Source: an uncultured archaeon | GTDB taxonomy: Archaea; Asgardarchaeota; Thorarchaeia; Thorarchaeales; Thorarchaeaceae | Assembly (NCBI GenBank): GCA_964458565.1 | Contig: CAYWJO010000005.1 | Coordinates: 52,375 to 116,374 of the forward strand | DNA length: 64,000 nucleotides | Direction: 5' to 3' | Shown here: positions 1 through 64,000 of the stretch, piece by piece | Layout: each line of letters starts with the position of its first letter | Numbering within the stretch: position 1 is the stretch's first letter | Translations under genes and position numbers: made by a program | Notes under the pieces: generated by a model | Database searches by the model: none | Told to the model about the DNA's origin: nothing | What the model saw: the letters and a program-made list of their open reading frames with translations, nothing else

Positions 1-2
1 TA

Positions 3-719
3 GTAGGTTTTGCAGGATATGGTAATGTTTCAAGAGGCGCCCAAGAAGTATTTGATCTCTTACCTCATATTGAAATGAATCCTTCTCAACTCGAAAATCT
101 GAAACCTGACCCACATGTCATATACAAGTGTGTATTCAAAGAGAGCGATATGGTAGAGCCTATTGACGCAGAGATAGATTTCGATTTACAGGATTATTAT
201 AATCATGGAGCATCAAAATACAAAGGAATATTCAACAAGTACATTCCATATCTCACTGTCCTGATGAACTGTATTTACTGGACTAAGAAATATCCTCGCC
301 TTGTAACAAAAGAATATATCAAAAAGCATTGGTCCGAACCAAATAGACGATTGATTGCAATTGGTGATATCTCTTGTGATGTTGGCGGTGCTATCGAATT
401 TACTGTAAGATGTACATCTGCCGGTGAACCTGCATTTACCTATTCGATAAAAGACGACCAAGCAATTCTAGGAGTCAGAGGCGATGGTCCAATTATCATG
501 GCTGTAGATAATTTACCTTGTGAATTACCTAGAGAATCATCTACTTCCTTTAGTAAAACATTAGTGGATTTTATTCCAATATTAGCTAATGCGAATTATA
601 ATCTACCATTTGCGGAGTTGAATCTGCCACGCGAGCTAAAAGATGCAATAATTGTGTATCAAGGAACTCTAACAGAGAATTACCAGTATCTAAAAAAACA
701 TCTTGAAGAAGGTCAATAA
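3..719 (+). CDS. Lysine-ketoglutarate reductase (LKR/AlaDh-PNT-like domain), 5' partial
   Basis: Frame is open from the window edge (VGFAGYGNVSRGAQEVF). Contains NCIYW..YPRL, DISCD..G.IEFT and MAVDNLPCELPRESS, typical of the LKR half of AASS. Confidence 0.85.
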   Translation, partial: VGFAGYGNVSRGAQEVFDLLPHIEMNPSQLENLKPDPHVIYKCVFKESDMVEPIDAEIDFDLQDYYNHGASKYKGIFNKYIPYLTVLMNCIYWTKKYPRLVTKEYIKKHWSEPNRRLIAIGDISCDVGGAIEFTVRCTSAGEPAFTYSIKDDQAILGVRGDGPIIMAVDNLPCELPRESSTSFSKTLVDFIPILANANYNLPFAELNLPRELKDAIIVYQGTLTENYQYLKKHLEEGQ

Positions 720-721
720 TA

Positions 722-2038
722 ATGAAGACTGTACTTTGTCTTGGGGCCGGTCTCGTCGCTCGGCCGTATGTACAATATCTATGTAACAAAGGTTTCCATG
801 TTATGGTTGCCAGTCGAACAAAAACAAAGGCTAAATCACTCATAGAGGGATGCAAAAGCGCAGAGGCTGTCGAATTCAATATAAAAACGGATATTCAGCT
901 ATTGGATGAGTTAATTGCGGAGGCAGACTTAGTATGTTCTCTTTTACCCTATACTTATCATGTCAATGCTGCAAAGATAGCTATAAAGCACAAGAAGCCT
1001 TTCTGTACGACCTCATATATCTCACAAGAAATGATGGCTCTAGATGAGGAGGCAAAAAAAGCAGGTATAATTCTTCTGAACGAATGCGGTGTAGATCCAG
1101 GTATAGACCACATGAGTGCAATGAAGATAATTGATGACGTTCATAGTAATGGTGGAAAGATAATCAGTTTTACATCTTTTACTGGAGGACTTCCTGCTCC
1201 AGATGCTAACAACAATCCTTTTGGTTACAAGCTATCTTGGAGTCCAAGAGGAGTTCTTCTTGCAGGTAGAAATGATGCTCATTTTCTTCGAGATGGAAAG
1301 GACGTCAAAATACCTGGTCCAGACCTCTTTGATAATTACGAAATAATGGATGTCCCAGGAATAGGACAATTTGAAGGTTACCCAAATCGCGATAGTATGG
1401 CTTTCATTGAATACTATGGAATTCCCGAAACTAAAACAATGCTAAGAGGAACTCTCAGAAATATTGGTTGGTGTAAGACGCTCAAGACTATTGCTGATCT
1501 TGGTATATTAGATTTGGAAGAACGTTCTTTCGATGGAATGACATATTCAGATATGATAAAGGAACTTGTTTCTGCAGATTCCAATGATGTAATCGAAGCA
1601 GTATCTTTGTATACAGGTCTCGACAAAAATAATCCGATAATAGAACGGTTAGAATGGCTTGGTCTATTTTCCGATGTACTTATCCCCTCTGCTCTAAATA
1701 CAAGACTTGATTCTTTATGCCATCTATTCGAGGAAAAATTACAATATGCCTCAGATGAACGTGATATGATAGTTATGCATCATGAGTTTATTGCTGAATA
1801 TTCCGACAAGAAGGAAAAAATCACTTCAACATTGATAGACTATGGTATTCCAAATGGCGACAGTTCGATGTCAAGAACAGTAGCTCTCCCAGTTGCTATT
1901 GCGAGTAGATTAATCCTTGAGGGAAATATCTCTATGAATGGAGTTTATCGTCCAGTATTACCTGACATATATAATCCCATTCTCAGAGAGCTTGACCAAC
2001 TAGGTATAAGTCTAGAAGAAAATGTAATACCACTATGA
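722..2038 (+). CDS. Saccharopine dehydrogenase (glutamate-forming, Lys9/SDH-like)
   Basis: Rossmann GAGLVA, ECGVDPGIDHM, GGLPAP..NNPFGYKLSWSPRG, EGYPNRDS, RGTLR, MSRTVALP. Confidence 0.92.
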   Translation: MKTVLCLGAGLVARPYVQYLCNKGFHVMVASRTKTKAKSLIEGCKSAEAVEFNIKTDIQLLDELIAEADLVCSLLPYTYHVNAAKIAIKHKKPFCTTSYISQEMMALDEEAKKAGIILLNECGVDPGIDHMSAMKIIDDVHSNGGKIISFTSFTGGLPAPDANNNPFGYKLSWSPRGVLLAGRNDAHFLRDGKDVKIPGPDLFDNYEIMDVPGIGQFEGYPNRDSMAFIEYYGIPETKTMLRGTLRNIGWCKTLKTIADLGILDLEERSFDGMTYSDMIKELVSADSNDVIEAVSLYTGLDKNNPIIERLEWLGLFSDVLIPSALNTRLDSLCHLFEEKLQYASDERDMIVMHHEFIAEYSDKKEKITSTLIDYGIPNGDSSMSRTVALPVAIASRLILEGNISMNGVYRPVLPDIYNPILRELDQLGISLEENVIPL

Positions 2039-2073
2039 ATTGAAACTGATATATGAGGACCTAATCAGAGTCC

Positions 2074-2715
2074 CTATTGTTCACCTACACGAAGTTGTAT
2101 TGCAGCTAGTATCTCTTCAGATCTTATAGTTTCTTTTTGAACTTCTGAGAGTTCTGTCTTCAAACGATAGGTGTATCCAGTACGCTTTCCATATCTTTCA
2201 AGAGGTCCCTTACCATTATTCCACATTCGTGCTAGATAAGTCGAAGCGGTACTCTTTGGAAGATCCTCGACAAATGTAGTTTCATAAATCTCAGTAACAT
2301 CTAATGAAGAGAATTTACCATGCTTGAATGATGCATAGATTACTATCCGCATCTTTTCGTAGCTACTCATGGAATCAAATTGGATTTCTTCAATCTCGGG
2401 TTCAATAGGTTCCTCTTCAATCTCATCAAAGACATATCCAGTACTAGTTTCCAAAAACACTCTAAATTTAGCAAACATCTCCTCAACACTACTACTCTTT
2501 ACTTGAAAACTAGACTCCTCTCCTGTTGATTCATCCGATACAAGAATTTTGAAATCAAATGGGGATTCAGTAAGAGCCAAAATACGACGAAAGCGTGTCA
2601 ATGCTTCACCTGGATTAACATAACGACATTGAAAAATCTCTTGAGAGCCTGGGCCCGATCTGTATGTAAATTCATATACATAGTTTGTACGATAATCATT
2701 TTCCAAGCTTCTCAC
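2074..2715 (-). CDS. Hypothetical protein with C-terminal winged-helix DNA-binding domain
   Basis: C-terminal FSSLDVTEIYE...STASTYLARM...LERYGKRTGYTYRL has a wHTH pattern. Acidic linker. Two similar N-terminal beta-beta-alpha units. Confidence 0.6.
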   Translation of the reverse strand: MRSLENDYRTNYVYEFTYRSGPGSQEIFQCRYVNPGEALTRFRRILALTESPFDFKILVSDESTGEESSFQVKSSSVEEMFAKFRVFLETSTGYVFDEIEEEPIEPEIEEIQFDSMSSYEKMRIVIYASFKHGKFSSLDVTEIYETTFVEDLPKSTASTYLARMWNNGKGPLERYGKRTGYTYRLKTELSEVQKETIRSEEILAAIQLRVGEQ

Positions 2716-2740
2716 CTAGTTTCAATGTTTACTAAGATGT

Positions 2741-3178
2741 TTATTCACATCTACCTATTCTCACATCTAAATAAGTGTGAGTATGTGAATTACTAATACC
2801 TAGATAAGAACTACATAATGTGTCTGTAAGCCCTAGAGACACACCTAATCCATTTCACTTGTGATAAGCCGCATAGAACACTAATATCAAATTAATAAGG
2901 CCTATTAGAGCTCTAAATCAAAAAATAATACCTTTTTCCTTCTTTATCACTATTCACAAAATTATATGGTTTGTGAATAGCATGATACGCATATCATAAG
3001 TCTTTTTGCTTAGTTCCAATGGAAACGAAGGGGTGTCGCTATTCACATAGGCTAGCAAATCTATAGTATCTTCTTTCCCGTCAAAAAGCAGATTATAAAC
3101 TTCTTTTTAATAATCGATTCACAATTATGGCGCCATTCACTTCCTAAATATGTGAACTATTGTCAACAACGTGAATAG
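2741..3178. repeat. Array of (C/T)ATTCACA-like repeats in both orientations
   Basis: Copies at about 2741 (TTATTCACAT), 2783 (ATGTGAAT), 2950 (CTATTCACAAA), 2970 (TTTGTGAATAG), 3039 (CTATTCACAT), 3117 (ATTCACAA), 3134 (CATTCACT), 3150 (ATGTGAAC) and 3171 (GTGAATAG). The 2950/2970 pair is a perfect 11-bp inverted repeat. Confidence 0.8.
3013..3034 (+). promoter_or_regulatory. Origin recognition box (ORB) for Orc1/Cdc6; candidate replication origin
   Basis: GTTCCAATGGAAACGAAGGGGT matches the archaeal ORB consensus (TTCCAnTGGAAAC plus G-string). It lies in a 475-bp AT-rich intergenic region. Confidence 0.78.
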
Positions 3179-3189
3179 TCTATAATCAT

Positions 3190-4200
3190 CTATATTAATG
3201 GCAACATGAAATCATCTGGTCTTTCTCCAAGGATTAGATGTTTGTAAACATCACCAGCTCTCAAAGTAACCTCCTCTAACCGACCACATACTTCTACATT
3301 CATTCCACTCATTACATGTTCACCATATCGACCACGATAACTAACAATCTCTCTAAGGTCATTAATCTCATTACATTCTACCTGATATCGACTAGGCGTG
3401 TATATTGATTCAGAATCATCAACTATATGACAAACAACAGTACTAATTCCCATATTTTTGTATATACAATCCCCATATTGCCATTTCAAATCAGAAGGTA
3501 ATTTTACTAGTCTGATGAAGAAATCTATTGAATGATACAAGCCTTGAAGTTTTTTTTCTTTTTCTATTTTCATAAGGGTATCAAGATGCTGATTTTTTTT
3601 ACCCCATCGGAAAACTGTATGTTGTTTCAAAGTTTCTTCAGAGTATGACTTAACTTGATTTTCAGCACCCTTAATTTCTGACATAGCTTGAAATAAATTT
3701 CTACCTGCCTTAGATCCATATATTACCAAATCTATATCAGATTCATCATTACTCAAACCCACAAGCTGAGAACCAGTAACACCAATAGACTCCCATGATA
3801 TTCCACTATATTCCACTAAAATCTCTGCTAATTCAACAGTTGATTTCCGAATACTATTGAGATGTCCATTTCCATCTCTAAGATAACGTAATGCATCTAT
3901 CGGGTCATATATGATAGAAATCGACTCATCTGGTACTGCTTGCATATCGCGTCCTCGAATATCATCAAACCATATGTATTGCGGAGCATATTCTCGAAGA
4001 AATATTTCACGATCCGTCAGATATGGAAGTTTTCTGTAATTATCACCCCTTGTACTTTTACGATCTCCATCTTCATACGGGACATACCTCAAGTATGCTA
4101 TGATTCGATTCTTGGGATGTAATACACCTTTGACTTCGAAAATGTAGTTTTCATCAGTTTCAAGGAAATATCCTTCAATAGGATTCATCAATGTCATCAC
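3190..4200 (-). CDS. Predicted archaeal nucleotidyltransferase (COG1665-like)
   Basis: VKG.LHP...IAYLRYVP at the N-terminus, GVTGSQLVG...SDIDLVIYG Pol-beta-like motif, and a C-terminal OB-like VEVCGRLE. Confidence 0.8.
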   Translation of the reverse strand: MMTLMNPIEGYFLETDENYIFEVKGVLHPKNRIIAYLRYVPYEDGDRKSTRGDNYRKLPYLTDREIFLREYAPQYIWFDDIRGRDMQAVPDESISIIYDPIDALRYLRDGNGHLNSIRKSTVELAEILVEYSGISWESIGVTGSQLVGLSNDESDIDLVIYGSKAGRNLFQAMSEIKGAENQVKSYSEETLKQHTVFRWGKKNQHLDTLMKIEKEKKLQGLYHSIDFFIRLVKLPSDLKWQYGDCIYKNMGISTVVCHIVDDSESIYTPSRYQVECNEINDLREIVSYRGRYGEHVMSGMNVEVCGRLEEVTLRAGDVYKHLILGERPDDFMLPLI

Positions 4201-4259
4201 TAGAGAAATTATATGAATAGCATGATAATTAAAGCAGCTTGTAGCTTTAAATTATTATA

Positions 4260-5474
4260 ATGCCAGTCAATTTCGATATTAAAGCAGATTTTTCTATTTT
4301 CAACTCCAGCCCAAGTCTTGCTTATTTTGACTCAGCAAGTACAACCCTAGTGCCGAAAGTTGTTATTGATGCTACAATGAGATTCCTAATGGATACCGTT
4401 TCATCTTCTAGGAGAGGAGCTCATCGTCTAGCAACTACAGGTAGTGCCCAAGTTGAAACTGCTAGGTCTCTAATTGCACAATTTCTAGGATCTGAAATTT
4501 CTGAAATTTCATTTCAAGGTTCTGTTCCTTCTGCTGTTGCATCAATTATGTTTGGATATCCTTGGAAAGATATGCAGAAGAGCAAAGTTGTGATAGCTGA
4601 AAGCGAAGAGCACTCGATAATGGTATCGATGCTTCGAGCAGCTCAAATTCTCGAATTAGATATAGACTTCTTACCTGTTGAACAAAGCGGACAATTGAAA
4701 CTTGACAAAGTAGATTCGATAATTGATGAAAATACAGGCATTGTTGCTGTAGGAGATACTACAGTTGCCACGGGAACAAAAAACCCTATCAATAACATTA
4801 CGAAAACTGCCCATGAAAAGGGGTCTCTATTAATTACGGATATGACCAGAAGTCTTGATTTCTATGATAATCCTCTTCATTCATTGGAATCTGATGTCAT
4901 TCTCATTTCAGCTAATACAGGCTTTATGGCACCTCCCGGATTAATTATTCAATGGATAAAGCCTTCAATAGGTTTAGATTTCTTTCCTGGAATTCTTGGT
5001 GGCTCTTCTGTAGCTAGTGTTCATGGTAAATCCTTTGAAATCTCTCTACAACCTGATAAATTCGAATCAGGTATCATCAATGTTCCAGCAATAATTGGAC
5101 TTGGAACCTCTATCAACTATATCAATAAAATCGGTAGAAGGAATCTCTACAACCACATTCAGAATCTAATGCAAAATCTCATTTCTAGCTTAACAGAGAT
5201 CGAGAATATACACATTTATGGTTCTCCAACAATTGACTCATCGATAATGAGCTTCAATCTTGGGTCCGAAGATGAGATGAGCTGCCATGATATTGCATTA
5301 TTTCTTGACCAATACGATATAGCTGTAAGAAGCGGTTTTCTATGTGCACACCCTCTAGTATCAAAATTAGCTAGTGATGGAGTTGTACAAATCTCACTTC
5401 ATGGCTACAACTCTCTTGATGATTGCAGGCGTCTTGTTGAAACACTTCAAACAATTAGTAAAGATTTTCTATAA
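4260..5474 (+). CDS. Aminotransferase class V / SufS-like cysteine desulfurase homolog with atypical active site
   Basis: YFDSASTT, PDKFESG and IAVRSGFLCAHP are present. The SGHK PLP-lysine motif reads SANT. Confidence 0.8.
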   Translation: MPVNFDIKADFSIFNSSPSLAYFDSASTTLVPKVVIDATMRFLMDTVSSSRRGAHRLATTGSAQVETARSLIAQFLGSEISEISFQGSVPSAVASIMFGYPWKDMQKSKVVIAESEEHSIMVSMLRAAQILELDIDFLPVEQSGQLKLDKVDSIIDENTGIVAVGDTTVATGTKNPINNITKTAHEKGSLLITDMTRSLDFYDNPLHSLESDVILISANTGFMAPPGLIIQWIKPSIGLDFFPGILGGSSVASVHGKSFEISLQPDKFESGIINVPAIIGLGTSINYINKIGRRNLYNHIQNLMQNLISSLTEIENIHIYGSPTIDSSIMSFNLGSEDEMSCHDIALFLDQYDIAVRSGFLCAHPLVSKLASDGVVQISLHGYNSLDDCRRLVETLQTISKDFL

Positions 5475-5478
5475 GCCA

Positions 5479-5736
5479 TCATCCTAATGCAAACAATGGA
5501 GGATAGAGAACAAAATATTGTATTACTATTGCAAGCATGATTCCACTAAAAACAAGCCCTTTCCCTCTTGAAGTATTCACATCGGTGAACCAGAGAATAG
5601 CACCGACTAAGACAACAACAACTGCAGAGACCCTTCCAATGAAAATCAAGAAATCCCAGATCTCTGCAAAATGCATTGCTATCATATTTGCGAAATCTGA
5701 TAATGGACTAAGTATTATTGCAGGCATTGGTTTCAC
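5479..5736 (-). CDS. Small two-helix membrane protein (VirB2/TrbC/CedA1 pilin-like)
   Basis: Two hydrophobic helices joined by a short basic loop (LVGAILWFTDVNTSRGKGLVFSGIML). Confidence 0.5.
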   Translation of the reverse strand: MKPMPAIILSPLSDFANMIAMHFAEIWDFLIFIGRVSAVVVVLVGAILWFTDVNTSRGKGLVFSGIMLAIVIQYFVLYPPLFALG

Positions 5737-5771
5737 ACAAATATTTCATCTTGCGAACCAATTTAAAGTCC

Positions 5772-7595
5772 TTAAAGAACAGTCACTGATTTTGCCAAGT
5801 TGCGTGGTTTATCAGGGTCGTATCCTTTTCTGGTTGCCATATAATAACTGAATAATTGAAGTGGTACAATATATGCCATTACTGAAAATTCAGGCTCTAC
5901 ACCCTTGGGTACAACAAATGTATAATCTGACAGAGACTGCAATTCTTCATCGCCTTCCTCTATTACACTTATCACAGTCGCACCTCTTGCTTTCATTTCC
6001 ATAAGGTTTCCAATAATTCGATTTCGGGTATCATCTCGAGGCGCAATAAAAATCACGGGATAACCATTATCAACCAATGCTATAGGTCCATGTTTTGATT
6101 CACCAGCAGAATATGCCTCTGCATGATTATATGCAATCTCTTTCAACTTCAGAGCTCCCTCTTCAGCTGTTGCAATCGAAACACCTCGTCCCAGAAATAA
6201 TAAACTTGGAACATTATAATATCTTCCAGCGAGACTTCTTGCCTTTTCTTCATGAATTGAAATAACCTTCGACACAATCTCAGGTAATTTATTCAATGAT
6301 TCCCGTTTCTGGCTAATTACATCTGATTCTCTATATTTTGTTATATCTGCGAGCGACAGAGCAATTTGTGCTAGAGCTGTCAACTGAACCATAAACGTCT
6401 TCGTTGCCGCTACACCTATTTCTGGACCTGCTTGAGTTATGATTGTATGATCTGCAATTCTTGTAATTGAACTACCTACAACATTCGTAACAGCAATTAC
6501 TTTTACACCAAAGCTCTTAGCATACTTTACCGCAGTAATAGTATCAGTTGTTTCTCCGGATTGTGTAATAGCAATAATACAATCTTTTTCCGACAATGCC
6601 CCATAAACAGTATCAGAAAAATCACTTGCTAATTCAAATGTAGGCAATACTCCTGCTAATGATGCAAACATATGGCGTCCTGCAATAGCAGCGTGGCCAG
6701 AGGTTCCCATAGCGAGAAGGAAAATATTGTTCGAAGAACTAATCATCTCTGCGGCTCTAGCAATGATTTCGGGTCTCAATCTAAGTGTATTCCTAATCGC
6801 TTCTGGCTGTTCGTGTATCTCCTTCAACATAAAATGGGGAAATCCACCTTTCTGTGCTTGATCTGCTGTCCAACTAATTTTGATTGTTTCTCTTTCAATT
6901 ATGGAACCATCATCTAATTTCTCAATACTAACGCTATCAATACCAAGTGTAGCAATTTCTCCATCCAAAAGTAATATCATATCATTAGTCATCGGTAAGA
7001 ATGCAGGAATATCAGATGACACATATGAAACTCCATCTTTTCTTCCAATTACAAGTGGATTACCATCACGTGTACATACAATCTTATTTGGTTCGGTGGT
7101 AGACATCGCAACAATTGCATATGTACCCTCTATTCTCCCAGTCACCTTCTTCAGGGCTTCAGCAAGTCCCAATCCATCCTTAAAATAGTCTTCAATCATA
7201 TGTGGAATGACTTCCGTATCAGTTTCAGAATCAAACTTATGCCCCTTCTCACTTAGTTCTCTTCTCAATTCCAAAAAATTATCTATTACTCCATTATGAA
7301 CTACTGCTACTTCATTGTTGCAATCAAAATGAGGATGTGAATTATACAATGATGGTATTCCATGTGTTGCCCATCTCGTATGTCCTATTCCTATAGTGCC
7401 AGGTAAGTCATCCAAATTCAATTTTCTGTGGACCTCTTCAATCTTACCTTTGTCTTTCTTCATGAAGAGCTTCCCATCAGAAATAGTTGTAACACCTACT
7501 GAATCATAGCCCCTATATTCAAGTCGTTTTAATGCTTGATGTAGGAAAGGTGCAACCTCTCCTTTAGTTTGAACGACTCCAATGATTCCACACAT
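5772..7595 (-). CDS. glmS: Glutamine-fructose-6-phosphate transaminase (isomerizing)
   Basis: MCGIIG, LEYRGYDS, GHTRWATHG, SQ/TQSGET, C-terminal PRNLAKSVTV. Confidence 0.98.
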   Translation of the reverse strand: MCGIIGVVQTKGEVAPFLHQALKRLEYRGYDSVGVTTISDGKLFMKKDKGKIEEVHRKLNLDDLPGTIGIGHTRWATHGIPSLYNSHPHFDCNNEVAVVHNGVIDNFLELRRELSEKGHKFDSETDTEVIPHMIEDYFKDGLGLAEALKKVTGRIEGTYAIVAMSTTEPNKIVCTRDGNPLVIGRKDGVSYVSSDIPAFLPMTNDMILLLDGEIATLGIDSVSIEKLDDGSIIERETIKISWTADQAQKGGFPHFMLKEIHEQPEAIRNTLRLRPEIIARAAEMISSSNNIFLLAMGTSGHAAIAGRHMFASLAGVLPTFELASDFSDTVYGALSEKDCIIAITQSGETTDTITAVKYAKSFGVKVIAVTNVVGSSITRIADHTIITQAGPEIGVAATKTFMVQLTALAQIALSLADITKYRESDVISQKRESLNKLPEIVSKVISIHEEKARSLAGRYYNVPSLLFLGRGVSIATAEEGALKLKEIAYNHAEAYSAGESKHGPIALVDNGYPVIFIAPRDDTRNRIIGNLMEMKARGATVISVIEEGDEELQSLSDYTFVVPKGVEPEFSVMAYIVPLQLFSYYMATRKGYDPDKPRNLAKSVTVL

Positions 7596-7696
7596 TACTA
7601 GAAAGCCTCGTGTAGATATTATCTGTAGTTATTACAGATTATAGAATTAATAACATCTGAGTATAAGTGTTGATGTTGAACATCCAAGTTCAATTA

Positions 7697-8008
7697 TCAT
7701 CCCGTAAGTTCGATTTCAATATACACAGAATCAGGAATTCTGACACGCATAATCTGCCTGATGGCACGCTCATCCGCATCAATATCAATGAGCCTTTTAT
7801 GAACTCGCATCTCCCACTTATCCCAAGACTGTGATCCTTGTCCACAGGGTGTTTTACGAGTAGGAAGTATCATTCGCCTAGTAGGAAGTGGAATTGGACC
7901 TGCCATACGGACTCCTGTCTTTCTAGTAATTCGTCTTATTTGATTACAGACCCCATCGAGGTGCTCTGTACTTGTACTTGACAGTCGAATCCTTGCTCGT
8001 TGAGTCAT
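7697..8008 (-). CDS. rps10: 30S ribosomal protein uS10
   Basis: [30 protein letters not shown]. Confidence 0.98.
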
Positions 8009-8186
8009 TTGAAAGCTATACTCCTATCTACTAGACAGTGACAGCCACGACTGATATTTGGATAAAAAGGTTGTCTTATGTGAGAAGAAGTTGAAGTCTG
8101 AGAAAGCGTATCAATAATAGAATCAGAAGCATAATTTCATTAACATTTCGAGAATATCCAGCAATGGGGTATCAAAATTAGCCGAC

Positions 8187-8972
8187 GTGACAATAGTCAA
8201 GCTTGGTGGATCTGTAATCACACATAAAGACAAATCACCACCTCAAATGAACAGGAAAGCTATTGTTCGTATTGTAAAGGAACTTGGCGTATCTATTGAT
8301 AAATTAGTCATAGTCCTTGGTGGCGGCTCATATGGACATCAACCCGCACATCTGTATGGATATGGGAATGACAAAACCCCGAGAAACAAATTGCTGGATG
8401 GAATAGGTCCTATTCATAAAAACATGATAGACTTGTCAATTCAGGTTGCGGATACCTTGAATAGATATAAAATCCGAACAGTAGTTTTCTCTCCTTTCAC
8501 TCATGTCATTATGCATGATGGAGCTGTTTCTGCTTATCCTACCGAACTAATAAAACGGTCTCTGAAATCAGAATATACAGTTCTTACACATGGTGATGTA
8601 TGTTTAGACGAAGTACGTGGGGCTTCAATACTGAGTGGGGACACAATAATTGTACATCTAGCTAAAAGCATTGGTGCAAGAAGAGTATTAATCGGAACTA
8701 ATGTAGATGGAGTTATGGAACAAAATCCAACAATAAATCCGGCTGCTAAATATATTCCCATAATTAGTCATACAAACATGAATGAAGTTCTTCATTCAGC
8801 TGGTCCTTCTGACACAACAGATGTCACAGGTGGTATGCATCGGAAAATAACAGAACTCCTTGAATTGGCAAAAACAAATACTGCTATTCACATCTTCAAT
8901 CTCTCAGTTCCTGGTAGACTGAAAGCACTATTACAAGGGCACGATACAATCTGTACTACCATAACTGTTTAA
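8187..8972 (+). CDS. ipk: Isopentenyl phosphate kinase (amino acid kinase family)
   Basis: KLGGSVITHK, GGGSYGH..A, HGDV, ILSGD, DVTGGM..K. Confidence 0.88.
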   Translation: MTIVKLGGSVITHKDKSPPQMNRKAIVRIVKELGVSIDKLVIVLGGGSYGHQPAHLYGYGNDKTPRNKLLDGIGPIHKNMIDLSIQVADTLNRYKIRTVVFSPFTHVIMHDGAVSAYPTELIKRSLKSEYTVLTHGDVCLDEVRGASILSGDTIIVHLAKSIGARRVLIGTNVDGVMEQNPTINPAAKYIPIISHTNMNEVLHSAGPSDTTDVTGGMHRKITELLELAKTNTAIHIFNLSVPGRLKALLQGHDTICTTITV

Positions 8973-8976
8973 CTTA

Positions 8977-11900
8977 TCATATCAGCAATGTAGACATATT
9001 ATCTGCCATTGTTCCAAGAGTCAAGTTCTCTGGAGTCATATAATTATCATCTACATATTCGGCTGCTGTTAAAATAACAATGACCTCTTTCGAATTACAT
9101 TTTCTACACGCTACATCACTATGTAGATTGAGAAGTGTGTTGAGCTGTTGTTGAGTTGGAAAAACAGCATATGACTTGTTCCCTGCACAAAGATCATAAT
9201 ATCCATGATTTTTCAGTACAGGACCATTAATCTCACTAAGAAGTTTTTCTAAAATCTCAACTGATTTTTTCTTCATATTCTCAAGTATTGAAGAATTTAC
9301 AATCCATAATCCAGATTCCAAATCTATGAATTGACTATCATCACCAATACGTAATGCAACAAGAACTTCATCTGCAAGAAGCTCAGTCAAAGCTCTTCGC
9401 CCATCATCTACATTCATTGGAGCAGTACGCCCTTGAATTGACTGTACAGCAGTAGTTTCTATGAACTCCATTAAGACATCCCAATTCACGCATCCATTAG
9501 ATACATCGACAAAATCTTGTAGCAGACCAAACCATAATCTCATTTGGATAGCTCGACCTGATGATCCGACATCACGAACTGCATTGATTAAATCTGTATG
9601 AGTAATTTTCTCTTCTATAATTGGCTGTGATTGCTCAACAATATCTGTTTGAACGATACCAGTACTGAAAGTATCTAGAATTATGTCAAGCGAAGTTGTA
9701 AACGCAGACACAACAGTCACTGCTTCAAACTCATCATCACAATCCAATTGTTCCCTTATCATTGCCGCAGCAACACTGCCTCTTACAATGATTATCAATT
9801 CAATTACCTGGTTACCTAAATGTGACATATATTTCCGAATCTTTTCGATAAGTGAATCCATCGAGGTTGCTCTAATGTGTTCGGGCAGAATCAGTATAGC
9901 TCTGTCATTGATAACTAGTTCACTCTCTGATTTTTTCTCAATTATCACATCATCATTTTCCAATTTATTCAAAATGTATTGCATAATCACTTCTGTAACT
10001 GCTTCTAATCCTTTTCCCGGAATCGTGAATATGAATCCTCCCGGAACAAGAGGGATAGCTTCTCTGTCTATTGATTCAAAAGATAACAAATCTCGAATTA
10101 ATTCAGATAGTTCCTCTGGTCCTGACTTTGAATCCAGACTATGTAAAAAGCCCAATAAATCGCCCTCTGTCACAAACCGTTTTGATGCAAGGAATGCAAT
10201 GACATGATTTGCGATTTCACCAATCCTATCAAAAACTTGTTTTTGATCTGATATAGTCGATGTATCAATATCATCAAGTTCAACTCCTGGTTCTGATCCA
10301 GATATGGAAGTGATAGATTCGGTTTCATGAGATTCTTCAGATGCAATAATATCCATTGAAGTTGGGCTAACGAAGGGGTAGGTCGCTATTTCAAATGCAT
10401 TAGTATTTGGTAATATCATTATTGCACGACCCCGTTTTAATACACGAAGATACCTCTCTTGCTCTTCATTCAAAGATAAGAAACGGCTTCCAATCCCACT
10501 ATCATATGGTAGTCGAAATGTCACTTTTGAAGAGGTATTAGCTAAAATATTCGAAGAGATATTTGGTCTAGTGGAAACAACGACAACTCCTTGTCCTGTA
10601 GCTCTTTGAAGCATAACCATTGATTCTCCTGTTGTTATATCAGCTGCGGAATCCCTCGTATAACTCTCTGGAACAAGATTACTTGCTTCTTCGAGAACAA
10701 CTACATGATGAAGGTCTGGTGTTATTCCTCTTTTCATAGCATAATCAAAGATACGCTTTGCAACAAGATTGTAGAGCAATCTGGCAGCATCCATCCCACC
10801 TGTGCTTGCTACATATCGTAAATCAAAAATCACTCTTCGGTTCATTAAGCTCGATATTTTAACAGCATTTTTTCCTCCTGCCAAAATGGATCCAAGGGGT
10901 TCTCGATTCAGGATTTCCAGACGATTCAATAGAGCATCTCTTGTCATTTTCCCAGATTTATCATCATCTTCTGCTGCTTTTTCGATTAAATCTACCAAAA
11001 AACTCACTGAATTTGCATCCCGAGATGCAGATTCCACAACTCTCTCTATTGATTCTCTGAGAAGACGTTCCATTGCAGGGGTCAGCTCGGAAGACCCGCT
11101 TCGTTCTTTTAATAATTCCCTAAAAATACTGAATACAACATTAGCATGTCTTTTCTTAGAATCAAGCCCCGAATCAAAGATGTCGATAACGAAGGAGGAA
11201 TCCAATCCTGGTTTCAGAATAATTACATTATCATATCCCATCAAATCATGATATTCAGAACCTTTTACATCAAATACCCACCAAGGTATATTCGTTTTCT
11301 GACTTAATTCCGCAATAAGATGTTTGACAAATGTTGTTTTACCGGTCCCAGTTGCACCTAAGACAGCTATATGTTCCCGTAACCATTCTACTTTGAAACC
11401 TACTTCATTTAAAATACGTCCTTCAAATACTGTATTAGCTACCTTCAATTCGTTATCAATTATATCTCGTGAAGGAATTGTAAATGAAGGAATTGGAGTT
11501 GCCGTTATGACAGGGAGATTCTGTACTGGCATATTCACATATGCAGATAATCTGTTTACATGCATTCTTACCCGTTTAATATGCCTCCTTGTGATGCATC
11601 TATAGAATATCCTTCCTTTCGATTTACGTTCAATCAGTTTGAAACTTCCATCTCCTCCCCATATGGATAACGCCAAACCTTTCAATGCGTCTCTGTTTGC
11701 TATCTTTTTGGTTTCTCTAACATGTAAATAGGCTGTGGTATCAAACCATCCATTATCAATCTTAACATCATCGTACTGGTCAATCAGATATTTTTTTGCT
11801 GCTTGATCTGCTAATGAATCATCTTTGCTTTTTTCCTTTCGTCTAATAGACTTCCACTCTCTCTCCATTCTTCGTTTCTCTTTCTTAGCTGACGTTTTTG

Positions 11901-12714
11901 AAAAGACGCAGGTAAAAGATGCTGAATATCTCTGTTTGAGCATGGAAGAAAGTAGTGTACCAATTTGAGATCTATCAATACTTGGAGACACTTGAGGTAA
12001 TCCATCAAATAGTATCAATAGATTATCAGATATATTATCATTATCTGATTCGTCTTCTCCGATATTTGTATGAATGAGATAATCAAAAGCCTGACCTAAT
12101 TCATTTTCTCGCAGTAGTTTTAATTCGATATTTGTTATCGAAGCATGTAGAATTGCTTCAGTTCTTGTAGCCTCTTTCTTAAGAATTTGGCAAAGCTCTG
12201 ATAATGATTTTCCTCTGACAGTTAGGAAAATTCGCAGATACGGTGTTTCATTATATATTCCTGCTTCAAACGCCATAGACAAACAATCTGCCATTCCTGA
12301 TCTGAGTGCAAGCAACATTGCTGTATTATACGTTGGATGATTGTCATCATCTAACTCAACCCTCATATTCATTGATGATATCTCAAAACAACACGTCACA
12401 ACATTGTGTTTCCCAAGGCTGAGAATTGCGTATTCATTGCTTATTTCTATAGAAATTCTTTCGTTATTGATAGCATATCTAATCCACGCAAGTCCGGTTA
12501 GTATTGGAAATAAGCATACGATTACTTCGATTATTATTTTCATTGGTATTGAAGGTGCAAAACCTAGTCCTGATAATGGAAGAAGATATACACTGATTAG
12601 ATAGAAGAAGGATACGAGTATTCCTACTACCCACATAGTCCTGATATACATCCATTTTGTATCAATGTTTGTGCGTAGTTCCGACGGTCCAGACATGATT
12701 CTCACACCGTTCAT
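8977..12714 (-). CDS. Large membrane-anchored HerA/VirB4-like ATPase (DUF87), with ~450-aa C-terminal extension
   Basis: Two N-terminal TM helices, Walker A HIAVLGATGTGKTT, FDVKGSEY, Walker B VVLEEA, STRP...ILANT. Confidence 0.8.
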   Translation of the reverse strand: MNGVRIMSGPSELRTNIDTKWMYIRTMWVVGILVSFFYLISVYLLPLSGLGFAPSIPMKIIIEVIVCLFPILTGLAWIRYAINNERISIEISNEYAILSLGKHNVVTCCFEISSMNMRVELDDDNHPTYNTAMLLALRSGMADCLSMAFEAGIYNETPYLRIFLTVRGKSLSELCQILKKEATRTEAILHASITNIELKLLRENELGQAFDYLIHTNIGEDESDNDNISDNLLILFDGLPQVSPSIDRSQIGTLLSSMLKQRYSASFTCVFSKTSAKKEKRRMEREWKSIRRKEKSKDDSLADQAAKKYLIDQYDDVKIDNGWFDTTAYLHVRETKKIANRDALKGLALSIWGGDGSFKLIERKSKGRIFYRCITRRHIKRVRMHVNRLSAYVNMPVQNLPVITATPIPSFTIPSRDIIDNELKVANTVFEGRILNEVGFKVEWLREHIAVLGATGTGKTTFVKHLIAELSQKTNIPWWVFDVKGSEYHDLMGYDNVIILKPGLDSSFVIDIFDSGLDSKKRHANVVFSIFRELLKERSGSSELTPAMERLLRESIERVVESASRDANSVSFLVDLIEKAAEDDDKSGKMTRDALLNRLEILNREPLGSILAGGKNAVKISSLMNRRVIFDLRYVASTGGMDAARLLYNLVAKRIFDYAMKRGITPDLHHVVVLEEASNLVPESYTRDSAADITTGESMVMLQRATGQGVVVVSTRPNISSNILANTSSKVTFRLPYDSGIGSRFLSLNEEQERYLRVLKRGRAIMILPNTNAFEIATYPFVSPTSMDIIASEESHETESITSISGSEPGVELDDIDTSTISDQKQVFDRIGEIANHVIAFLASKRFVTEGDLLGFLHSLDSKSGPEELSELIRDLLSFESIDREAIPLVPGGFIFTIPGKGLEAVTEVIMQYILNKLENDDVIIEKKSESELVINDRAILILPEHIRATSMDSLIEKIRKYMSHLGNQVIELIIIVRGSVAAAMIREQLDCDDEFEAVTVVSAFTTSLDIILDTFSTGIVQTDIVEQSQPIIEEKITHTDLINAVRDVGSSGRAIQMRLWFGLLQDFVDVSNGCVNWDVLMEFIETTAVQSIQGRTAPMNVDDGRRALTELLADEVLVALRIGDDSQFIDLESGLWIVNSSILENMKKKSVEILEKLLSEINGPVLKNHGYYDLCAGNKSYAVFPTQQQLNTLLNLHSDVACRKCNSKEVIVILTAAEYVDDNYMTPENLTLGTMADNMSTLLI

Positions 12715-13049
12715 TTTATTCTGGACAAAGGTAGACTTGTTATGTCATCATCCATCCAAGAACGGTACGGACTGTACTCTCGAGGTTAGAAGTCCGAACT
12801 CGCTGATTTGTACAGGTTTGAATTATTTAAGCCACCCTCGCCTCAGTATTCCAATCATTTCTTTCCTGTAATCGAATTAGATGGGAAATGATACTGAACT
12901 CATCAAATTCAATTTAGAGGTTAAGTTCTTGTTAAGTTCTAATCAATAAGAACTACACCAAAATCTAATTTCTATATGAGGTTAATATTGATGATAAATG
13001 AAATAGAGCTGAGTGAAAATTACATACTACTATAATACAGGTCCGTACA

Positions 13050-15026
13050 ATGTGGGTGGTTCACTTGAATCAAAAAGCAATTATCATCATCGCTTTCAGT
13101 CTGCTAATCATTGGTCTGTGTGTTCAAAACGTAGAATCAGCAAATAGTGAGGAAGTTGACATTTATAGAGGTGACACAATCGAAATTACTGCTAGACTGC
13201 TTGAAAATATCACGTTTGGGAACCCTATACCTAACCAACATCTCTACTTCTATGATCAAACAGAAAATCAATTCATTGGTTCTTCCCTAACTAATTCTGA
13301 TGGATACGCATCAATAGAATGGACGATTCCATTGAACCATACTCTTGGAAACACATTGCTAAACGTTACATTTTATGGAAATGCAACTCTTTTCCTAGCA
13401 TCATCTTGCCAATTTGTACCATTGACAATTCTATCAAGAACCAATATCCAAATACATGTGAACGAATACCTTCTTGCCCCTGATGACTACTTGATAATAG
13501 ATATTCTTCTCGAGAATGATGAGAATACACCTATTCAGAGTGCAACTATTATGATGTATAATGATGAATCACTTCTTGCAACTGCCAATAGTAATACAAC
13601 CGGTCAAGTAGAGTTCGTAGTAATGTGTAATGATACATGGTGTTCAAATGGTGAAAATGTGATATCAATTATTTATGAGGGCGATTTGATTCATTTTAAT
13701 TCTGAAGCATTAGAAAGTTTTCTAATCACATTTCAGAAAATACCGACCTCTCTCACGATTCAGAATCTTCCAAATAATGTACTTCTCGGTCAAATGTATA
13801 TACTAGATATCGAGTTGGAATCCGAATTTTCTCTTCCATCAAATTCGGTTATTGATGTTTATCTCGATGGCTCATATTTCGATTCCATCAATCTCAACGA
13901 AACAGGATCTAAAAAATACAATCTATCTATAGATGATCATTTTGATTTGGGTATTCACTATTTAGCTTTCAGCTTCTCTGAAACAACACGTTATGCATCA
14001 ACATCTCTAGAAAGCAATATTGAAGTGTATAGCCCAGCTTTCATTAATATACAAATCAACGAACCACTCATCATTGATAGTAATCAGAGCATCATCATCG
14101 AACTTACAGATTCTTTTCATAGGTCTATTGCTAATACAATTATTGAATTACATGATTTATCATCTGGAATCACAAGAAACATAATGACGCCTTCAAATTC
14201 GACTCGTCTATCGATAGAGTTTCCTCTGCTCGGAAGAATTGGACCCAGAACTCTATCAATTAACATAATGAATAATATTTTCTTGACAAATAACACACTT
14301 TTCTATGATGTCATAATTTGGGCAAAATCTAGCATAATCCTCATTGACTCGAATATAATGGGGTATGCCTCTCCAACACAAGAAATAACATTGAAATTAC
14401 AAGTCGTTGGATTTGAGCGAAATTGTTCATTTTGTCAAATAGGGCTAATAGAACGTAATGCATCGATAATAGTATTAGAAAATACTGATGAATTTGGAGT
14501 AACAGATTTCACTTGGAATGCCCCTTCGACAGAAGGTAATTTTTCTTTAATCATCACTTATCTAGGTAACATCGATTATTACGAACTGCCGTATAATATG
14601 ACCTACAATTATTATGTCACAAAGAAGATACCACTGACTGTTATAGCGAGCGAATATACAATTATTCCAGCTCTACAAGAAATTCAAGTTTTATTACAAT
14701 TCATCCTTCTCAATGGGACCCCTCCAATTGGATTACAAGTGGTGGTCAATTGGATTGAGTACAAACAAGTAGTTCCGATTCAGACAAATGGTATCTTATT
14801 CCTCCAACTAATAGTTCCTACCCTTCCAAGTAATTATTCTCTTACTTTTAGCATAGATGAAAGTGACTCCACACTCGCTCTATCGGGACGTATTCAGATT
14901 GAGATTGATGATTATACAGCTTTAGCATCACAGGGGGTAGGTATTCCAAGTATAGCTACTGCTGCATTTCTTTCAATTGGCATTGCAGCATTACCCATTA
15001 TCAGAAGATGGTATATGATTGGATAG
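13050..15026 (+). CDS. Secreted, membrane-anchored beta-sandwich (Ig-like) repeat surface protein
   Basis: N-terminal signal peptide, repeated TN.DG.A/T..G motifs, many N-x-S/T sites, C-terminal TM followed by RR. Confidence 0.7.
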   Translation: MWVVHLNQKAIIIIAFSLLIIGLCVQNVESANSEEVDIYRGDTIEITARLLENITFGNPIPNQHLYFYDQTENQFIGSSLTNSDGYASIEWTIPLNHTLGNTLLNVTFYGNATLFLASSCQFVPLTILSRTNIQIHVNEYLLAPDDYLIIDILLENDENTPIQSATIMMYNDESLLATANSNTTGQVEFVVMCNDTWCSNGENVISIIYEGDLIHFNSEALESFLITFQKIPTSLTIQNLPNNVLLGQMYILDIELESEFSLPSNSVIDVYLDGSYFDSINLNETGSKKYNLSIDDHFDLGIHYLAFSFSETTRYASTSLESNIEVYSPAFINIQINEPLIIDSNQSIIIELTDSFHRSIANTIIELHDLSSGITRNIMTPSNSTRLSIEFPLLGRIGPRTLSINIMNNIFLTNNTLFYDVIIWAKSSIILIDSNIMGYASPTQEITLKLQVVGFERNCSFCQIGLIERNASIIVLENTDEFGVTDFTWNAPSTEGNFSLIITYLGNIDYYELPYNMTYNYYVTKKIPLTVIASEYTIIPALQEIQVLLQFILLNGTPPIGLQVVVNWIEYKQVVPIQTNGILFLQLIVPTLPSNYSLTFSIDESDSTLALSGRIQIEIDDYTALASQGVGIPSIATAAFLSIGIAALPIIRRWYMIG

Positions 15027-15034
15027 AAATTCAA

Positions 15035-15144
15035 TGGTGCTCCGGCCGGGATTCGAACCCGGGTCGAGGAATCGAGAGTCCCTCATGCTGGGCCGGACTA
15101 CATTCGGCTATCAAACACAAATATTGCTTGATTTCTACCGGAGC
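15035..15144 (-). tRNA. tRNA-Glu(CTC) with 32-nt intron at position 10/11
   Basis: A cloverleaf with encoded CCA is obtained after removing 15103-15134. BHB: helix CGGT/GCCG with bulges AGA and AAT. Confidence 0.92.
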
Positions 15145-15231
15145 TTTGGTACCAGTCCGGAGCGGGAGTGCACTCCCTCTTATACAAATAAGGCTTTCCC
15201 CGAATTTATCCTACATAGAAACGCATGGCTT

Positions 15232-15447
15232 TTATGGATTGAATAAATTCGCAAAATTCGTCCAACTATCTTCTAACAATCCTAATAGACTATTGAAAAC
15301 TTCTTGTGCCCATCCTGTGGCTTGAAGAATGACTGCAATAACAATGGACACAGTTACAACTGCAATTCCAAGAAGCAAACTCTCTTCAACCAATGGACCA
15401 CCCGATTCATCGGAACCAAATTTGTTATCGTCAGTCATATTGTTCAC
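15232..15447 (-). CDS. Flp-like type IV pilin
   Basis: 71 aa. DESG|GPLVE with Glu at +5, followed by a long hydrophobic helix. Directly downstream of a TadA-like ATPase. Confidence 0.65.
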   Translation of the reverse strand: MNNMTDDNKFGSDESGGPLVEESLLLGIAVVTVSIVIAVILQATGWAQEVFNSLLGLLEDSWTNFANLFNP

Positions 15448-15490
15448 TGCAAATTATTCTTTTTTGTCCTATTTTAACTCCCCTTGATTA

Positions 15491-17158
15491 CTATGCAATC
15501 GACGATGACTGAGGTGTAAAATACATTTCAGACTCTTCATTAGCTAACTCTTTCCGAATCTCCAATAATATCTCATTATATCGCTCCATGGGATATGCAA
15601 TACTACATTCTTTAATACGGGATTGATATGCACCATCAGTCGCCCAATCATTACACGTATTCTCAATACCATTCTTATCGAAGATTTTATTCAATCCGAA
15701 AAATGTTGTTATACCATTCTCAGAGCTTCTACGGATTTCAGAAATTTCTGTTACTCTACGATAGGATTTACCTGGTTCGGGTCTCTCCAAGACCACAATG
15801 ATATCCATCAAGGCAATACTTTGATCCTCGATATTATGACTCGCTTTCCATCGTGAAACTAGACTAGAGGCCGAACTACTATGGCATGTTTGCAAAGTTC
15901 TTATTCCTGCCCCAATTGCCTGAAAGAGAGCCTGACTATGCTCTGCGGTTTGAATCTCTCCTAGAATGAGATAATCGGGCGATTTATGGAGACTCTTTAC
16001 AATCTCTACACTTTTGTTGCTGGATGCATTTGTTTCATCAATAGGATCCACCCTAACTCTAACTTGATTATGATTAGGATTTAACCTACTTTCAAGAGCG
16101 TCTTCTATGTAGATTTTTCTCCATTCTTTAGGTGTTTGTAAATCAAGCGCATTCAACAGTGTTGTTTTTCCTGCGCCAGGCGGTCCTGTGATTGTAATAT
16201 TGAAACGCTGATAAAGTGCAAACAATAAAGCTGCTGCAATTTCCTCAGTTAGAGTTCCATTTCTAATAAGGTCATAAAGTGTGAAGGGTCGAGTCTTAGC
16301 TCTTCTTATTTCCATATGAAAACCATCTGCAGCGAGCGGTGGAAGACTCACAGCAATCCGAAGAGAAACCCCTAACAGTCTTACATCCGTCTTCAGAGAA
16401 GGATTTTTTCGATCAAGATGTAGATTGCTTTCTGCACGTAATAGTGTAATAAGTCGAGTTATATCATATCCTCCCAACTTCACATTCGTTTTGCATCTTC
16501 CATATTTCTGATGATCAAAATACACTTTACCATCAGGTTTGTCTAAATACAACTCTTCAATTCTCTCATCAAGTAACATTGGAATGAGTTGGTATAATAC
16601 TGACGTCTTGTGCGATGCTATTTCTACAATTCTTCTCCTATAAAAAGAGGATATCTCCGGTAAATCTTGGAGAAGATACTCATCTAATATTCTCGCTATC
16701 TCCTCCAAACGATAATCTATTCCACGTCTCTTTTTCATCAGATTCCCTGTAATTTTCTGCATGTCATCCATTAGAGATTCCAAGAGACCGTATTCAAGTG
16801 AAGTATGAATATTCGGTATTGCTATGTATGTGAGAGTGTTTTCTTCTGAAAAATAAAAGAAAGCAATATACGGTCCAATACAATATGCATCTTCAATTGC
16901 ATTGATATTTCCAAAAATATCAGTTTCTGAACCTATATAGATGGTTTTCCAAATACGAGAATCTAATACCTGAGTATCATTATCAATAATACCCCTAAGA
17001 TGTAGTTGTTTACTTTCCTTATCAAGGAGAATAACCCTATGACCGCACTCGTCATTTTTTCTTAAAATCTGACATGTTGCATATGGTCGTGAAATCGAAT
17101 TACAGGATTCACATTTTGGTGAAGGGCATTGCACGAATGTAACAGTACGCTCGCTCAT
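15491..17158 (-). CDS. Type II/IV secretion system ATPase (CpaF/TadA/VirB11 family)
   Basis: ITGPPGAGKTTLLNAL, IED..E Asp box, PDYLILGEI, His box QTCHS. Cys-rich N-terminus. Confidence 0.88.
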   Translation of the reverse strand: MSERTVTFVQCPSPKCESCNSISRPYATCQILRKNDECGHRVILLDKESKQLHLRGIIDNDTQVLDSRIWKTIYIGSETDIFGNINAIEDAYCIGPYIAFFYFSEENTLTYIAIPNIHTSLEYGLLESLMDDMQKITGNLMKKRRGIDYRLEEIARILDEYLLQDLPEISSFYRRRIVEIASHKTSVLYQLIPMLLDERIEELYLDKPDGKVYFDHQKYGRCKTNVKLGGYDITRLITLLRAESNLHLDRKNPSLKTDVRLLGVSLRIAVSLPPLAADGFHMEIRRAKTRPFTLYDLIRNGTLTEEIAAALLFALYQRFNITITGPPGAGKTTLLNALDLQTPKEWRKIYIEDALESRLNPNHNQVRVRVDPIDETNASSNKSVEIVKSLHKSPDYLILGEIQTAEHSQALFQAIGAGIRTLQTCHSSSASSLVSRWKASHNIEDQSIALMDIIVVLERPEPGKSYRRVTEISEIRRSSENGITTFFGLNKIFDKNGIENTCNDWATDGAYQSRIKECSIAYPMERYNEILLEIRKELANEESEMYFTPQSSSIA

Positions 17159-17257
17159 ATTGGTCTACACAACCTCAGATGAAGAGTAATCGGGAAGCAT
17201 CCTCATCGACCTAAATCATCTATGAATTCATATACAATGGATTTAAGCACCTGTTCT

Positions 17258-18331
17258 CTAAGCTACAATAGCTGCCTTCTTTTGTATCATCTTGATAATT
17301 TTCTTCATCATTCCATAATGGTCTCTGATACTATACTCTGCTACATCTGTTGCATCCGAAGCAAGTTTCTGGGTTAGTACAGCTCGTTTTTCGTAATCTT
17401 CTGCAATAAGTCTATCACTTGCATATGCAGCAGATACAGTAAATATGAATGGATTTCTCCCACCCCGTTTTGACGTAGGTATCATATCTAGGACCTCAAG
17501 CATCTTTTCTCTTAGACAATTTTCATAATCCTTTGTATCCCATCTTCTAGCTTGAACTTTTTTCAAGACTCTACTGTTATTCATTAGCATTGAGAGGACT
17601 CTTGGTACATAATCATCTGGTTTCCGAATATTGGGGGAATACCCTGTGATGGATTTTAATCGAAGCGTTTCTCTGACTATCGATCGTACATTCACACGGT
17701 GTCCGCATTTTTCGAAAACATCAGCTATTTCGTCCAGTGTAATAGGGGCATCTTCTTTGAACTCCCTGACCGCCATCAATAAACAGACAGCCATTAGAAG
17801 TATATTATTTGTCACATTTGTTTTTGAATCGGAAGTTATTTTCTTGTACAGATATGCTGTGCGATCTCGTACCTGTTCATTCAGCATTAGAAGCTTTGAA
17901 ACATGATTCAGTGTTCTCAAAGCCCGATACTGTGCTTCATTATCCCCAATTCTGATACGTGTACTATAAACTGATTTTAGTCGCATAAACCGCTTTTGCA
18001 TTACTGCAGAAAGTATCTGTCCTCCGGCATCTCTGAAATACCTATCTTTATGATATCCAATGTAGCTACCTAGTCCATCTACAATATGCATTCTATTACC
18101 CAACGACACATACATACTTGCATCAGGACTATCAGCTCTCTGTTCCTCACCCATTTGATAAGTAGAATGTACGTACTCTCTTTCTATTACAAGACCACAG
18201 TCAGTACATACTATGTGACCTCGGCTTCTTATTAGCGAACCCGAACAATCAGGACAGGATTCCATGAAACCTTTGTCTGACCTATTGGTTTCTTCATGTA
18301 TCAAATACCACACCCAAATCAGAAAGTACAA
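17258..18331 (-). CDS. Divergent TFB/TFIIB-family protein (start probably ATG at 18265)
   Basis: Zn ribbon CPDC...VCTDCGLVI, two cyclin-like repeats, GRNP motif, C-terminal HTH TQKLASDATDVAEYSIR. Confidence 0.8.
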   Translation of the reverse strand: MYFLIWVWYLIHEETNRSDKGFMESCPDCSGSLIRSRGHIVCTDCGLVIEREYVHSTYQMGEEQRADSPDASMYVSLGNRMHIVDGLGSYIGYHKDRYFRDAGGQILSAVMQKRFMRLKSVYSTRIRIGDNEAQYRALRTLNHVSKLLMLNEQVRDRTAYLYKKITSDSKTNVTNNILLMAVCLLMAVREFKEDAPITLDEIADVFEKCGHRVNVRSIVRETLRLKSITGYSPNIRKPDDYVPRVLSMLMNNSRVLKKVQARRWDTKDYENCLREKMLEVLDMIPTSKRGGRNPFIFTVSAAYASDRLIAEDYEKRAVLTQKLASDATDVAEYSIRDHYGMMKKIIKMIQKKAAIVA

Positions 18332-18476
18332 TCATACATAACACCCTTTCAGGCCATCAAAGTCTATTCCATCACGGTTCAAATCTGTACCATCGAATAC
18401 CCGCTACCTTTCAAGAGGTGTTTGAAATCTCACAGAGAAAGAGAGATATCCGAAACTAATCGGCTGCATCAACTTG

Positions 18477-18842
18477 TTATGTTAATGTGAGGAAAATTGT
18501 TTCCATATCAAAGGTCTTCTTCTTTGCAGGTGTTATTTGCTTCAATGTTACTACGAGACGAAGTCCTCCCATCGTAGCAACAGCTTCGAATTCCTTTTCA
18601 TCACTCTTTTTGAATACCTTTCCTTCCATATATAGCAGAGCTTTCTCTCCACCCACAATCGGTTTAGAATCAATAACAAGATCCAATGTACGTTTTCCTT
18701 CTATTTTGGTACATAGCGCTTCTGGAACTTCAAGTGTAAGTATCAATCCTTCTGGTTTTGAATTAATCTTTATAACTCTCAATCTCTTGGTTTCTGTATC
18801 TTCGATAGACTCGATTTTTGCGCCCTTGATTCTTATAGCCAT
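18477..18842 (-). CDS. rpo8: DNA-directed RNA polymerase subunit Rpo8/RpoG (RPB8-like)
   Basis: OB-fold size. YMEGKVF...ATMGGLRL resembles the RPB8 YVMYGKVY...SFGGLLM motif. Confidence 0.72.
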   Translation of the reverse strand: MAIRIKGAKIESIEDTETKRLRVIKINSKPEGLILTLEVPEALCTKIEGKRTLDLVIDSKPIVGGEKALLYMEGKVFKKSDEKEFEAVATMGGLRLVVTLKQITPAKKKTFDMETIFLTLT

Positions 18843-18910
18843 TGGATTTACCTCATTTCCTGTTGATGAACCAGCCTAAGGTGCAAATTTAACCCTGTCG
18901 TTATTTCCAT

Positions 18911-21625
18911 GTGTGGTTTTTTAGGCATCATACAGACCTGACTTCGGTGCCATATATGCAAAAATACAATCTGGGAGCTGTAAGTTTCTCTGCAATAATT
19001 GTTTTCTGTCTTGTTTCTCCTGTGTCTGCATATTATTTTGAATTCATTTCTTTTGAAACTGATCAACTTGTATACGAAGTAGGTGAAACAATTAACATGG
19101 TGGCTAGTCTTATTGCTGATTACAGTGAGAGTGGTTGGTGCTATGTGTCTTTTGCAGTTGTTTCCGATATCGGAACTGTTCATACTGATGGTTACTCTAT
19201 TCCAGCATCAACTAATCCGCAATTTCCAGTTTCATCATATTTGATAACACCAAGCGACACTAACCCAGGTATAAACGGTACACAAGCTTATGTTATGTTC
19301 AGTGCAGAAATATATGATACATTCTCAGAAGGCGGAAGTGATTCAATAGTCGTGAATATAACTCGTGGTCGTTTAGAAACTATTCCACTTGTATCTCTTG
19401 TTAAAACATATGGCCAGAATAGTTCATTCTCATTTAGAGTGCAAAGTATACATACCGATAATGTAGTTTACTCTAACGAAAATCTATCCATCGTTATACG
19501 CAACAATCAAGCTGACATAGTTTGTGAAATTAATACAACCACTGACATCAATGGAGAATTCGAATTCATCTGGGATACTTCTCTAGGACCACCCTCTACG
19601 TATAACATGAGCATATCAAGCATAGGCACAGAAGATTTCATACCTTTTACAGAATCGTTTTCGGTTATCATAGAACCTGCACAATCTAAACTAAGTGTTA
19701 TTTCTGCTCCAGAAGTTGTATATTGCCAATCTCCTGATGGTGTACTATATGAGTATGCCGAGATCACAATTGAACATCTTGATTATCAGAACATCCCTTT
19801 GACTAATAGCACTGTAGCATGGACTTTTGAGTCCACTTCTGGTATCATGAATCATATTGGTTCTGGATATTACAACGCTTTCGTTCCTATTCATTCGAAT
19901 CCTGGAACCTTCTTTGTAAACTTCTCAGCCACAAATTCCGTATGTCAATCATCCTACAATTATACAACCATCGAAGTGATTCGTAGAACTCTCAACTTGA
20001 ATTATAATACCCCTATCCTCGGAGTTGCGAATACATCATTCACCATTTCTATTATGGTGATTGATGAAATTGAAAGTATAGGTGTACCATTTCTTCAATC
20101 CAATTTCACGATTACTGTTAGCCAGACAATAATAGCAAACTTCCTAACATCATCGGACGCATCAGGACTACTAGAATATACAATAAAACTTCCATCAGAT
20201 GCATGGGGCCCTAGTCATATCGAAATTAATATCCTCGAAACAATAAACTACAATTCTATTTCTGAAATATATAATCTATCAGTCAACTTCACCCCAACAA
20301 TTTCTGCCATCATTGTAAATAATGCAATACTTGGATACAATTCCTGTTTTAACATAAACATCACAGATTTCTATTCTCAGGGGTTAGACAATATATCTGT
20401 AGAATTTAGGACACCAGATAACGAAATTATAGCAACCAATACTAGTGATTCACAAGGAATCTGTACATTACAATGGGTCCCATCTACTTCTTTTCTTGCT
20501 GGAGTACATAACTTCAAGCTATCTGTGCGAGGAAACCCCCTTGATTTCATTAATGACACTTCAATAACACTACCCGTGGTATTATTCTATCCTATTCATC
20601 TAATTGATTTTACAACGACTAGTGCTACAACAAGAGGATCCAGACTTGAATTGAATTTATCGATAATATCCGAGTTTACAGATAATCATTCCATCAGTTT
20701 CAGTCTGCATGATAATCTTGGTGACATTTATGAGAACATTACATTAGCTGTAAATAGACACTCCCTAGTTCCCATTGATATAGACCATGATTTTGGATTA
20801 GGAGTTCATCAATTATATCTAATTGTTAAGAATCAATACTATAGTTTCATTGGTATAACAGAAATCGAGATTTCTATCCTAGGTATCATAACTGTAAATG
20901 CAACCTTTAATTCTGCATTTTATAGTGAAGGTATAGTTTTGAGTCTTCAACTAACAGATGATAATATGTCAGATATTGATTACATATCAATCTCAGTTTT
21001 CTTTGATGATGAAACAACGTCATCCTCCTCATCAAATAATATGAGTCTCAGTACCTTGGTCAGTATTCCACTTCCCACAGATATCAATCCCGGACCACAT
21101 ACTGCTACTATACTCTTTTCTCACTCATTTTTTGAAACATCAAATATTACAATTGCATTTACTGTGTTAGTTCGAACAAGTATCACAATATCAATATCAA
21201 CTGTATCTTCAAATACATCAGAAAGCTATCAACAGTCTATTCAAGATCTACCAATTGCCTCAAGCATATCATCCGGTTCAATCATCAATCCGCCTCCAAT
21301 TTTATTAAGCGGAACAATCTCTACACCGCTATTGATCGAACGAGCAACTTCCCTTGATAACTGTCCCAAATTCAATTCAGGGATTAGTAATCTATCAACA
21401 GTTTCCGAAAACAATCTTACTTCATCATCTGGAAATGGCCAGATTGTTCGTAGTCGTAATGACCTAACAGAAGACTTACCAGATTCAACAAAATCCTCCA
21501 CCGATCTTGATGTTGAACCGAATGATATAATGCCCCACTCAGCTCTCTTAGGTCCAGTAATAACAACATCTTTGAGAAAATCCGAATTCTTACGTATTTT
21601 TTCAACAATCCTTCGGATGAGCTGA
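18911..21625 (+). CDS. Large secreted Ig-like repeat protein; last ~128 codons overlap korA antisense
   Basis: Signal peptide ending VSA-YY, repeated TTD.NG / TSD.QG beta-sandwich units, S/T/N-rich. Confidence 0.7.
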   Translation: MWFFRHHTDLTSVPYMQKYNLGAVSFSAIIVFCLVSPVSAYYFEFISFETDQLVYEVGETINMVASLIADYSESGWCYVSFAVVSDIGTVHTDGYSIPASTNPQFPVSSYLITPSDTNPGINGTQAYVMFSAEIYDTFSEGGSDSIVVNITRGRLETIPLVSLVKTYGQNSSFSFRVQSIHTDNVVYSNENLSIVIRNNQADIVCEINTTTDINGEFEFIWDTSLGPPSTYNMSISSIGTEDFIPFTESFSVIIEPAQSKLSVISAPEVVYCQSPDGVLYEYAEITIEHLDYQNIPLTNSTVAWTFESTSGIMNHIGSGYYNAFVPIHSNPGTFFVNFSATNSVCQSSYNYTTIEVIRRTLNLNYNTPILGVANTSFTISIMVIDEIESIGVPFLQSNFTITVSQTIIANFLTSSDASGLLEYTIKLPSDAWGPSHIEINILETINYNSISEIYNLSVNFTPTISAIIVNNAILGYNSCFNINITDFYSQGLDNISVEFRTPDNEIIATNTSDSQGICTLQWVPSTSFLAGVHNFKLSVRGNPLDFINDTSITLPVVLFYPIHLIDFTTTSATTRGSRLELNLSIISEFTDNHSISFSLHDNLGDIYENITLAVNRHSLVPIDIDHDFGLGVHQLYLIVKNQYYSFIGITEIEISILGIITVNATFNSAFYSEGIVLSLQLTDDNMSDIDYISISVFFDDETTSSSSSNNMSLSTLVSIPLPTDINPGPHTATILFSHSFFETSNITIAFTVLVRTSITISISTVSSNTSESYQQSIQDLPIASSISSGSIINPPPILLSGTISTPLLIERATSLDNCPKFNSGISNLSTVSENNLTSSSGNGQIVRSRNDLTEDLPDSTKSSTDLDVEPNDIMPHSALLGPVITTSLRKSEFLRIFSTILRMS

Positions 21626-22383
21626 TTATGAGTATCTGCATCAGAGGTTTTGCGAAAACCTCTATTATCATGTGTTGAACCAGTTACAAGAAGATTGTGA
21701 CCATCTCCGAATCTTGGCATTATCGCTCTTCCAGACGAATCATAACCTCCGATAGGCGGGTCGTTCTTTACAGCATAGCGTCTCTCTATTCTTCGTTTCA
21801 TACTTCTGCCTATGATGACTTTCTCTCGAGAATGTGCAACGATTTCATCCGTCAACAGAATGACAGGATGACGTAATCGTTCTGATAACTCGAAAGCCTT
21901 CATGGTCAATTCATAGGTTTCTTGTGAAGAATTAGGTGAAAGAACTACACTTTCATAGTCTCCATGCGACCCCCATCTTGATTGCATAAAGTCGCCTTGG
22001 CCCACTTTCGTTGCCTGTCCCGTACTAGGTCCCGCTCTCTGAACATCCACAATCACACAAGGGGTTTCTGTCATAATAGCATACCCAATATTCTCCTGCA
22101 TAAGACTGAATCCTGGACCTGATGTAGCTGTCATTGACATCTTCCCTCCCCATGAGCTTCCTATTACTGCAGCAATTGCTCCAATTTCATCCTCCATCTG
22201 AAGATAAGTACCTCCGATGGTTGGGAGTCTAGAAGCCATGACCTCAGCGATTTCAGATGCTGGAGTAATTGGATAACCTGCAAAAAATTCACAACCAGCT
22301 GCAATCGCACCTTCAGCACATGATTCGTTTCCTTGCCAGAAATTCAATGTGGTATCTTTAGCATGCATTACAGTAAACCACAA
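21241..22383 (-). CDS. korA: 2-oxoacid:ferredoxin oxidoreductase subunit alpha
   Basis: GYPITPASE, QMEDE, TATSGPG, QRAGPSTG, PELNLGQL. Confidence 0.9.
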   Translation of the reverse strand: MWFTVMHAKDTTLNFWQGNESCAEGAIAAGCEFFAGYPITPASEIAEVMASRLPTIGGTYLQMEDEIGAIAAVIGSSWGGKMSMTATSGPGFSLMQENIGYAIMTETPCVIVDVQRAGPSTGQATKVGQGDFMQSRWGSHGDYESVVLSPNSSQETYELTMKAFELSERLRHPVILLTDEIVAHSREKVIIGRSMKRRIERRYAVKNDPPIGGYDSSGRAIMPRFGDGHNLLVTGSTHDNRGFRKTSDADTHNQLIRRIVEKIRKNSDFLKDVVITGPKRAEWGIISFGSTSRSVEDFVESGKSSVRSLRLRTIWPFPDDEVRLFSETVDRLLIPELNLGQLSREVARSINSGVEIVPLNKIGGGLMIEPDDMLEAIGRS

Positions 22384-22438
22384 GGAGTGTTCGGTATCGA
22401 ATCGAAGATAAGCCTATTCTTATTAACACAGAAGAGTA

Positions 22439-23953
22439 TCACTTATCCGCTTTTTTGATCGCTTCTGAAAGATTCATACTGATTCCTTCAGGTTCATATC
22501 TCCGTTCCCTTATCTTAACAAATGTAGGAAAAGATACGCACTCCCCAACGAAAAGTGCCTCACCTACCTCTAAGGTAGTGATAGAGTCTAATGCTGACCG
22601 ATCAATTCCTTCACTACTTTTACCAATATGTTCTAAGTCATATGGATTTGTAGCTCTTAGAATTACCTGATTACTACATTGACTAAGAATAGTTGTTGAA
22701 AGTTTTACAGGTCTTTGTGATACCAGACAAAGCAAAGCAAAGAATTTGCGTCCTTCTCTCGCAATTGTTTCTAGTCGTGCTTTTGGTAATGCCAGTTCAT
22801 GTCTGCTTTCTGGGCAAAACTGGTGTGCTTCCTCAACTACCAGAAGATAGGGCGGTATCTTTCCTTGTCTTCTCAAAGTAAGAAGTTCATACGCCAAATT
22901 AGAAACAACTATCTGTTTCTTTTTTAGGCTTATGAAATCACTCAAATCAACAAGTGTCAACTTACCTGGTTTAACAGCTGTTGTAATATCTGGTACGCCT
23001 TCTTTGCCGAAAAGTCGAGTTTCATCTAAATCCACAAGCCATCCTATCAATGCATCACGTGTATTTTTACTAATGGACTCATCAAGACGAATATATTCAA
23101 CAAGTTCTCCTAGTGTATATCCATCTTTCTTTGATTTACGAATATCTGCGATAACTCTTCGTAAATCACGTTTTTGAACTGAACTCATACCTGATACAAG
23201 CGCACCAAGTGCATCGGCACCAAGTGCATGTACAGGTATCTGAAAGTGTGTACCTCTTATTCTCTCAATCTCAAATATATTATCACTCAAATTCAGATCT
23301 GACGGTTGCATTTTTTCCAAGTAGGAGTACTCACCATGCACATCGATTACTACAACAGCTAAGCGTCCCGTCTTTTTGGACCGTGATAGTATTTCTTCTA
23401 GAAGGACTGATACAAAATATGATTTTCCCGCTCCACTCATTGCAAGCACTGCTAGGTGTTTAGAAAGCAACCGATCCATTTTTGGTGTAAATATCATATT
23501 ATGATGTGCTATTTTTCCCAGATTCATACCCATTTCTATATCAAGTTTTAAGAAACCTGCTAATACATCTTCATCAACTGTTCGAACAACTGCACCAGGG
23601 GACACTGCAAAGAATGGTCGAATGGTGCCTGAATCGGACCATAAACCAAGTACCTGTGCTTTTGCCACAGTATATTGCCATCTATCTGTAGGGAAAATTG
23701 TCCTTAACGGTTCTCCCCTTGATTGGTATTCACGAACAGCTTCAGCATGCTGGTAGTATCGATTGGTTCCAACCAAGTCTTGCACTCTTGCAATAATCGT
23801 TCCCAAATCGTGATTAATACCTACAAATTCACCCCGACGAACTATTATCTCTTCGGAGTCGCCTTCTACAACAAATGAGAAACCACCTACATTTGGACCA
23901 TCATTTGTACATATTACAGTCCCCAGTCTCAGATGTAGCCTTTCTTCAGACAC
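22439..23953 (-). CDS. herA: DNA double-strand break repair ATPase HerA
   Basis: N-terminal HAS barrel, HLAVLAMSGAGKS, DVHGEY, EEAH, IAREGRKF, SQRP. Adjacent to nurA. Confidence 0.92.
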   Translation of the reverse strand: MSEERLHLRLGTVICTNDGPNVGGFSFVVEGDSEEIIVRRGEFVGINHDLGTIIARVQDLVGTNRYYQHAEAVREYQSRGEPLRTIFPTDRWQYTVAKAQVLGLWSDSGTIRPFFAVSPGAVVRTVDEDVLAGFLKLDIEMGMNLGKIAHHNMIFTPKMDRLLSKHLAVLAMSGAGKSYFVSVLLEEILSRSKKTGRLAVVVIDVHGEYSYLEKMQPSDLNLSDNIFEIERIRGTHFQIPVHALGADALGALVSGMSSVQKRDLRRVIADIRKSKKDGYTLGELVEYIRLDESISKNTRDALIGWLVDLDETRLFGKEGVPDITTAVKPGKLTLVDLSDFISLKKKQIVVSNLAYELLTLRRQGKIPPYLLVVEEAHQFCPESRHELALPKARLETIAREGRKFFALLCLVSQRPVKLSTTILSQCSNQVILRATNPYDLEHIGKSSEGIDRSALDSITTLEVGEALFVGECVSFPTFVKIRERRYEPEGISMNLSEAIKKADK

Positions 23954-23956
23954 TTC

Positions 23957-25141
23957 TTACCCTCCAAATGGATTCCTCGATCTTCTTTTTTCAAGTGTTA
24001 CATATGTCAATCCTGATAGTGCCATAAGTCTATCAATAATCATAGATGTTTCATTATTACTGATTCTTGCTCTTGCATCTGCCTCTAGTATAGGTGCAGG
24101 AATTCCATACTCCGGATGCTGCGTTGATAAAGGTAGTATTGCAGAGAGTGCTTTGTTTAGCTGGATAACTCCTCTATCCGGGTCAACTAATACTTCAACG
24201 CGTAAAGGCAAATCCTCACGTGCTGTTCTGATATATGTGACGAGAATTGAGGATGCCCATAAGGAAATGTCATCTGCTATAGAATTAGAATTCTGTGTTA
24301 TCTCAGTAGAGTATTTGAAAGCAAAGGTTCTTTCACCTTCATCCAGAAAGGTATCGAGTATATCACAGTCTCTTGAGATTTTGAGTAGCCATCTATAATC
24401 AACACCTTGAATTTTCTCAAAAATCTCTGGTTTTCTAAGAATGTGAGGAAGAATATCGCTCAAAATATTCACTATCTTAGTCGACCGACTATCCTTAACA
24501 ATACCGACCAGCAACAAATCTTTCTTCCTAGCTTTGTGGTATAGCTGTCGGTATAAGGCCATAACTTCTTGATACTTCTCATAAGCTAGAGTTCCCATTT
24601 GTGGCCTATCTCTTGGATGATGATATAGACTACCATCAATGAGGATAAGGTCTACATGAAACTCCTCAAGTATGGCCAAAGTAACTTTCAATTCTTCTGA
24701 TAAACGTTCAAGAGATGCCAATTGATCAAGCTCAGAACCCTGAAGCGTCAACATTACCGGTCTCACTTTCGGTTCGGGAAATGGAGAGGGGTAGAATTCC
24801 ACGGATGGTCCCTTTTCTGGACCAAATTGGAACACAACTGCCACACCCCGTGTAAGAATCAAATCGATAGATCTGAATCTCCTTTTAATAAGTCCTCCAT
24901 CAACTCCTGCAATCTTTAAGCCCTTGAGATGAGTTGGTTCAATTCTTGTAACAAAAGAAGTATCCACAACATCAGCTGCCACAGCTGGAAATCGTTTCAA
25001 ATCTATTTCTTTCTTTATATCTTGTAAAACTTTCCCAAATTGCTTTCGAGTAGTTTCCACTCTCTCTATTTCTTGGACCAGTAAAGATAATTCTCGCTCC
25101 CAAGACTGCATACCAATCACATCAGAGTAGAATTCTGACAT
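23957..25141 (-). CDS. nurA: DNA double-strand break repair nuclease NurA
   Basis: AGVDGG, LIDGSL, VGIVKDS, YGIPAPILEADARA. Confidence 0.9.
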   Translation of the reverse strand: MSEFYSDVIGMQSWERELSLLVQEIERVETTRKQFGKVLQDIKKEIDLKRFPAVAADVVDTSFVTRIEPTHLKGLKIAGVDGGLIKRRFRSIDLILTRGVAVVFQFGPEKGPSVEFYPSPFPEPKVRPVMLTLQGSELDQLASLERLSEELKVTLAILEEFHVDLILIDGSLYHHPRDRPQMGTLAYEKYQEVMALYRQLYHKARKKDLLLVGIVKDSRSTKIVNILSDILPHILRKPEIFEKIQGVDYRWLLKISRDCDILDTFLDEGERTFAFKYSTEITQNSNSIADDISLWASSILVTYIRTAREDLPLRVEVLVDPDRGVIQLNKALSAILPLSTQHPEYGIPAPILEADARARISNNETSMIIDRLMALSGLTYVTLEKRRSRNPFGG

Positions 25142-25171
25142 CTCTCTATTAAGTTAAACACTCCTCAAAAT

Positions 25172-26851
25172 CTACTTGTCAGTTCTTCTTTTCTTATAGT
25201 CAACTGCTGCCCTTATTAGTCCCATATAAAGTGGATGCGGTTGACCTGGACGTGACTTGAATTCCGGGTGGTATTGCACTCCAATCCAGAATGGATGATT
25301 AATTATTTCTATAGCATTGATAATCTTTCCAGTATCATCATATGCTGAAACTATCAACCCTTTCTCTTTCATTCTGTGGATGTATCTATCAATGAGATGA
25401 TATCTATGACGAAATCTCTCTCGAATCGAATCCATGTTGTATAGTTTCTGCAGCAATGTTCCTTCAACAAATCTGACAACATGACCACCAAGTCTCATTG
25501 TTCCTCCTTTATCCTCAGTCTGCTTTTGTTCATCCATTAGATCTACAACTGGATATAGACTTTTCTCATCAACTTCTGTAGTGTGGGCTCCTTCCCAACC
25601 CATGATTTTCCTAGCAAAAGCCACAGTCCCAAGTTGTGCACCATAACAAATACCTAGAAATGGTATATTAGATTCAAATGTCACAGTTGCTGCATTAATC
25701 ATACCTTCAACCCCTCTCTCACCAAAACCAGGTGTTAGCAATACCCCTTCCACATCATCCAAATCCTCTCTCAAACAATCGATATCACATCTCTCTTCTG
25801 TTTCTATCCACTTGAATTTCACTCCGACTCCACCAACTGCAGCAGCATGAGCAAGAGACTCATTGATGCTCTTGTAAGAATCACTAAGTGTTGTATACTT
25901 ACCTGGCATCGCAATAGTTATTGATTCAGCTGAATCATGGAATTTCTCAACAATATCTTCCCATTCTTTTGTTTGCGGAATTCCTTGTTCAAATCCAAAA
26001 TGATCTACAATGATATCTCCAAGTCCTTGTTGTTCAAAGGATAATGGTAATTTGTATATCACCTTAATATCCGGATTTGAAATCACTCTTTGCTTTGGAA
26101 CATTACAGAATAAGGCTATCTTTTCTCTTGCGGACTCATTTAATTGGCTTTCTGCTCTACATACTATAATGTCAGGTTGTAATCCCAATCCCTGTAAGGT
26201 TCGAACACTGTGTTGTGTGGGTTTAGTCTTGAATTCTCCAACAGATTTCATATATGGTACCAAGGTTACATGTACAAATGCTACTCTATTATGTCCTAAT
26301 TCACTAGCTAGTTGTCTTACTGCTTCTTGAAAAGGCATAGCTTCGATATCACCAACAGTTCCTCCAATTTCTACAAGTAATACGTCAGGAACCGGGGGTT
26401 TGTTAACCACATCCCATATTCGTTTCTTTATCTGATCTGTAACATGTGGAATGATTTGTACAGTTCTTCCTAGAAATGTCCCTTTTCTTTCTCCTAGGAT
26501 GACAGAAACATAAATTTGTCCTGATGTGATATTTTGAGAAGGATGCACATCCATCCCTGTAAATCTCTCGTAAGTGCCAAAGTCCTGATCAATTTCAGAT
26601 ATTCTAAACTTGAAAGCACTTCCTGGTTCAAATGCCCAAGTCTGGTCCGTGACAAAGACTTCACCATGTTCAACAGGATTCAGGGTACCAGGATCAATAT
26701 TCAGATAAGGGTCAATTTTGACAATTCTTATACTCATTCCTCTGAATTGGAAAAGTTTTGCAATAGATGCAGTTGTAGCTCCCTTTCCAATACCAGAGAG
26801 GACACCACCTGTTACAAAAACAAATCGAGTTTTGTTTTGGTCTTGGGTCAA
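25172..26851 (-). CDS. pyrG: CTP synthase
   Basis: VTGGVLSGIGKG, KIDPYLN.DPGT, KTKPTQHSV, GICYG, QYHPEF. Confidence 0.98.
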   Translation of the reverse strand: MTQDQNKTRFVFVTGGVLSGIGKGATTASIAKLFQFRGMSIRIVKIDPYLNIDPGTLNPVEHGEVFVTDQTWAFEPGSAFKFRISEIDQDFGTYERFTGMDVHPSQNITSGQIYVSVILGERKGTFLGRTVQIIPHVTDQIKKRIWDVVNKPPVPDVLLVEIGGTVGDIEAMPFQEAVRQLASELGHNRVAFVHVTLVPYMKSVGEFKTKPTQHSVRTLQGLGLQPDIIVCRAESQLNESAREKIALFCNVPKQRVISNPDIKVIYKLPLSFEQQGLGDIIVDHFGFEQGIPQTKEWEDIVEKFHDSAESITIAMPGKYTTLSDSYKSINESLAHAAAVGGVGVKFKWIETEERCDIDCLREDLDDVEGVLLTPGFGERGVEGMINAATVTFESNIPFLGICYGAQLGTVAFARKIMGWEGAHTTEVDEKSLYPVVDLMDEQKQTEDKGGTMRLGGHVVRFVEGTLLQKLYNMDSIRERFRHRYHLIDRYIHRMKEKGLIVSAYDDTGKIINAIEIINHPFWIGVQYHPEFKSRPGQPHPLYMGLIRAAVDYKKRRTDK

Positions 26852-26948
26852 ATAACAAGCCTCTTACCTGAATTCTTTTTGCTTAATATATTTGGGCGAA
26901 AACAGTGAACCGTATAAAGAGTTTGTTCCAACTTTGAATTATATATAA

Positions 26949-27530
26949 CTATGATACGGGTTTTGCCAAGACTGCACTTTTCAATGCATTTTCAAACAGG
27001 TATTGAAAAGCTTCTAATACATTAAAACCGTCTTTCGCTATACTTCTGAAAACAGGAATAGATGTTGGTAGATTTAGGTAGGACCTGATTTGATTTTCCT
27101 GTACTGCACTTTCTAGATCTTGCTTATTTAAACAGATAACTATTGGTAGTAACCTGTCTTGTTCCGAAATCATTGACATCAATTCATTCCAACTAGCTAG
27201 ATTCTCATCAAGAAGTGTTTCCTGCGAATCAACCATAAAAACAACTCCATCAGCACCTACAAGGACAACTTCTCTTGTTGATCTGTAAAAATCTTGACCT
27301 GTGGCAGACCAGACATGAGCATTGATAGTCCATCCATTTCCAAGATCGAATGGTATCGTTCCAAAATCACAGAACATAGTACGTCCTACAGTGTTTTCAA
27401 TTGAAGTCAACTTGTCTGCGTAATCAAGACTTGAGAAGAGCCAGCGGATTGCAGTTGTTTTACCACTCATTGCTGGTCCAAAGAAGACTATCTTCAATCC
27501 CAAAGTTCTACTACCATAATCAATTATCAT
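26949..27530 (-). CDS. MglA/Arf-like small GTPase
   Basis: G1 GPAMSGKTT, GRTMFCDF (compare MglA RTLFFDF), SATGQ, NKQD, SIA. Confidence 0.88.
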   Translation of the reverse strand: MIIDYGSRTLGLKIVFFGPAMSGKTTAIRWLFSSLDYADKLTSIENTVGRTMFCDFGTIPFDLGNGWTINAHVWSATGQDFYRSTREVVLVGADGVVFMVDSQETLLDENLASWNELMSMISEQDRLLPIVICLNKQDLESAVQENQIRSYLNLPTSIPVFRSIAKDGFNVLEAFQYLFENALKSAVLAKPVS

Positions 27531-27531
27531 T

Positions 27532-28452
27532 TTAACTACCCCACATACTATCTACCCAGGCTCCAAGTCCTGATAGGGTACCTCCCTTTACACAATCTGA
27601 GAAATCTTCATGCCATTCTGCCATGATAAAACGAATCAAATCGGAAAGCTCACCACCCTCCCAACCAATCGCTTCATAGAGATTTCTCTCCGTTAATGAT
27701 GTTGGTGCACCTAATTCCCTAGCAAGTCTTATTCTAGATAAGAGCATTACAGCTCTTCTGGCTGCATGAACATAGCTGCTTATTTCTTCGTCAAATACAT
27801 CCTGTGTCAACTTGACAGATTCATCATCCAATTCTAATACAGCGTTGATAATTTGTTCCGATACATTAACGCCTCTTAATGACTTTCGCAGAAGTCTTTT
27901 GATACGTTCCAAAGACTGTCGTTTTCTAGTAATGATTTTGGTTACAATCTTCTTCTCCAAGTCAAAGTTGGACGGGCTTGGTCTCATTAAGCTGAAGTTC
28001 ATCACTGAAGGCGAATTCACTCTAAGAACTCCACAACTTTCTGAGCTAGATAATATCTTATTCAATATCCCTTGAAGATCCTCTTCTGTGACTTTGATAC
28101 CAAGAATTCTGCTTTCCAGAGGAATTGATTGAATCCATGCCGAGAAATTAGTTATCCGATCAAGAGCGAGTCTGAGGTTTGATGAGAGTCCACAAACAAT
28201 AGTTCGATGCACTTCATAGTCATGTTTCTCTTCTTCCCAAACCGAAAACAACTCTTCCTGCGATGTAAAATCTCTCCAAAATACAAGTTTGTGTCGATGA
28301 GGACAAAGAAGTGTAAGACTCTCAGTCATATCATCAATCAATTCTACATCTTCACCAACTACAAAAATGGGTATCCTTCCTAAAATCGAATTGAGTAGTA
28401 ATGGGAAATCATCACCCATCAACTCAATCATTGCTAGTATTGAATAAGTCAT
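27532..28452 (-). CDS. Hypothetical protein, possibly cDENN-like
   Basis: LLNSILGRIPIFVVGEDVELIDDMTESLTLLCP resembles the cDENN helix-strand-helix-P pattern, followed by a helical C-terminal part. Lies between the Roadblock and GTPase genes. Confidence 0.45.
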   Translation of the reverse strand: MTYSILAMIELMGDDFPLLLNSILGRIPIFVVGEDVELIDDMTESLTLLCPHRHKLVFWRDFTSQEELFSVWEEEKHDYEVHRTIVCGLSSNLRLALDRITNFSAWIQSIPLESRILGIKVTEEDLQGILNKILSSSESCGVLRVNSPSVMNFSLMRPSPSNFDLEKKIVTKIITRKRQSLERIKRLLRKSLRGVNVSEQIINAVLELDDESVKLTQDVFDEEISSYVHAARRAVMLLSRIRLARELGAPTSLTERNLYEAIGWEGGELSDLIRFIMAEWHEDFSDCVKGGTLSGLGAWVDSMWGS

Positions 28453-29396
28453 GGCTCTCGCCTCGCTAGAAGAAGACTACCATCTGCTGCACCCGCAAGC
28501 AATAGCTCCTTTAGATCGTCTGGAACTGCAGATTTAACAAGTGAAGCAGATTCCAAAACTCTTCTTATTTCACTGATATAATGTTTGAGTAGGAGTCTCA
28601 TGAGACCTAGTTTTTGACTATTACGATCAACCCAGAGGCTGAATACTCCGTTTGGCACAGCATAAATGAAATGACGATTACTTCCTGTTTCACAAAGAAC
28701 AGTTTGAAGTGCACTATTTCTCAATGTTCTGACAACTCTTTCCGAAGCATCATGAAGTGCAAAAGACATAGCAGCAAGTCTATCATTTGTGAATCTCTCT
28801 AATGAAACACGAACTCCTCCACTAAGCGAAAGGAATACAGAATGAATATTTGGAATACTATCATGTATCTGACGAAGTAAGGCTCTAAGAGTGAGTGCTT
28901 GAGACCGGTCAAGTGATATCAGAGATCTTGTTACAGAATATTTTTTCCCTTGGCCTTCCGATACCGCAAAGCCTTCTAAGACCTGCTGTGTTTCATGCAT
29001 ACTGTATGAACGAAGGGGAGGAAGTCGACCATCTATGTGCTGCCTGAGAAGATAAACAAGGCGTGACAGACTATCTTTCATTTCAATAAACAAGGCTGCC
29101 AGATTTACCCTCGGTGCTGTGGTCACTGTCAGAAAGTAATCTTGGTCATTTGGAAGGGCAGCAAGAAACACCTTCGAAGTTTCAGATTCCATAAGGAGGT
29201 ATTTGAAATCGTTATGTATCAACTTTGCAACACCAAAAATAGCACAAGTAGATGACGCAACTGCAAACACTTCCTCTTTACTGAACCATACCCCCGCACT
29301 TGCAACGGGAAGTCCATCTTTTTGTATCAAGACTACATTTTCAACACCTGCAATCATCTTGATACTCTGCAGTGTTTCATTCAATTCTTCTGTCAC
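28449..29396 (-). CDS. Tandem Roadblock/LC7 (MglB-like) domain protein
   Basis: Two repeats: GVENVVLIQKDGLPVAS...VFAVASS and NIHSVFLSLSGG...RLAAMSFAL, ending in VNLAALF and KLGLMRL. Confidence 0.85.
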   Translation of the reverse strand: MTEELNETLQSIKMIAGVENVVLIQKDGLPVASAGVWFSKEEVFAVASSTCAIFGVAKLIHNDFKYLLMESETSKVFLAALPNDQDYFLTVTTAPRVNLAALFIEMKDSLSRLVYLLRQHIDGRLPPLRSYSMHETQQVLEGFAVSEGQGKKYSVTRSLISLDRSQALTLRALLRQIHDSIPNIHSVFLSLSGGVRVSLERFTNDRLAAMSFALHDASERVVRTLRNSALQTVLCETGSNRHFIYAVPNGVFSLWVDRNSQKLGLMRLLLKHYISEIRRVLESASLVKSAVPDDLKELLLAGAADGSLLLARREP

Positions 29397-29511
29397 TTTT
29401 CAGCCTCATGGATAATATGGTAAATCCAAGATACTGTCTAAGAAGATGCTATTTAATCTCCACACAGTTTATCAAACACCACATACACGAAACTAAGAAC
29501 ACACAAACAGA

Positions 29512-30825
29512 TTACATATGAATTAACGCTGCATCAGGAGCCTCTTGAAATATCTCTCGAGCTGCACGACCTACTTTAACTCTGAATCTATCAGATGTAT
29601 ATACCCGAATCACATCAAAATAACCTCTCATCATATTGGCAATATTCGAGTAGTCTGATAGATTATGAGAAACTTTTTTCCCTTCAATTATTTCGAATAC
29701 TCTAATCTCCATTGGTTTGACCTGATAGGGATTGTAGGGTACGGACGGAAGGGTTGGCACATCCACTATTACCTCCTCCGATGCAATACCCACAGTTTCA
29801 GCTATTTCAATTTGAATACTCTCTCTAACTTTTTTCTTGGTAAGAATCTTAGAAACAAACCTATCTTCGGTATGCAAGACTTTCTCAAATGCTGATTTGT
29901 AGAGAACTCTACTATCTAATAGATTAACAATACGTACTGCTTCTTTTGCCTCTTCGGACTCAGTTCGGTCAATTTGCCTTATTTGCGAAATCAATGAAAC
30001 ATCATCTAAGACTAGAAACTCATCCGGAGTGGAAAAGCTAGTAAGATTCAAGGTTTTATCTGCAGCATGCATTAGGTTTACGAGCATTACTTCGACACTT
30101 CTAACAGCTTTGTGATAATACACATTCAAAAACATCTCATATCTTGCAACTAGAAAAGCTTCAAGAGCCCCTCTTGCTGCTAAATCAAATTCAAGAGTTT
30201 TTTCCTTAGATACATCCAAACTCCGTATCAATCGATGTATATCGACAAGTCCGTAGTTTACACCACAATAGAAAGAGTCCCGAATGAGATAATCCATCTT
30301 ATCAGCATCTACCTGTCCGGCTACTATCCCACTTATTACCCCATCAAAATTCTTTACTCGACGCCCCCGTACCAGATCAGCAATCCGCTTTTTTGATATC
30401 CCTCCTTTCTCCATTATATCTCCTACTGCACTCTTCTTTATCATCCACTCTGTAACATCTTCATGATTCATACCACGATTCTCAATCAAAGCTTCTTCAA
30501 AGACATGACTGAATGGACCGTGACCTAAATCATGTAACAATCCTGCAATTCGTATGTCCTGTAATACATCATCTCCGAGTCCTAAAAGTGGCAAAAGCCT
30601 ACTTCCAGTGAGACCGGCTAGATACATTGCACCAATACAATGACCGAATCTAGTATGCTCAGCTGTTGGATAAACAAAATGTCCTCCTGAGAGTTGTTTG
30701 ATTCTACGTAGTCTCTGATATGGCTCAGAATCTATAATCCCCTTTTCAACTTCAGTCAATCCAATTAACCCATGAATGGGATCATTAATTTCCATTATGA
30801 AATCCAAATTACCACCTACTGTCAT
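29512..30825 (-). CDS. HD-domain phosphohydrolase (SAMHD1-like dNTPase family)
   Basis: DPIHG, QRLRRIKQL, HTRFGHCIG, LLHDLGHGPFSH, DADKMDYLIRD. Confidence 0.92.
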   Translation of the reverse strand: MTVGGNLDFIMEINDPIHGLIGLTEVEKGIIDSEPYQRLRRIKQLSGGHFVYPTAEHTRFGHCIGAMYLAGLTGSRLLPLLGLGDDVLQDIRIAGLLHDLGHGPFSHVFEEALIENRGMNHEDVTEWMIKKSAVGDIMEKGGISKKRIADLVRGRRVKNFDGVISGIVAGQVDADKMDYLIRDSFYCGVNYGLVDIHRLIRSLDVSKEKTLEFDLAARGALEAFLVARYEMFLNVYYHKAVRSVEVMLVNLMHAADKTLNLTSFSTPDEFLVLDDVSLISQIRQIDRTESEEAKEAVRIVNLLDSRVLYKSAFEKVLHTEDRFVSKILTKKKVRESIQIEIAETVGIASEEVIVDVPTLPSVPYNPYQVKPMEIRVFEIIEGKKVSHNLSDYSNIANMMRGYFDVIRVYTSDRFRVKVGRAAREIFQEAPDAALIHM

Positions 30826-31634
30826 ATCTTAGGGTCAAACTGTCTTATCTCACGAATCATCACTTCTGCTGAACTAATTTGTGAAACACACAATGGAAGA
30901 TGAATACTATCAGCAATTTTAACTGCCAAGGGGTCCAACTCTTTCACACCCTGAAGAATCACGACTGCCGGTTTTACTGCAACAGAGGTTCCCATCTGAC
31001 TAGCTTTTATTGCTACCATCGGTGATCGACCTGTAGACACATTTGTGAGTATTGCAGCTCTTTGTGTTGTACCACCATAGAGCCGTAACAATTGTTGTGG
31101 TGTAAGATTCACTATTGCTTTCACACTATCTAAAACAGTATATCCATATATGTCACGTTCAAGCAGACTCTTATGAGTCAACACCTTACAATTCAGTTTT
31201 TCTACTAGTACTCTTGCGGGAACAGGAACTCCAAACTCCCTACTGTCGAGTATAGCTTCGGACCCAATTTCCGGAGATATTAGCTTTTCAAGAGCCATGA
31301 CAACACGACTGCCACTGGCCGCATCCATGTCTATTAATCCCTCAACAAATCGTTTGATTGTATCAACACGTGGAGATTTACGTCTTCCACTTTCGTAATC
31401 ACTTATTACAGAGGGAGATACATCCAGATGGTTTGCAAGAGTCTTTTGAGATATTTGAAATCTTTTCCGCCATCTCTTCATTACTCTACCCGGATCGTTT
31501 TCTGCTAAACAAATTTCGCCGGCCATTGTTTCAGCAAGCCGTTGAAGCGACTCACTCCAATCCATGAATATCATCTCGTGTCTGTAACAGATAAGACTTG
31601 CGTAAAAGTCGATATAGATTACGTCAAATACCAA
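30822..31634 (-). CDS. Archaeal XRE-type HTH transcriptional regulator (COG1709-like); real start likely ~31565
   Basis: MAGEI...PG..MKRWR, SVISDYESGRRKSP, STGRSPMVAIK. Confidence 0.88.
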   Translation of the reverse strand: MVFDVIYIDFYASLICYRHEMIFMDWSESLQRLAETMAGEICLAENDPGRVMKRWRKRFQISQKTLANHLDVSPSVISDYESGRRKSPRVDTIKRFVEGLIDMDAASGSRVVMALEKLISPEIGSEAILDSREFGVPVPARVLVEKLNCKVLTHKSLLERDIYGYTVLDSVKAIVNLTPQQLLRLYGGTTQRAAILTNVSTGRSPMVAIKASQMGTSVAVKPAVVILQGVKELDPLAVKIADSIHLPLCVSQISSAEVMIREIRQFDPKI

Positions 31635-31726
31635 CTAAAACAGAGCCAATGATTCACGGATTCATCTGATATATCTACCGAAGGACTCAAAGAGATAATT
31701 GTTTACCAACACCTCAGGTTAATGAT

Positions 31727-32497
31727 ATGTTCTTCATTTTTATCGTTGGCATGGCCGGATCCGGAAAATCTCTCTTGACTGCATCACTTGAGAAGTGGTT
31801 AGTAGGATCTAATATGAGTGTTTCAGTTGTAAATATCGACCCCGGAGTTGAGAGCCCACCTTATACAAGTGATGTTGATATAAGAGAGTATGTAGACTAT
31901 GGTGAAATAATGAAACAATATGGCCTTGGACCAAATGGCGCTCTTGTTGCTTCACTTGATATGGCACTAAACTATGTTACTGATATTCGAGAAGAAATCG
32001 CAGAAGAAAGCAGGGACTATGTGCTTGTTGATTGTCCAGGACAAATGGAATTATTCGCATATCGTAATTCTGGACCTCTTATGGTTTCAAGTCTGCATGG
32101 AACAGATTCTGCACTTTCCCTCTATCTTATGGATTCTAACATTGCTAGGACTGCTACAGGTTATATTGCCTCACTCTTGTTAGGAATATCAATCAATATC
32201 CGCTTTGGACTACCCCAACTTAACGTCTTGAGTAAATCTGATATATTAACTCCTGAAGAACTAATCAAACTTGAAATGTGGTCCGATGAACCGTATACAC
32301 TCGAAGAGGCTGTTGATGAGTCAAGTACGGGTCTAATACGCGAATACTCGAAATCAACCCTGGTGATGCTGGATCAAATGGGTGGTGGTACGAGTATCAT
32401 CCCCGTATCAGCAAAACAGATGACCAACATCGACACGCTATATGGTGGAATTCAGAGAATTCTGGCTGGTGGCGAAGATTATCTTTCATTTGAGTAG
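31727..32497 (+). CDS. GPN-loop GTPase
   Basis: GMAGSGKS, NIDPG, YGLGPNGA, DCPGQMELF, SKSD. Confidence 0.93.
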   Translation: MFFIFIVGMAGSGKSLLTASLEKWLVGSNMSVSVVNIDPGVESPPYTSDVDIREYVDYGEIMKQYGLGPNGALVASLDMALNYVTDIREEIAEESRDYVLVDCPGQMELFAYRNSGPLMVSSLHGTDSALSLYLMDSNIARTATGYIASLLLGISINIRFGLPQLNVLSKSDILTPEELIKLEMWSDEPYTLEEAVDESSTGLIREYSKSTLVMLDQMGGGTSIIPVSAKQMTNIDTLYGGIQRILAGGEDYLSFE

Positions 32498-32506
32498 GGG
32501 TCAAGT

Positions 32507-33535
32507 TTGAATCAATATTTTGTACTCCTGTCAGGTGAAAGTACTGAGCTTGGTCTTGCTGAAATTGAGTCATTAGCTACACTGTTAGACTACCATATCA
32601 CAATTAAACAAGTAGGCAGATTTCTCTTTTTGACTAGTGCTAAAGATCCCACGTCTTTTCTTTTAGATAGAGCCGCATTACTGAAACAAACAGGATCGAT
32701 TTTAGCTATAAACCACATCTCTGATGATAGCAGCGTCATCAATCTGACAGATATTTCTCAACACATAGAACCGGGACAAAGCTTCTCATTACAATCATTA
32801 TCACTCATGAACAATCGAATGAAGAATTATAGAGCGACTTTAATCCAAGAACTTGGAGGCAAAATAAAAGCCATCACAGGAAGTCCTGTTTCACTGGAAA
32901 AACCGGATATAACATTTTCAGTTTTTTTACTAGATGAAAAAATAATATTCTGCAAATCTATCCAATCTAAAATGAACAGTATTTTAAAGAATCGCAATCC
33001 AGCCAAAAAAAGGTTCTTTCATCCTTCTATGATGAATGCAAAACTAGCTCGGATAATGTGCAATCTTTCGGGACTAAAGGTCAATGATACAATTCTTGAT
33101 CCATTCTGTGGAGGAGCAGGTATCCTATCCGAGGCAATGGCAATTGGTGCAAAAGGTATAGGAATAGACCTGGACTGGGCTCTCCTAAAAGGTGCATACA
33201 CCAATTTATCCAACCTTTACAACAAAGACTTCACCCTTTTACAAAGTGATGCAAGACTACTATCTTTTGATAGATATATTATAGATGCAATTGTAACTGA
33301 TCCCCCTTATGGACGAACAAGTTCAACGAGAGGCGCTCAGTCTCCTTCTCTTATTCAAGAAACTCTTAGTCTGGCTAGCAATATATTGAACAAATCAGGA
33401 CGATTGTGTATCAGTGGTAGTTTAGAAATGAACATACCAGACATTGTAAAGGAAAGTGGTTTCAAAATACTCCGCTGTAATAAAATCTATGTTCATAGTA
33501 GTCTGACACGAGAAATAGTGACTGCAACGATTTAA
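32507..33535 (+). CDS. trm11: tRNA (guanine-10-N2)-methyltransferase, Trm11-like with THUMP domain
   Basis: FFHPSMM..KLAR.MCNL, LDPFCGGAG, TDPPYGR, VHSSLTR. Confidence 0.88.
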   Translation: MNQYFVLLSGESTELGLAEIESLATLLDYHITIKQVGRFLFLTSAKDPTSFLLDRAALLKQTGSILAINHISDDSSVINLTDISQHIEPGQSFSLQSLSLMNNRMKNYRATLIQELGGKIKAITGSPVSLEKPDITFSVFLLDEKIIFCKSIQSKMNSILKNRNPAKKRFFHPSMMNAKLARIMCNLSGLKVNDTILDPFCGGAGILSEAMAIGAKGIGIDLDWALLKGAYTNLSNLYNKDFTLLQSDARLLSFDRYIIDAIVTDPPYGRTSSTRGAQSPSLIQETLSLASNILNKSGRLCISGSLEMNIPDIVKESGFKILRCNKIYVHSSLTREIVTATI

Positions 33536-34020
33536 TCCAATACTACTTTTCCATTTCTTGTTGGTGGTGTAAACCATCTTTTGAACTGCTCGAAATCGTC
33601 GTCATTTTTGGAATCAATCTGCATCTCGATAAATCCCAGAGGTGGATTTTCTTCTGAATCATCCATCAAACGCAATCTACTTACATATGCAACCTGTTTA
33701 TCAAATCGAATAATAGTATTAGCCCCATTCCAGTTCTTTTCTAATCTTGACCGAACTGCATCGATAATCCTAGTATTATGAATCATTTGTTTCAGTTGTT
33801 CAAGAGAGGTTCTATCTTTTATTTTGAGTGTCAATTCAGTACCAACATCAAGAAGTCGTTCTTCAATCGAACTTTCTGGAAAGAGATTCAATAATGCCCT
33901 CTCGACTCTTTCAGGATCTTCCGTTGGATTAACTATACATCGAATATAACCAATCATTCTAAAGAACTCTCTCAACAACTTCTCTAGAGGCTTCCCTGAA
34001 CTCTTCAAGTGTTCTCTCAT
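33532..34020 (-). CDS. UPF0201/DUF54 RNA-binding protein (start likely ~33957)
   Basis: VNPTEDPERV..AL.NLFP, KQVAYV, PPLG.I. Confidence 0.85.
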   Translation of the reverse strand: MREHLKSSGKPLEKLLREFFRMIGYIRCIVNPTEDPERVERALLNLFPESSIEERLLDVGTELTLKIKDRTSLEQLKQMIHNTRIIDAVRSRLEKNWNGANTIIRFDKQVAYVSRLRLMDDSEENPPLGFIEMQIDSKNDDDFEQFKRWFTPPTRNGKVVLD

Positions 34021-34498
34021 TCACAATCATCAGGTTGCTTAGTGCAATTACCCCTCCAAGTCCAACTGAGAGCTCGCGCAAGTCTCTTTCTTTGAAAGAC
34101 AACCAATCTATAGGGGCATCTTTTCGTCCGCGATCCTGAAGTCTATCAAACCTTGTGGCTGGTGAAGAATGTACTCCAATAATAATCAATTCATCGGCAT
34201 AATCATCGAAAACATCTACTTCATCAATGCTCCGACAGCCTTCAATCACAATTACCATCGAGTCTATTTTCTTAAGTTTCTGTACACAATGTTTTGCTAT
34301 GGCACCCAATCCATCAATTTCTCTTAGCTCAAGCATAATCTTTTTGGTGTTTTCTGGATTTGGATCCAAGCCTCTTTTTATCGCTTCTTCTCGTACTACA
34401 TTTCCCATTACGATTACTGGCATTCCTACAGCTTTGAATGCATCTGCAATCTCACTTTTTCCTGCTCCAGGCATACCTGTTATGATTACAAGTTTCAC
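33959..34498 (-). CDS. UPF0200 P-loop kinase (dephospho-CoA kinase-like)
   Basis: ITGMPGAGKS, MGNVVREE, EGCRS..EV, RF.RL..RGR.D, ERDLREL..GLG.VIA. Confidence 0.85.
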   Translation of the reverse strand: MKLVIITGMPGAGKSEIADAFKAVGMPVIVMGNVVREEAIKRGLDPNPENTKKIMLELREIDGLGAIAKHCVQKLKKIDSMVIVIEGCRSIDEVDVFDDYADELIIIGVHSSPATRFDRLQDRGRKDAPIDWLSFKERDLRELSVGLGGVIALSNLMIVNERTLEEFREASREVVERVL

Positions 34499-34567
34499 CG
34501 GATGCTTCTCTCCTTATTTGTTAGTAATCCAATTGGAATGCAACTTTACCTTTGTGGTATCCTATCA

Positions 34568-35725
34568 TTATACCATATAATCAGGAGTCTTCCTAGTATC
34601 CTTCCCTAAAATTTCCATGATGCATTCATCGTCTATTTCACTTCGGGCTTCTGTAATTGCCACATGAAGAGCCTCTTTCAATACACGATCACGTAGGTCT
34701 CTGCCAGAATATCCTTCGGTCATCATAACAATTTTATCGATGCTTGCTCGAAGCGGTATAGGCAATTTTGCTGAGTAGAACTTCAAAATTTCTCGACGTT
34801 CTTCTTTACTTGGTAATGGGAATTCGAACAACGTATCAAATCTAGAGCGTATTGCTGAATCAATCATTTGCCCTGCATTAGTAGCTCCGATTACAACAAC
34901 ACCTGATTCATCATCTGTTCGATCAAGTTCACTTAACAGAGCCGTTACAACTTCAGAAACATCCCCTCTAATTGATTGAAATGAACGCGTCAAACCAATA
35001 GCATCTAGCTCATCAATGAAGATTATACTGGGAGCTTCTCTTCTAGCATCTTCAAAAAGTGCACTTATTCTTCTCCCTCCATCACCAACATGCACACCGA
35101 TTAAATCCGATGCCTTAACCAAGAATATATTTGCATCAGCCTCACTGGCCAATGCTCTAGCAGTCATAGTCTTCCCCGTACCTGGTGGGCCATGGAATAG
35201 TACAGCACGTGGTGCCCATTCACCAAAAACCGACGGGTCCATGAGATATTTTAGTATTAATCTGCATTTCCTAATTACAGACTCATGTCCAACAATATCA
35301 CTGAATCTTACTTTCTTGCCAATGTGCCTTCTTGAAGATATATCAGCATTGAGTATGATTTTAGAATCAAACGTAATCACCGAATCTTGAGGTTGTACAT
35401 CCAAAACTTGGAATGCATAATCTGGCATGACATACTTGTCAAAAAGGTACATTCCCTTCTTGACGACAGTCCCCATCCACTGCTCTCTAGCATAGTCCTC
35501 GAATAATTCCACATTGTCTGTTTCAACACCTATTGTTTGGGGGTCTCCTTTGGTTCGAAACGGAAATGATGCGCCTCTTAAGACAACTAATTCTGCGGCA
35601 GGAACTTCAAGGCCACGGTGGCGTGATTTCTTCTTGGATGTTTCTTTTGTGCCAGTTGGAAGATCAACTCCAGAATCTTTACGTTTAGTCAACTCGAATA
35701 GTTCCACCAAACTCTCGACAGACAA
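34568..35725 (-). CDS. Archaeal AAA+ ATPase (COG1223-like)
   Basis: YAREQW.G, FGEWAPR.VLF.GPPGTGKT, IFIDELDAI, second region of homology DSAIRSRF. Confidence 0.9.
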   Translation of the reverse strand: MSVESLVELFELTKRKDSGVDLPTGTKETSKKKSRHRGLEVPAAELVVLRGASFPFRTKGDPQTIGVETDNVELFEDYAREQWMGTVVKKGMYLFDKYVMPDYAFQVLDVQPQDSVITFDSKIILNADISSRRHIGKKVRFSDIVGHESVIRKCRLILKYLMDPSVFGEWAPRAVLFHGPPGTGKTMTARALASEADANIFLVKASDLIGVHVGDGGRRISALFEDARREAPSIIFIDELDAIGLTRSFQSIRGDVSEVVTALLSELDRTDDESGVVVIGATNAGQMIDSAIRSRFDTLFEFPLPSKEERREILKFYSAKLPIPLRASIDKIVMMTEGYSGRDLRDRVLKEALHVAITEARSEIDDECIMEILGKDTRKTPDYMV

Positions 35726-35803
35726 TCTGCCTTTAAGCCTATACTTTGAACCAACAATCGTCAGGATAATATTGTCAAAGATATAGGATAGGTCGAGGTT
35801 ATC

Positions 35804-36373
35804 ATGGTGAGTGAAATGATACGTGTGTTTCTTAGTGTAGATATAGAAGACGAAAATCTCATTTCAAGAATCAAGGAGATTCAGAATCTTTTGGATCAAG
35901 ATGCTGCAAAAATGAAACTGGTCGAGGAAGAGAATATCCACTTCACTTGGCGTTTCTTTGGTGATACTTCATTGGATGCAGTCGATTCAATACGTAAAGA
36001 ACTAAGTAAACTTGACTTTTCTTCCTTCTCTATTAGCATCTCAGGTGTATCGGCTTTCCCAAAAATCAGTCGTCCAAGAGTAGTCTGGATTGGAGTAGAT
36101 GAAAATGCAGAATTAATGATCAAACTGAAGAGAGAAACTGACAGACTTATCTCAGTACTGGGATATCGCCCAGAAAAAAAGGAATTCACACCTCATGCTA
36201 CAATTGCAAGAATCCGCGCAATAAGGGACAGTGATGCAATTGTCCGTAATCTTGAGGAATTAGCTAACGAATATGTTGGAAATATGAAAATCAAGTCCAT
36301 AAGTATGACCAAAAGCATACTCACATCATCAGGTGCGATTTATGAAACACTTTGGAGAATTCCTCTGAGCTAG
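35804..36373 (+). CDS. thpR: RNA 2',3'-cyclic phosphodiesterase (2H family)
   Basis: Two HxT motifs (HFTWRF, PHATIAR), PRVVWIGV, S.LT..GAIY. Confidence 0.92.
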   Translation: MVSEMIRVFLSVDIEDENLISRIKEIQNLLDQDAAKMKLVEEENIHFTWRFFGDTSLDAVDSIRKELSKLDFSSFSISISGVSAFPKISRPRVVWIGVDENAELMIKLKRETDRLISVLGYRPEKKEFTPHATIARIRAIRDSDAIVRNLEELANEYVGNMKIKSISMTKSILTSSGAIYETLWRIPLS

Positions 36374-36396
36374 TTCCATATCATAACATAATAATG

Positions 36397-36535
36397 TGGT
36401 GGGCCGGGGGCGAATTTCATCTCGTTGATGATTACAACGAAATCTTGAACGCCCGGTCTCTTGCATTCCGTGACTTGAGGTCTAATGACCACAGTCGCCC
36501 CAAGCAAGAATCATACCAAGCTAGACTACCGACCC
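36397..36535 (-). tRNA. tRNA-Pro(GGG) with two introns (37/38, 32 nt; 59/60, 30 nt)
   Basis: A cloverleaf with CCA is obtained after removing 36466-36497 and 36414-36443. The T-loop intron has a perfect BHB (TTCA/TGAA). Confidence 0.92.
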
Positions 36536-36633
36536 ATAGACATCAAGGCCTATTCTATTTCCAAAATAAAGGTTCCCAAACATCAATACTAGAACACGTG
36601 TTCTAATAATACGATTCATTTACTAGTCAGTAT

Positions 36634-37707
36634 GTGAAACTTCTGATGATGACAACTGATTTGATTTTCCACGATATATTCACTAAACATGAACTAAGTC
36701 CAGGACACCCTGAATCACCAGCACGTCTTGTAACAGCATTAGAGTACATCAGGCGTAGAAATCTTCTTGAAAATTATGAAATTTCACTAATAACACCAAC
36801 CGATTCAGAAATATCCTCAATATATCAAATTCATTCGAAAGAGTACGTCGAAGATATACGAACTAAATCGCAGATGGGTGGGGGATTCTTCACGCTTGAC
36901 ACGTCTTCCAACGAATATACCTATGATGCAGCTATATTAGCTGCATGTGGAGGAGTACAAGCAATAAATCGAATAGTATCAGGAGAGAGTGAAAATGCAT
37001 ACGTGTTGTGTAGGCCTCCCGGTCATCATGCTGAATATGACCGTGCCTATGGGTTCTGTTTCATCAATAACATAGCAGTAGCTGCACAACACCTCATAGA
37101 TTATCATGAGCTTCAAAAAGTGCTCATAGTTGATTATGATGCGCATCATGGAAATGGAACGCAAAACGCGTTTTACTCAAGCAATCAAGTTCTCTATATT
37201 GGTCTACATCAAGATGGTCGTACACTATTTCCAGGATCTGGTTTTCCTAGAGAACTTGGTGAGGGTGAAGGTACTAATTATAATATAAATCTGGCAATGT
37301 ATCCTGGTGCGGGTGATAAATCCTATGAGTTAGCATTTAATGATATAGTAAAACCAATTGCTGAATCGTTCAAACCAGAATTCATTCTTGTTTCTGTAGG
37401 ATCCGATTGTCATTTCAGTGATCCTCTAACATCTCTGGGTCTGACAACTGGCGGAATGGCTATGATGAACAAAGCCCTCCACCAAATGTCCGAAATATCT
37501 GCAAATGGAAGGCTTGCTTTCTTTCTGGAGGGAGGATACAATCTTGATATTGTTGGTCAATGTTCTCAACTGATATTGGAGGAGCTCGTAGGAGCGGAAA
37601 TAACTGATTTTCATGATGAACATTCAGAATCTGAGAAGAGTATTGAGTACACAACAGAGCTGATTAATGTATTACAATCTCGACTGGAATCAACTTTTCT
37701 AACATAA
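36634..37707 (+). CDS. Histone deacetylase family protein
   Basis: HPESPARL, RPPGHHA, GFCFINN, DYDAHHGNGTQ, LEGGY. Confidence 0.95.
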   Translation: MKLLMMTTDLIFHDIFTKHELSPGHPESPARLVTALEYIRRRNLLENYEISLITPTDSEISSIYQIHSKEYVEDIRTKSQMGGGFFTLDTSSNEYTYDAAILAACGGVQAINRIVSGESENAYVLCRPPGHHAEYDRAYGFCFINNIAVAAQHLIDYHELQKVLIVDYDAHHGNGTQNAFYSSNQVLYIGLHQDGRTLFPGSGFPRELGEGEGTNYNINLAMYPGAGDKSYELAFNDIVKPIAESFKPEFILVSVGSDCHFSDPLTSLGLTTGGMAMMNKALHQMSEISANGRLAFFLEGGYNLDIVGQCSQLILEELVGAEITDFHDEHSESEKSIEYTTELINVLQSRLESTFLT

Positions 37708-37714
37708 AAGATAT

Positions 37715-39946
37715 CTAATCGTCAAAATCAGCAAGAAGTGTCTGCATCGTATCATCTTCTTCGGTTTCAACTTCTACACTTTCGGTTCCAATTGCCCCCT
37801 TTTCAACATCAAAACCCAACTGTTTTTTGATTGAAGCTGCAACGGATGTACCAATTGTAGGTATTTGTCCTAATTTCTCAGGTTTAACTTGGTATAAATC
37901 TGCTAGATTCTTTAATCCATGATTGTAGAGCATTCGTCCTCTCACACGACCTATACCTCTTAGACTAACGAGTTCTAACAACTCACTCTTGATTCCATGC
38001 TTCATTCTTGATTGCAGTTCGTATAGATTTCTGATGTATGATTCAGCTCCTGATACTTTTGCTATCTCAGAAGATGCATACAAAAGCCAATTTGCGGACT
38101 GAACATATCTATGAATATCTCCGGCACCAACATTATAGTCGTCCGTGAGCTCCTTCTCCGATTTCTCCTGTATCCAATCCATCAATAAGCTTGCTGTCTT
38201 GACTTCAGCAAGAAATCTTGTATATCCTTCAGGGTCTTCCCATTCATCTGGAGGTTCCATAAAGAGATCCTTCAAATGATCTTCTACGAAGAATTCGAAG
38301 TCCCCCATTTCTGATTGTGTGACATAGGTGATAGATTGATCGGGGGTACTACATATTAAATGAAGCATGCCAATTTGTGTAAAATCACATTTTCTCTCAA
38401 AACCATTACGAATTTGCACCGTAGTCACGGGGTCAATATAGAGCTGAGATGTTCTCTTGCCCAATAATGTAGCTTTCAAAGATTCATTCGAACCATCTTC
38501 AATTAGTTCACCTTGTACAAGGAAATCCAATGCTACAGTTATGTGATGATCAATTTCTCTCGAGTCAAATTGAAATGAGAAAAAGGTCTTTTCAAGAAGA
38601 TTGTCAAGATCCTTTCGGGTAGGAGTCATATCTGCTGCTATTGCTGAGAGTATGTGAGCCCTAACGGCAGATTGTGATGCAAGTTTAGAAGTTATCATCT
38701 CCGATTCTGATAGAAGATAGCGTTCTGCAAGAAAATCAAGTTCTTGCTCAGTCCGTGCAATGAGAACAGCTTCTCCATACTTATCATATTTCGGTCGACC
38801 AGCTCTACCTGCCATCTGTTTGTATTCAAGCACCGGAATGAAATAACTCCCTCTACCTTGTTCAAATCTACGAACATCACGGATTATTACTCTTCTAGCG
38901 GGAAGATTGACTCCTGCGGCAAGTGTTGGAGTAGCAATTATGACTTTCAGATGATTGTTTCTGAAGGCATCTTCTACATTCATCCTCTCCTGATTATCAA
39001 GACCTGCATGATGAAATGCGACTCCTTGATTTACTACTCTAGCAAGAGTCTTTGATGCCTCAGGTGCAGATAATCTCCCTCCAATCTTGTCCGCAATCTT
39101 CGAGAGGTATACAAGTGAGTCTTTTGATACATACGGACGAATATCTGATGCAATTCTCTTTGCTACCGCAACTGTGGATCGTCTACTTGATACGAAAACA
39201 AGAACCTGACCCCCCTCATCAAGAATATCACAAATCACATCAGATAGAACCTCCTCTCTCATTCGTCTAATGAAACGTTTCTCTCCGTCGCTGAATGTAA
39301 TCTCACTTTCTAAGACAATTCCCTCGTTAAGAGGAACTGGTCTCCATTCACTCTTGACAAGTTCAGCATCCAACCATCCAGCTATCTCATCCGCATTGGA
39401 GATAGTAGCACTTAGTGCCACTATCTGTACGTTTGGATTCACCTGACCTAGTTTTGCGAGAACCATCTCAAGTGTTGGACCCCTTGAAATATCATTTACA
39501 AGATGAACTTCGTCTACAATAACTACTGCAACCTCTTGGATCCAATCAGTTTTATGTCGTATGAGGGAGTCCATCCTCTCTGTTGTTAAAACAACAATAT
39601 CAGCATCACGTAGTTTTGTACCTGGTGAATCATAATCGCCAACAGACATAGCTGTGGTTATACCTAGAGAATCATATTTCTTGAAATCAGTATATTTCTC
39701 TCTTGCAAGAGACCTAAGTGGAACGAGATAGAGTGCTTTCCCCCTCCCATCAAGTATTGCCTTGAGCATGCAAATCTCGGCTACCAAAGTCTTTCCTGAA
39801 CTTGTTGGTATTGCTAAAACAAGATTTTCCCCTTTCAAGACATTAGTTTCTAGGGCGTCCTTTTGGGGTGGGAACAGCTCTGAGATACCAAGATTCTCAA
39901 GAATCTGTATGATTTTCTTATTGATTGGTACCTCTGATATATCCAC
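37715..39946 (-). CDS. hel308: ATP-dependent DNA helicase Hel308
   Basis: PTSSGKT, DEVH, SAT, FHHAGL, TPTLAAGVNLPA, QMAGRAGRP, C-terminal HhH GIGRVRGR. Confidence 0.96.
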   Translation of the reverse strand: MDISEVPINKKIIQILENLGISELFPPQKDALETNVLKGENLVLAIPTSSGKTLVAEICMLKAILDGRGKALYLVPLRSLAREKYTDFKKYDSLGITTAMSVGDYDSPGTKLRDADIVVLTTERMDSLIRHKTDWIQEVAVVIVDEVHLVNDISRGPTLEMVLAKLGQVNPNVQIVALSATISNADEIAGWLDAELVKSEWRPVPLNEGIVLESEITFSDGEKRFIRRMREEVLSDVICDILDEGGQVLVFVSSRRSTVAVAKRIASDIRPYVSKDSLVYLSKIADKIGGRLSAPEASKTLARVVNQGVAFHHAGLDNQERMNVEDAFRNNHLKVIIATPTLAAGVNLPARRVIIRDVRRFEQGRGSYFIPVLEYKQMAGRAGRPKYDKYGEAVLIARTEQELDFLAERYLLSESEMITSKLASQSAVRAHILSAIAADMTPTRKDLDNLLEKTFFSFQFDSREIDHHITVALDFLVQGELIEDGSNESLKATLLGKRTSQLYIDPVTTVQIRNGFERKCDFTQIGMLHLICSTPDQSITYVTQSEMGDFEFFVEDHLKDLFMEPPDEWEDPEGYTRFLAEVKTASLLMDWIQEKSEKELTDDYNVGAGDIHRYVQSANWLLYASSEIAKVSGAESYIRNLYELQSRMKHGIKSELLELVSLRGIGRVRGRMLYNHGLKNLADLYQVKPEKLGQIPTIGTSVAASIKKQLGFDVEKGAIGTESVEVETEEDDTMQTLLADFDD

Positions 39947-39978
39947 AATCTCATCTCCGATTTGTAGGAATAGGATGT

Positions 39979-42900
39979 CTAACTTTGAATACGTTTAATC
40001 CTACCATCACGAGGGTAGAAGAGAATCCCCTCAGCAACCAGTTTCCTAATGACTTCTTCTGCTCTCTCGGCAGCAAGTCCCATCGAAACAACACGTTGAA
40101 TTAATGCATCCTGAGTAACTGTAGACGTACCATCTGCCTCAAAATCTCGCATGGCTTTGAGTATTATGTCTGATGAGCTCCGTTGAGCCGCACTCATTGT
40201 AGACACTAGTCTATCAATATCTATTTTCCCAGTAATTCGATCAAGCGCAACCATTCTTAGAGATTCTTCAAGTAATCGCACAGATGCCTCAGCATCTTCC
40301 TTTGTGACCTTTGTTCGCAATGCCATTTTTGCTCTAGCTTCAGCAAGTCTGACCAAGGCTTCTAGTTGTCGTGCTGTTATGGGTACTGGTGCTGCTCCTC
40401 CTTCGGCACTTTTTCTCAAATCCACGTAGAAGTTCTCAATTACTTCTGCTGCTTCAGCTGTGAGCTGTGGTATTACATAACGATTGGCATATCCAATATA
40501 CTTCTTAAGAAATTCAGGAGAAATAGGTGCGACTGCACTTTTTCTGGTAGTCTTCTTCATTTGATGCATTCCAAGAATAAATTGGGCAAGTTCTCTATCT
40601 TTTGATGCTTCTACAGTATCAACAAGAATCCAAATCAAATCGAAACGTGACATTATTGTAAATGGTAATTTTATATTATCTTGGATGGACAATGATGGCT
40701 CATAACGCCCAAGAGTTGGATTAGCCGCTGCTAAAATCGATGTACGGGCATTCAGAGTAGCAACAATACCCGCCTTAGCGATACTCACAGTGTGCTGCTC
40801 CATTGCTTCATGAATCGCAGTTCTATCGTTAGGGTCCATCTTATCGAATTCATCAATACATGCAATCCCTTGGTCCGCTAGCACCAATGCTCCGGCTTCC
40901 AAGGTCATGGCTCCGGTATCGGAATCATGGACCACTGCAGCAGTCAGTCCCGCAGCTGTAGTGCCTTTACCTGATGTATAAAGTCCTCTTGCTGCAAGAC
41001 CCGATACAAATTTTAGAATCTGGCTATTATGAACGATTAGATTCCCGTTTGCTAACACAAAGTGTCCATCTTCAGTTCCCAAATCATACACGATTGCATC
41101 CTTGTCAACGTGTTCAATTCTTATTACTTTGTCCCAAAAGATATCTGATGCTGCCAGTGTTTTGAGAGAATCAAGTGCATCAGAATGGGCATCTTCCAAT
41201 CCGAATTGAATCAATCTAATAATTAGATTTTGTAAGTATTTACGTCCCATTCTTTGTCTGTACGTCTTCCCTCTTATTTCTCCAAGGAAATTTCGTGATG
41301 ATGAGCCCCTAATACTTCTTATCCCCAAGTCCTTAGCTGCTTGGATACATAAGTTTCCAAAGTTCGGAATAATGTCCTTAGATTGATATCTTTGACGCAT
41401 TGATAAGTTCTTTACAAGGTTCTCTAAACGTTCTCTTTTGGTAGGAGAAACGAATCCGATTTCTCGATGGAATTCAAGCAGTTCCTCACCATTGATTGCA
41501 ATCTTATAGTATATACGATTCTTATACGGTCCTGATTTCAGTTTCCTTTTTGAAATAGAAGCAAAGATTCCAATCGTAGAAAGGAGATCTGATAGTTGAT
41601 ATGCTAAATCTTGGCTTTTCGTTACAGCATATATGCTTGCACTTTTTTCCTCTATCCAACCATCTCCAGAGAAATATGCTGACAACAACGAGCGTCTGAA
41701 CTCTATAGGAGTTGCAAAAAACAGGTCGGGGAGCTTCTTCTCAGCTGCCCCAGATCCAAACATCTCCAAAAACCACTGACTTATACTTGATTGGCAAATA
41801 TAGACACCCCTCTCAAAAGATGAAGCTTTTCCAAAGAGGCTTTTCAAATCTGAATCCAATTTGGTCTTTATAGTAGCATCAAGATTGGTAAACCTTACCA
41901 TATTCGTTTCAACATTGCCTTCTGATAGGTAAAAACCAATGATTCTACCCAGTTTTTCATCAAATGGGATTTTTCTGGGGAACCATGAATTATCATGCTT
42001 TTGTCTTATCCATCCCTTAGCTGGAATGACTGTAGGATTGGCAACATAGCTTCGTATAGTAGAAGATGCAATGTTAGCAGTTGCAGCAGCAGTATCCACA
42101 GAAATCAGATTTTGTCCAATTTGTGAGATTTGTTCACATATAATGTCAGACTGAACCAGATTATCATCAGAGATACCTTCACTAATATCTACCTTTGTAA
42201 TGAAACTTTCGTCACAGAATCTGATTGCCCGTGCTATAGGCAGGAAAATACCAGGTTTCAAATCCCGAGCCATGAGAACATGTAGATGTCCATCTATCAT
42301 AGTGGACAGAGAATGGTCTGGCGTCATCAATGCGGTTCTTCCCGACGCAGTATATATCCGAACCAAGCTATCTGTTCTGTGTCTGCTTACCTCAACTATT
42401 CGGGATTTCTTTGTCTTCAAATTTTCTAAATCAATGGAAATAGTATAGAGCTCAGAATCACTGACCAGCCGCAGTACATCGGTATCATCCTTGGTTATTA
42501 CTTCACTCGGGTATTTGTTCATCATTGTATCAATGACTTCACCAATCTTTCTGATAGACCAAGTAGAATCCGTGGATGTGTCTCTTAGGAAAATCTTTTC
42601 CTTTCCGTGAACACTCTTTCCGGTACCTGGATCTCCAATCATTAGGATGTTTGAACGCCCTCTTAATCGTGTCCCATCTGGTAATGTTTTTCCTACTCCT
42701 CCAAAGAGTAAGAGTGCTATTGATTCCTTAATCAGATCATGTCCATAGATAGAAGGCGCTATTGAAGCAAAGATTCTACCATGAACATAAGGGTCTTCAG
42801 CAAGCGACTTGATTTCTTGCTCATCGTCCTCTGTAATCTCTATCTGTTCATATTCCTTTTCAGATACTTCAACACCAATAGCATCAATAAAAACATTGAA

Positions 42901-43665
42901 TGTTGCTAATCGTCCACCGCGCCTAGAGAAATCAGGTGAAGTTTGAAGCATACCTGTGACTTTGACTAGGTCACCTGGACGAGAAATATCTACAATATCA
43001 CCCCTAAGTGTTACATCTACAGATCTAGGCATCTGTCCTGGAGGAAGCTCATCTGGCGACTCTTGTACTCTTATTTTCTGCCAATCTATGAATACCGATT
43101 TCTCAGGTATCAGCTTGACAGATGGTTTACTTGTATTACATGCGTCACAAAATAGTGGTGTAGTGAATCGCCCCTCTTCTTGAAATACTGGTATCTCATT
43201 TCCACATTGTCCTGCAGACCCCCTACATTCAAAGACTCCTATCTCAAGTAATGGTTTGACTTCACTCGCACGCATTAAGATTCCACTAATGTGTATCAAA
43301 CGACCAATATGCTTGGAACGTATCGCTCGTAATGCAATATGTTCTGAATAGTTTACTATACGAACCTTGAAAATTCCGCTACCCATTTTTTCAATCGTAT
43401 CTTCAACATATTTCTCATCCTCACTTCTCAGAATCGACAACAAGGCATCATTCAAACTGGACAACAAGTCGGTTGGCTTTTCACTTGCCTTTTCATAGAA
43501 AATATTGTCAAATGTAACTAAATCCTGAAAATCAACCGCCAGTGAGGTTTCTTCGTAAATAGACATCTGTTGTACTCTAGACCAATATTTTGTGTTTCCA
43601 CTCTCATCTTTGTAGGTTCGAATGAACTCCTCTAGTCTTTCTGAATCCGAACTCATTTTAATCAA
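39979..43665 (-). CDS. mcm: Replicative helicase MCM containing one intein
   Basis: Zn finger, QESP...PGQMPRS, GDPGTGK[intein]SQ, IDEFDKM, SRFD, ITARQLE. Confidence 0.97.
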   Translation of the reverse strand: MIKMSSDSERLEEFIRTYKDESGNTKYWSRVQQMSIYEETSLAVDFQDLVTFDNIFYEKASEKPTDLLSSLNDALLSILRSEDEKYVEDTIEKMGSGIFKVRIVNYSEHIALRAIRSKHIGRLIHISGILMRASEVKPLLEIGVFECRGSAGQCGNEIPVFQEEGRFTTPLFCDACNTSKPSVKLIPEKSVFIDWQKIRVQESPDELPPGQMPRSVDVTLRGDIVDISRPGDLVKVTGMLQTSPDFSRRGGRLATFNVFIDAIGVEVSEKEYEQIEITEDDEQEIKSLAEDPYVHGRIFASIAPSIYGHDLIKESIALLLFGGVGKTLPDGTRLRGRSNILMIGDPGTGKSVHGKEKIFLRDTSTDSTWSIRKIGEVIDTMMNKYPSEVITKDDTDVLRLVSDSELYTISIDLENLKTKKSRIVEVSRHRTDSLVRIYTASGRTALMTPDHSLSTMIDGHLHVLMARDLKPGIFLPIARAIRFCDESFITKVDISEGISDDNLVQSDIICEQISQIGQNLISVDTAAATANIASSTIRSYVANPTVIPAKGWIRQKHDNSWFPRKIPFDEKLGRIIGFYLSEGNVETNMVRFTNLDATIKTKLDSDLKSLFGKASSFERGVYICQSSISQWFLEMFGSGAAEKKLPDLFFATPIEFRRSLLSAYFSGDGWIEEKSASIYAVTKSQDLAYQLSDLLSTIGIFASISKRKLKSGPYKNRIYYKIAINGEELLEFHREIGFVSPTKRERLENLVKNLSMRQRYQSKDIIPNFGNLCIQAAKDLGIRSIRGSSSRNFLGEIRGKTYRQRMGRKYLQNLIIRLIQFGLEDAHSDALDSLKTLAASDIFWDKVIRIEHVDKDAIVYDLGTEDGHFVLANGNLIVHNSQILKFVSGLAARGLYTSGKGTTAAGLTAAVVHDSDTGAMTLEAGALVLADQGIACIDEFDKMDPNDRTAIHEAMEQHTVSIAKAGIVATLNARTSILAAANPTLGRYEPSLSIQDNIKLPFTIMSRFDLIWILVDTVEASKDRELAQFILGMHQMKKTTRKSAVAPISPEFLKKYIGYANRYVIPQLTAEAAEVIENFYVDLRKSAEGGAAPVPITARQLEALVRLAEARAKMALRTKVTKEDAEASVRLLEESLRMVALDRITGKIDIDRLVSTMSAAQRSSSDIILKAMRDFEADGTSTVTQDALIQRVVSMGLAAERAEEVIRKLVAEGILFYPRDGRIKRIQS
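41026..42615 (-). mobile_element. Intein (530 aa) with LAGLIDADG homing endonuclease in the MCM Walker A motif
   Basis: Begins SVHGKEK right after GTGK. Block B TPDHS, IIGFYLSEG and LLSAYFSGDG motifs, ends VYDL...LIVHN followed by Ser. Confidence 0.93.
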
Positions 43666-43811
43666 CTACTTGTCATTTTCAGGAATTTCAGTTTCAATAT
43701 AATGAATCCCACATTATTTACTATAGTATTATCCGATATTAATTCCGTTCTCGTTAGCTCTGAGTTATTCCTTTTAACTCTGCTACCAGCTGCGCATATT
43801 GTATATCATAT

Positions 43812-44381
43812 CTATTCTTTTACATAATGGCGCCATTCGGAAAGAATTTCGATAATCTCCTCACAAAGCCAGCGTTCTTCATGAGTCATCTGTTTCTGCG
43901 TATCCTGATATGCACCCGATTTTGCTATTTGGATTATTTTTGACAGCCGTATCTCACTCATATTCCGTAGGAGATTTTCAAATTTTCCGATATCTTCCTG
44001 TCCGATTGGATCGGGAGAAGTCCGGTCTCCTTGGAGATGTCTTATTCTCTCTCTGATTGCGACGTACATAAGAGAATTTGTATTCTGGATACCAGATTGC
44101 CGTTTTTCCTGCTGATAGATTCTTTGAATTTGTGAAAGCGCCTCATATTCATCATCTGGTACGATTTCAACAATCTCATTGGCCATTAGTACATCAATAA
44201 TCCAGTTTTCCAATTCCACCTGCTGGTTCTCGTCAAACGGTCCTATTTCTTTCCCACCAACAAATAACTTCGATATAGGTTTCAAGAATATACATCCTCG
44301 TATCTCGTTCAGATAATTCATTCTGAAACGATCTATCATCTCTTTTGCTTGATTGTGTAGTTTCATTACTGGTATCCACAC
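43812..44381 (-). CDS. GINS complex subunit (Gins23-type)
   Basis: N-terminal B-domain GPF.ENQQVELENWI..L, helical A-domain with RLSKII and MTHEE. Immediately upstream of mcm. Confidence 0.82.
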   Translation of the reverse strand: MWIPVMKLHNQAKEMIDRFRMNYLNEIRGCIFLKPISKLFVGGKEIGPFDENQQVELENWIIDVLMANEIVEIVPDDEYEALSQIQRIYQQEKRQSGIQNTNSLMYVAIRERIRHLQGDRTSPDPIGQEDIGKFENLLRNMSEIRLSKIIQIAKSGAYQDTQKQMTHEERWLCEEIIEILSEWRHYVKE

Positions 44382-44490
44382 TTATCTTGTAAACCTATAT
44401 CACTGAATTCACTCTATCTGGAGAATCTTTTAAGGACATTGTATAATGAACACATGACTCTAAACGTTCCGGGATGGCAGTACCAATACA

Positions 44491-45462
44491 ATGGATGATG
44501 AAATCAAGATGGATATTGACTTATGGACTGAGAAGCATCGCCCCGCTACACTTGGAGAAATTGTCGGGCAAGACACTCTGATTGAAAAACTGAAGAAATT
44601 CGTTGAGCAGAAAGCAGTTCCACACTGTCTATTTGCAGGTCCTCCTGGAACTGCAAAGACTACCGCAGGTATGGCGATGGCTCGTGATTTATTCGGGAGC
44701 ACATTTGATCGGAACTTCATGGAGCTTAATGCAAGCGATGAGAGAGGTATTGATGTGGTTCGAAACCAAATCAAGAATTTTGCCCGGATAATGCCTGCTG
44801 GTGATGCACCATTTAAGCTCCTAGTTCTTGACGAAGCTGACCATCTCACTGCAGATGCGCAACACGCACTAAGAAGAACTATGGAATCCTATGCATCATC
44901 CTGTAGAATGATTCTGATATGCAACTATTCAAGTCGTATCATTCCTCCAATTCAATCTAGATGTGCAATTTTCAAGTTTAATCGTCTGGATGACAATTCT
45001 ATTTCAGAACGATTGAAATATATCGCTGGTGCAGAGAAGGTAAAACTCGACGAAAGCGGTTTAGAGGCTATCCTATATATTGCAGAAGGTGATATGAGAG
45101 CTGCTATCAATCTATTACAAGCTGCATCATCTACTGGTGGAAAAGTTACAGAATTTACAGTATATGGCATTTCAGGTCGTGCTAATCCTGAACGGATTCT
45201 AAATATGCTTCAAATCTCTATGGATGGGAAATATGATGATGCTTTAGATACTCTTCATATGTTTCTACACAATGAAGGAGTATCTCCTGTAGATTTAGTG
45301 CGTCAAATTCATAGAGAAATCACGAAGATGGAAATATCGAATATCGTCAAAATGAAGATTCTTGAGCGGACTGCTGAAACCGAATTCAGAATCACTGAGG
45401 GTGCCAGTGGTGAGGTTCAATTAGTATCACTTCTTGGATACATGGGACAGGAGTTGTCATAA
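44491..45462 (+). CDS. rfcS: Replication factor C small subunit
   Basis: WTEKHRP, GPPGTAKTT, ELNASDERG, LDEAD, IQSRC. Confidence 0.96.
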   Translation: MDDEIKMDIDLWTEKHRPATLGEIVGQDTLIEKLKKFVEQKAVPHCLFAGPPGTAKTTAGMAMARDLFGSTFDRNFMELNASDERGIDVVRNQIKNFARIMPAGDAPFKLLVLDEADHLTADAQHALRRTMESYASSCRMILICNYSSRIIPPIQSRCAIFKFNRLDDNSISERLKYIAGAEKVKLDESGLEAILYIAEGDMRAAINLLQAASSTGGKVTEFTVYGISGRANPERILNMLQISMDGKYDDALDTLHMFLHNEGVSPVDLVRQIHREITKMEISNIVKMKILERTAETEFRITEGASGEVQLVSLLGYMGQELS

Positions 45463-45465
45463 CCA

Positions 45466-46698
45466 GTGGACACAAGCAATCTGCCTTGGCCAGAGCAACA
45501 TCGTCCGACCTCTCTGGAAGAACTGGTTGGAAATCTGGATCAGCTGGCAGCCCTGTCAGATTGGTTGAAGATTTGGACAACTGGAATACCTCATTTCAGA
45601 GCTGCTCTTCTTATTGGTCCTCCAGGTGTTGGAAAGACAGCATCAGTTAATGCACTTGCAAATGATATGGGAATGGAAATAGTCGAATTTAATGCGAGTG
45701 ATAGTCGAAATAAATCCCAGATTGAAACACTCGTTTGGAGGTCTGCGATGCAACAAACTCTAGATGGTAGTCTACGCCTGATTCTTCTTGATGAAGTAGA
45801 TGGATTATCTGGTACTAGTGATCGTGGTGGTATAGGCGCTATTATCAAGATAATTGAAACAACAGTACATCCAATCATTATGACTGCAAATGATCCAGAG
45901 AGCACTCGTTTGAAAGACCTTCTTAAGAAATGCAGGGTTTTCACATTCGAACCCATTTCTCATGATGATATGTTAAAAATCTTGAAACGTATTGTTAAGC
46001 TTCAACGTTTCGAAATTGATGAATCTGTGTTAGAAGATATAATTTGCAATTCAAGTGGCGATTTGAGAGCCGCAATATCAGATTTGGAGATGATTGTCAA
46101 AGGTGGTATTATAGACACTAGCCTTGCATTTCGAGATATACGTCGTAGTGCACAAGACACTCTGAGAAGATTATTCATGGCAACAGATATGGAAACCGCA
46201 AAACGCATCCTTTCCGAATCTGATATAGATCATGATAAACTAATTCTCTGGCTTGAAGAAAATATTCATCTGCATCTCACATCATCACAGGAACTCGAAA
46301 ATGGATTAGAGGCATTATCTCAGGCGGATTTGTATCTAGGTCGAATCTGGAGGGGCCCCAACTGGCGATTATTAGCATATTTCTATGACATCTTAGCTAT
46401 TGGTATCCCAACAAGTAGAATTGAAACCCCATTTGTAAAAACCCACTATACACAATCAAAATGGCCTCTTCTTGTATGGCAGTCAAATATGAGTGAACAA
46501 AAACAATCCGAAATCAGAAGTCGGATTGCAAGAGCCACTGATGTTTCAAAGAAAAGAGTTCAAAAAACGCAACAGAATATCATCCAGCAAATAATAGACC
46601 AAAACCCTGCCGCAGAAGGCGATTTTACGGATTGGCTGGGTCTTAAAAGGGGAACTTTAGGTCAGCGAGGAAATCGTCATTCACCCCATAGAAGGTAG
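45466..46698 (+). CDS. rfcL: Replication factor C large subunit
   Basis: PWPEQHRP, GPPGVGKT, EFNASD.R, LDEVDG, GDLRAAI, WLEEN. Confidence 0.93.
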   Translation: MDTSNLPWPEQHRPTSLEELVGNLDQLAALSDWLKIWTTGIPHFRAALLIGPPGVGKTASVNALANDMGMEIVEFNASDSRNKSQIETLVWRSAMQQTLDGSLRLILLDEVDGLSGTSDRGGIGAIIKIIETTVHPIIMTANDPESTRLKDLLKKCRVFTFEPISHDDMLKILKRIVKLQRFEIDESVLEDIICNSSGDLRAAISDLEMIVKGGIIDTSLAFRDIRRSAQDTLRRLFMATDMETAKRILSESDIDHDKLILWLEENIHLHLTSSQELENGLEALSQADLYLGRIWRGPNWRLLAYFYDILAIGIPTSRIETPFVKTHYTQSKWPLLVWQSNMSEQKQSEIRSRIARATDVSKKRVQKTQQNIIQQIIDQNPAAEGDFTDWLGLKRGTLGQRGNRHSPHRR

Positions 46699-47506
46699 TA
46701 TACATCCTGTGAAAAAATGATATCTTTTCCTCTAAATAGCGTTGAATTCTGAACATAGCATTCTTGCTTTTTTGCATCATGATTGGTAAGATAGATTCTA
46801 CAAGAACTAGTCCTTCAGGTGGAGCTGGTTCTATTCCTCCAGCAATAGGTCTGAATGAAATCAAATCACGAATAATTTCAGGTGGAAGGCTTCCTTGACC
46901 TATTTGTACTAAAAGGGCTACTATTTTTCTGACCAACTTCCAGAGGAACCTTGTCCCAAAAAAATCGAAAATCAATATTTCATCAGTTTCTCGTACCGAT
47001 GCATTTAGTATCGTGGAATCAGTACTACGATCTCCATCAGGTTTAGAAATAAGCGCATAATTATTACTGCCAATAAGATATCGGATACCTGTCAGAATCG
47101 CATTAATATCAACATTTTTCGATTCTTTTAATTGATAATATCTGTAATGTCTTGCCAACACACTGAAACGCGGCTTAAAATTATCAGGAGCTAGGCCATA
47201 TGCCCATAATGAGATATCGTCTGGTAAATGCTTGTTTATCTGATCAAGATTCAGTTCTCTATCTGTGCTTATCAGTCCAATCTGCCCAAAGCTGTGTACA
47301 CCCTTGTCAGTTCTTCCAGCGAGCTGAATTGTATCTATTGAATGAGTTCTTTTGTCCCATTTTTCTACTGCATTAATAATCTCGCCTTGTATTGTTCTCA
47401 GATTTGGTTGCCATTGAGAGCCATAATATTCCGTTCCAACATAGAAAACTCTGACTAAATAATCAGTCACAGATGTTGCCACTCCATTACGAATCCCAAA
47501 GATCAA
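46643..47506 (-). CDS. truA: tRNA pseudouridine(38-40) synthase
   Basis: Y.GT.YYGSQWQP, AGRTDKGVHS, RHYRY, FLWKLVR, PAPPEGL.L. Confidence 0.92.
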   Translation of the reverse strand: MIFGIRNGVATSVTDYLVRVFYVGTEYYGSQWQPNLRTIQGEIINAVEKWDKRTHSIDTIQLAGRTDKGVHSFGQIGLISTDRELNLDQINKHLPDDISLWAYGLAPDNFKPRFSVLARHYRYYQLKESKNVDINAILTGIRYLIGSNNYALISKPDGDRSTDSTILNASVRETDEILIFDFFGTRFLWKLVRKIVALLVQIGQGSLPPEIIRDLISFRPIAGGIEPAPPEGLVLVESILPIMMQKSKNAMFRIQRYLEEKISFFHRMYTTFYGVNDDFLADLKFPF

Positions 47507-47771
47507 GTAAGTTCTTGAGAGCTCGAGCTCTCAGGTCCTCAGCGCAATAACGATATATCTTGATTCGTCCAAAGGTCTTTTCCTCAACAAGACCTGCTTC
47601 CATCAAAGTCAGAAGATGCGACTTTGTCGAACTATGATTGAGTCCAATCCTTCTACAGAGTTCTGATATATTAAGTTCAATGGCATCAGCTAATTCCTTT
47701 ACTACCTTGATTCTTCCTCTTGATGAGAATAACTCCTCAATTGCAATCTTAGGGGCTGTTTCATCAGCCAT
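47487..47771 (-). CDS. Small winged-helix (ArsR-like) protein co-transcribed with cdc6
   Basis: LFSSRGRIKV, ELNISEL...LNH, GLVEEKTFGRIKIY. Confidence 0.82.
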   Translation of the reverse strand: MADETAPKIAIEELFSSRGRIKVVKELADAIELNISELCRRIGLNHSSTKSHLLTLMEAGLVEEKTFGRIKIYRYCAEDLRARALKNLLDLWDS

Positions 47772-47772
47772 A

Positions 47773-48978
47773 TCATTTCCTCCGGTCTTCTAGTAATTTG
47801 AGGAGAAATTGTTCTAATAGTTCAGCTGGCACATCTGAGAGTCCAATCATAGTAGTTTGTCCTCTTTGTCCTACTCCTGAACGTTTCGTGTCAATTGTAC
47901 CATGGGCATTCAAATCTTGTATCCATTCCCAGACTTGTGTATGAGCCCGTGGTTCCACACCGTACTCTTCACAAATCGAATGGTACATTTCCTCCACCTC
48001 GCCCATCGTTACATATGCTCCACGATTCTCCTTTAGTTGCCTAGCTGCTCCAAGTAATAGCAATTTATTCTGTAGTGGTAACGCAGCGAAAATCTCTTTC
48101 CTAAGTTCTGGATGCGTATCTGCTTTTGCTTTGCGTGCATAATCAGGAATAACTCTGTCAGAACACTCACTATCAGCCTGTTTTCCTGCTCGTAATAGCA
48201 ACTCTATTGCATATCTTGCATCTCCTCTTTCAGATGCTATATCACATATTATTTGCAGCGTTTCACTCATCACTACTTTGGGCTCAAATGCCATATTTGC
48301 TCGCTCGCTTAAAATATCGTAGAGCGCTTCTGAAGCATACCTACGAAATCTTAAGACATTCCTCTGAAGTGTACTTGATGTGCTCTGATCCAAAATACTG
48401 TCATCAAGTGGGATTTCTCGACCCACCACTATTATAGAAAGACGTTGTGGGGCATTCAACCTATCATCCATCAATCTCGTAAGATCATATAGAATATCTG
48501 CACCCTTTTGTTTGATGAAATAGTCCAATTCGTCTAAAACCAACAGAAGATATCTATCTTCTGTATCTAATGCCTCTAGTAACATCTGCAAAAGCTCTTC
48601 TGGTGAATGTCCGCGTTTCGGAAACTTAGGCTTAAATTCTCTCAGCATTCGAAGATATACCAGATATGAACTCTTGTTCACTCTACAATTGATGTGTATT
48701 TTGTGAAGTCTTATTCCACGTTTCTCGGCAGCTTTAACCATTTGATCGGAGAATCTCTTTGCAACTGCAGTTTTTCCTGTACCAACAGGACCTTCTATCA
48801 CTACTCTATGACTAGTATTACCCGGTGAAGTTATCATTGTCTTGAAATAACGTGCTAGAGACCGTAACTCCTCCTCTCGATGTGGCAAAGATTCGGGAAC
48901 ATAATCAATGGATAACAACTCCTCTGCCTTGAATACACTTTTTTTACTTAGTTCATCTTCCACAAAGTCGCGAGGCAT
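47773..48978 (-). CDS. cdc6: Orc1/Cdc6 replication initiator
   Basis: YVPESLPHREEE, GPVGTGKT, HINC, LDELD, GDARYAI.LL, C-terminal wHTH. Confidence 0.95.
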   Translation of the reverse strand: MPRDFVEDELSKKSVFKAEELLSIDYVPESLPHREEELRSLARYFKTMITSPGNTSHRVVIEGPVGTGKTAVAKRFSDQMVKAAEKRGIRLHKIHINCRVNKSSYLVYLRMLREFKPKFPKRGHSPEELLQMLLEALDTEDRYLLLVLDELDYFIKQKGADILYDLTRLMDDRLNAPQRLSIIVVGREIPLDDSILDQSTSSTLQRNVLRFRRYASEALYDILSERANMAFEPKVVMSETLQIICDIASERGDARYAIELLLRAGKQADSECSDRVIPDYARKAKADTHPELRKEIFAALPLQNKLLLLGAARQLKENRGAYVTMGEVEEMYHSICEEYGVEPRAHTQVWEWIQDLNAHGTIDTKRSGVGQRGQTTMIGLSDVPAELLEQFLLKLLEDRRK

Positions 48979-49075
48979 TAGAGTCCATAAATCCTGCCTT
49001 CATCTCACCTTAAAAGAGTTGTGTGAATTGTGCGATTAAATGCACATTAATGGAGGAGGTATCCGAAAGTATTAG

Positions 49076-49150
49076 TGGCGAGCTCTGCACTCAAGATCCA
49101 TATCATCGTCATTACTGACTCATTGGGGTCAATGCAGTCATCACTCGCCA
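49076..49150 (-). ncRNA. Candidate small structured RNA with box C/D-like motifs
   Basis: 7-bp terminal stem TGGCGAG/CTCGCCA, GTGATGA (C), ATGA (D'?), ATGACGA (C'), TTGA (D?). TATA-like TTTTAAG about 22 nt upstream. Confidence 0.45.
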
Positions 49151-49200
49151 TATCTGAATTGGTTACAGTCCCTTAAAATCTCTAGTAAATCATGAAATAA

Positions 49201-49307
49201 TGGTGCGGCCACCGGGAATCTCTCAGAAAACGGAAATCGGAATCTGATTCGAACCCGGGCTAGAGCCTTGGGAGGGCTCTATCCTAACCAGACTAGACCA
49301 TGGCCGC
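49201..49307 (-). tRNA. tRNA-Gly(CCC) with 30-nt T-loop intron (~59/60)
   Basis: A cloverleaf with CCA is obtained after removing about 49218-49247. Relaxed BHB. Confidence 0.9.
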
Positions 49308-49419
49308 TGAAAATTGAGTTTGCAATAGTTTTGATAAAAGAGTATCGGCAATTCCCACAAGTCATATTTAGATAACTTTAGAATTATTATTTGCCTAATC
49401 ATACTGGGAGCTACAATAT

Positions 49420-50019
49420 TTGTCAGACAAAGAAATAAACGACATTCGTGAATTAATCGATTCGATGCAATCGCATCTTGTATTGCTGTTCGACGAATTA
49501 AAGGAACTTAGAAATCGATTAGAACTCATAAGTAGAGAAGCACCCGATGTTTCTACAGGTACAGTTGTCTCCCTCTTTTCCGGTGTCAAAAAAACTGAAG
49601 AATCTATAGACTCCATATCTAAAAAACATCCTGAAGAAACCATAAGTCCGCAAGTGTCCACAGCTTCTGAATCCACCAGTCCTTCTCTTGAGTCTGTTAG
49701 CGAAATCCCAATCACTGAAGAATCAGCATCAAGTGAACCTGATACTACACTAAAACCAATTTCAAGCGCCAAAGTTTCTCGCTTGTTAGATCCAATTGCC
49801 CATGAATTACATACTGGAGAGGCTCCTGCAGAAGTAATTGCAGAATATCTTCAAGCAGCTAAAGATAATCTCATCAATTCTGAAAATCCGAATGAACGTG
49901 TCGCACGTGATATGGATGTGGTTTTGAAATTCCTCAGAGCTCGAGGGCGAAAGGGGATAAGACCTGAAGAACGTGAAAATATAATGAAAAGGATACGTCG
50001 CTGGAAAGCCAATTTATAA
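49420..50019 (+). CDS. Hypothetical protein (coiled coil, S/E/T-rich linker, helical C-terminal domain)
   Basis: 199-aa ORF with plausible domain organisation; no recognised family. Confidence 0.6.
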   Translation: MSDKEINDIRELIDSMQSHLVLLFDELKELRNRLELISREAPDVSTGTVVSLFSGVKKTEESIDSISKKHPEETISPQVSTASESTSPSLESVSEIPITEESASSEPDTTLKPISSAKVSRLLDPIAHELHTGEAPAEVIAEYLQAAKDNLINSENPNERVARDMDVVLKFLRARGRKGIRPEERENIMKRIRRWKANL

Positions 50020-50059
50020 TTACTGACTTTCCAGAGAGTTCTTTGCGTGTCAATGTTAA

Positions 50060-50338
50060 TTATATGTCAATAATGATTCTCTTGACTTTGGTCTTTGATA
50101 TCTTCTTTAGACCGTGTTGTCCAGGTTCATATCGGCATTCTAACAGACCTGCTTCAAAGAGGATTTTTATCTGAGCACTAGCATTTGCTTCAGTTCCTCC
50201 AAGAAATTTTGCTACTCGAGTGACATCTTTTTCACCCTGTAGCAGATGCTTTAGTATATCGAGTCTCGTCTTTGATGAAAGTGCCCTTCCTATTCGTAAT
50301 ATTGCATTATCATCGCTTATCTCTAATGTTTCAGACAG
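50060..50338 (-). CDS. ArsR/SmtB-type winged-helix regulator, not in the ORF track, probable CTG start
   Basis: Manual translation: (M)SETLEISDDNAILRIGRALSSKTRLDILKHLLQGEKDVTRVAKFLGGTEANASAQIKILFEAGLLECRYEPGQHGLKKISKTKVKRIIIDI*. GAGGTG lies just upstream. Confidence 0.82.
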   Translation of the reverse strand: MSETLEISDDNAILRIGRALSSKTRLDILKHLLQGEKDVTRVAKFLGGTEANASAQIKILFEAGLLECRYEPGQHGLKKISKTKVKRIIIDI

Positions 50339-50541
50339 TAGTCACACCTCGCATGAGTTGACTGTTGCTCAAATAAGGGTTTAATATATCTATCTATAAC
50401 AACCTCATTATTTTTCTCTCAGACAGATTCTATCGTTTCTCATTCCTAGGTTGACAGCTTGATACTCAAATTTGTCTAACCAATAATGAACGATTTAATA
50501 TGATTGTTTTTTGATTATAGACCAAGTACAAGTTTGAATCG

Positions 50542-52626
50542 ATGTCAATCCTTATAGCCAAATCACCCAAGAGAATCTTGAGTGCAGAGCCTATGGGCGA
50601 TGATGACGAATTTATTGTTGGATTCGATATCCACCCTTCTCATAGTCCCCGGTCTACTAAGAGACCCAAGTTTGCTTGTGCTGTTCTACGTAGTGGTGTA
50701 ATACTTAGCGAGCATCCTGAGGTTTCTAGAAGCACCCTTCTAAAATTAGTACAGGAAATTAAACCGCGTTATCTTGCAACCGATAATGTATTTGAAATCG
50801 TTCCTGACAGTAAATCACTATTCCGATTTGTTGATAGAATTCCCCATGAAACACGAATTGTTCAGGTGACTGGTGTGCCGCCTCGTCAGATTGCCTTAAA
50901 ACGACTGGCAAAAAGACATGGAATTTCAGTAAGAGGAAAACCAACCCCACTTGAGTCTGCAGTTATAGTAGCAAAGCTTGCATTCATTGGAGTAGGTTAT
51001 ACTCTAGAATGCTTTGGAGATCACACTGAAATCAGAGTTACTCGAGGCCGAAAACCTGGTCGGGGTGGTCAAAGTGCCAATAGATTCAGAAGAAAAGTAC
51101 ACTCTCTTATCCAACAAATGACACGTTTCATAGAATCCGAATTGACCCAAGCTGAAATAGAGTATGATTTAGATTTAAGAGAATCTGATTTTGGCTATTC
51201 TAGCTCACGCATAGTTGCATATGCACCTCTTCCAGCTATAAAAGACCTGATTGAAATACGAAGGGGTCGTGATATCAATGTTGGAATCTCTCCTGTCCGA
51301 AAACGTGCAGAGTTTTTACCTTTAGAGCCAAAACCAACTCCCTCTACTATTCGTCCCAAGTTCTTTATCCTTGGGATTGACCCAGGAACAACAGCTGCAA
51401 TATGTCTCATGACACTAGACGGACACGCACACTATCTAAAGAGTGCTAAGGGCCTCACACGTGCTGATATAATCCGAGATGTATACGGACATGGTATTCC
51501 AATATTGATTGCTGCAGATGTTGATACAGAACCACGATTCGTCAAGAAAATTGCCAGTACTCTCAATGCAAACTTGTATACGCCTAACAAACCAATTCCA
51601 ATTGCAGAAAAGAACGAGATTGCACGCGAGTTTTCCGAGCGAATAAAAATCAAAAATGCCCACGAACGCGATGCTCTAACGGCTGCAGTTTATGCATACA
51701 GAAGTATCTTACCAAAGCTACAGCAAATTGATCGAAAAGTGCGAGAAGAGCAATTAACTATTGATCGTACCCATCTAAAGGCATTGGTTATCAAGGGCAT
51801 TCCAATGAATGAAGCAATTGGAAGTCTTATTAGCGCAGAACTTGAGGTTGCAGAAATTCCTCCTGAAAAAGCAGAGCCTGAGGAGGAGATAATTACACAG
51901 GAGAAATATGATAATCTAAAGAAAAAACACACCGAATTACTAGAAGATAACGATTCTCTCCTGACACAGATTGAAGACCTAAAACGAATTGTGGAGTTTC
52001 TAAGGTTCAGAGAAAGCGAACTGGAACATAGTCTAGAAATCGTTAGTCGTGACACCTATTGGAAGGTTAAGCGAGACCGCGAATTAGCCAAAAAGGCATC
52101 CGAGGTAAAGAATCTTCAAAATGAAACTAATAAATTCGAACAAGAGGTAAAGCAACTAAAAAGCCGGCTTGACCTTTTACGTGGTGTCAAGCGTCTCGAA
52201 ATGCGTGGAGATATGTTGGCAATAAAAACAATCGAGAAGTTCACACAAGAATCGATTGATGAATATCAACGAAAAGTAGGTCTGAAGAGTGGAGATATAG
52301 TTCTATTTGAAGATGCTAGCGGTGGTGGGCACCATACTGCAGGTTTACTAATCGAACGTGAAATTCGTGCTGTGGTAGTTGACACACCTTTATCCCATCT
52401 AGCGAAAGACAAGTTGATTAGGTCACTAATACCGGTCGTAGATGCTAAAGAAGTAGAGCTCCAACGAATCGATGAATTTGCATTCATTAGTAGAAAGAAA
52501 TTCGAACAACAACTTCATGATTTTCTGAAAGATGTTCGTGAAAAGGCACGACAGAAGGGTGAAGAAGAATTGATTTCCATGATAGAAGAATATAGGCATG
52601 GCGCCATCGATGATCGCGCGTTATAA
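50542..52626 (+). CDS. DUF460 / COG2433 protein (RNase H-like folds plus coiled coil)
   Basis: LATDNVFE, GRGGQSANRFRR, GIDPGTT, HERDALTAA, long coiled coil. Confidence 0.88.
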   Translation: MSILIAKSPKRILSAEPMGDDDEFIVGFDIHPSHSPRSTKRPKFACAVLRSGVILSEHPEVSRSTLLKLVQEIKPRYLATDNVFEIVPDSKSLFRFVDRIPHETRIVQVTGVPPRQIALKRLAKRHGISVRGKPTPLESAVIVAKLAFIGVGYTLECFGDHTEIRVTRGRKPGRGGQSANRFRRKVHSLIQQMTRFIESELTQAEIEYDLDLRESDFGYSSSRIVAYAPLPAIKDLIEIRRGRDINVGISPVRKRAEFLPLEPKPTPSTIRPKFFILGIDPGTTAAICLMTLDGHAHYLKSAKGLTRADIIRDVYGHGIPILIAADVDTEPRFVKKIASTLNANLYTPNKPIPIAEKNEIAREFSERIKIKNAHERDALTAAVYAYRSILPKLQQIDRKVREEQLTIDRTHLKALVIKGIPMNEAIGSLISAELEVAEIPPEKAEPEEEIITQEKYDNLKKKHTELLEDNDSLLTQIEDLKRIVEFLRFRESELEHSLEIVSRDTYWKVKRDRELAKKASEVKNLQNETNKFEQEVKQLKSRLDLLRGVKRLEMRGDMLAIKTIEKFTQESIDEYQRKVGLKSGDIVLFEDASGGGHHTAGLLIEREIRAVVVDTPLSHLAKDKLIRSLIPVVDAKEVELQRIDEFAFISRKKFEQQLHDFLKDVREKARQKGEEELISMIEEYRHGAIDDRAL

Positions 52627-52890
52627 TCATTCAGGGATCTGAATCCATAGAATGTTATTTCCACGAATGAGTACTGAACCATACTTTGCCTTTATTTGGT
52701 CGTTTTCAAGCTCTTCAGCATTTGATAATGTAAGGTTCATATACATATCACATCGTGTGAGCTGGCCCCGGAAAACTCTCTGGTCTTTTAGTTTGATTGA
52801 AATAACATCATTGAGAGCAGCTTCAAGAGCTTTAATTGGCATCTTCTCAGGCACAGTAATATCCTCAATCAGGTGCCCTTCGTGAATCAT
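52627..52890 (-). CDS. Sm-like (LSm/SmAP) protein
   Basis: Sm1 IKLKD...RGQL...D.YMNL.L..AEE and Sm2 IRGNNI. Confidence 0.93.
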   Translation of the reverse strand: MIHEGHLIEDITVPEKMPIKALEAALNDVISIKLKDQRVFRGQLTRCDMYMNLTLSNAEELENDQIKAKYGSVLIRGNNILWIQIPE

Positions 52891-52922
52891 TTAAAGTCTT
52901 TGATGCGAAGCAATAGCTTGTA

Positions 52923-53960
52923 TTGATAAAGCTTGAATTACATTCAGGTTGGAGAATGAACACTATGCGACTAAATTGTATTGGCTTAGAAGGAACTGCA
53001 CACTCTTTTGGTGCTGGTATAGTCACAGATGAAGGTGAGGTTCTAGTCAATATATGGGATATGCTATCTCCAAATGAGGGGGGTATTCATCCAAGAGAAG
53101 CTAGCCGCCATCATTCAGAACTTGGACCAAAAATCATCAAAGATGCATTTCATCAAGCAGGTATAACGCCTTCAGAGATAGATTTAGTCGCATTCTCACG
53201 GGGTCCAGGACTTGGACCATGTCTAAGAGCTACAGCGACTATGGCACGTACGTTGGCAATGAGTCTCAATGTACCCCTTGTTGGAGTAAATCATTGCATC
53301 GCGCATATCGAGATTGGATGTTTGGAATCCAAATTCATAGATCCAGTTACAGTATACGTATCAGGAGGTAACTCTCAGGTTATTGCATTTGCTGGAGGTA
53401 GATATCGAACCTTTGGTGAAACACTAGATATCGCGATTGGCAATATGCTTGATGTTTTTGGTCGTTATGCAGGTATGCCATTTCCTGCAGGACCCATAGT
53501 TGAACGTACAGCAAAAGATGGCAGAGTGTACCATACTTTACCTTACTCTGTAAAAGGGATGGATCTAAGCTATTCAGGTATGCTGACTGCTGCTAAGAAA
53601 CTCTATGATGAAGGTAAATCGCTTCCAGATATCTGCTTCAGTATCCAAGAAACTGCATTTGGTATGATTGGTGAGATTGCTGAGCGTGCAATTGCTCACA
53701 CAAAGAAGAAAGAACTACTTCTAACAGGTGGAGTCGCACGCAATACAAGGCTTACTGAAATCCTTCAAGGTGTTGCAAATCGTCATGATATAGCATTCCA
53801 CAGAGTATCGCCTTCTCTCGCAGGTGATCAAGGTGCAATGATAGCATGGACTGGAATTCTCCAATACAAGGCAGATGATTTTCTTGAAATCAGTAATTCG
53901 TATGTATTGCCGAAATGGAGGACAGATGAACAAGATATTCTATGGAGAGATAGTCAATGA
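52923..53960 (+). CDS. kae1: KEOPS t6A synthase Kae1 (start likely ~52956-52965)
   Basis: GLEGTAH, GGIHPRE, GPGLGPCL, VNHCIAHIE, GETLDIA.GN. Confidence 0.96.
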   Translation: MIKLELHSGWRMNTMRLNCIGLEGTAHSFGAGIVTDEGEVLVNIWDMLSPNEGGIHPREASRHHSELGPKIIKDAFHQAGITPSEIDLVAFSRGPGLGPCLRATATMARTLAMSLNVPLVGVNHCIAHIEIGCLESKFIDPVTVYVSGGNSQVIAFAGGRYRTFGETLDIAIGNMLDVFGRYAGMPFPAGPIVERTAKDGRVYHTLPYSVKGMDLSYSGMLTAAKKLYDEGKSLPDICFSIQETAFGMIGEIAERAIAHTKKKELLLTGGVARNTRLTEILQGVANRHDIAFHRVSPSLAGDQGAMIAWTGILQYKADDFLEISNSYVLPKWRTDEQDILWRDSQ

Positions 53961-54586
53961 ATGAAGAGCTACTAACACTTGGTGCAGAATCCGAGATTTT
54001 CCGCTTGCACAGATGGGGATTAGATTTAGTGAGGAAACGGCGTCCCAAGAAGCCCTATCTATTAGAATCTATAGATGAAAATCTACGAAATACTCGAATA
54101 AGTAGAGAGTGCAAGATGCTCACAATAGCTCGGACCTTGGGTGTACCAACACCTTCTGTATATGCTATCAACTATGAAGATAAATCAATAATAATGGATT
54201 ATATTGAAGGCGAACAGCTAAAGACTATTGTTCCCCTGATAAATGACGATGAACGAGAGTCACTATGCAAGATGTTTGGACAATATCTTGCTAAATTGCA
54301 TCTTGGTGATGTAGTTCATGGCGACCCAACTACAAGCAATCTAATTGTTGACAAAAAGGGAAGAATCTGGATGATTGATTTCGGACTAGCTGAAATGAAT
54401 GCTACTTTGGAAATGAAAGGAGTAGATTTACATCTTGTCCATCGAGCCTTAGAAACAACACACTGGAATTATCAGGATAGCATGCTTAATGCCGTTCTGA
54501 ATGGTTACTCAAACGTTATAGGAAATGAAGCTGAGGAAATCTTCGAAAGAATGAAAGAAATCAGAGAACGTGGTAGGTATCACTAA
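53957..54586 (+). CDS. bud32: KEOPS kinase Bud32
   Basis: GAES, HGDPTTSN, IDFGL, VDLH, RERGRY. Confidence 0.95.
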   Translation: MNEELLTLGAESEIFRLHRWGLDLVRKRRPKKPYLLESIDENLRNTRISRECKMLTIARTLGVPTPSVYAINYEDKSIIMDYIEGEQLKTIVPLINDDERESLCKMFGQYLAKLHLGDVVHGDPTTSNLIVDKKGRIWMIDFGLAEMNATLEMKGVDLHLVHRALETTHWNYQDSMLNAVLNGYSNVIGNEAEEIFERMKEIRERGRYH

Positions 54587-54677
54587 AACTCCTTTTCACA
54601 AGCTTTATATCGAAACCCAGAGCGCCGTCAAGACGAACCCGTTTTCTGGGGAAATATAGCCTTCAGAGGTTATCTTA

Positions 54678-55139
54678 ATGGCAAGAATGCACACACGACG
54701 AAAAGGTCAATCTGGAAGTAAAAGACCTTCCACTTTACTCAAACCCGAATGGATTGAAGAAGAAAAGAATGCAGAATGGGTTGAGGAGAAAGTAATTGAA
54801 CTTGCCAAAGCAGGTAACACACCATCTATGATAGGTACTATATTGCGTGATCAATATGGAATTCCTCTAGTAAAAATCATTACAGGGAAAAGTGTTCTAG
54901 ATATTCTAAGGGCAAATGACCTTACACGAAGAGTCCCAGAAGACCTTCGGAATCTAATAGCAGCTGCAGCGCGAATGCGTAGACACCTTGAAGAGAACAA
55001 AAAGGACTATGTATCAAAACGCTCATTGCAACTTGCGGAAAGTAAAATCCATCGTCTTTCCAAGTATTATCGTAAGCAACAAGTTCTTTCAGCTGATTGG
55101 AAATACAGTCCTGATCAAGCTGCAGTACTTCTAAGATGA
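54678..55139 (+). CDS. rps15: 30S ribosomal protein uS15
   Basis: MARMHTRRKGQSGS, IG.ILRDQYGIP, PEDL, ESKIHRL.KYY. Confidence 0.98.
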   Translation: MARMHTRRKGQSGSKRPSTLLKPEWIEEEKNAEWVEEKVIELAKAGNTPSMIGTILRDQYGIPLVKIITGKSVLDILRANDLTRRVPEDLRNLIAAAARMRRHLEENKKDYVSKRSLQLAESKIHRLSKYYRKQQVLSADWKYSPDQAAVLLR

Positions 55140-55201
55140 TTCCTTAGAACATTCCTTCCTGAGATAGTTTTATCATTGAGCAGAATTTCTATATCTGCGT
55201 A

Positions 55202-56542
55202 ATGAGTCCTGAAAGCTCCAATCCTGAAAGTCTAGCGGAACTTCAAACTGCTTGTAAGACTATATCTGAATTGACATCTACACAATTCACAATTGTATGT
55301 TCTCCTTATCCAGAGATGATGCTGTCAGGTGCACTTCTCTGCAAGGCAATCATGAGAACGAAAAGATTGTTTCAGGTCCAATATTCAGAACCAATAATCC
55401 CATTTACGAAATTAAATGCTATGCTGGAAAAACATCCTAATTCCACTATGATTTTCATTGGAGTTAATATTGAAGGTAAAGGACAATTATATCCAGTCAA
55501 ACATCCGATACTCATGATGGCTGGTGAAACTAAATCTAGAAGCTCAAAAATCATAAAATTAGGGTTCCATGATTCTATTTCCGCTCTAACATACTCGTTC
55601 GCTCAAACTCATTTTAGAACAACGAATGAAGAGCTAACATTAGCTGCAATTGGAACACTACTTCAATATGGAAGCAGCCATCAAAAAAAGGGTGCAAATC
55701 TAGAAATAATTCAGCAAGCCATCGAAAAGAAATTACTTCAGAATACTAAGGGATTCAGACTTTTCGGAAAGAACTCATTGCCTATTTACGACTCACTTTT
55801 CTATAGTATTCATCCGTATATACCTAGGATTAGTGGCAATGAGGAAGCTTGTAATGAGATAGTTGAGCGAGCTGAAATTCCATTATCAAAGAGGAATTTT
55901 TCACTTGACGCACTTAGTTCAAGTTATGCACAAGCAATGACCCAACAGATTGTGCCAAGAATAGATTCCATGATGACTTCCTCTATTCTTGGTCCCGATT
56001 TTCTTCTCTTGAGAGAAGATTCTGATACCCCTCTTCGCTATTTATCCAGTGTCAATGCATTAGTCAATACTTCATGGGCTCGAAGGAAAATTGGAGACTC
56101 TTTCGCCGTTTGGCTTGGAGATCGAGCTAGGTCTCTTAGAAATTTACTTGATTCTCATATGATTCATTGCAGAAATGTACTTGCAGGTGTCAGACTTCTC
56201 AAATCTCGACTCGAATCACTTGATGTTAAAATCGAATCTCTTAATGAAAGAATTGTAATAATCCCGCCTTTAGGAATACATATTGAATCATTATCCGATG
56301 TCGGTATTATTGCTCTTACTCACAAAATCATAGAAGCAGATACAGCAATATTACAATCCGAAAACTCAATCGATGTTGTCAATCTAGACCAGGATTCATT
56401 CTTTCTTTTACTAAAAATTCTTTCAGATTTTGGTATCAATTATATTACAACATCTCGGAAGTCATTGAGAGTGGTTGAAACATCTAAACAAGATAGACAA
56501 ACCGTTCTAAATGCAGTCACCAAAATGACAAAGGGTGAATAA
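55202..56542 (+). CDS. Degenerate DHH/RecJ-like protein
   Basis: Occupies the conserved position between rps15 and pcc1. Central segments FRLFG...P...L.YS.HPYIP.ISG.E.AC fit this family. DxD and DHH motifs are absent. Confidence 0.6.
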   Translation: MSPESSNPESLAELQTACKTISELTSTQFTIVCSPYPEMMLSGALLCKAIMRTKRLFQVQYSEPIIPFTKLNAMLEKHPNSTMIFIGVNIEGKGQLYPVKHPILMMAGETKSRSSKIIKLGFHDSISALTYSFAQTHFRTTNEELTLAAIGTLLQYGSSHQKKGANLEIIQQAIEKKLLQNTKGFRLFGKNSLPIYDSLFYSIHPYIPRISGNEEACNEIVERAEIPLSKRNFSLDALSSSYAQAMTQQIVPRIDSMMTSSILGPDFLLLREDSDTPLRYLSSVNALVNTSWARRKIGDSFAVWLGDRARSLRNLLDSHMIHCRNVLAGVRLLKSRLESLDVKIESLNERIVIIPPLGIHIESLSDVGIIALTHKIIEADTAILQSENSIDVVNLDQDSFFLLLKILSDFGINYITTSRKSLRVVETSKQDRQTVLNAVTKMTKGE

Positions 56543-56783
56543 TATGCGTGCAGTAATTAAGCTCTCATTTACCTCCTCTGAAATAGCCAATCGTATTTCC
56601 TATGCAATAGTTCCAGATAACACACCTCTTCCAGAAGGATTGGAAATTGATGTAGAAACAAATGGCGCCAATCTTATGATAACTATCATTTCCGAACGAG
56701 GTATCGATAGCTTTCGAGGAACAATAGAAGATGTAATGAGTTCAATTGATTTATCATTAAGAACTATGACCACACTTAGATGA
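56535..56783 (+). CDS. pcc1: KEOPS subunit Pcc1
   Basis: I.L.F.S.E.A..I..A..PDN, SFRGTIED. Size and context fit. Confidence 0.85.
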   Translation: MNNMRAVIKLSFTSSEIANRISYAIVPDNTPLPEGLEIDVETNGANLMITIISERGIDSFRGTIEDVMSSIDLSLRTMTTLR

Positions 56784-56791
56784 TATTCGAA

Positions 56792-58309
56792 TCAGCTTTG
56801 TGAGTTTTTACGTTTGTCAACTATCTCATTATAGACAATATCCGTTCTTTTATGGGCTTGGTCAGCCATATCTTGCGTTATGAAACCCCGTTGTACCGCT
56901 CTTTTCAATAGATGTTGATCAATGATTCGAATTTCACCATTCTCTGGAGCAACAATATCAATTTCCAAGTCGATATATCGTACTCTCCCCGGACTATTTC
57001 CTACACACGGATACACCTCGACTCCTGTATTCACATTGATATAGGTCCCCTTAAGAATTCCTTCACGTGAATAATATTTAGTGACAAGAGTCATCGATTC
57101 TGGTACAACTTCTGTTACTGCATAATCTCCTTCATCACGAGGAACATCCACATTATCCGGATAGTCCTGCAGTATCTTTAGTTTTCTACTTGTATATCTG
57201 AACTGCCTTCGCACCTTAAAGACAAGCTGATCGACATCTATAATTCGCCCTCTGGAGAGAACTATGTTCCTACCGTCAAGTTTCACATGCTCGATATTTA
57301 TTGGATCATCTTTCTTTGGCATATCCCGATTGAATATTTTCTCTAATTTTGATGTGATGTACTTTTTCTCATCAGGGCGTTCCTCAATTATCATTTCTGC
57401 AAAATCCACAAGAGGCGCATATCCTGCGCTTTTGTAGAAATGATGAAGATTCACAGTAGGCTTAATTTTAGCTCGTGTCTTATCTAGCGCATTTTTGACT
57501 TCAGCTGGGAATTCAATATCTGCATTACTTGTCCCTTCAAATAAAATTCCTGCCCCCTGTATATTCGAAAATTTAGTATAAACTTGCTGTGCAGTATCCA
57601 GAAGGTCGTCAATCTCATTATGAAGTTCTTCGTCTGTGAGTCGTTTAGCAGAGGTTCTCCATAGAATACCCCAATTATCAGAGTGCTCTCGAATTTTCCT
57701 TCCAAGCTGTGCTAACTCTCTTCTTTTGTCCTGTTCCTTTATTTTAGTACTCAAACGTACAACTGGCTCTGGAAGTAGAACAGCTGCTCGTCCAGGAATA
57801 GTAATACTTGATGAGAGGACGGGGGCTTTTCGTCCATAATCATGAGCTCTAACCTGAACCATCACATATTCGCCTCGTCGGAGTCCTCTGTCTGGAAGAA
57901 GTCCTGATATTGAACCAAGATCTATTCTTGTCTGACCCGTTTTTTCGTCTCTTCCTTGAACGCACCCTCTATAGATAGAACTCTTAGCAACTCGAGGCGT
58001 TCGAGTAATTACCCAACCTAATCTTCTACGTAAAACATCAGATAGTCTGTCAAGAATTGATTCGTAGGCAATTGCAACTATTCCTTGAAGGTCACTACGA
58101 TCCCAAATATCTACATCTGGAATTTCGCTTCGGAAGGGGAGACCAAACCTTCTAGCCACTTCTGGGATAGGTTGAACTATCTCGAAATGGTTCTGTAATA
58201 GGATTTGGGTCAACGACTGCGAATAGATTCCCCTGATTCTTGCCTTTATCATGTACAAACACGAGCCCGGACATATACCACGACAGCCCTGTTTTAGGCT
58301 GACGTTCAC
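56792..58309 (-). CDS. fau-1: RNA-binding ribonuclease FAU-1 (DUF402)
   Basis: RIRGIYS..LT, S1 domain, WGILWRT.A, HHFYK, GTYINVNT, YIDLEID. Confidence 0.9.
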   Translation of the reverse strand: MNVSLKQGCRGICPGSCLYMIKARIRGIYSQSLTQILLQNHFEIVQPIPEVARRFGLPFRSEIPDVDIWDRSDLQGIVAIAYESILDRLSDVLRRRLGWVITRTPRVAKSSIYRGCVQGRDEKTGQTRIDLGSISGLLPDRGLRRGEYVMVQVRAHDYGRKAPVLSSSITIPGRAAVLLPEPVVRLSTKIKEQDKRRELAQLGRKIREHSDNWGILWRTSAKRLTDEELHNEIDDLLDTAQQVYTKFSNIQGAGILFEGTSNADIEFPAEVKNALDKTRAKIKPTVNLHHFYKSAGYAPLVDFAEMIIEERPDEKKYITSKLEKIFNRDMPKKDDPINIEHVKLDGRNIVLSRGRIIDVDQLVFKVRRQFRYTSRKLKILQDYPDNVDVPRDEGDYAVTEVVPESMTLVTKYYSREGILKGTYINVNTGVEVYPCVGNSPGRVRYIDLEIDIVAPENGEIRIIDQHLLKRAVQRGFITQDMADQAHKRTDIVYNEIVDKRKNSQS

Positions 58310-58333
58310 TCCTATTAGAGGTTAATGAGAAAT

Positions 58334-58597
58334 TTAATCTCGAATTGGTTCAAGAAGACTGGAAACCTGCCAGATTTTTGTCCTAGCATGGTTTGGACAG
58401 TTTGGATCTTGACTTGGTTCGTCCAAGATTGAAATTGCATTCTGCGCTCTCACAGCGGGCGAATCCGCCTCGTTCTCAAGGACCGCTATTGCCTCATTGG
58501 CTGCACGTCTTATGTTCCGTGGAACCGAAGAATCTTCAGAAATCTGCTTAAGCAGATGTTTTGATTGGTCTATACTCCTCTGCGTTTCGGGGTCCAT
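58334..58597 (-). CDS. UPF0147 family protein
   Basis: D.SVPRNIRRAA, AISILDE.SQDPN.P.HARTKIW...S.LE. Confidence 0.93.
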   Translation of the reverse strand: MDPETQRSIDQSKHLLKQISEDSSVPRNIRRAANEAIAVLENEADSPAVRAQNAISILDEPSQDPNCPNHARTKIWQVSSLLEPIRD

Positions 58598-58752
58598 GAG
58601 GACTCACCTCTAAATTGTCTTTACGCACGACATTGTTGTGCGAATAACAAAAACAGACTGCTGCGTTAGCAATATCAACGTTTTCATTAGTATATGCCGA
58701 TTGATACTCAATCAGTATATAGCCTATCTAAGCTATTAAAAACACCACTGAT

Positions 58753-59118
58753 GTGCTTATTATGACCGGTAAGAATGACCAACCTGTAAAGAAGATGGCT
58801 GAACTACTTCGTCGTGGGGCAACTATGTTGGCTGATGCTTGTCCGCAGTGCGGATCACCTCTTCTAAAGGTAGACGAAGACATTTATTGTGCACACTGTG
58901 ACCGTCGAATTGTATATGCCGATTCCGATGAAGAAGTCGAAACATATGCGGTGAAAGCGCTCATTCCTGAGCTACACGAAACTCTTCTACGGAAGTTAAG
59001 GTCATTGAATGATTTAGTTGAGGCCGAAGATAATATAGAATCACTAACAAAACTAGCGAATCTTATGGTTCTTCTACTGCAAACTCTGCACAATTTAGAA
59101 AATATGAGAGGAAATTGA
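58753..59118 (+). CDS. UPF0148 / autoantigen p27 zinc-finger protein
   Basis: MAELLRRGATMLADACPQCGSPL...IYCAHC. Confidence 0.9.
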   Translation: MLIMTGKNDQPVKKMAELLRRGATMLADACPQCGSPLLKVDEDIYCAHCDRRIVYADSDEEVETYAVKALIPELHETLLRKLRSLNDLVEAEDNIESLTKLANLMVLLLQTLHNLENMRGN

Positions 59119-59146
59119 AGTGACTACGGTTCTATACCGTAGTCAT

Positions 59147-59791
59147 TTACTGTTTGGTGGTACCTCTTCGAAGTCTTGCTCTTCGAGCCTTTACTTCTTC
59201 AGGTCCCTTCAATACCTTACTCTTACGAATTTCACACTGTCTGACTGGGATTATTGTCTTGACTGCCTCGTGTACTTCCGTTGCAAGTTCGCCCAAAATA
59301 ACCTTTTGAACGAGTTCATCAAAGGTATGTTTCCTAGCATGAGTGCGGATTACCTTTTCAGTAGCTTTTCTTACTGAGTGTTCTTGACTTGTTTTTGCAC
59401 GGGTCGTGGTGAATACAATCACTGAGATTCGCATAAGATAGTCATCTTTGGTCAAGATAGGGCCTATCCAGTCGATTCTTGTAGTACCTCTTCGCACTAG
59501 TCCTCTGAGATAATCCGAACTCCACTCGTGTCCATGAAATACAGTCTTTCCTTGTTGACCTGTTACCTCAAGAACCTTAAACTTCAATTTTACATGAATC
59601 TGATCAAAATCGCCTGTTAGGTCATATAACGTCGGTTTTATGGTTCTCCCAATAAGTGAATCTGGATTGCTTGCTGGAGTTGTACCAATTTCTTTCTCAT
59701 CAAAATAGTATGGTGCATGTATTGAATACCATGCTTTCTCTCTCCACTTATCTCGGGTCCTTGCTGCTGACTGTCTACTTCTTGAGGACAT
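59147..59791 (-). CDS. rps3ae: 30S ribosomal protein eS1 (S3Ae)
   Basis: DKWREKAWY...AP, TLYDLTGDF, DYLRGLVRR, IIPVRQCEIRKSKVL. Start taken at ATG 59791. Confidence 0.96.
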   Translation of the reverse strand: MSSRSRQSAARTRDKWREKAWYSIHAPYYFDEKEIGTTPASNPDSLIGRTIKPTLYDLTGDFDQIHVKLKFKVLEVTGQQGKTVFHGHEWSSDYLRGLVRRGTTRIDWIGPILTKDDYLMRISVIVFTTTRAKTSQEHSVRKATEKVIRTHARKHTFDELVQKVILGELATEVHEAVKTIIPVRQCEIRKSKVLKGPEEVKARRARLRRGTTKQ

Positions 59792-59808
59792 TGATTCATC
59801 ACACTCAT

Positions 59809-59871
59809 TTTGGACATAGAAATTTGTCCAAAGAATCACGATGCGTTCCTGAGTAATGACTCCTCAGGAAC
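59809..59871 (-). promoter_or_regulatory. Two hairpins in the 5' leader of eS1
   Basis: GTTCCTGAG/CTCAGGAAC (59845-59871) and TTTGGACA/TGTCCAAA (59809-59832), between a TATA-like box and the ATG. Confidence 0.5.
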
Positions 59872-59972
59872 TTCGCCGACATCCTAGGTGATGAATAAAA
59901 ACATTGTGACATAACCTCTTCTTTCTTTCACTCCTTCTCTATGACTACATAACGAAAAACTAGATATTCAAT

Positions 59973-60134
59973 ATGGAAGAAGATAACAACGGTACGATGA
60001 CCATGACTGATAATTGTCCAAAATGCGGATACAAAGAAGTCGCTGTTGTAAAGCGAGAACCCTTGACAAGTGGCGGTCACAGACGATATCTCCGATGTCC
60101 TCGCTGCGATCACACTTGGGAGAAGAAAGACTAG
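59973..60134 (+). CDS. Small zinc-ribbon protein (TFIIS-C/TFS-like), not in the ORF track
   Basis: MEEDNNGTMTMTDNCPKCGYKEVAVVKREPLTSGGHRRYLRCPRCDHTWEKKD*. The real start may be one of the internal ATGs. Confidence 0.75.
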   Translation: MEEDNNGTMTMTDNCPKCGYKEVAVVKREPLTSGGHRRYLRCPRCDHTWEKKD

Positions 60135-60207
60135 GTTATTGAATTCTAGTCAAATCATCCTGTCCAAAACCATTATATCACAATCCACTGCCAATCGATT
60201 CTGATAT

Positions 60208-60249
60208 GCGGAGGTTGCCAAGCCAGGTCAAAGGCGCTGGGTTTAGGTC
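60208..60249 (+). pseudogene. 5' half of tRNA-Leu(TAG), truncated after the anticodon loop
   Basis: GCGGAGGTTGCCAAGCCAGGTCAAAGGCGCTGGGTTTAGGTC with BRE/TATA upstream. First 33 nt identical to the tRNA at 61830-61949. Confidence 0.88.
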
Positions 60250-61436
60250 ATCTCACCATCCTGTGATTGCTGCTGGTGTGATACAAGGTATCGTCTTTTT
60301 CTGATTCTATAAAGGATAACGGACACTCCTATGGCGATGATGATAACGAGAAAGATCACTACTGGTCCAAGATTACTCGCTGTACTCCATGAGTAGACAC
60401 CTATCTCCTTACCTCTGGTGGTTCTGAGAATGTGACCACCCCAGCTGATGGCCCATCCCAAAGATGCGTTGAGCATAAATATGGCTTCAATCCGTTCTTC
60501 TGTGGGAACTGACTGCTCATACCAGTCGACTCCACTATTCTGCGAATGAGCAATCAGAGGAGTCTTACCTCCAATCCATCCATGAGTTTGGTTGAGGAAT
60601 TGAATATCAGTGAAGTAGGGTGATTGACCGTACGCACTATTGGGCAAGGATTGTTCAATCCAAGTTTTTCCATCCACCATGTGGGCTAGCATATCATCTC
60701 CCACAGCCCAAGCTTCAGTATCACTCACAAAGGAGAAAGCCCATCCACCTTTACTGTGACTCTTTTCCCAAGTTTCGCCACCATCAACAGTGTGATAAAT
60801 ACCGAATGTATTTATGATCCAACCATCTTCTGGGCTCGTGAAGCAGATGTCCCTCGCTCGGTCATCATATGGATACGACAGAGTTTCGTTCCAGATCATC
60901 CCACCATCTATGGTCTTGTAGAGTCCTCTCTCTGAACTAGCCCAACCAAGTGTTTCATTGAAGAAAAACAATCCATAGAAATGATTAGACTCTGAACCAA
61001 TTGGAATATAGTACCAACTCTCTCCATCGTTTACTGAATGAAAAAGTCCACCATCAGCTGTTACCCACATATTGTTCCCTACAATTTCCATCCTTGGAAA
61101 CCATGTGCTGTTGTTATAGAGCTGGATTTGCCAAGAATATCCACTATCAGTAGTGTGGAGGATGATACCATCGCCAAAACTGGTCTTGTTCTGACTGAGT
61201 GCCCAGCCATGGGTGACGTTTTTGAACTTGATATCAAATGCCATAACATCATCAATTACAAAATCATGGTCCACCTCTTCCCAGATGGTTTCTGCAAGCT
61301 CCCTCCGTACGTCGGAAAGATTCAGGGATATTCCCTCAGTTAGAGGTGGTATGGCTAAGATACAAATCGCCAATGCCGTAAACAGATGCCTAGCTCTCAT
61401 CTCTATATGTTCCACCTTTTCTAACATACAATCCAT
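60243..61436 (-). CDS. Secreted BNR/YCF48-like beta-propeller protein with C-terminal TM anchor
   Basis: Signal peptide, repeated (S/T)xDGGxTW Asp-boxes and F.N.T.GWA units, TM followed by RIRKRR. Confidence 0.85.
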   Translation of the reverse strand: MDCMLEKVEHIEMRARHLFTALAICILAIPPLTEGISLNLSDVRRELAETIWEEVDHDFVIDDVMAFDIKFKNVTHGWALSQNKTSFGDGIILHTTDSGYSWQIQLYNNSTWFPRMEIVGNNMWVTADGGLFHSVNDGESWYYIPIGSESNHFYGLFFFNETLGWASSERGLYKTIDGGMIWNETLSYPYDDRARDICFTSPEDGWIINTFGIYHTVDGGETWEKSHSKGGWAFSFVSDTEAWAVGDDMLAHMVDGKTWIEQSLPNSAYGQSPYFTDIQFLNQTHGWIGGKTPLIAHSQNSGVDWYEQSVPTEERIEAIFMLNASLGWAISWGGHILRTTRGKEIGVYSWSTASNLGPVVIFLVIIIAIGVSVILYRIRKRRYLVSHQQQSQDGEMT

Positions 61437-61708
61437 TATAATGGTGGCGGGTCTCCACCTCCACCCCCACTATTGATGCTAGCATAGTAGACATCACTTC
61501 CAATGAAATGGGTTCCGGAGTCATATGCCTTGACGTATACCTTCATCTTGACATAGCCATATGGAAGTGTCCACATCATGTAATAATCCTCATAGACTGG
61601 ATGCACATCATTGATCTGTCCCTTGTATTCGTAGTTCGTCCAATACCCAGAGCTGTCCTTGTACTTCACATATACCTTGACATAGTCCACTACAAGTGGA
61701 TCGTTCAC
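61436..61708 (-). pseudogene. Probable 3' fragment of a secreted beta-rich protein gene
   Basis: Y/V-rich beta strands ending GGGGGDPPPL. The frame is open for about 30 more codons upstream with no start codon or signal peptide. Confidence 0.4.
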
Positions 61709-61829
61709 TCTAACATATCCAAGAGTGGACTTGCTCCATGCTGAGGAGATGAGAAGATTATCAGGAGATAGGATTAAGTTTCTCCAATTTTCACTAAGAG
61801 TAACTTATCTATACAATCTAAAGAGAGAA

Positions 61830-61949
61830 TGGTGCGGAGGGCGAGATTCGAATTCGCGCTTCCTGTCTACAAATTACAGGAGGTCTCGCGAATCACTACT
61901 GAACTGGATCCTAAGTCCAGCGCCTTTGACCTGGCTTGGCAACCTCCGC
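61830..61949 (-). tRNA. tRNA-Leu(TAG) with 32-nt intron at 53/54
   Basis: A cloverleaf with long variable arm and CCA is obtained after removing 61853-61884. BHB CGCG/CGCG with bulges AGA and AAT. Confidence 0.93.
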
Positions 61950-62242
61950 AAAGGTAGAGAGCAATGGAAGTGGGTTGCGATATAATGCTTTTGCTGGATT
62001 CGTATTTTTAATCTGGTTCTTACTAGCTCGTTGAAAACGAGAGATTTTCTTATTATCAAATTACTTGTTTAATATACACCATGACACCTCAAACCAATCT
62101 CCCCATTGTAGGTATCTGCAAAAGATGTGGAAAGCCAGTTCATTACAATGAGCTGTATATTGCTCAAGTCGGGGCTGAAATTGGACCATGGCATCATTAC
62201 AACTGCACTAAACTGCAAATTAGAGAGTAGGATTGGGCAGTA

Positions 62243-63214
62243 ATGTCAACTAAAGAGAATCAAAATGACACTGATCCGAGAATCATGATAGCTCAGATGA
62301 ATCAGGCATGGAGCGATGCAAGAAGTTACACTGGCAACATTTGGCAGATAGCAGCACTTTGTCTGACAGGTGTTGCTCTATCCCTGAACGTTGCATATTC
62401 TTCCACACTCGTAGAACCATTATTGGTACTAATACTACTCTTTACTTCGCTCTTAGCGTCTGGAGGGGTGTTTGGAATCCAATGGTTAAGATATAGCATA
62501 ACTTACAGAGTAGTATACATTCAAGAAATTGAGGAGAAACTTGCCGAATTACAAGAAGAATACAAGATTACACCATCCTTACATCTTTTCGGGCTTGAAA
62601 AGGGCCCTCTTGCTTTTCTCTTTGGAATTCTGGTTGTGACCACTGAAACGTTATTCCTTTCTCTTGTATACGCATCCTATTTGCTTTTCATATCACTGAA
62701 CATAGAACTTTCAGTTTCGATAGTTTTCACCATCATCATTTTCGTGATTTCTGTTTTACCATTTACTTGGTATGTGGTTCAGAAAAGGAGCAATCTTCGG
62801 AGTAGGGAGAAAGAATTAGCAAAAGAATGGAAATCCAAATTCTTGGAGATTTTATGGGAGGTGATTAATAAACTCAGGTTGGAGGGTCATGTCATTGAAG
62901 TTGTTTATGGTTTCTCTCTATATCAAGGAGAAAGAGAGCTTGATGTTGACATAATAATTAGCTCAGATGCCTATCGATTCACCTTCATAACCAGAACATC
63001 TTATTGGATTAGTAAGAAAAAATGGGATGATGCCAGAGCGTTTGAGAATGAGACTATCTTTATAGTAACTCCACATCATGAAAGGTTTCCAAAACAACGT
63101 AACAGAGTTTTTCCTATTAGCTCTGCAGTGAGTTCTAAAGATTTGAGAAAGTACCTCCTTGATGGATTAGCTGGAAAACTCATAGATGTAGAGAATGACC
63201 CTTTTGAAACATAA
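62243..63214 (+). CDS. Hypothetical membrane protein (about 4 TM) with soluble C-terminal domain
   Basis: Hydrophobic segments in the first ~180 aa, then an alpha/beta domain. Confidence 0.65.
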   Translation: MSTKENQNDTDPRIMIAQMNQAWSDARSYTGNIWQIAALCLTGVALSLNVAYSSTLVEPLLVLILLFTSLLASGGVFGIQWLRYSITYRVVYIQEIEEKLAELQEEYKITPSLHLFGLEKGPLAFLFGILVVTTETLFLSLVYASYLLFISLNIELSVSIVFTIIIFVISVLPFTWYVVQKRSNLRSREKELAKEWKSKFLEILWEVINKLRLEGHVIEVVYGFSLYQGERELDVDIIISSDAYRFTFITRTSYWISKKKWDDARAFENETIFIVTPHHERFPKQRNRVFPISSAVSSKDLRKYLLDGLAGKLIDVENDPFET

Positions 63215-63247
63215 GTGTCCGAGTGGCTATAGAAACTGTTTCGAAAT

Positions 63248-63290
63248 TACTCGTAGGAGTTCGCGAGATCAAATCTCGCCCTCCGCACCA
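63248..63290 (+). pseudogene. 3' half of a tRNA-Leu (variable arm, T arm, acceptor, CCA)
   Basis: TACTCGTAGGAGTTCGCGAGATCAAATCTCGCCCTCCGCACCA. CCTCCGC pairs with GCGGAGG at 60208. Confidence 0.88.
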
Positions 63291-63330
63291 CTTCATTCTT
63301 ATCTTACATCTTTACTTTCAAGTATGAGTA

Positions 63331-63675
63331 ATGATGAAATACCTATTCTTAGCGACAGATGACAACAAAATGCAACTGATGCATCTTCTTCTAAACGCAA
63401 ATAATTTCCATGAGAGAGGACATGATGTTGCAGTCGTTCTAGAGTGCGCTTCACCCAAACTCTTGATTGGCCTTGCAGATGGGACGTTCAAACTACCTGT
63501 GTTTGATAAAGCATTGCAGTATGGGATAATTGATCACGCATGTAAAGCATGCACTGCAAACTTCAATGCGACAGAATCTGCCGAGAAACTAGGAGTTCCA
63601 ATAAAGGGCGAATTGGGTGGTCATTCGGACTTACTCGGATTTGCACAAGATGGATACTCAATAATCAGCTTTTAG
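63331..63675 (+). CDS. DsrE-family protein
   Basis: H.LLNA...G.DV.VVLE.AS, ACKAC, GH.DL..F..DGYSIISF. Confidence 0.8.
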   Translation: MMKYLFLATDDNKMQLMHLLLNANNFHERGHDVAVVLECASPKLLIGLADGTFKLPVFDKALQYGIIDHACKACTANFNATESAEKLGVPIKGELGGHSDLLGFAQDGYSIISF

Positions 63676-63692
63676 AATGCAACCATTTGATA

Positions 63693-63792
63693 TGGCGCCG
63701 GGGAAGGGACTCGAACCCTTGAGTCTCAAAGGACAGCGGTTATCTCGTTCGGAAATTCGAGACCGCCTCCGTAGCCGCTTGGATACCCCGGC
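63693..63792 (-). tRNA. tRNA-Ser(CGA) with canonical 14-nt intron
   Basis: Cloverleaf with long variable arm and G73-CCA. Intron 63742-63755, BHB CTCG/CGAG. Confidence 0.93.
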
Positions 63793-63832
63793 TCATCTGA
63801 TTCTTAGCATCAAAACTAATTTAACGTTGATG

Positions 63833-64000
63833 CTATTGTTTCTCACATTCATCAATAGCCCTACTCATTGCGCTTCTTGCAACTTCTTCCAATTTCCTTA
63901 GTGCACTTTCCGTTTTAGCACCGACATAAACTCTCGCTTTTGGCTCAGTTCCTGAAACCCTGACTAACACATACGAACCATCAGTACATTCTATTCGCAC
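63833..64000 (-). CDS. Phosphohexomutase (PGM/PMM/GlmM family), C-terminal end only
   Basis: VRIECTDGSYVLVRVSGTEPKARVYV...CEKQ* matches the domain IV RxSGTEP motif. Confidence 0.85.
   Translation of the reverse strand: MRIECTDGSYVLVRVSGTEPKARVYVGAKTESALRKLEEVARSAMSRAIDECEKQ

Follow-up and report, generated by a model that had tools for sequence, protein, structure and literature searches.

Element A, a 474-bp intergenic gap (positions 2716–3189) beside a gene for a winged-helix protein, is a real and strongly conserved part of the chromosomal origin locus of this thorarchaeon, yet it is very probably not the site at which replication starts. Unwinding and MCM loading would take place at element B, a pair of inverted ORBs about 4 kb away. 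Element A is probably a docking region, with Orc1 and an undescribed DNA-binding protein as the bound proteins. The initial annotation had described the gap as a two-component origin. The region indeed belongs to the origin locus, but the gap itself is very improbable as the initiating origin, because its only ORB lacks an inverted partner, an unwinding core is not conserved in it, and the GC-skew switch lies at element B.

The window, meaning the whole 64-kb stretch of DNA that was analyzed, corresponds to C5:52375–116374 of a 3.73-Mb assembly that is 93% complete. Positions without a contig or locus name are those of the window. Close relatives of the product of the winged-helix gene were found at 48 loci (66–77% identity). 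The loci from Thorarchaeota and other Asgard lineages pooled here are kin and not independent of one another.

Anatomy of element A

The ORB annotated at 3013–3034 (+) was confirmed. It carries a G-string and is an Orc1/Cdc6 site by consensus. Strict ORBs number just three in the genome (3.73 Mb), and the other two lie at C5:51144 and 51332. The array of ATTCACA-like boxes was likewise upheld, with six exact and four near copies between 2743 and 3176. The exact copies are at 2743 (+), 2784–2790 (−), 2952 (+), 2972–2978 (−), 3041 (+) and 3117 (+), and the near copies at 2776–2782 (−), 3135 (+), 3151–3157 (−) and 3170–3176 (−). Six exact copies in less than 500 bp make this the densest ATTCACA cluster in the genome, where the mean is 0.13 per 500 bp, and 0.13 in intergenic DNA as well. 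Markov resampling of the gap gave an expectation of 0.12 copies, and none of 20,000 resamples reached six. The second-ranked cluster of ATTCAC, on contig C3, falls within an ORF of 5599 aa. Across the whole window, ATTCACA occurs at chance level (22 observed, 19 expected).

The winged-helix gene (2074–2715, −) encodes 213 aa. Box 1 (ATTCACA; 2743–2749, +) is situated between its start codon and a putative TATA-like promoter element (2767–2775, −), assigned by position and conservation within a 24-bp block conserved at 70–100% per column. It is found in 48 of the 51 loci compared in Thorarchaeota, at −272/−271 from the ORB. Boxes 2 and 3 (2776–2790, −; 47–49/51 loci) form a tandem with an 8-bp period, which abuts the putative TATA element on the upstream side and covers the BRE position. 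Odin-like, Nitrososphaerales and other loci likewise have a box, single or in tandem, immediately upstream of a TATA-like element. The AT-rich tract reported at 2880–2945 is present, with 76% AT compared with 59% in the genome and 61% in intergenic DNA; it is conserved in length but not in sequence. At its right end, a TCCA tetramer is conserved, which here reads TCCT (2937–2940).

Inverted boxes 4 (2952–2958, +) and 5 (2972–2978, −), whose inverted pairing (2950–2960/2970–2980) was confirmed, have TTCAC cores 15 bp apart and occur in all 51 loci at −62/−61 and −42/−41. Beyond the ORB, box 6 (3041–3047, +) lies 6 bp past the end of the G-string, and in 49/51 loci it is at +27. The segment 3117–3157 holds box 7 (3117–3123, +), a GGCGCC motif (3129–3134), box 8 (3135–3141, +) and the inverted box 9 (3151–3157, −), and its components are found in 50–51 of the 51 loci. 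Box 10 (3170–3176, −), with the sequence ATTCACG, is variable: 16/51 loci have it at its own offset and 16 more at +163.

Two further motifs of the initial annotation were dropped. A mini-ORB at 2852–2864 does exist in the sequence but is not conserved among thorarchaeal loci; no mini-ORB repeats were found around the ORB of element A, where the repeats are TTCACA boxes. Similarly, the single DnaA-box match TTATTCACA is present, but conservation of that box is confined to its 7-bp core. The 9-bp consensus TTWTNCACA occurs in 1 of the 10 copies, and its 5′ flank is not conserved across 482 aligned boxes. A search of the genome (93% complete) for DnaA domain IV (PF08299) gave a best E of 0.48, below the cut-off, and the analogy with DnaA boxes was given up on these grounds. 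Rfam returned a 16-bit chance match for structured RNA in element A against a cut-off of 65, a sigma-70 promoter scan was at chance level, and no plasmid match was found.

Conservation in Thorarchaeota

Comparison of the 51 thorarchaeal loci, and of loci from other Asgard lineages, showed that the ORB and the boxes are co-conserved beside homologs of the winged-helix gene. A strict ORB lies 280–355 bp upstream of the gene in 46/47 loci. Inverted second ORBs were not found in element A, a single ORB being present in 46/47 loci. Relative to the ORB, the boxes are placed at −272, −230, −62, −42, +27, +102, +120 and +136 and GGCGCC at +113, each within ±1 bp in the 51 loci. This fixed geometry spans 410 bp, over which most of the spacer sequence has diverged (identity to this genome averages 57%, motifs included). 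Since the offsets are fixed while the sequence between them has changed, the spacer lengths appear to be under selection. In one locus (L041), the upstream neighbors have changed and element A is still found with the winged-helix gene.

Element B and the probable site of initiation

Element B has the structure ORB(−)/AT-rich core/ORB(+) and lies at C5:51003–51163 (L001:15004–15164), outside the window and 1.0–1.4 kb to the left of its first base. The left ORB (about 51003–51022) has one mismatch and completes a pair around 121 bp at 75% AT, with the AT-rich core put at ~105 bp. In this genome, a third, extra ORB stands beside the pair (region C5:51003–51332, L001:15004–15333). The pair was present in all 39 thorarchaeal loci examined. 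Across 42 loci, the two ORBs are 120–131 bp apart, with a mean of 71% AT and almost no boxes. Minimal archaeal origins have this pattern of two ORBs around an AT-rich stretch (bioRxiv 10.64898/2026.08.15.744077; PMC12141716), and the ORB–DUE–ORB core of element B is like that of Sulfolobus oriC1, in which ORB2–DUE–ORB3 is the essential core (PMC12141716). No orc1/cdc6 gene lies within 8 kb of element B in Thorarchaeota; in other Asgard classes, one is adjacent.

GC skew was measured at fourfold sites along contig C5 and corrected for gene strand. It climbs to a peak at 50945 and then drops (bootstrap 5–95% interval 50945–51769; P < 5e-5, with no match in 20,000 gene-order permutations). The switch is therefore at element B and not at the proposed origin in element A, 4 kb off, and lends indirect support to initiation at B. 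When 38–48 related loci were pooled, genes pointing away from B had skews of −0.20 to −0.33 on both sides, and those pointing towards B −0.07 to +0.15, with the exception of one 103-aa gene (−0.16). The first class includes SDH (−0.33) and LKR (−0.27), both located between A and B, as well as the AA kinase (−0.23), sufS (−0.22) and iorA (−0.23). The skew of SDH and LKR is thus that expected of replication from B, since an origin at A would have placed them in the opposite class.

These results make it very improbable that element A itself initiates, the winged-helix protein taking the place of the second ORB as a WhiP-like co-initiator. The idea draws on the near-perfect ORB of element A, which is better conserved than the ORBs of element B, on the AT-rich tract beside it and on the fact that initiator genes usually adjoin their origins. 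Nevertheless, the skew switch and the genes between A and B point to element B, the second inverted ORB is missing, and relatives richer in GC have not conserved the AT tract. Sulfolobus oriC3, where Orc1 is not needed, is defined by WhiP, a protein with tandem winged helices (Samson et al. 2013, PMC3607249). The present gene is similar in that it adjoins origin DNA with repeats that are possibly bound. It differs in encoding one winged helix with a beta-beta-alpha N-domain and in always accompanying an Orc1/ORB origin. Element A contains no match within two mismatches to the 12-bp TAC-repeat inverted repeat of WhiP (motif from bioRxiv 10.64898/2026.08.15.744077). With one winged helix, no such repeat and no ucm, the original comparison with WhiP did not hold on these features.

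At this locus the skew passes from G-rich to C-rich, the reverse of the sign given by the bacterial rule. The ORB locus lies at the cumulative GC-skew maximum on contig C5 and in two further genomes, G304 (L136–L155) and G117 (L156–L175). In a closed 1.418-Mb genome, presumably Odinarchaeum, the switch at the ORB pair has the same sign (from +0.18 at 596 kb to values of −0.04 to −0.16 from 631 kb on), and in a Freya genome (3,576,204 bp) the switch is within about 100 kb of the ORB. No switch was seen in the Atabey sample, which is uninformative. Asgard origins and termini have been assigned by the GC-skew minimum alone (PMC9246712, PMC11291895). Because the sign found here opposes the bacterial rule, such minimum-based calls may be swapped and may need rechecking, the genome identities being presumptive.

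A AAAATGGAGATAA-like motif is conserved inside the AT-rich core of element B, in one orientation in 15 loci and in the opposite orientation in 15. The split suggests that, in the course of thorarchaeal evolution, the segment enclosed by the inverted ORBs was turned around.

Position of cdc6

The orc1/cdc6 gene, the presumed source of the trans-acting initiator, is at 47773–48978 (−) with no ORB beside it. The observation that no ORB lies upstream of cdc6 was reproduced here and in 30 thorarchaeal cdc6 loci. The gene is about 20 kb from element A in most relatives and 45 kb here, with a range of about 20–49 kb in Thorarchaeota. As the homolog of the winged-helix gene usually adjoins cdc6 elsewhere, the thorarchaeal layout corresponds to the common Asgard locus minus cdc6, plus two lysine-pathway genes between A and B. 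Tools based on adjacency would miss the thorarchaeal origin because cdc6 has moved.

An ATTCACA at 49022, upstream of cdc6, was taken as a chance occurrence and is present in 2/30 thorarchaeal loci. In the same upstream region, a stretch of about 90 nt (about 49060–49150, −) is highly conserved in 30/30 thorarchaeal cdc6 loci. It has TGATGA-like boxes and a short hairpin and is a candidate for a small RNA (of the C/D-box type or another) or for a short conserved ORF. Farther off, 4 kb past the right end of the window, C5:120475–121599 holds a second cdc6 paralog, which is divergent (27% identity).

The winged-helix protein

The wHTH identity given to the product of the 2074–2715 gene was supported by its fold over residues ~115–213. 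Residues 115–213 form a PadR/MarR-like winged helix, with a best Z of 8.9 to the PadR-like structure 7wjp (rmsd 3.9, 92 aligned; pLDDT of the whole-protein model 65). This C-terminal domain has a conserved STxSTYLxRL recognition helix, and the linker is acidic and variable. The fold is like that of PadR/MarR/BlaI repressors and AspA, but identities are 6–17%, no curated family cut-off is reached and there is an extra N-domain. Generic winged-helix matches of the C-domain were weak (Cdt1 C-domain, E 0.08–0.09; AspA, E 0.095). PDB sequence searches gave weak ArsR/BlaI-type matches only, and no Pfam or NCBIfam family could be assigned to the 213-aa protein. Profile comparison with the winged helix of Cdc6 gave 1.3%, and the predicted complex with Cdc6, at a score of 0.01, gave no answer and carries no weight as evidence.

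The N-domain was modeled as two beta-beta-alpha units (pLDDT 89.5). Other lineages have one such unit, and the model thus suggests a fused dimerization module. Internal duplication of the domain is likely but unproven; profile comparison gave a weak signal (probability 2.4%, E 0.019). No clear match to a solved structure was found (best Z 6.3), and an atlas search with the N-domain returned its own cluster and small phage proteins only.

The winged-helix protein is the best candidate binder of the boxes. Searched with a deep profile, most families of Asgard archaea had a single strong match (E < 1e-14) in the majority of their genomes. A second, weak match to the profile was seen in many thorarchaeal genomes, this one included. 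No description of the gene or the motif was found in the literature, in a search of incomplete coverage.

Other Asgard lineages and TACK archaea

Outside Thorarchaeota, 30 of 40 Asgard loci have the homolog no more than 7 kb from orc1/cdc6. In the commonest layout, it is divergent from cdc6, with a lone ORB at −250 to −310 and an ORB pair 0.6–1.6 kb downstream. Boxes are concentrated at the lone ORBs (175 within 200 bp vs 23 expected), compared with 36 vs 24 expected at paired ORBs, and the proximal promoter of the gene has 76 boxes vs 13 expected in 47 loci. Other Asgard classes also show a box at −61/−60, a box at +103/+104 and GCGCC at +115 to +117, and GCGCCA was seen again in one unassigned locus outside Thorarchaeota. 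Elements A and B are within 0.2–5.3 kb of each other in nearly all lineages despite reshuffling. In TACK-type contigs, among them those of Nitrososphaerales, the ORBs separate the gene from a divergently oriented cdc6, polD genes lie alongside, and boxes occur at the promoter of the gene; in Nitrososphaerales, TTTACA is seen at this promoter as well. Origins from Asgard archaea through to Nitrososphaerales have conserved the protein, which may therefore be an ancient component of the control of archaeal initiation.

The association of boxes and gene varies. Odin-like genomes have kept the promoter boxes though the lone ORB is lost. The box array tracks the lone ORB in families f8, f13 and f26, where the promoter of the winged-helix gene is bare, so that the linkage of boxes to the gene is not universal. 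In families f17 and f19, the gene is beside cdc6, the ORBs are 7–14 kb away and few boxes are near the gene.

The pattern in f8, f13 and f26 argues for another protein on the boxes, either a UBP-like nucleoid protein or Orc1, with the winged-helix gene a mere conserved neighbor. UBP is a 111-aa saddle-shaped dimer that places its beta-hairpins on one ucm inside the Sulfolobus oriC1 DUE and on more than 300 other sites (Dhanaraju et al. 2025, PMC12141716). It offers a precedent, as it binds an origin motif while an origin-encoded gene is not described (PMC12141716). A non-initiator protein on a non-ORB origin motif is also predicted here; unlike in the ucm/UBP system, about ten boxes are clustered outside the DUE, and a winged-helix protein is the candidate for binding them. 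Within one mismatch, ucm was absent from 42 element B DUEs and from element A. UBP was not among the listed fold matches of either domain, a remote link to the N-domain being conceivable. The involvement of another binder is quite improbable, because boxes persist at the gene promoter where the ORB is lost, and because a motif with one cluster in the genome and no enrichment across the window is unlike the site of a general nucleoid protein.

Families f21 and f22 (149 genomes, G131–G279; presumably Loki-like) gave weak profile matches only, to proteins of about 300 aa in the genomes examined. Canonical ORBs were found in 24/135 and 4/14 of their genomes, respectively, vs 75/85 in Thorarchaeota, and their cdc6 loci showed no ORB and no intergenic box array. 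As most of these genomes are without canonical ORBs and a full-length ortholog, their sequences suggest that the two families use a different ORB or initiation mode. The co-absence of gene and ORBs counts as one or two events.

Proposed function of element A

The explanation preferred here, which stands about evenly between right and wrong, is that oriC1 has two parts and that element A serves it as a satellite control module. Orc1 and the winged-helix protein would both be bound there, the gene of the latter would be autorepressed, and element B would be influenced in cis. One Orc1 would occupy the lone ORB, as its consensus indicates, and the winged-helix protein would occupy the TTCACA half-sites. 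A small N-domain and a flexible linker would allow direct and inverted pairs of differing spacing to be accommodated, and the rigid geometry would reflect a defined nucleoprotein complex. The complex is predicted to repress the promoter of the winged-helix gene itself, and in the ancestral layout it would also have been within the divergent cdc6 promoter region. In cis, it might loop to the core or tune the supply or activity of Orc1 there, by analogy with the second DnaA-box cluster of Bacillus oriC. The main job of element A is probably in cis on the origin, because Thorarchaeota kept the element unchanged after cdc6 had left. The satellite need not be required, as the Sulfolobus oriC1 core works as ORB2–DUE–ORB3 (PMC12141716).

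In Thermococcales, a second ORB cluster, comprising ORB3 and mini-ORBs in dp1, lies kilobases from oriC and is bound by Cdc6 in vivo, and looping has been proposed (Matsunaga et al. 2007, PMC1904270). Element A resembles it as a conserved extra ORB a few kilobases from oriC and differs in being intergenic, with one ORB, 7-bp boxes and a dedicated winged-helix gene. The oriC of Bacillus subtilis has two DnaA-box clusters flanking dnaA, with unwinding in one only (summarized in PMC1904270). The locus described here would likewise have two protein-binding clusters and one unwinding site, whereas DnaA is on both halves in Bacillus and here the boxes are 7 bp long and the genome has no DnaA domain IV. 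As at element A, one of the two clusters of a bipartite bacterial oriC extends into the promoter region of a gene at the origin.

A purely transcriptional role, in which Orc1 and the winged-helix protein regulate the gene (and ancestrally cdc6 too) with no effect in cis on B, is unlikely. It would suit the commonest layout outside Thorarchaeota, where element A is the divergent promoter region of cdc6 and the winged-helix gene, and it is consistent with the boxes flanking the putative TATA element and with the fold resembling PadR/MarR/BlaI repressors. However, seven boxes and the ORB are 240–460 bp from the gene, at the 3′ end of the next gene, and their spacing stayed fixed after the loss of cdc6. 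The proximity of A and B in nearly all lineages also argues against it.

The array was further considered as a centromere or nucleoid-organizing site, where the winged-helix protein would anchor or compact the origin like AspA or SegB and the ORB would link this to initiation. Many short sites in both orientations, a two-domain protein with an N-domain that the model makes likely to oligomerize, and the weak fold similarity to AspA are compatible with such a site. In addition, parA/parB are beside the locus in one Atabey-type genome, and an ATPase+RHH pair is near the gene in locus L259. On the other hand, rigid spacing around one ORB suits a defined complex better than a spreading centromere, the field of TGTAWTACA palindromes to the left of B is a better centromere candidate, and ParA is not consistently linked to the gene. 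A segregation site is accordingly improbable.

The satellite reading also has a stronger form, which is put forward only tentatively. The winged-helix protein would then be an undescribed core part of the ancestral Asgard–TACK origin, an accessory initiator acting with a third Orc1, and the complex at A would be required for the firing of B or would time it. If so, the lineage closest to eukaryotes would have origins made of two parts and served by several factors, and initiation in the Loki-like families would have changed its mode.

No experimentally mapped Asgard origin was found in the literature searched, and a 2025 replisome survey (PMC12680538) makes no mention of ORBs or winged-helix origin factors. 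The locus provides a precise origin prediction for Thorarchaeota and points to a candidate accessory factor, for which a 7-bp site is defined.

Neighboring features

The palindrome GAACACRTGTTC, often extended to 16–18 bp, has 17 copies genome-wide, at C5:50970, 51296, 51343 and 51664, at 36592 in the window and at 12 further sites. Four copies around element B and a 94-aa gene are conserved there in nearly all thorarchaeal loci. We take the palindrome to resemble the GAAC-N4-GTTC SOS box of Gram-positive bacteria. The 94-aa gene (L001:15361–15645, −) is conserved, has no Pfam match, adjoins element B in 41 loci and is flanked by the GAACAC palindromes.

Of the 29 TGTAWTACA palindromes in the genome, 12 are in the 11.4 kb to the left of element B (C5:38434–49800), and one is at 4118 in the window. 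At 8977–12714 (−), a 1245-aa protein with a central HerA/DUF87 ATPase domain is encoded in conserved synteny. At about 49201–49307 (−), an apparent tRNA-Gly(CCC) with an intron of about 30 nt in the T-loop region was read by eye, having been missed by ARAGORN. Non-canonical tRNA introns are known in Asgard archaea (PMC11291895).

Follow-up and report, generated by a model that had tools for sequence, protein, structure and literature searches.

What does an operon of a Thorarchaeota (Asgard) genome do that places a Roadblock protein, a DENN-like protein and a small GTPase side by side, and has such an operon been met before? In eukaryotes, membrane traffic and nutrient signalling are run by DENN, longin/Roadblock and small-GTPase modules such as Rab GEFs, folliculin, C9orf72 and Ragulator-Rag. 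A compact, translationally coupled archaeal set in which every part occurs once offers a tractable setting in which to ask what DENN domains originally did and which GTPase they first served. We examined the operon in its genomic window, a stretch of 64,000 nucleotides.

Operon organization

The operon consists of three genes on the minus strand, listed among the open reading frames at 28449..29396 (gene 1), 27532..28452 (gene 2) and 26949..27530 (gene 3). Read 5' to 3', their predicted products are a double-Roadblock protein, a DENN/folliculin-like protein and an MglA-type small GTPase. At the gene 1/gene 2 junction (...CCATGACT...) the start codon ATG of gene 2 and the stop codon TGA of gene 1 are merged in a 4-nt ATGA, and genes 2 and 3 (...TAAaATG...) are separated by 1 nt. 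The three genes are translationally coupled; an earlier sequence-only reading had described them as tightly coupled with this overlap and this gap, and the coordinates and both junctions match that description exactly.

Conservation across the Asgard archaea

The family of gene 2 was found in 173 of the 301 Asgard genomes searched, with hits in genome families f1 (74 of 76 genomes), f9 (57 of 68), f12 (15 of 19), f3 (4 of 4), f15 (4 of 4) and f24 (5 of 7). The order Roadblock-DENN-MglA is kept in all 76 uncut loci of a set of 80 species genomes and in 38 of 39 genomes of another sample. The trio is likewise collinear in 29 of the 30 best loci, in eight of nine loci picked from other families, and in one further genome of the same order. 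Named metagenome-assembled genomes with the trio include members of the Thor-, Hermod-, Odin-, Baldr- and Promethearchaeota. The trio is thus collinear across Asgard classes; in this synteny comparison, which the sequence-only reading had proposed, the lack of conservation that would have spoken against that reading was not seen. Since all three genes are conserved as well as collinear, the association goes far beyond chance. One exception is genome G138, in which the Roadblock and MglA genes are adjacent and the DENN gene lies elsewhere, an arrangement that fits a Roadblock-MglA core pair.

The neighboring HD-domain and CTP-synthase genes were considered as further members and set aside: they border the trio in the Thor order but not in other classes. 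The upstream 304-aa gene of locus L045 was a candidate double-Roadblock gene, and hhalign found no homology.

The double-Roadblock protein

Gene 1 encodes a single chain of 315 aa (GTG start) with two Roadblock domains, an MglB/LAMTOR-like fusion. Pfam Robl_LC7 (PF03259) matches it in two stretches (E 1.1e-9), and the AF2 model (pLDDT 76.6, pTM 0.74) contains two alpha-beta-beta-alpha-beta-beta-beta-alpha units, at residues 1-118 (29043..29396) and 164-282 (28551..28907). The pTM suggests a defined arrangement of the two domains, and the pseudo-dimer of the sequence-only reading may be read from this model. In VIA-align comparisons, domain 1 was closest to Roadblock3 of MK-D1 (9jue_D, Z 11.6, rmsd 1.6, 114 residues aligned), followed by MglB (3t1r_A, Z 10.4), a Thor Roadblock protein (7f8m_A, Z 10.2) and LAMTOR (2zl1_B, Z 9.8). 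Domain 2 paired with dynein LC7/roadblock chains (7kek_G, Z 6.8; 9e5c_5q, Z 6.5) over residues 167-262. The fused tandem Roadblock read earlier from the letters is therefore recovered by the Pfam matches, by the repeats in the model and by the alignment of each domain. Foldseek matches to the whole protein include the solved MglA-MglB complexes 6h5b_B and 6izw, and structural matches spanning two domains (Mon1/Ccz1) had an rmsd of about 19 A.

The two halves are unevenly conserved. Domain 1, the better conserved, averages 40% identity to 14 non-Thor orthologues and has as invariant residues G17, V18, Q25, D27, G28, P30, G35, W37, E42, A52 and N98, while the more divergent domain 2 averages 25% identity to non-Thor orthologues. 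We accordingly describe the protein as an asymmetric two-domain fusion. It ends in a short conserved helix, H293-300, seen in both the orthologue alignment and the model. As a dimer, the Roadblock fold is a docking platform for small GTPases, as in MglB, Ragulator and the C-terminal domains of the Rag proteins.

The DENN-like protein

Gene 2 encodes 306 aa, and its AF2 model is confident (pLDDT 90.8, pTM 0.86). The sequence-only reading had picked out a cDENN-like pattern by eye and proposed a Foldseek search of 27532..28452; folliculin occupies the top five rows of that search (E 9e-4 to 2e-3, prob 1.0), so the absence of a DENN-like fold was not what we saw. An exhaustive VIA-align comparison ranked DENND10 first (8p0v_M, Z 13.6), then FLCN (12.9 and 12.8), C9orf72 (11.4) and SMCR8 (11.0), with DENND1A (6ekk_A) at Z 9.8. 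The DENN chains align 186-211 residues across both domains within residues 1-297, reaching position 282-297, and the residues paired in the partner belong to its DENN part only (FLCN 345-558, C9orf72 202-468, SMCR8 704-911). An Atlas fold search agrees with a DENN fold. The language-model neighbours are C9orf72-like, Folliculin_C/SMCR8_C, SPA, DENND11 and Avl9 clusters, all of the DENN clan.

Among 36 members of the gene 2 family, Pfam Folliculin_C matches three (best E 4.8e-4) and Pfam DENN matches one (E 0.093), in both cases below the curated cut-off. The protein itself had no significant match in Pfam and none in NCBIfam. Searches of PDB sequences with phmmer and with the family profile returned no DENN protein, only spurious ferritin or designed-protein rows. 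The homology to DENN proteins is thus drawn mainly from predicted structure, and taken together the fold, the structural rankings, the Folliculin_C matches and the language-model neighbours uphold the by-eye call.

The cDENN-like alpha/beta domain (residues 1-160, 27973..28452) was delimited by alignment, conservation and elements of the model. Its N-terminal LLxRxPIxVxG...L..L.PHR is the best conserved stretch in this family of proteins of about 300 aa; P28 and R53 are invariant in the family, R26, E75, R83 and W106 are nearly so, and there is no Walker A motif. The dDENN-like helical domain (residues 164-303, 27544..27963) was placed from the extent of the DENN-family matches and from the model helices H164-192, H209-246, H255-262, H269-280 and H294-303, and it includes the near-invariant E166 and E279.

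DENN proteins normally have a longin domain. In the model, residues 5-24 of gene 2 already form the first cDENN helix, and, with orthologues of 293-309 aa, the chain has no N-terminal longin/uDENN domain. We looked for a longer, fused form by running the family profile against proteins of 546-2000 aa and found none, which is weak evidence. Three proteins of 370-434 aa (P0136, P0182 and P0186) had no additional Pfam domain, and a candidate fused form, P0187, proved to be an unrelated Ig-repeat protein. Judged from the model, then, gene 2 is a cDENN+dDENN protein and not a full tripartite DENN module.

The MglA-type GTPase

Gene 3 encodes 193 aa and matches the Arf, Ras and Roc families of Pfam. 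The best phmmer match in the PDB is MglA (E 2.5e-28, 102 bits), against 45 bits for the runner-up, Rab7 (E 1.1e-10). The P-loop GPAMSGKT and the NKQD motif are present. The sequence-only reading had named GRTMFCDF, and SATGQ without the G3 Asp, as MglA signatures, and both the alignment to MglA and a set of 19 orthologues agree. GRTMFCDF pairs with DRTLFFDF of MglA and contains the intrinsic Arg, R50; SATGQ pairs with TVPGQ, S75 standing where Ras has the G3 Asp (Asp57). R50 and Q79 pair with R53, the switch I Arg finger, and the catalytic Q82 of Myxococcus xanthus MglA. Across the 19 orthologues G49-R50-T51, T77-G78-Q79 and N135-K136-x-D138 are invariant, and the position of the G3 Asp is S or T in every one. 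From these alignments we assign gene 3 to the MglA family, with a catalytic Arg (R50) and Gln (Q79) of its own.

Proposed mechanism and alternatives

We think it rather probable that the operon encodes a self-contained three-component small-GTPase switch of the Asgard archaea, in which the Roadblock protein would have a GAP-like role and the DENN protein would modulate the nucleotide cycle. The double-Roadblock protein would be an intramolecular MglB-like dimer, binding one MglA-type GTPase mainly through the conserved first domain and stimulating GTP hydrolysis by placing the Arg and Gln that the GTPase itself supplies. This Roadblock platform would be joined by the DENN protein, and together the two may reconstitute, from separate chains, the longin/Roadblock-DENN architecture seen in folliculin, C9orf72-SMCR8 and the DENND proteins. 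DENN modules can be GEFs (DENND1) or belong to GAP complexes (FLCN-FNIP, C9orf72-SMCR8), so that the fold does not tell in which direction they regulate; the DENN protein would most likely promote exchange, or alternatively tune the GAP. Polarity and membrane or cytoskeleton targeting are candidate outputs of the switch in the cell. A prediction of the complex of all three chains, with DENN as the partner, reached ipSAE values of 0.13 and 0.02, the mark being 0.32; run without controls, it speaks neither for nor against binding.

The best surviving alternative, which we nonetheless regard as somewhat unlikely, makes the DENN protein an effector or adaptor. The double-Roadblock protein alone would then supply both GAP and exchange activity, and the DENN protein would bind GTP-MglA or the Roadblock protein and relay or localize the signal, as RomR-RomX is proposed to do in Myxococcus. 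Two reports (PMC6785124; PMC13408092) describe an MglB dimer that binds one MglA and combines GAP activity with an exchange activity exerted via its C-terminal helix, with RomRX as an effector. Since MglB alone can provide both activities in Myxococcus, a regulatory role for the DENN protein is not required, and helix H293-300 of the double-Roadblock protein recalls the MglB C-terminal helix by position. The arrangement in G138, where the DENN gene has moved away from the other two, also agrees with this alternative. However, in nearly all genomes the DENN gene lies between the other two and is translationally coupled to both, an arrangement more usual for a stoichiometric subunit, and the characterized DENN modules that we know of all target the nucleotide state of a GTPase.

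It is more doubtful still that the Roadblock and DENN proteins combine into one GAP complex like folliculin-FNIP or C9orf72-SMCR8, which would lack exchange activity and use the DENN protein only as scaffold. The closest structural matches of gene 2 are indeed the DENN domains of FLCN, C9orf72 and SMCR8, which all belong to longin-DENN GAP complexes (PMC12290439). Those eukaryotic GAPs, however, give an Arg finger in trans from the longin domain, which would not be needed here because the GTPase of gene 3 carries an invariant Arg finger of its own, and they pair two DENN proteins where the operon encodes one.

A last reading, which we consider very improbable, takes gene 2 for a degenerate P-loop ATPase domain (PilT/GspE/RecA-like) that ends in a helical tail, and puts its resemblance to DENN down to a shared ancient alpha/beta sandwich instead of specific homology: secretion-ATPase and RecA-like folds do align at Z 7-10 (at most 10.1) on residues 1-160 and recur among the Foldseek and Atlas rows, but they cover only the cDENN part and rank below DENN chains that align over both domains, the beta1-alpha loop does not carry the Walker A motif, the sequence-level matches are to Folliculin_C and DENN rather than to ATPase families, and the language-model neighbours all fall in the DENN clan.

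Relation to known systems

[quoted passage not shown] 5b). The locus studied here is a Thorarchaeota copy of that operon, already described in 2020/2021 from genome comparisons, and nothing essential differs. Likewise, the suggestion that such a module foreshadows eukaryotic Roadblock-DENN-GTPase signalling goes back to Liu et al., who made it for the same operon. As both the existence of the operon and its likely meaning are in the literature, what our locus contributes is one more copy and a few refinements rather than a discovery: the GTPase is MglA-type, not Rab-like, the Roadblock protein is an asymmetric fusion of two domains, and one genome holds the Roadblock-MglA pair with the DENN gene apart.

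The GTPase switch that we favor resembles bacterial MglA-MglB (Myxococcus xanthus, Thermus thermophilus) in the genetic coupling of the GTPase to a Roadblock protein, and bacterial MglA shares with gene 3 the intrinsic Arg finger, the missing G3 Asp and the RTxFxDF of beta2. Bacterial MglB, however, is a homodimer of single-Roadblock chains, whereas the operon protein has two fused Roadblock domains, and the bacterial system has RomR/RomX, RomY and MglC but no DENN partner.

Folliculin-FNIP and C9orf72-SMCR8, whose DENN halves best match the cDENN+dDENN fold of gene 2, likewise associate with a small GTPase and with platforms of the Roadblock/longin type. In these complexes each chain combines a longin with a DENN domain and two such chains pair up, whereas the operon has a separate Roadblock gene and one DENN gene; the eukaryotic complexes act on Rag or Arf substrates with an Arg finger in trans, while the operon GTPase is MglA-type. 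DENND1A/B-Rab35 and DENND10, which are classical tripartite modules, have the cDENN+dDENN pair in common with gene 2, which differs in having no uDENN/longin domain in its chain and no Pfam DENN match.

A more tentative proposal, to which we give some credence without favoring it, is that the operon shows the longin/Roadblock-DENN regulators in their ancestral state, still split. DENN modules would first have partnered a Roadblock platform acting on an Arg-finger MglA-type GTPase, would later have been fused to longin domains and directed to Rab, Arf and Rag GTPases, and the Roadblock and DENN proteins would be a combined GAP/GEF "cycler" for one GTPase.

Transcription and the upstream region

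In metatranscriptome run X9, two 151-nt contigs are identical to 28277-28567 and span the gene 1/gene 2 junction. They are a weak hint of transcription over this junction, as DNA carry-over is possible and contigs cannot prove a transcript; the lack of coverage over the rest of the locus carries no information. A scan for sigma-70-type promoters, a type of scan not applicable to archaea, found fewer sites than in shuffled sequences. Upstream of gene 1, between the operon and the HD-domain gene, lies an AT-rich spacer of 115 nt (29397..29511, minus strand), which is probably the promoter region of the operon.

A conserved three-gene operon

The operon that the sequence-only reading had described, encoding a double-Roadblock protein, a DENN-like protein and an MglA-type GTPase, is real and was read correctly, and it had already been predicted in the literature. 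Liu et al. proposed that genes for a DENN-domain protein, a small GTPase and a member of the Roadblock superfamily make up an operon "conserved in most Asgard archaea", likened it to folliculin and Ragulator, and suggested a GEF-like role (bioRxiv 10.1101/2020.10.19.343400). No experimental follow-up of that prediction was found in the literature searched. The operon is of genuine biological interest, and what we add is the MglA assignment of the GTPase, the asymmetry of the two-domain Roadblock protein, a census of gene order, and a variant in one Asgard genome, G138.

All three genes are on the minus strand, with exactly the coordinates first proposed: the Roadblock gene at 28449-29396 (315 aa), the middle gene at 27532-28452 (306 aa) and the GTPase gene at 26949-27530 (193 aa). 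The claimed overlap of the first two is present as an ATGA start/stop overlap, and the single-nucleotide gap between the second and third reads TAA-a-ATG. An AT-rich spacer of 115 nt lies upstream of the operon, while downstream a 97-nt spacer precedes a CTP synthase gene with a TTG start of its own.

A profile of the middle protein's family matched 173 of the 301 Asgard genomes searched; the family is near-universal in some genome families (f1, 74/76; f9, 57/68; f12, 15/19; f3 and f15, 4/4 each), and the profile had no match in f14 or f27 (0/11 each). The order Roadblock-DENN-MglA was seen in 29 of the 30 best loci, in 8 of 9 loci picked from other families, and in one further genome of the same taxonomic order. 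Because a single locus accounts for both exceptions, the total is 38 of 39 genomes, with G138 the sole exception. An independent set of 80 species genomes, identified via the Roadblock protein in the same genome collection and possibly overlapping the first sample, showed this order in 76, the other four loci being cut by contig ends. Named MAGs with the operon include members of the Thor-, Hermod-, Odin-, Baldr- and Promethearchaeota, among them Thor SMTZ1-45. The synteny across Asgard that the initial reading had proposed to check is present, and the genetic coupling of the three genes is tight and ancient.

In G138 (family f9; loci L040, G138:C76, and L039, G138:C139), the double-Roadblock and MglA genes are direct neighbors, lacking an intervening DENN gene, and the single DENN orthologue is on a separate contig, beside a pyruvate formate-lyase-like gene. 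This arrangement amounts to a naturally occurring "DENN-excised" form of the operon.

The middle protein belongs to the DENN superfamily

The middle protein itself had no significant match in Pfam, NCBIfam or PDB sequences, and its homologues at 70-90% identity are all from Candidatus Thorarchaeota MAGs and labelled hypothetical. An exhaustive HMMER search gave a family of proteins of about 300 residues, in 68 clusters at 50% identity, reaching down to 20% identity. Conservation is strongest in the N-terminal helix-strand-helix motif from which DENN had been called by eye; P28 and R53 are invariant, and R26, E75, R83, W106, E166 and E279 nearly so.

An AF2 model built on the family alignment is confident (pLDDT 90.8, pTM 0.86) and has an alpha/beta domain (residues 1-160) without a Walker A motif, followed by a helical domain (164-303). 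In a Foldseek comparison with the PDB, folliculin fills the five best rows, followed by DENND1B, DENND1A and C9orf72. An exhaustive VIA-align search, independent of Foldseek, gave DENND10 (Z 13.6), folliculin (12.9 and 12.8), C9orf72 (11.4) and SMCR8 (11.0), in each case covering both domains and matching the partner's DENN half; P-loop ATPases reached at most Z 10.1, mostly over residues 1-160. Among 36 family members, three matched Pfam Folliculin_C (best E 4.8e-4) and one DENN (E 0.093). Language-model neighbours are C9orf72-like, Folliculin_C/SMCR8_C, SPA, DENND11 and Avl9 clusters, and an Atlas fold search returned FAM45, SMCR8, DENND11 and AVL9. These four lines of evidence identify the middle protein as a DENN-superfamily member and bear out the call made by eye. 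Its make-up is cDENN+dDENN, with the longin/uDENN domain absent, much as in the C-terminal half of folliculin.

Divergent DENN-like paralogues exist outside the three-gene cluster. At L045:3052-4936, a locus in Promethearchaeota MAG GCA_054681365.1, two divergent DENN-like genes (304 and 311 aa) are adjacent, with neither a GTPase nor a Roadblock gene as neighbor; the N-terminal cDENN motif is matched in the upstream one at E 5e-7. The two may make up an archaeal DENN-DENN pair, recalling FLCN-FNIP or C9orf72-SMCR8. At other loci (L052-L057, in genomes G297, G102, G026 and G112), the profile matches weakly (E 1e-3 to 1e-6) and over its first 50-80 positions only, the conserved cDENN helix-strand-helix motif, within ORFs of 320-404 aa. 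They probably represent the additional DENN paralogue families to which Liu et al. refer.

The GTPase and the Roadblock protein

Pfam gives the GTPase a general placement only (Arf, Ras and Roc). Against all PDB sequences, four MglA entries are far on top (E 2.5e-28, 102 bits), with Rab7 at E 1.1e-10 and 45 bits. In the alignment, the GRTMFCDF motif pairs with MglA DRTLFFDF, which holds the intrinsic arginine finger, and SATGQ pairs with TVPGQ, with Ser/Thr in place of the Ras G3 aspartate and the catalytic glutamine retained. Across 19 orthologues from ten genome families, G49-R50-T51, T77-G78-Q79, N135-K136-x-D138 and the P-loop are invariant. On these sequence grounds the GTPase is of MglA type, as its signatures had indicated. 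Liu et al. named it "Rab-like", with the remark that it is not a Rag (bioRxiv 10.1101/2020.10.19.343400).

The Roadblock protein had been described as a fused pseudo-dimer. Two Roadblock domains in one chain are indeed present: Pfam Robl_LC7 matches two stretches, and the Roadblock secondary-structure pattern occurs twice (residues 1-118 and 164-282) in an AF2 model built on 18 orthologues (pLDDT 76.6, pTM 0.74). The linker, of low confidence, contains an invariant PP, and there is a short C-terminal helix. We infer that the halves pack like an MglB dimer. Domain 1 matches MK-D1 Roadblock3, a Streptomyces Roadblock protein, MglB, the Thor SMTZ1-45 Roadblock protein and LAMTOR subunits (Z 9.8-11.6), and domain 2 matches dynein roadblock chains (Z 6.5-6.8), with Foldseek in agreement. 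The two domains differ in evolution: identity to non-Thor orthologues is 40% for domain 1 and 25% for domain 2, and nearly all invariant residues fall within domain 1.

A proposed mechanism

With the identities of the three parts established, their roles may be considered by analogy. Two published accounts describe one MglA docked per MglB dimer, with MglB acting as a GAP that positions MglA's own Arg and Gln, and MglB exchange activity running through a C-terminal helix (PMC6785124; PMC13408092). DENN modules act on GTPase nucleotide state, either as GEFs or as parts of longin-DENN GAP complexes (PMC12290439). Following these precedents, the double-Roadblock protein would be a fused MglB-like platform and GAP, and the DENN protein a third subunit that would complete a split Roadblock-DENN module and most likely promote exchange. 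Less probably, the DENN protein may be an effector, or the Roadblock and DENN proteins together may form a pure GAP.

Surroundings of the operon

The trio is flanked upstream by an HD plus HD_assoc_2 phosphohydrolase gene (29512-30825, minus strand) and downstream by the CTP synthase gene (25172-26851, minus strand), found in 68 and 57 of 80 related loci, respectively, and both seen also in a second family of the same order. This five-gene block is kept at the order level and is not conserved in other Asgard classes. An HTH_3 protein gene (30822-31634, minus strand) overlaps the start of the HD gene, a NurA-domain nuclease gene (23957-25141, minus strand; PF09376, E 1.8e-24) comes immediately after the CTP synthase gene in the downstream direction, and a GPN-loop GTPase (31727-32497, plus strand; PF03029, E 1e-55) is encoded on the opposite strand, some 2.3 kb away from the operon.

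DNA of the window is present in salt-marsh metagenomes. In one salt-marsh metatranscriptome run, two 151-nt contigs are identical to positions 28277-28567, across the junction of the Roadblock and DENN genes, which hints weakly at in situ expression of the locus.
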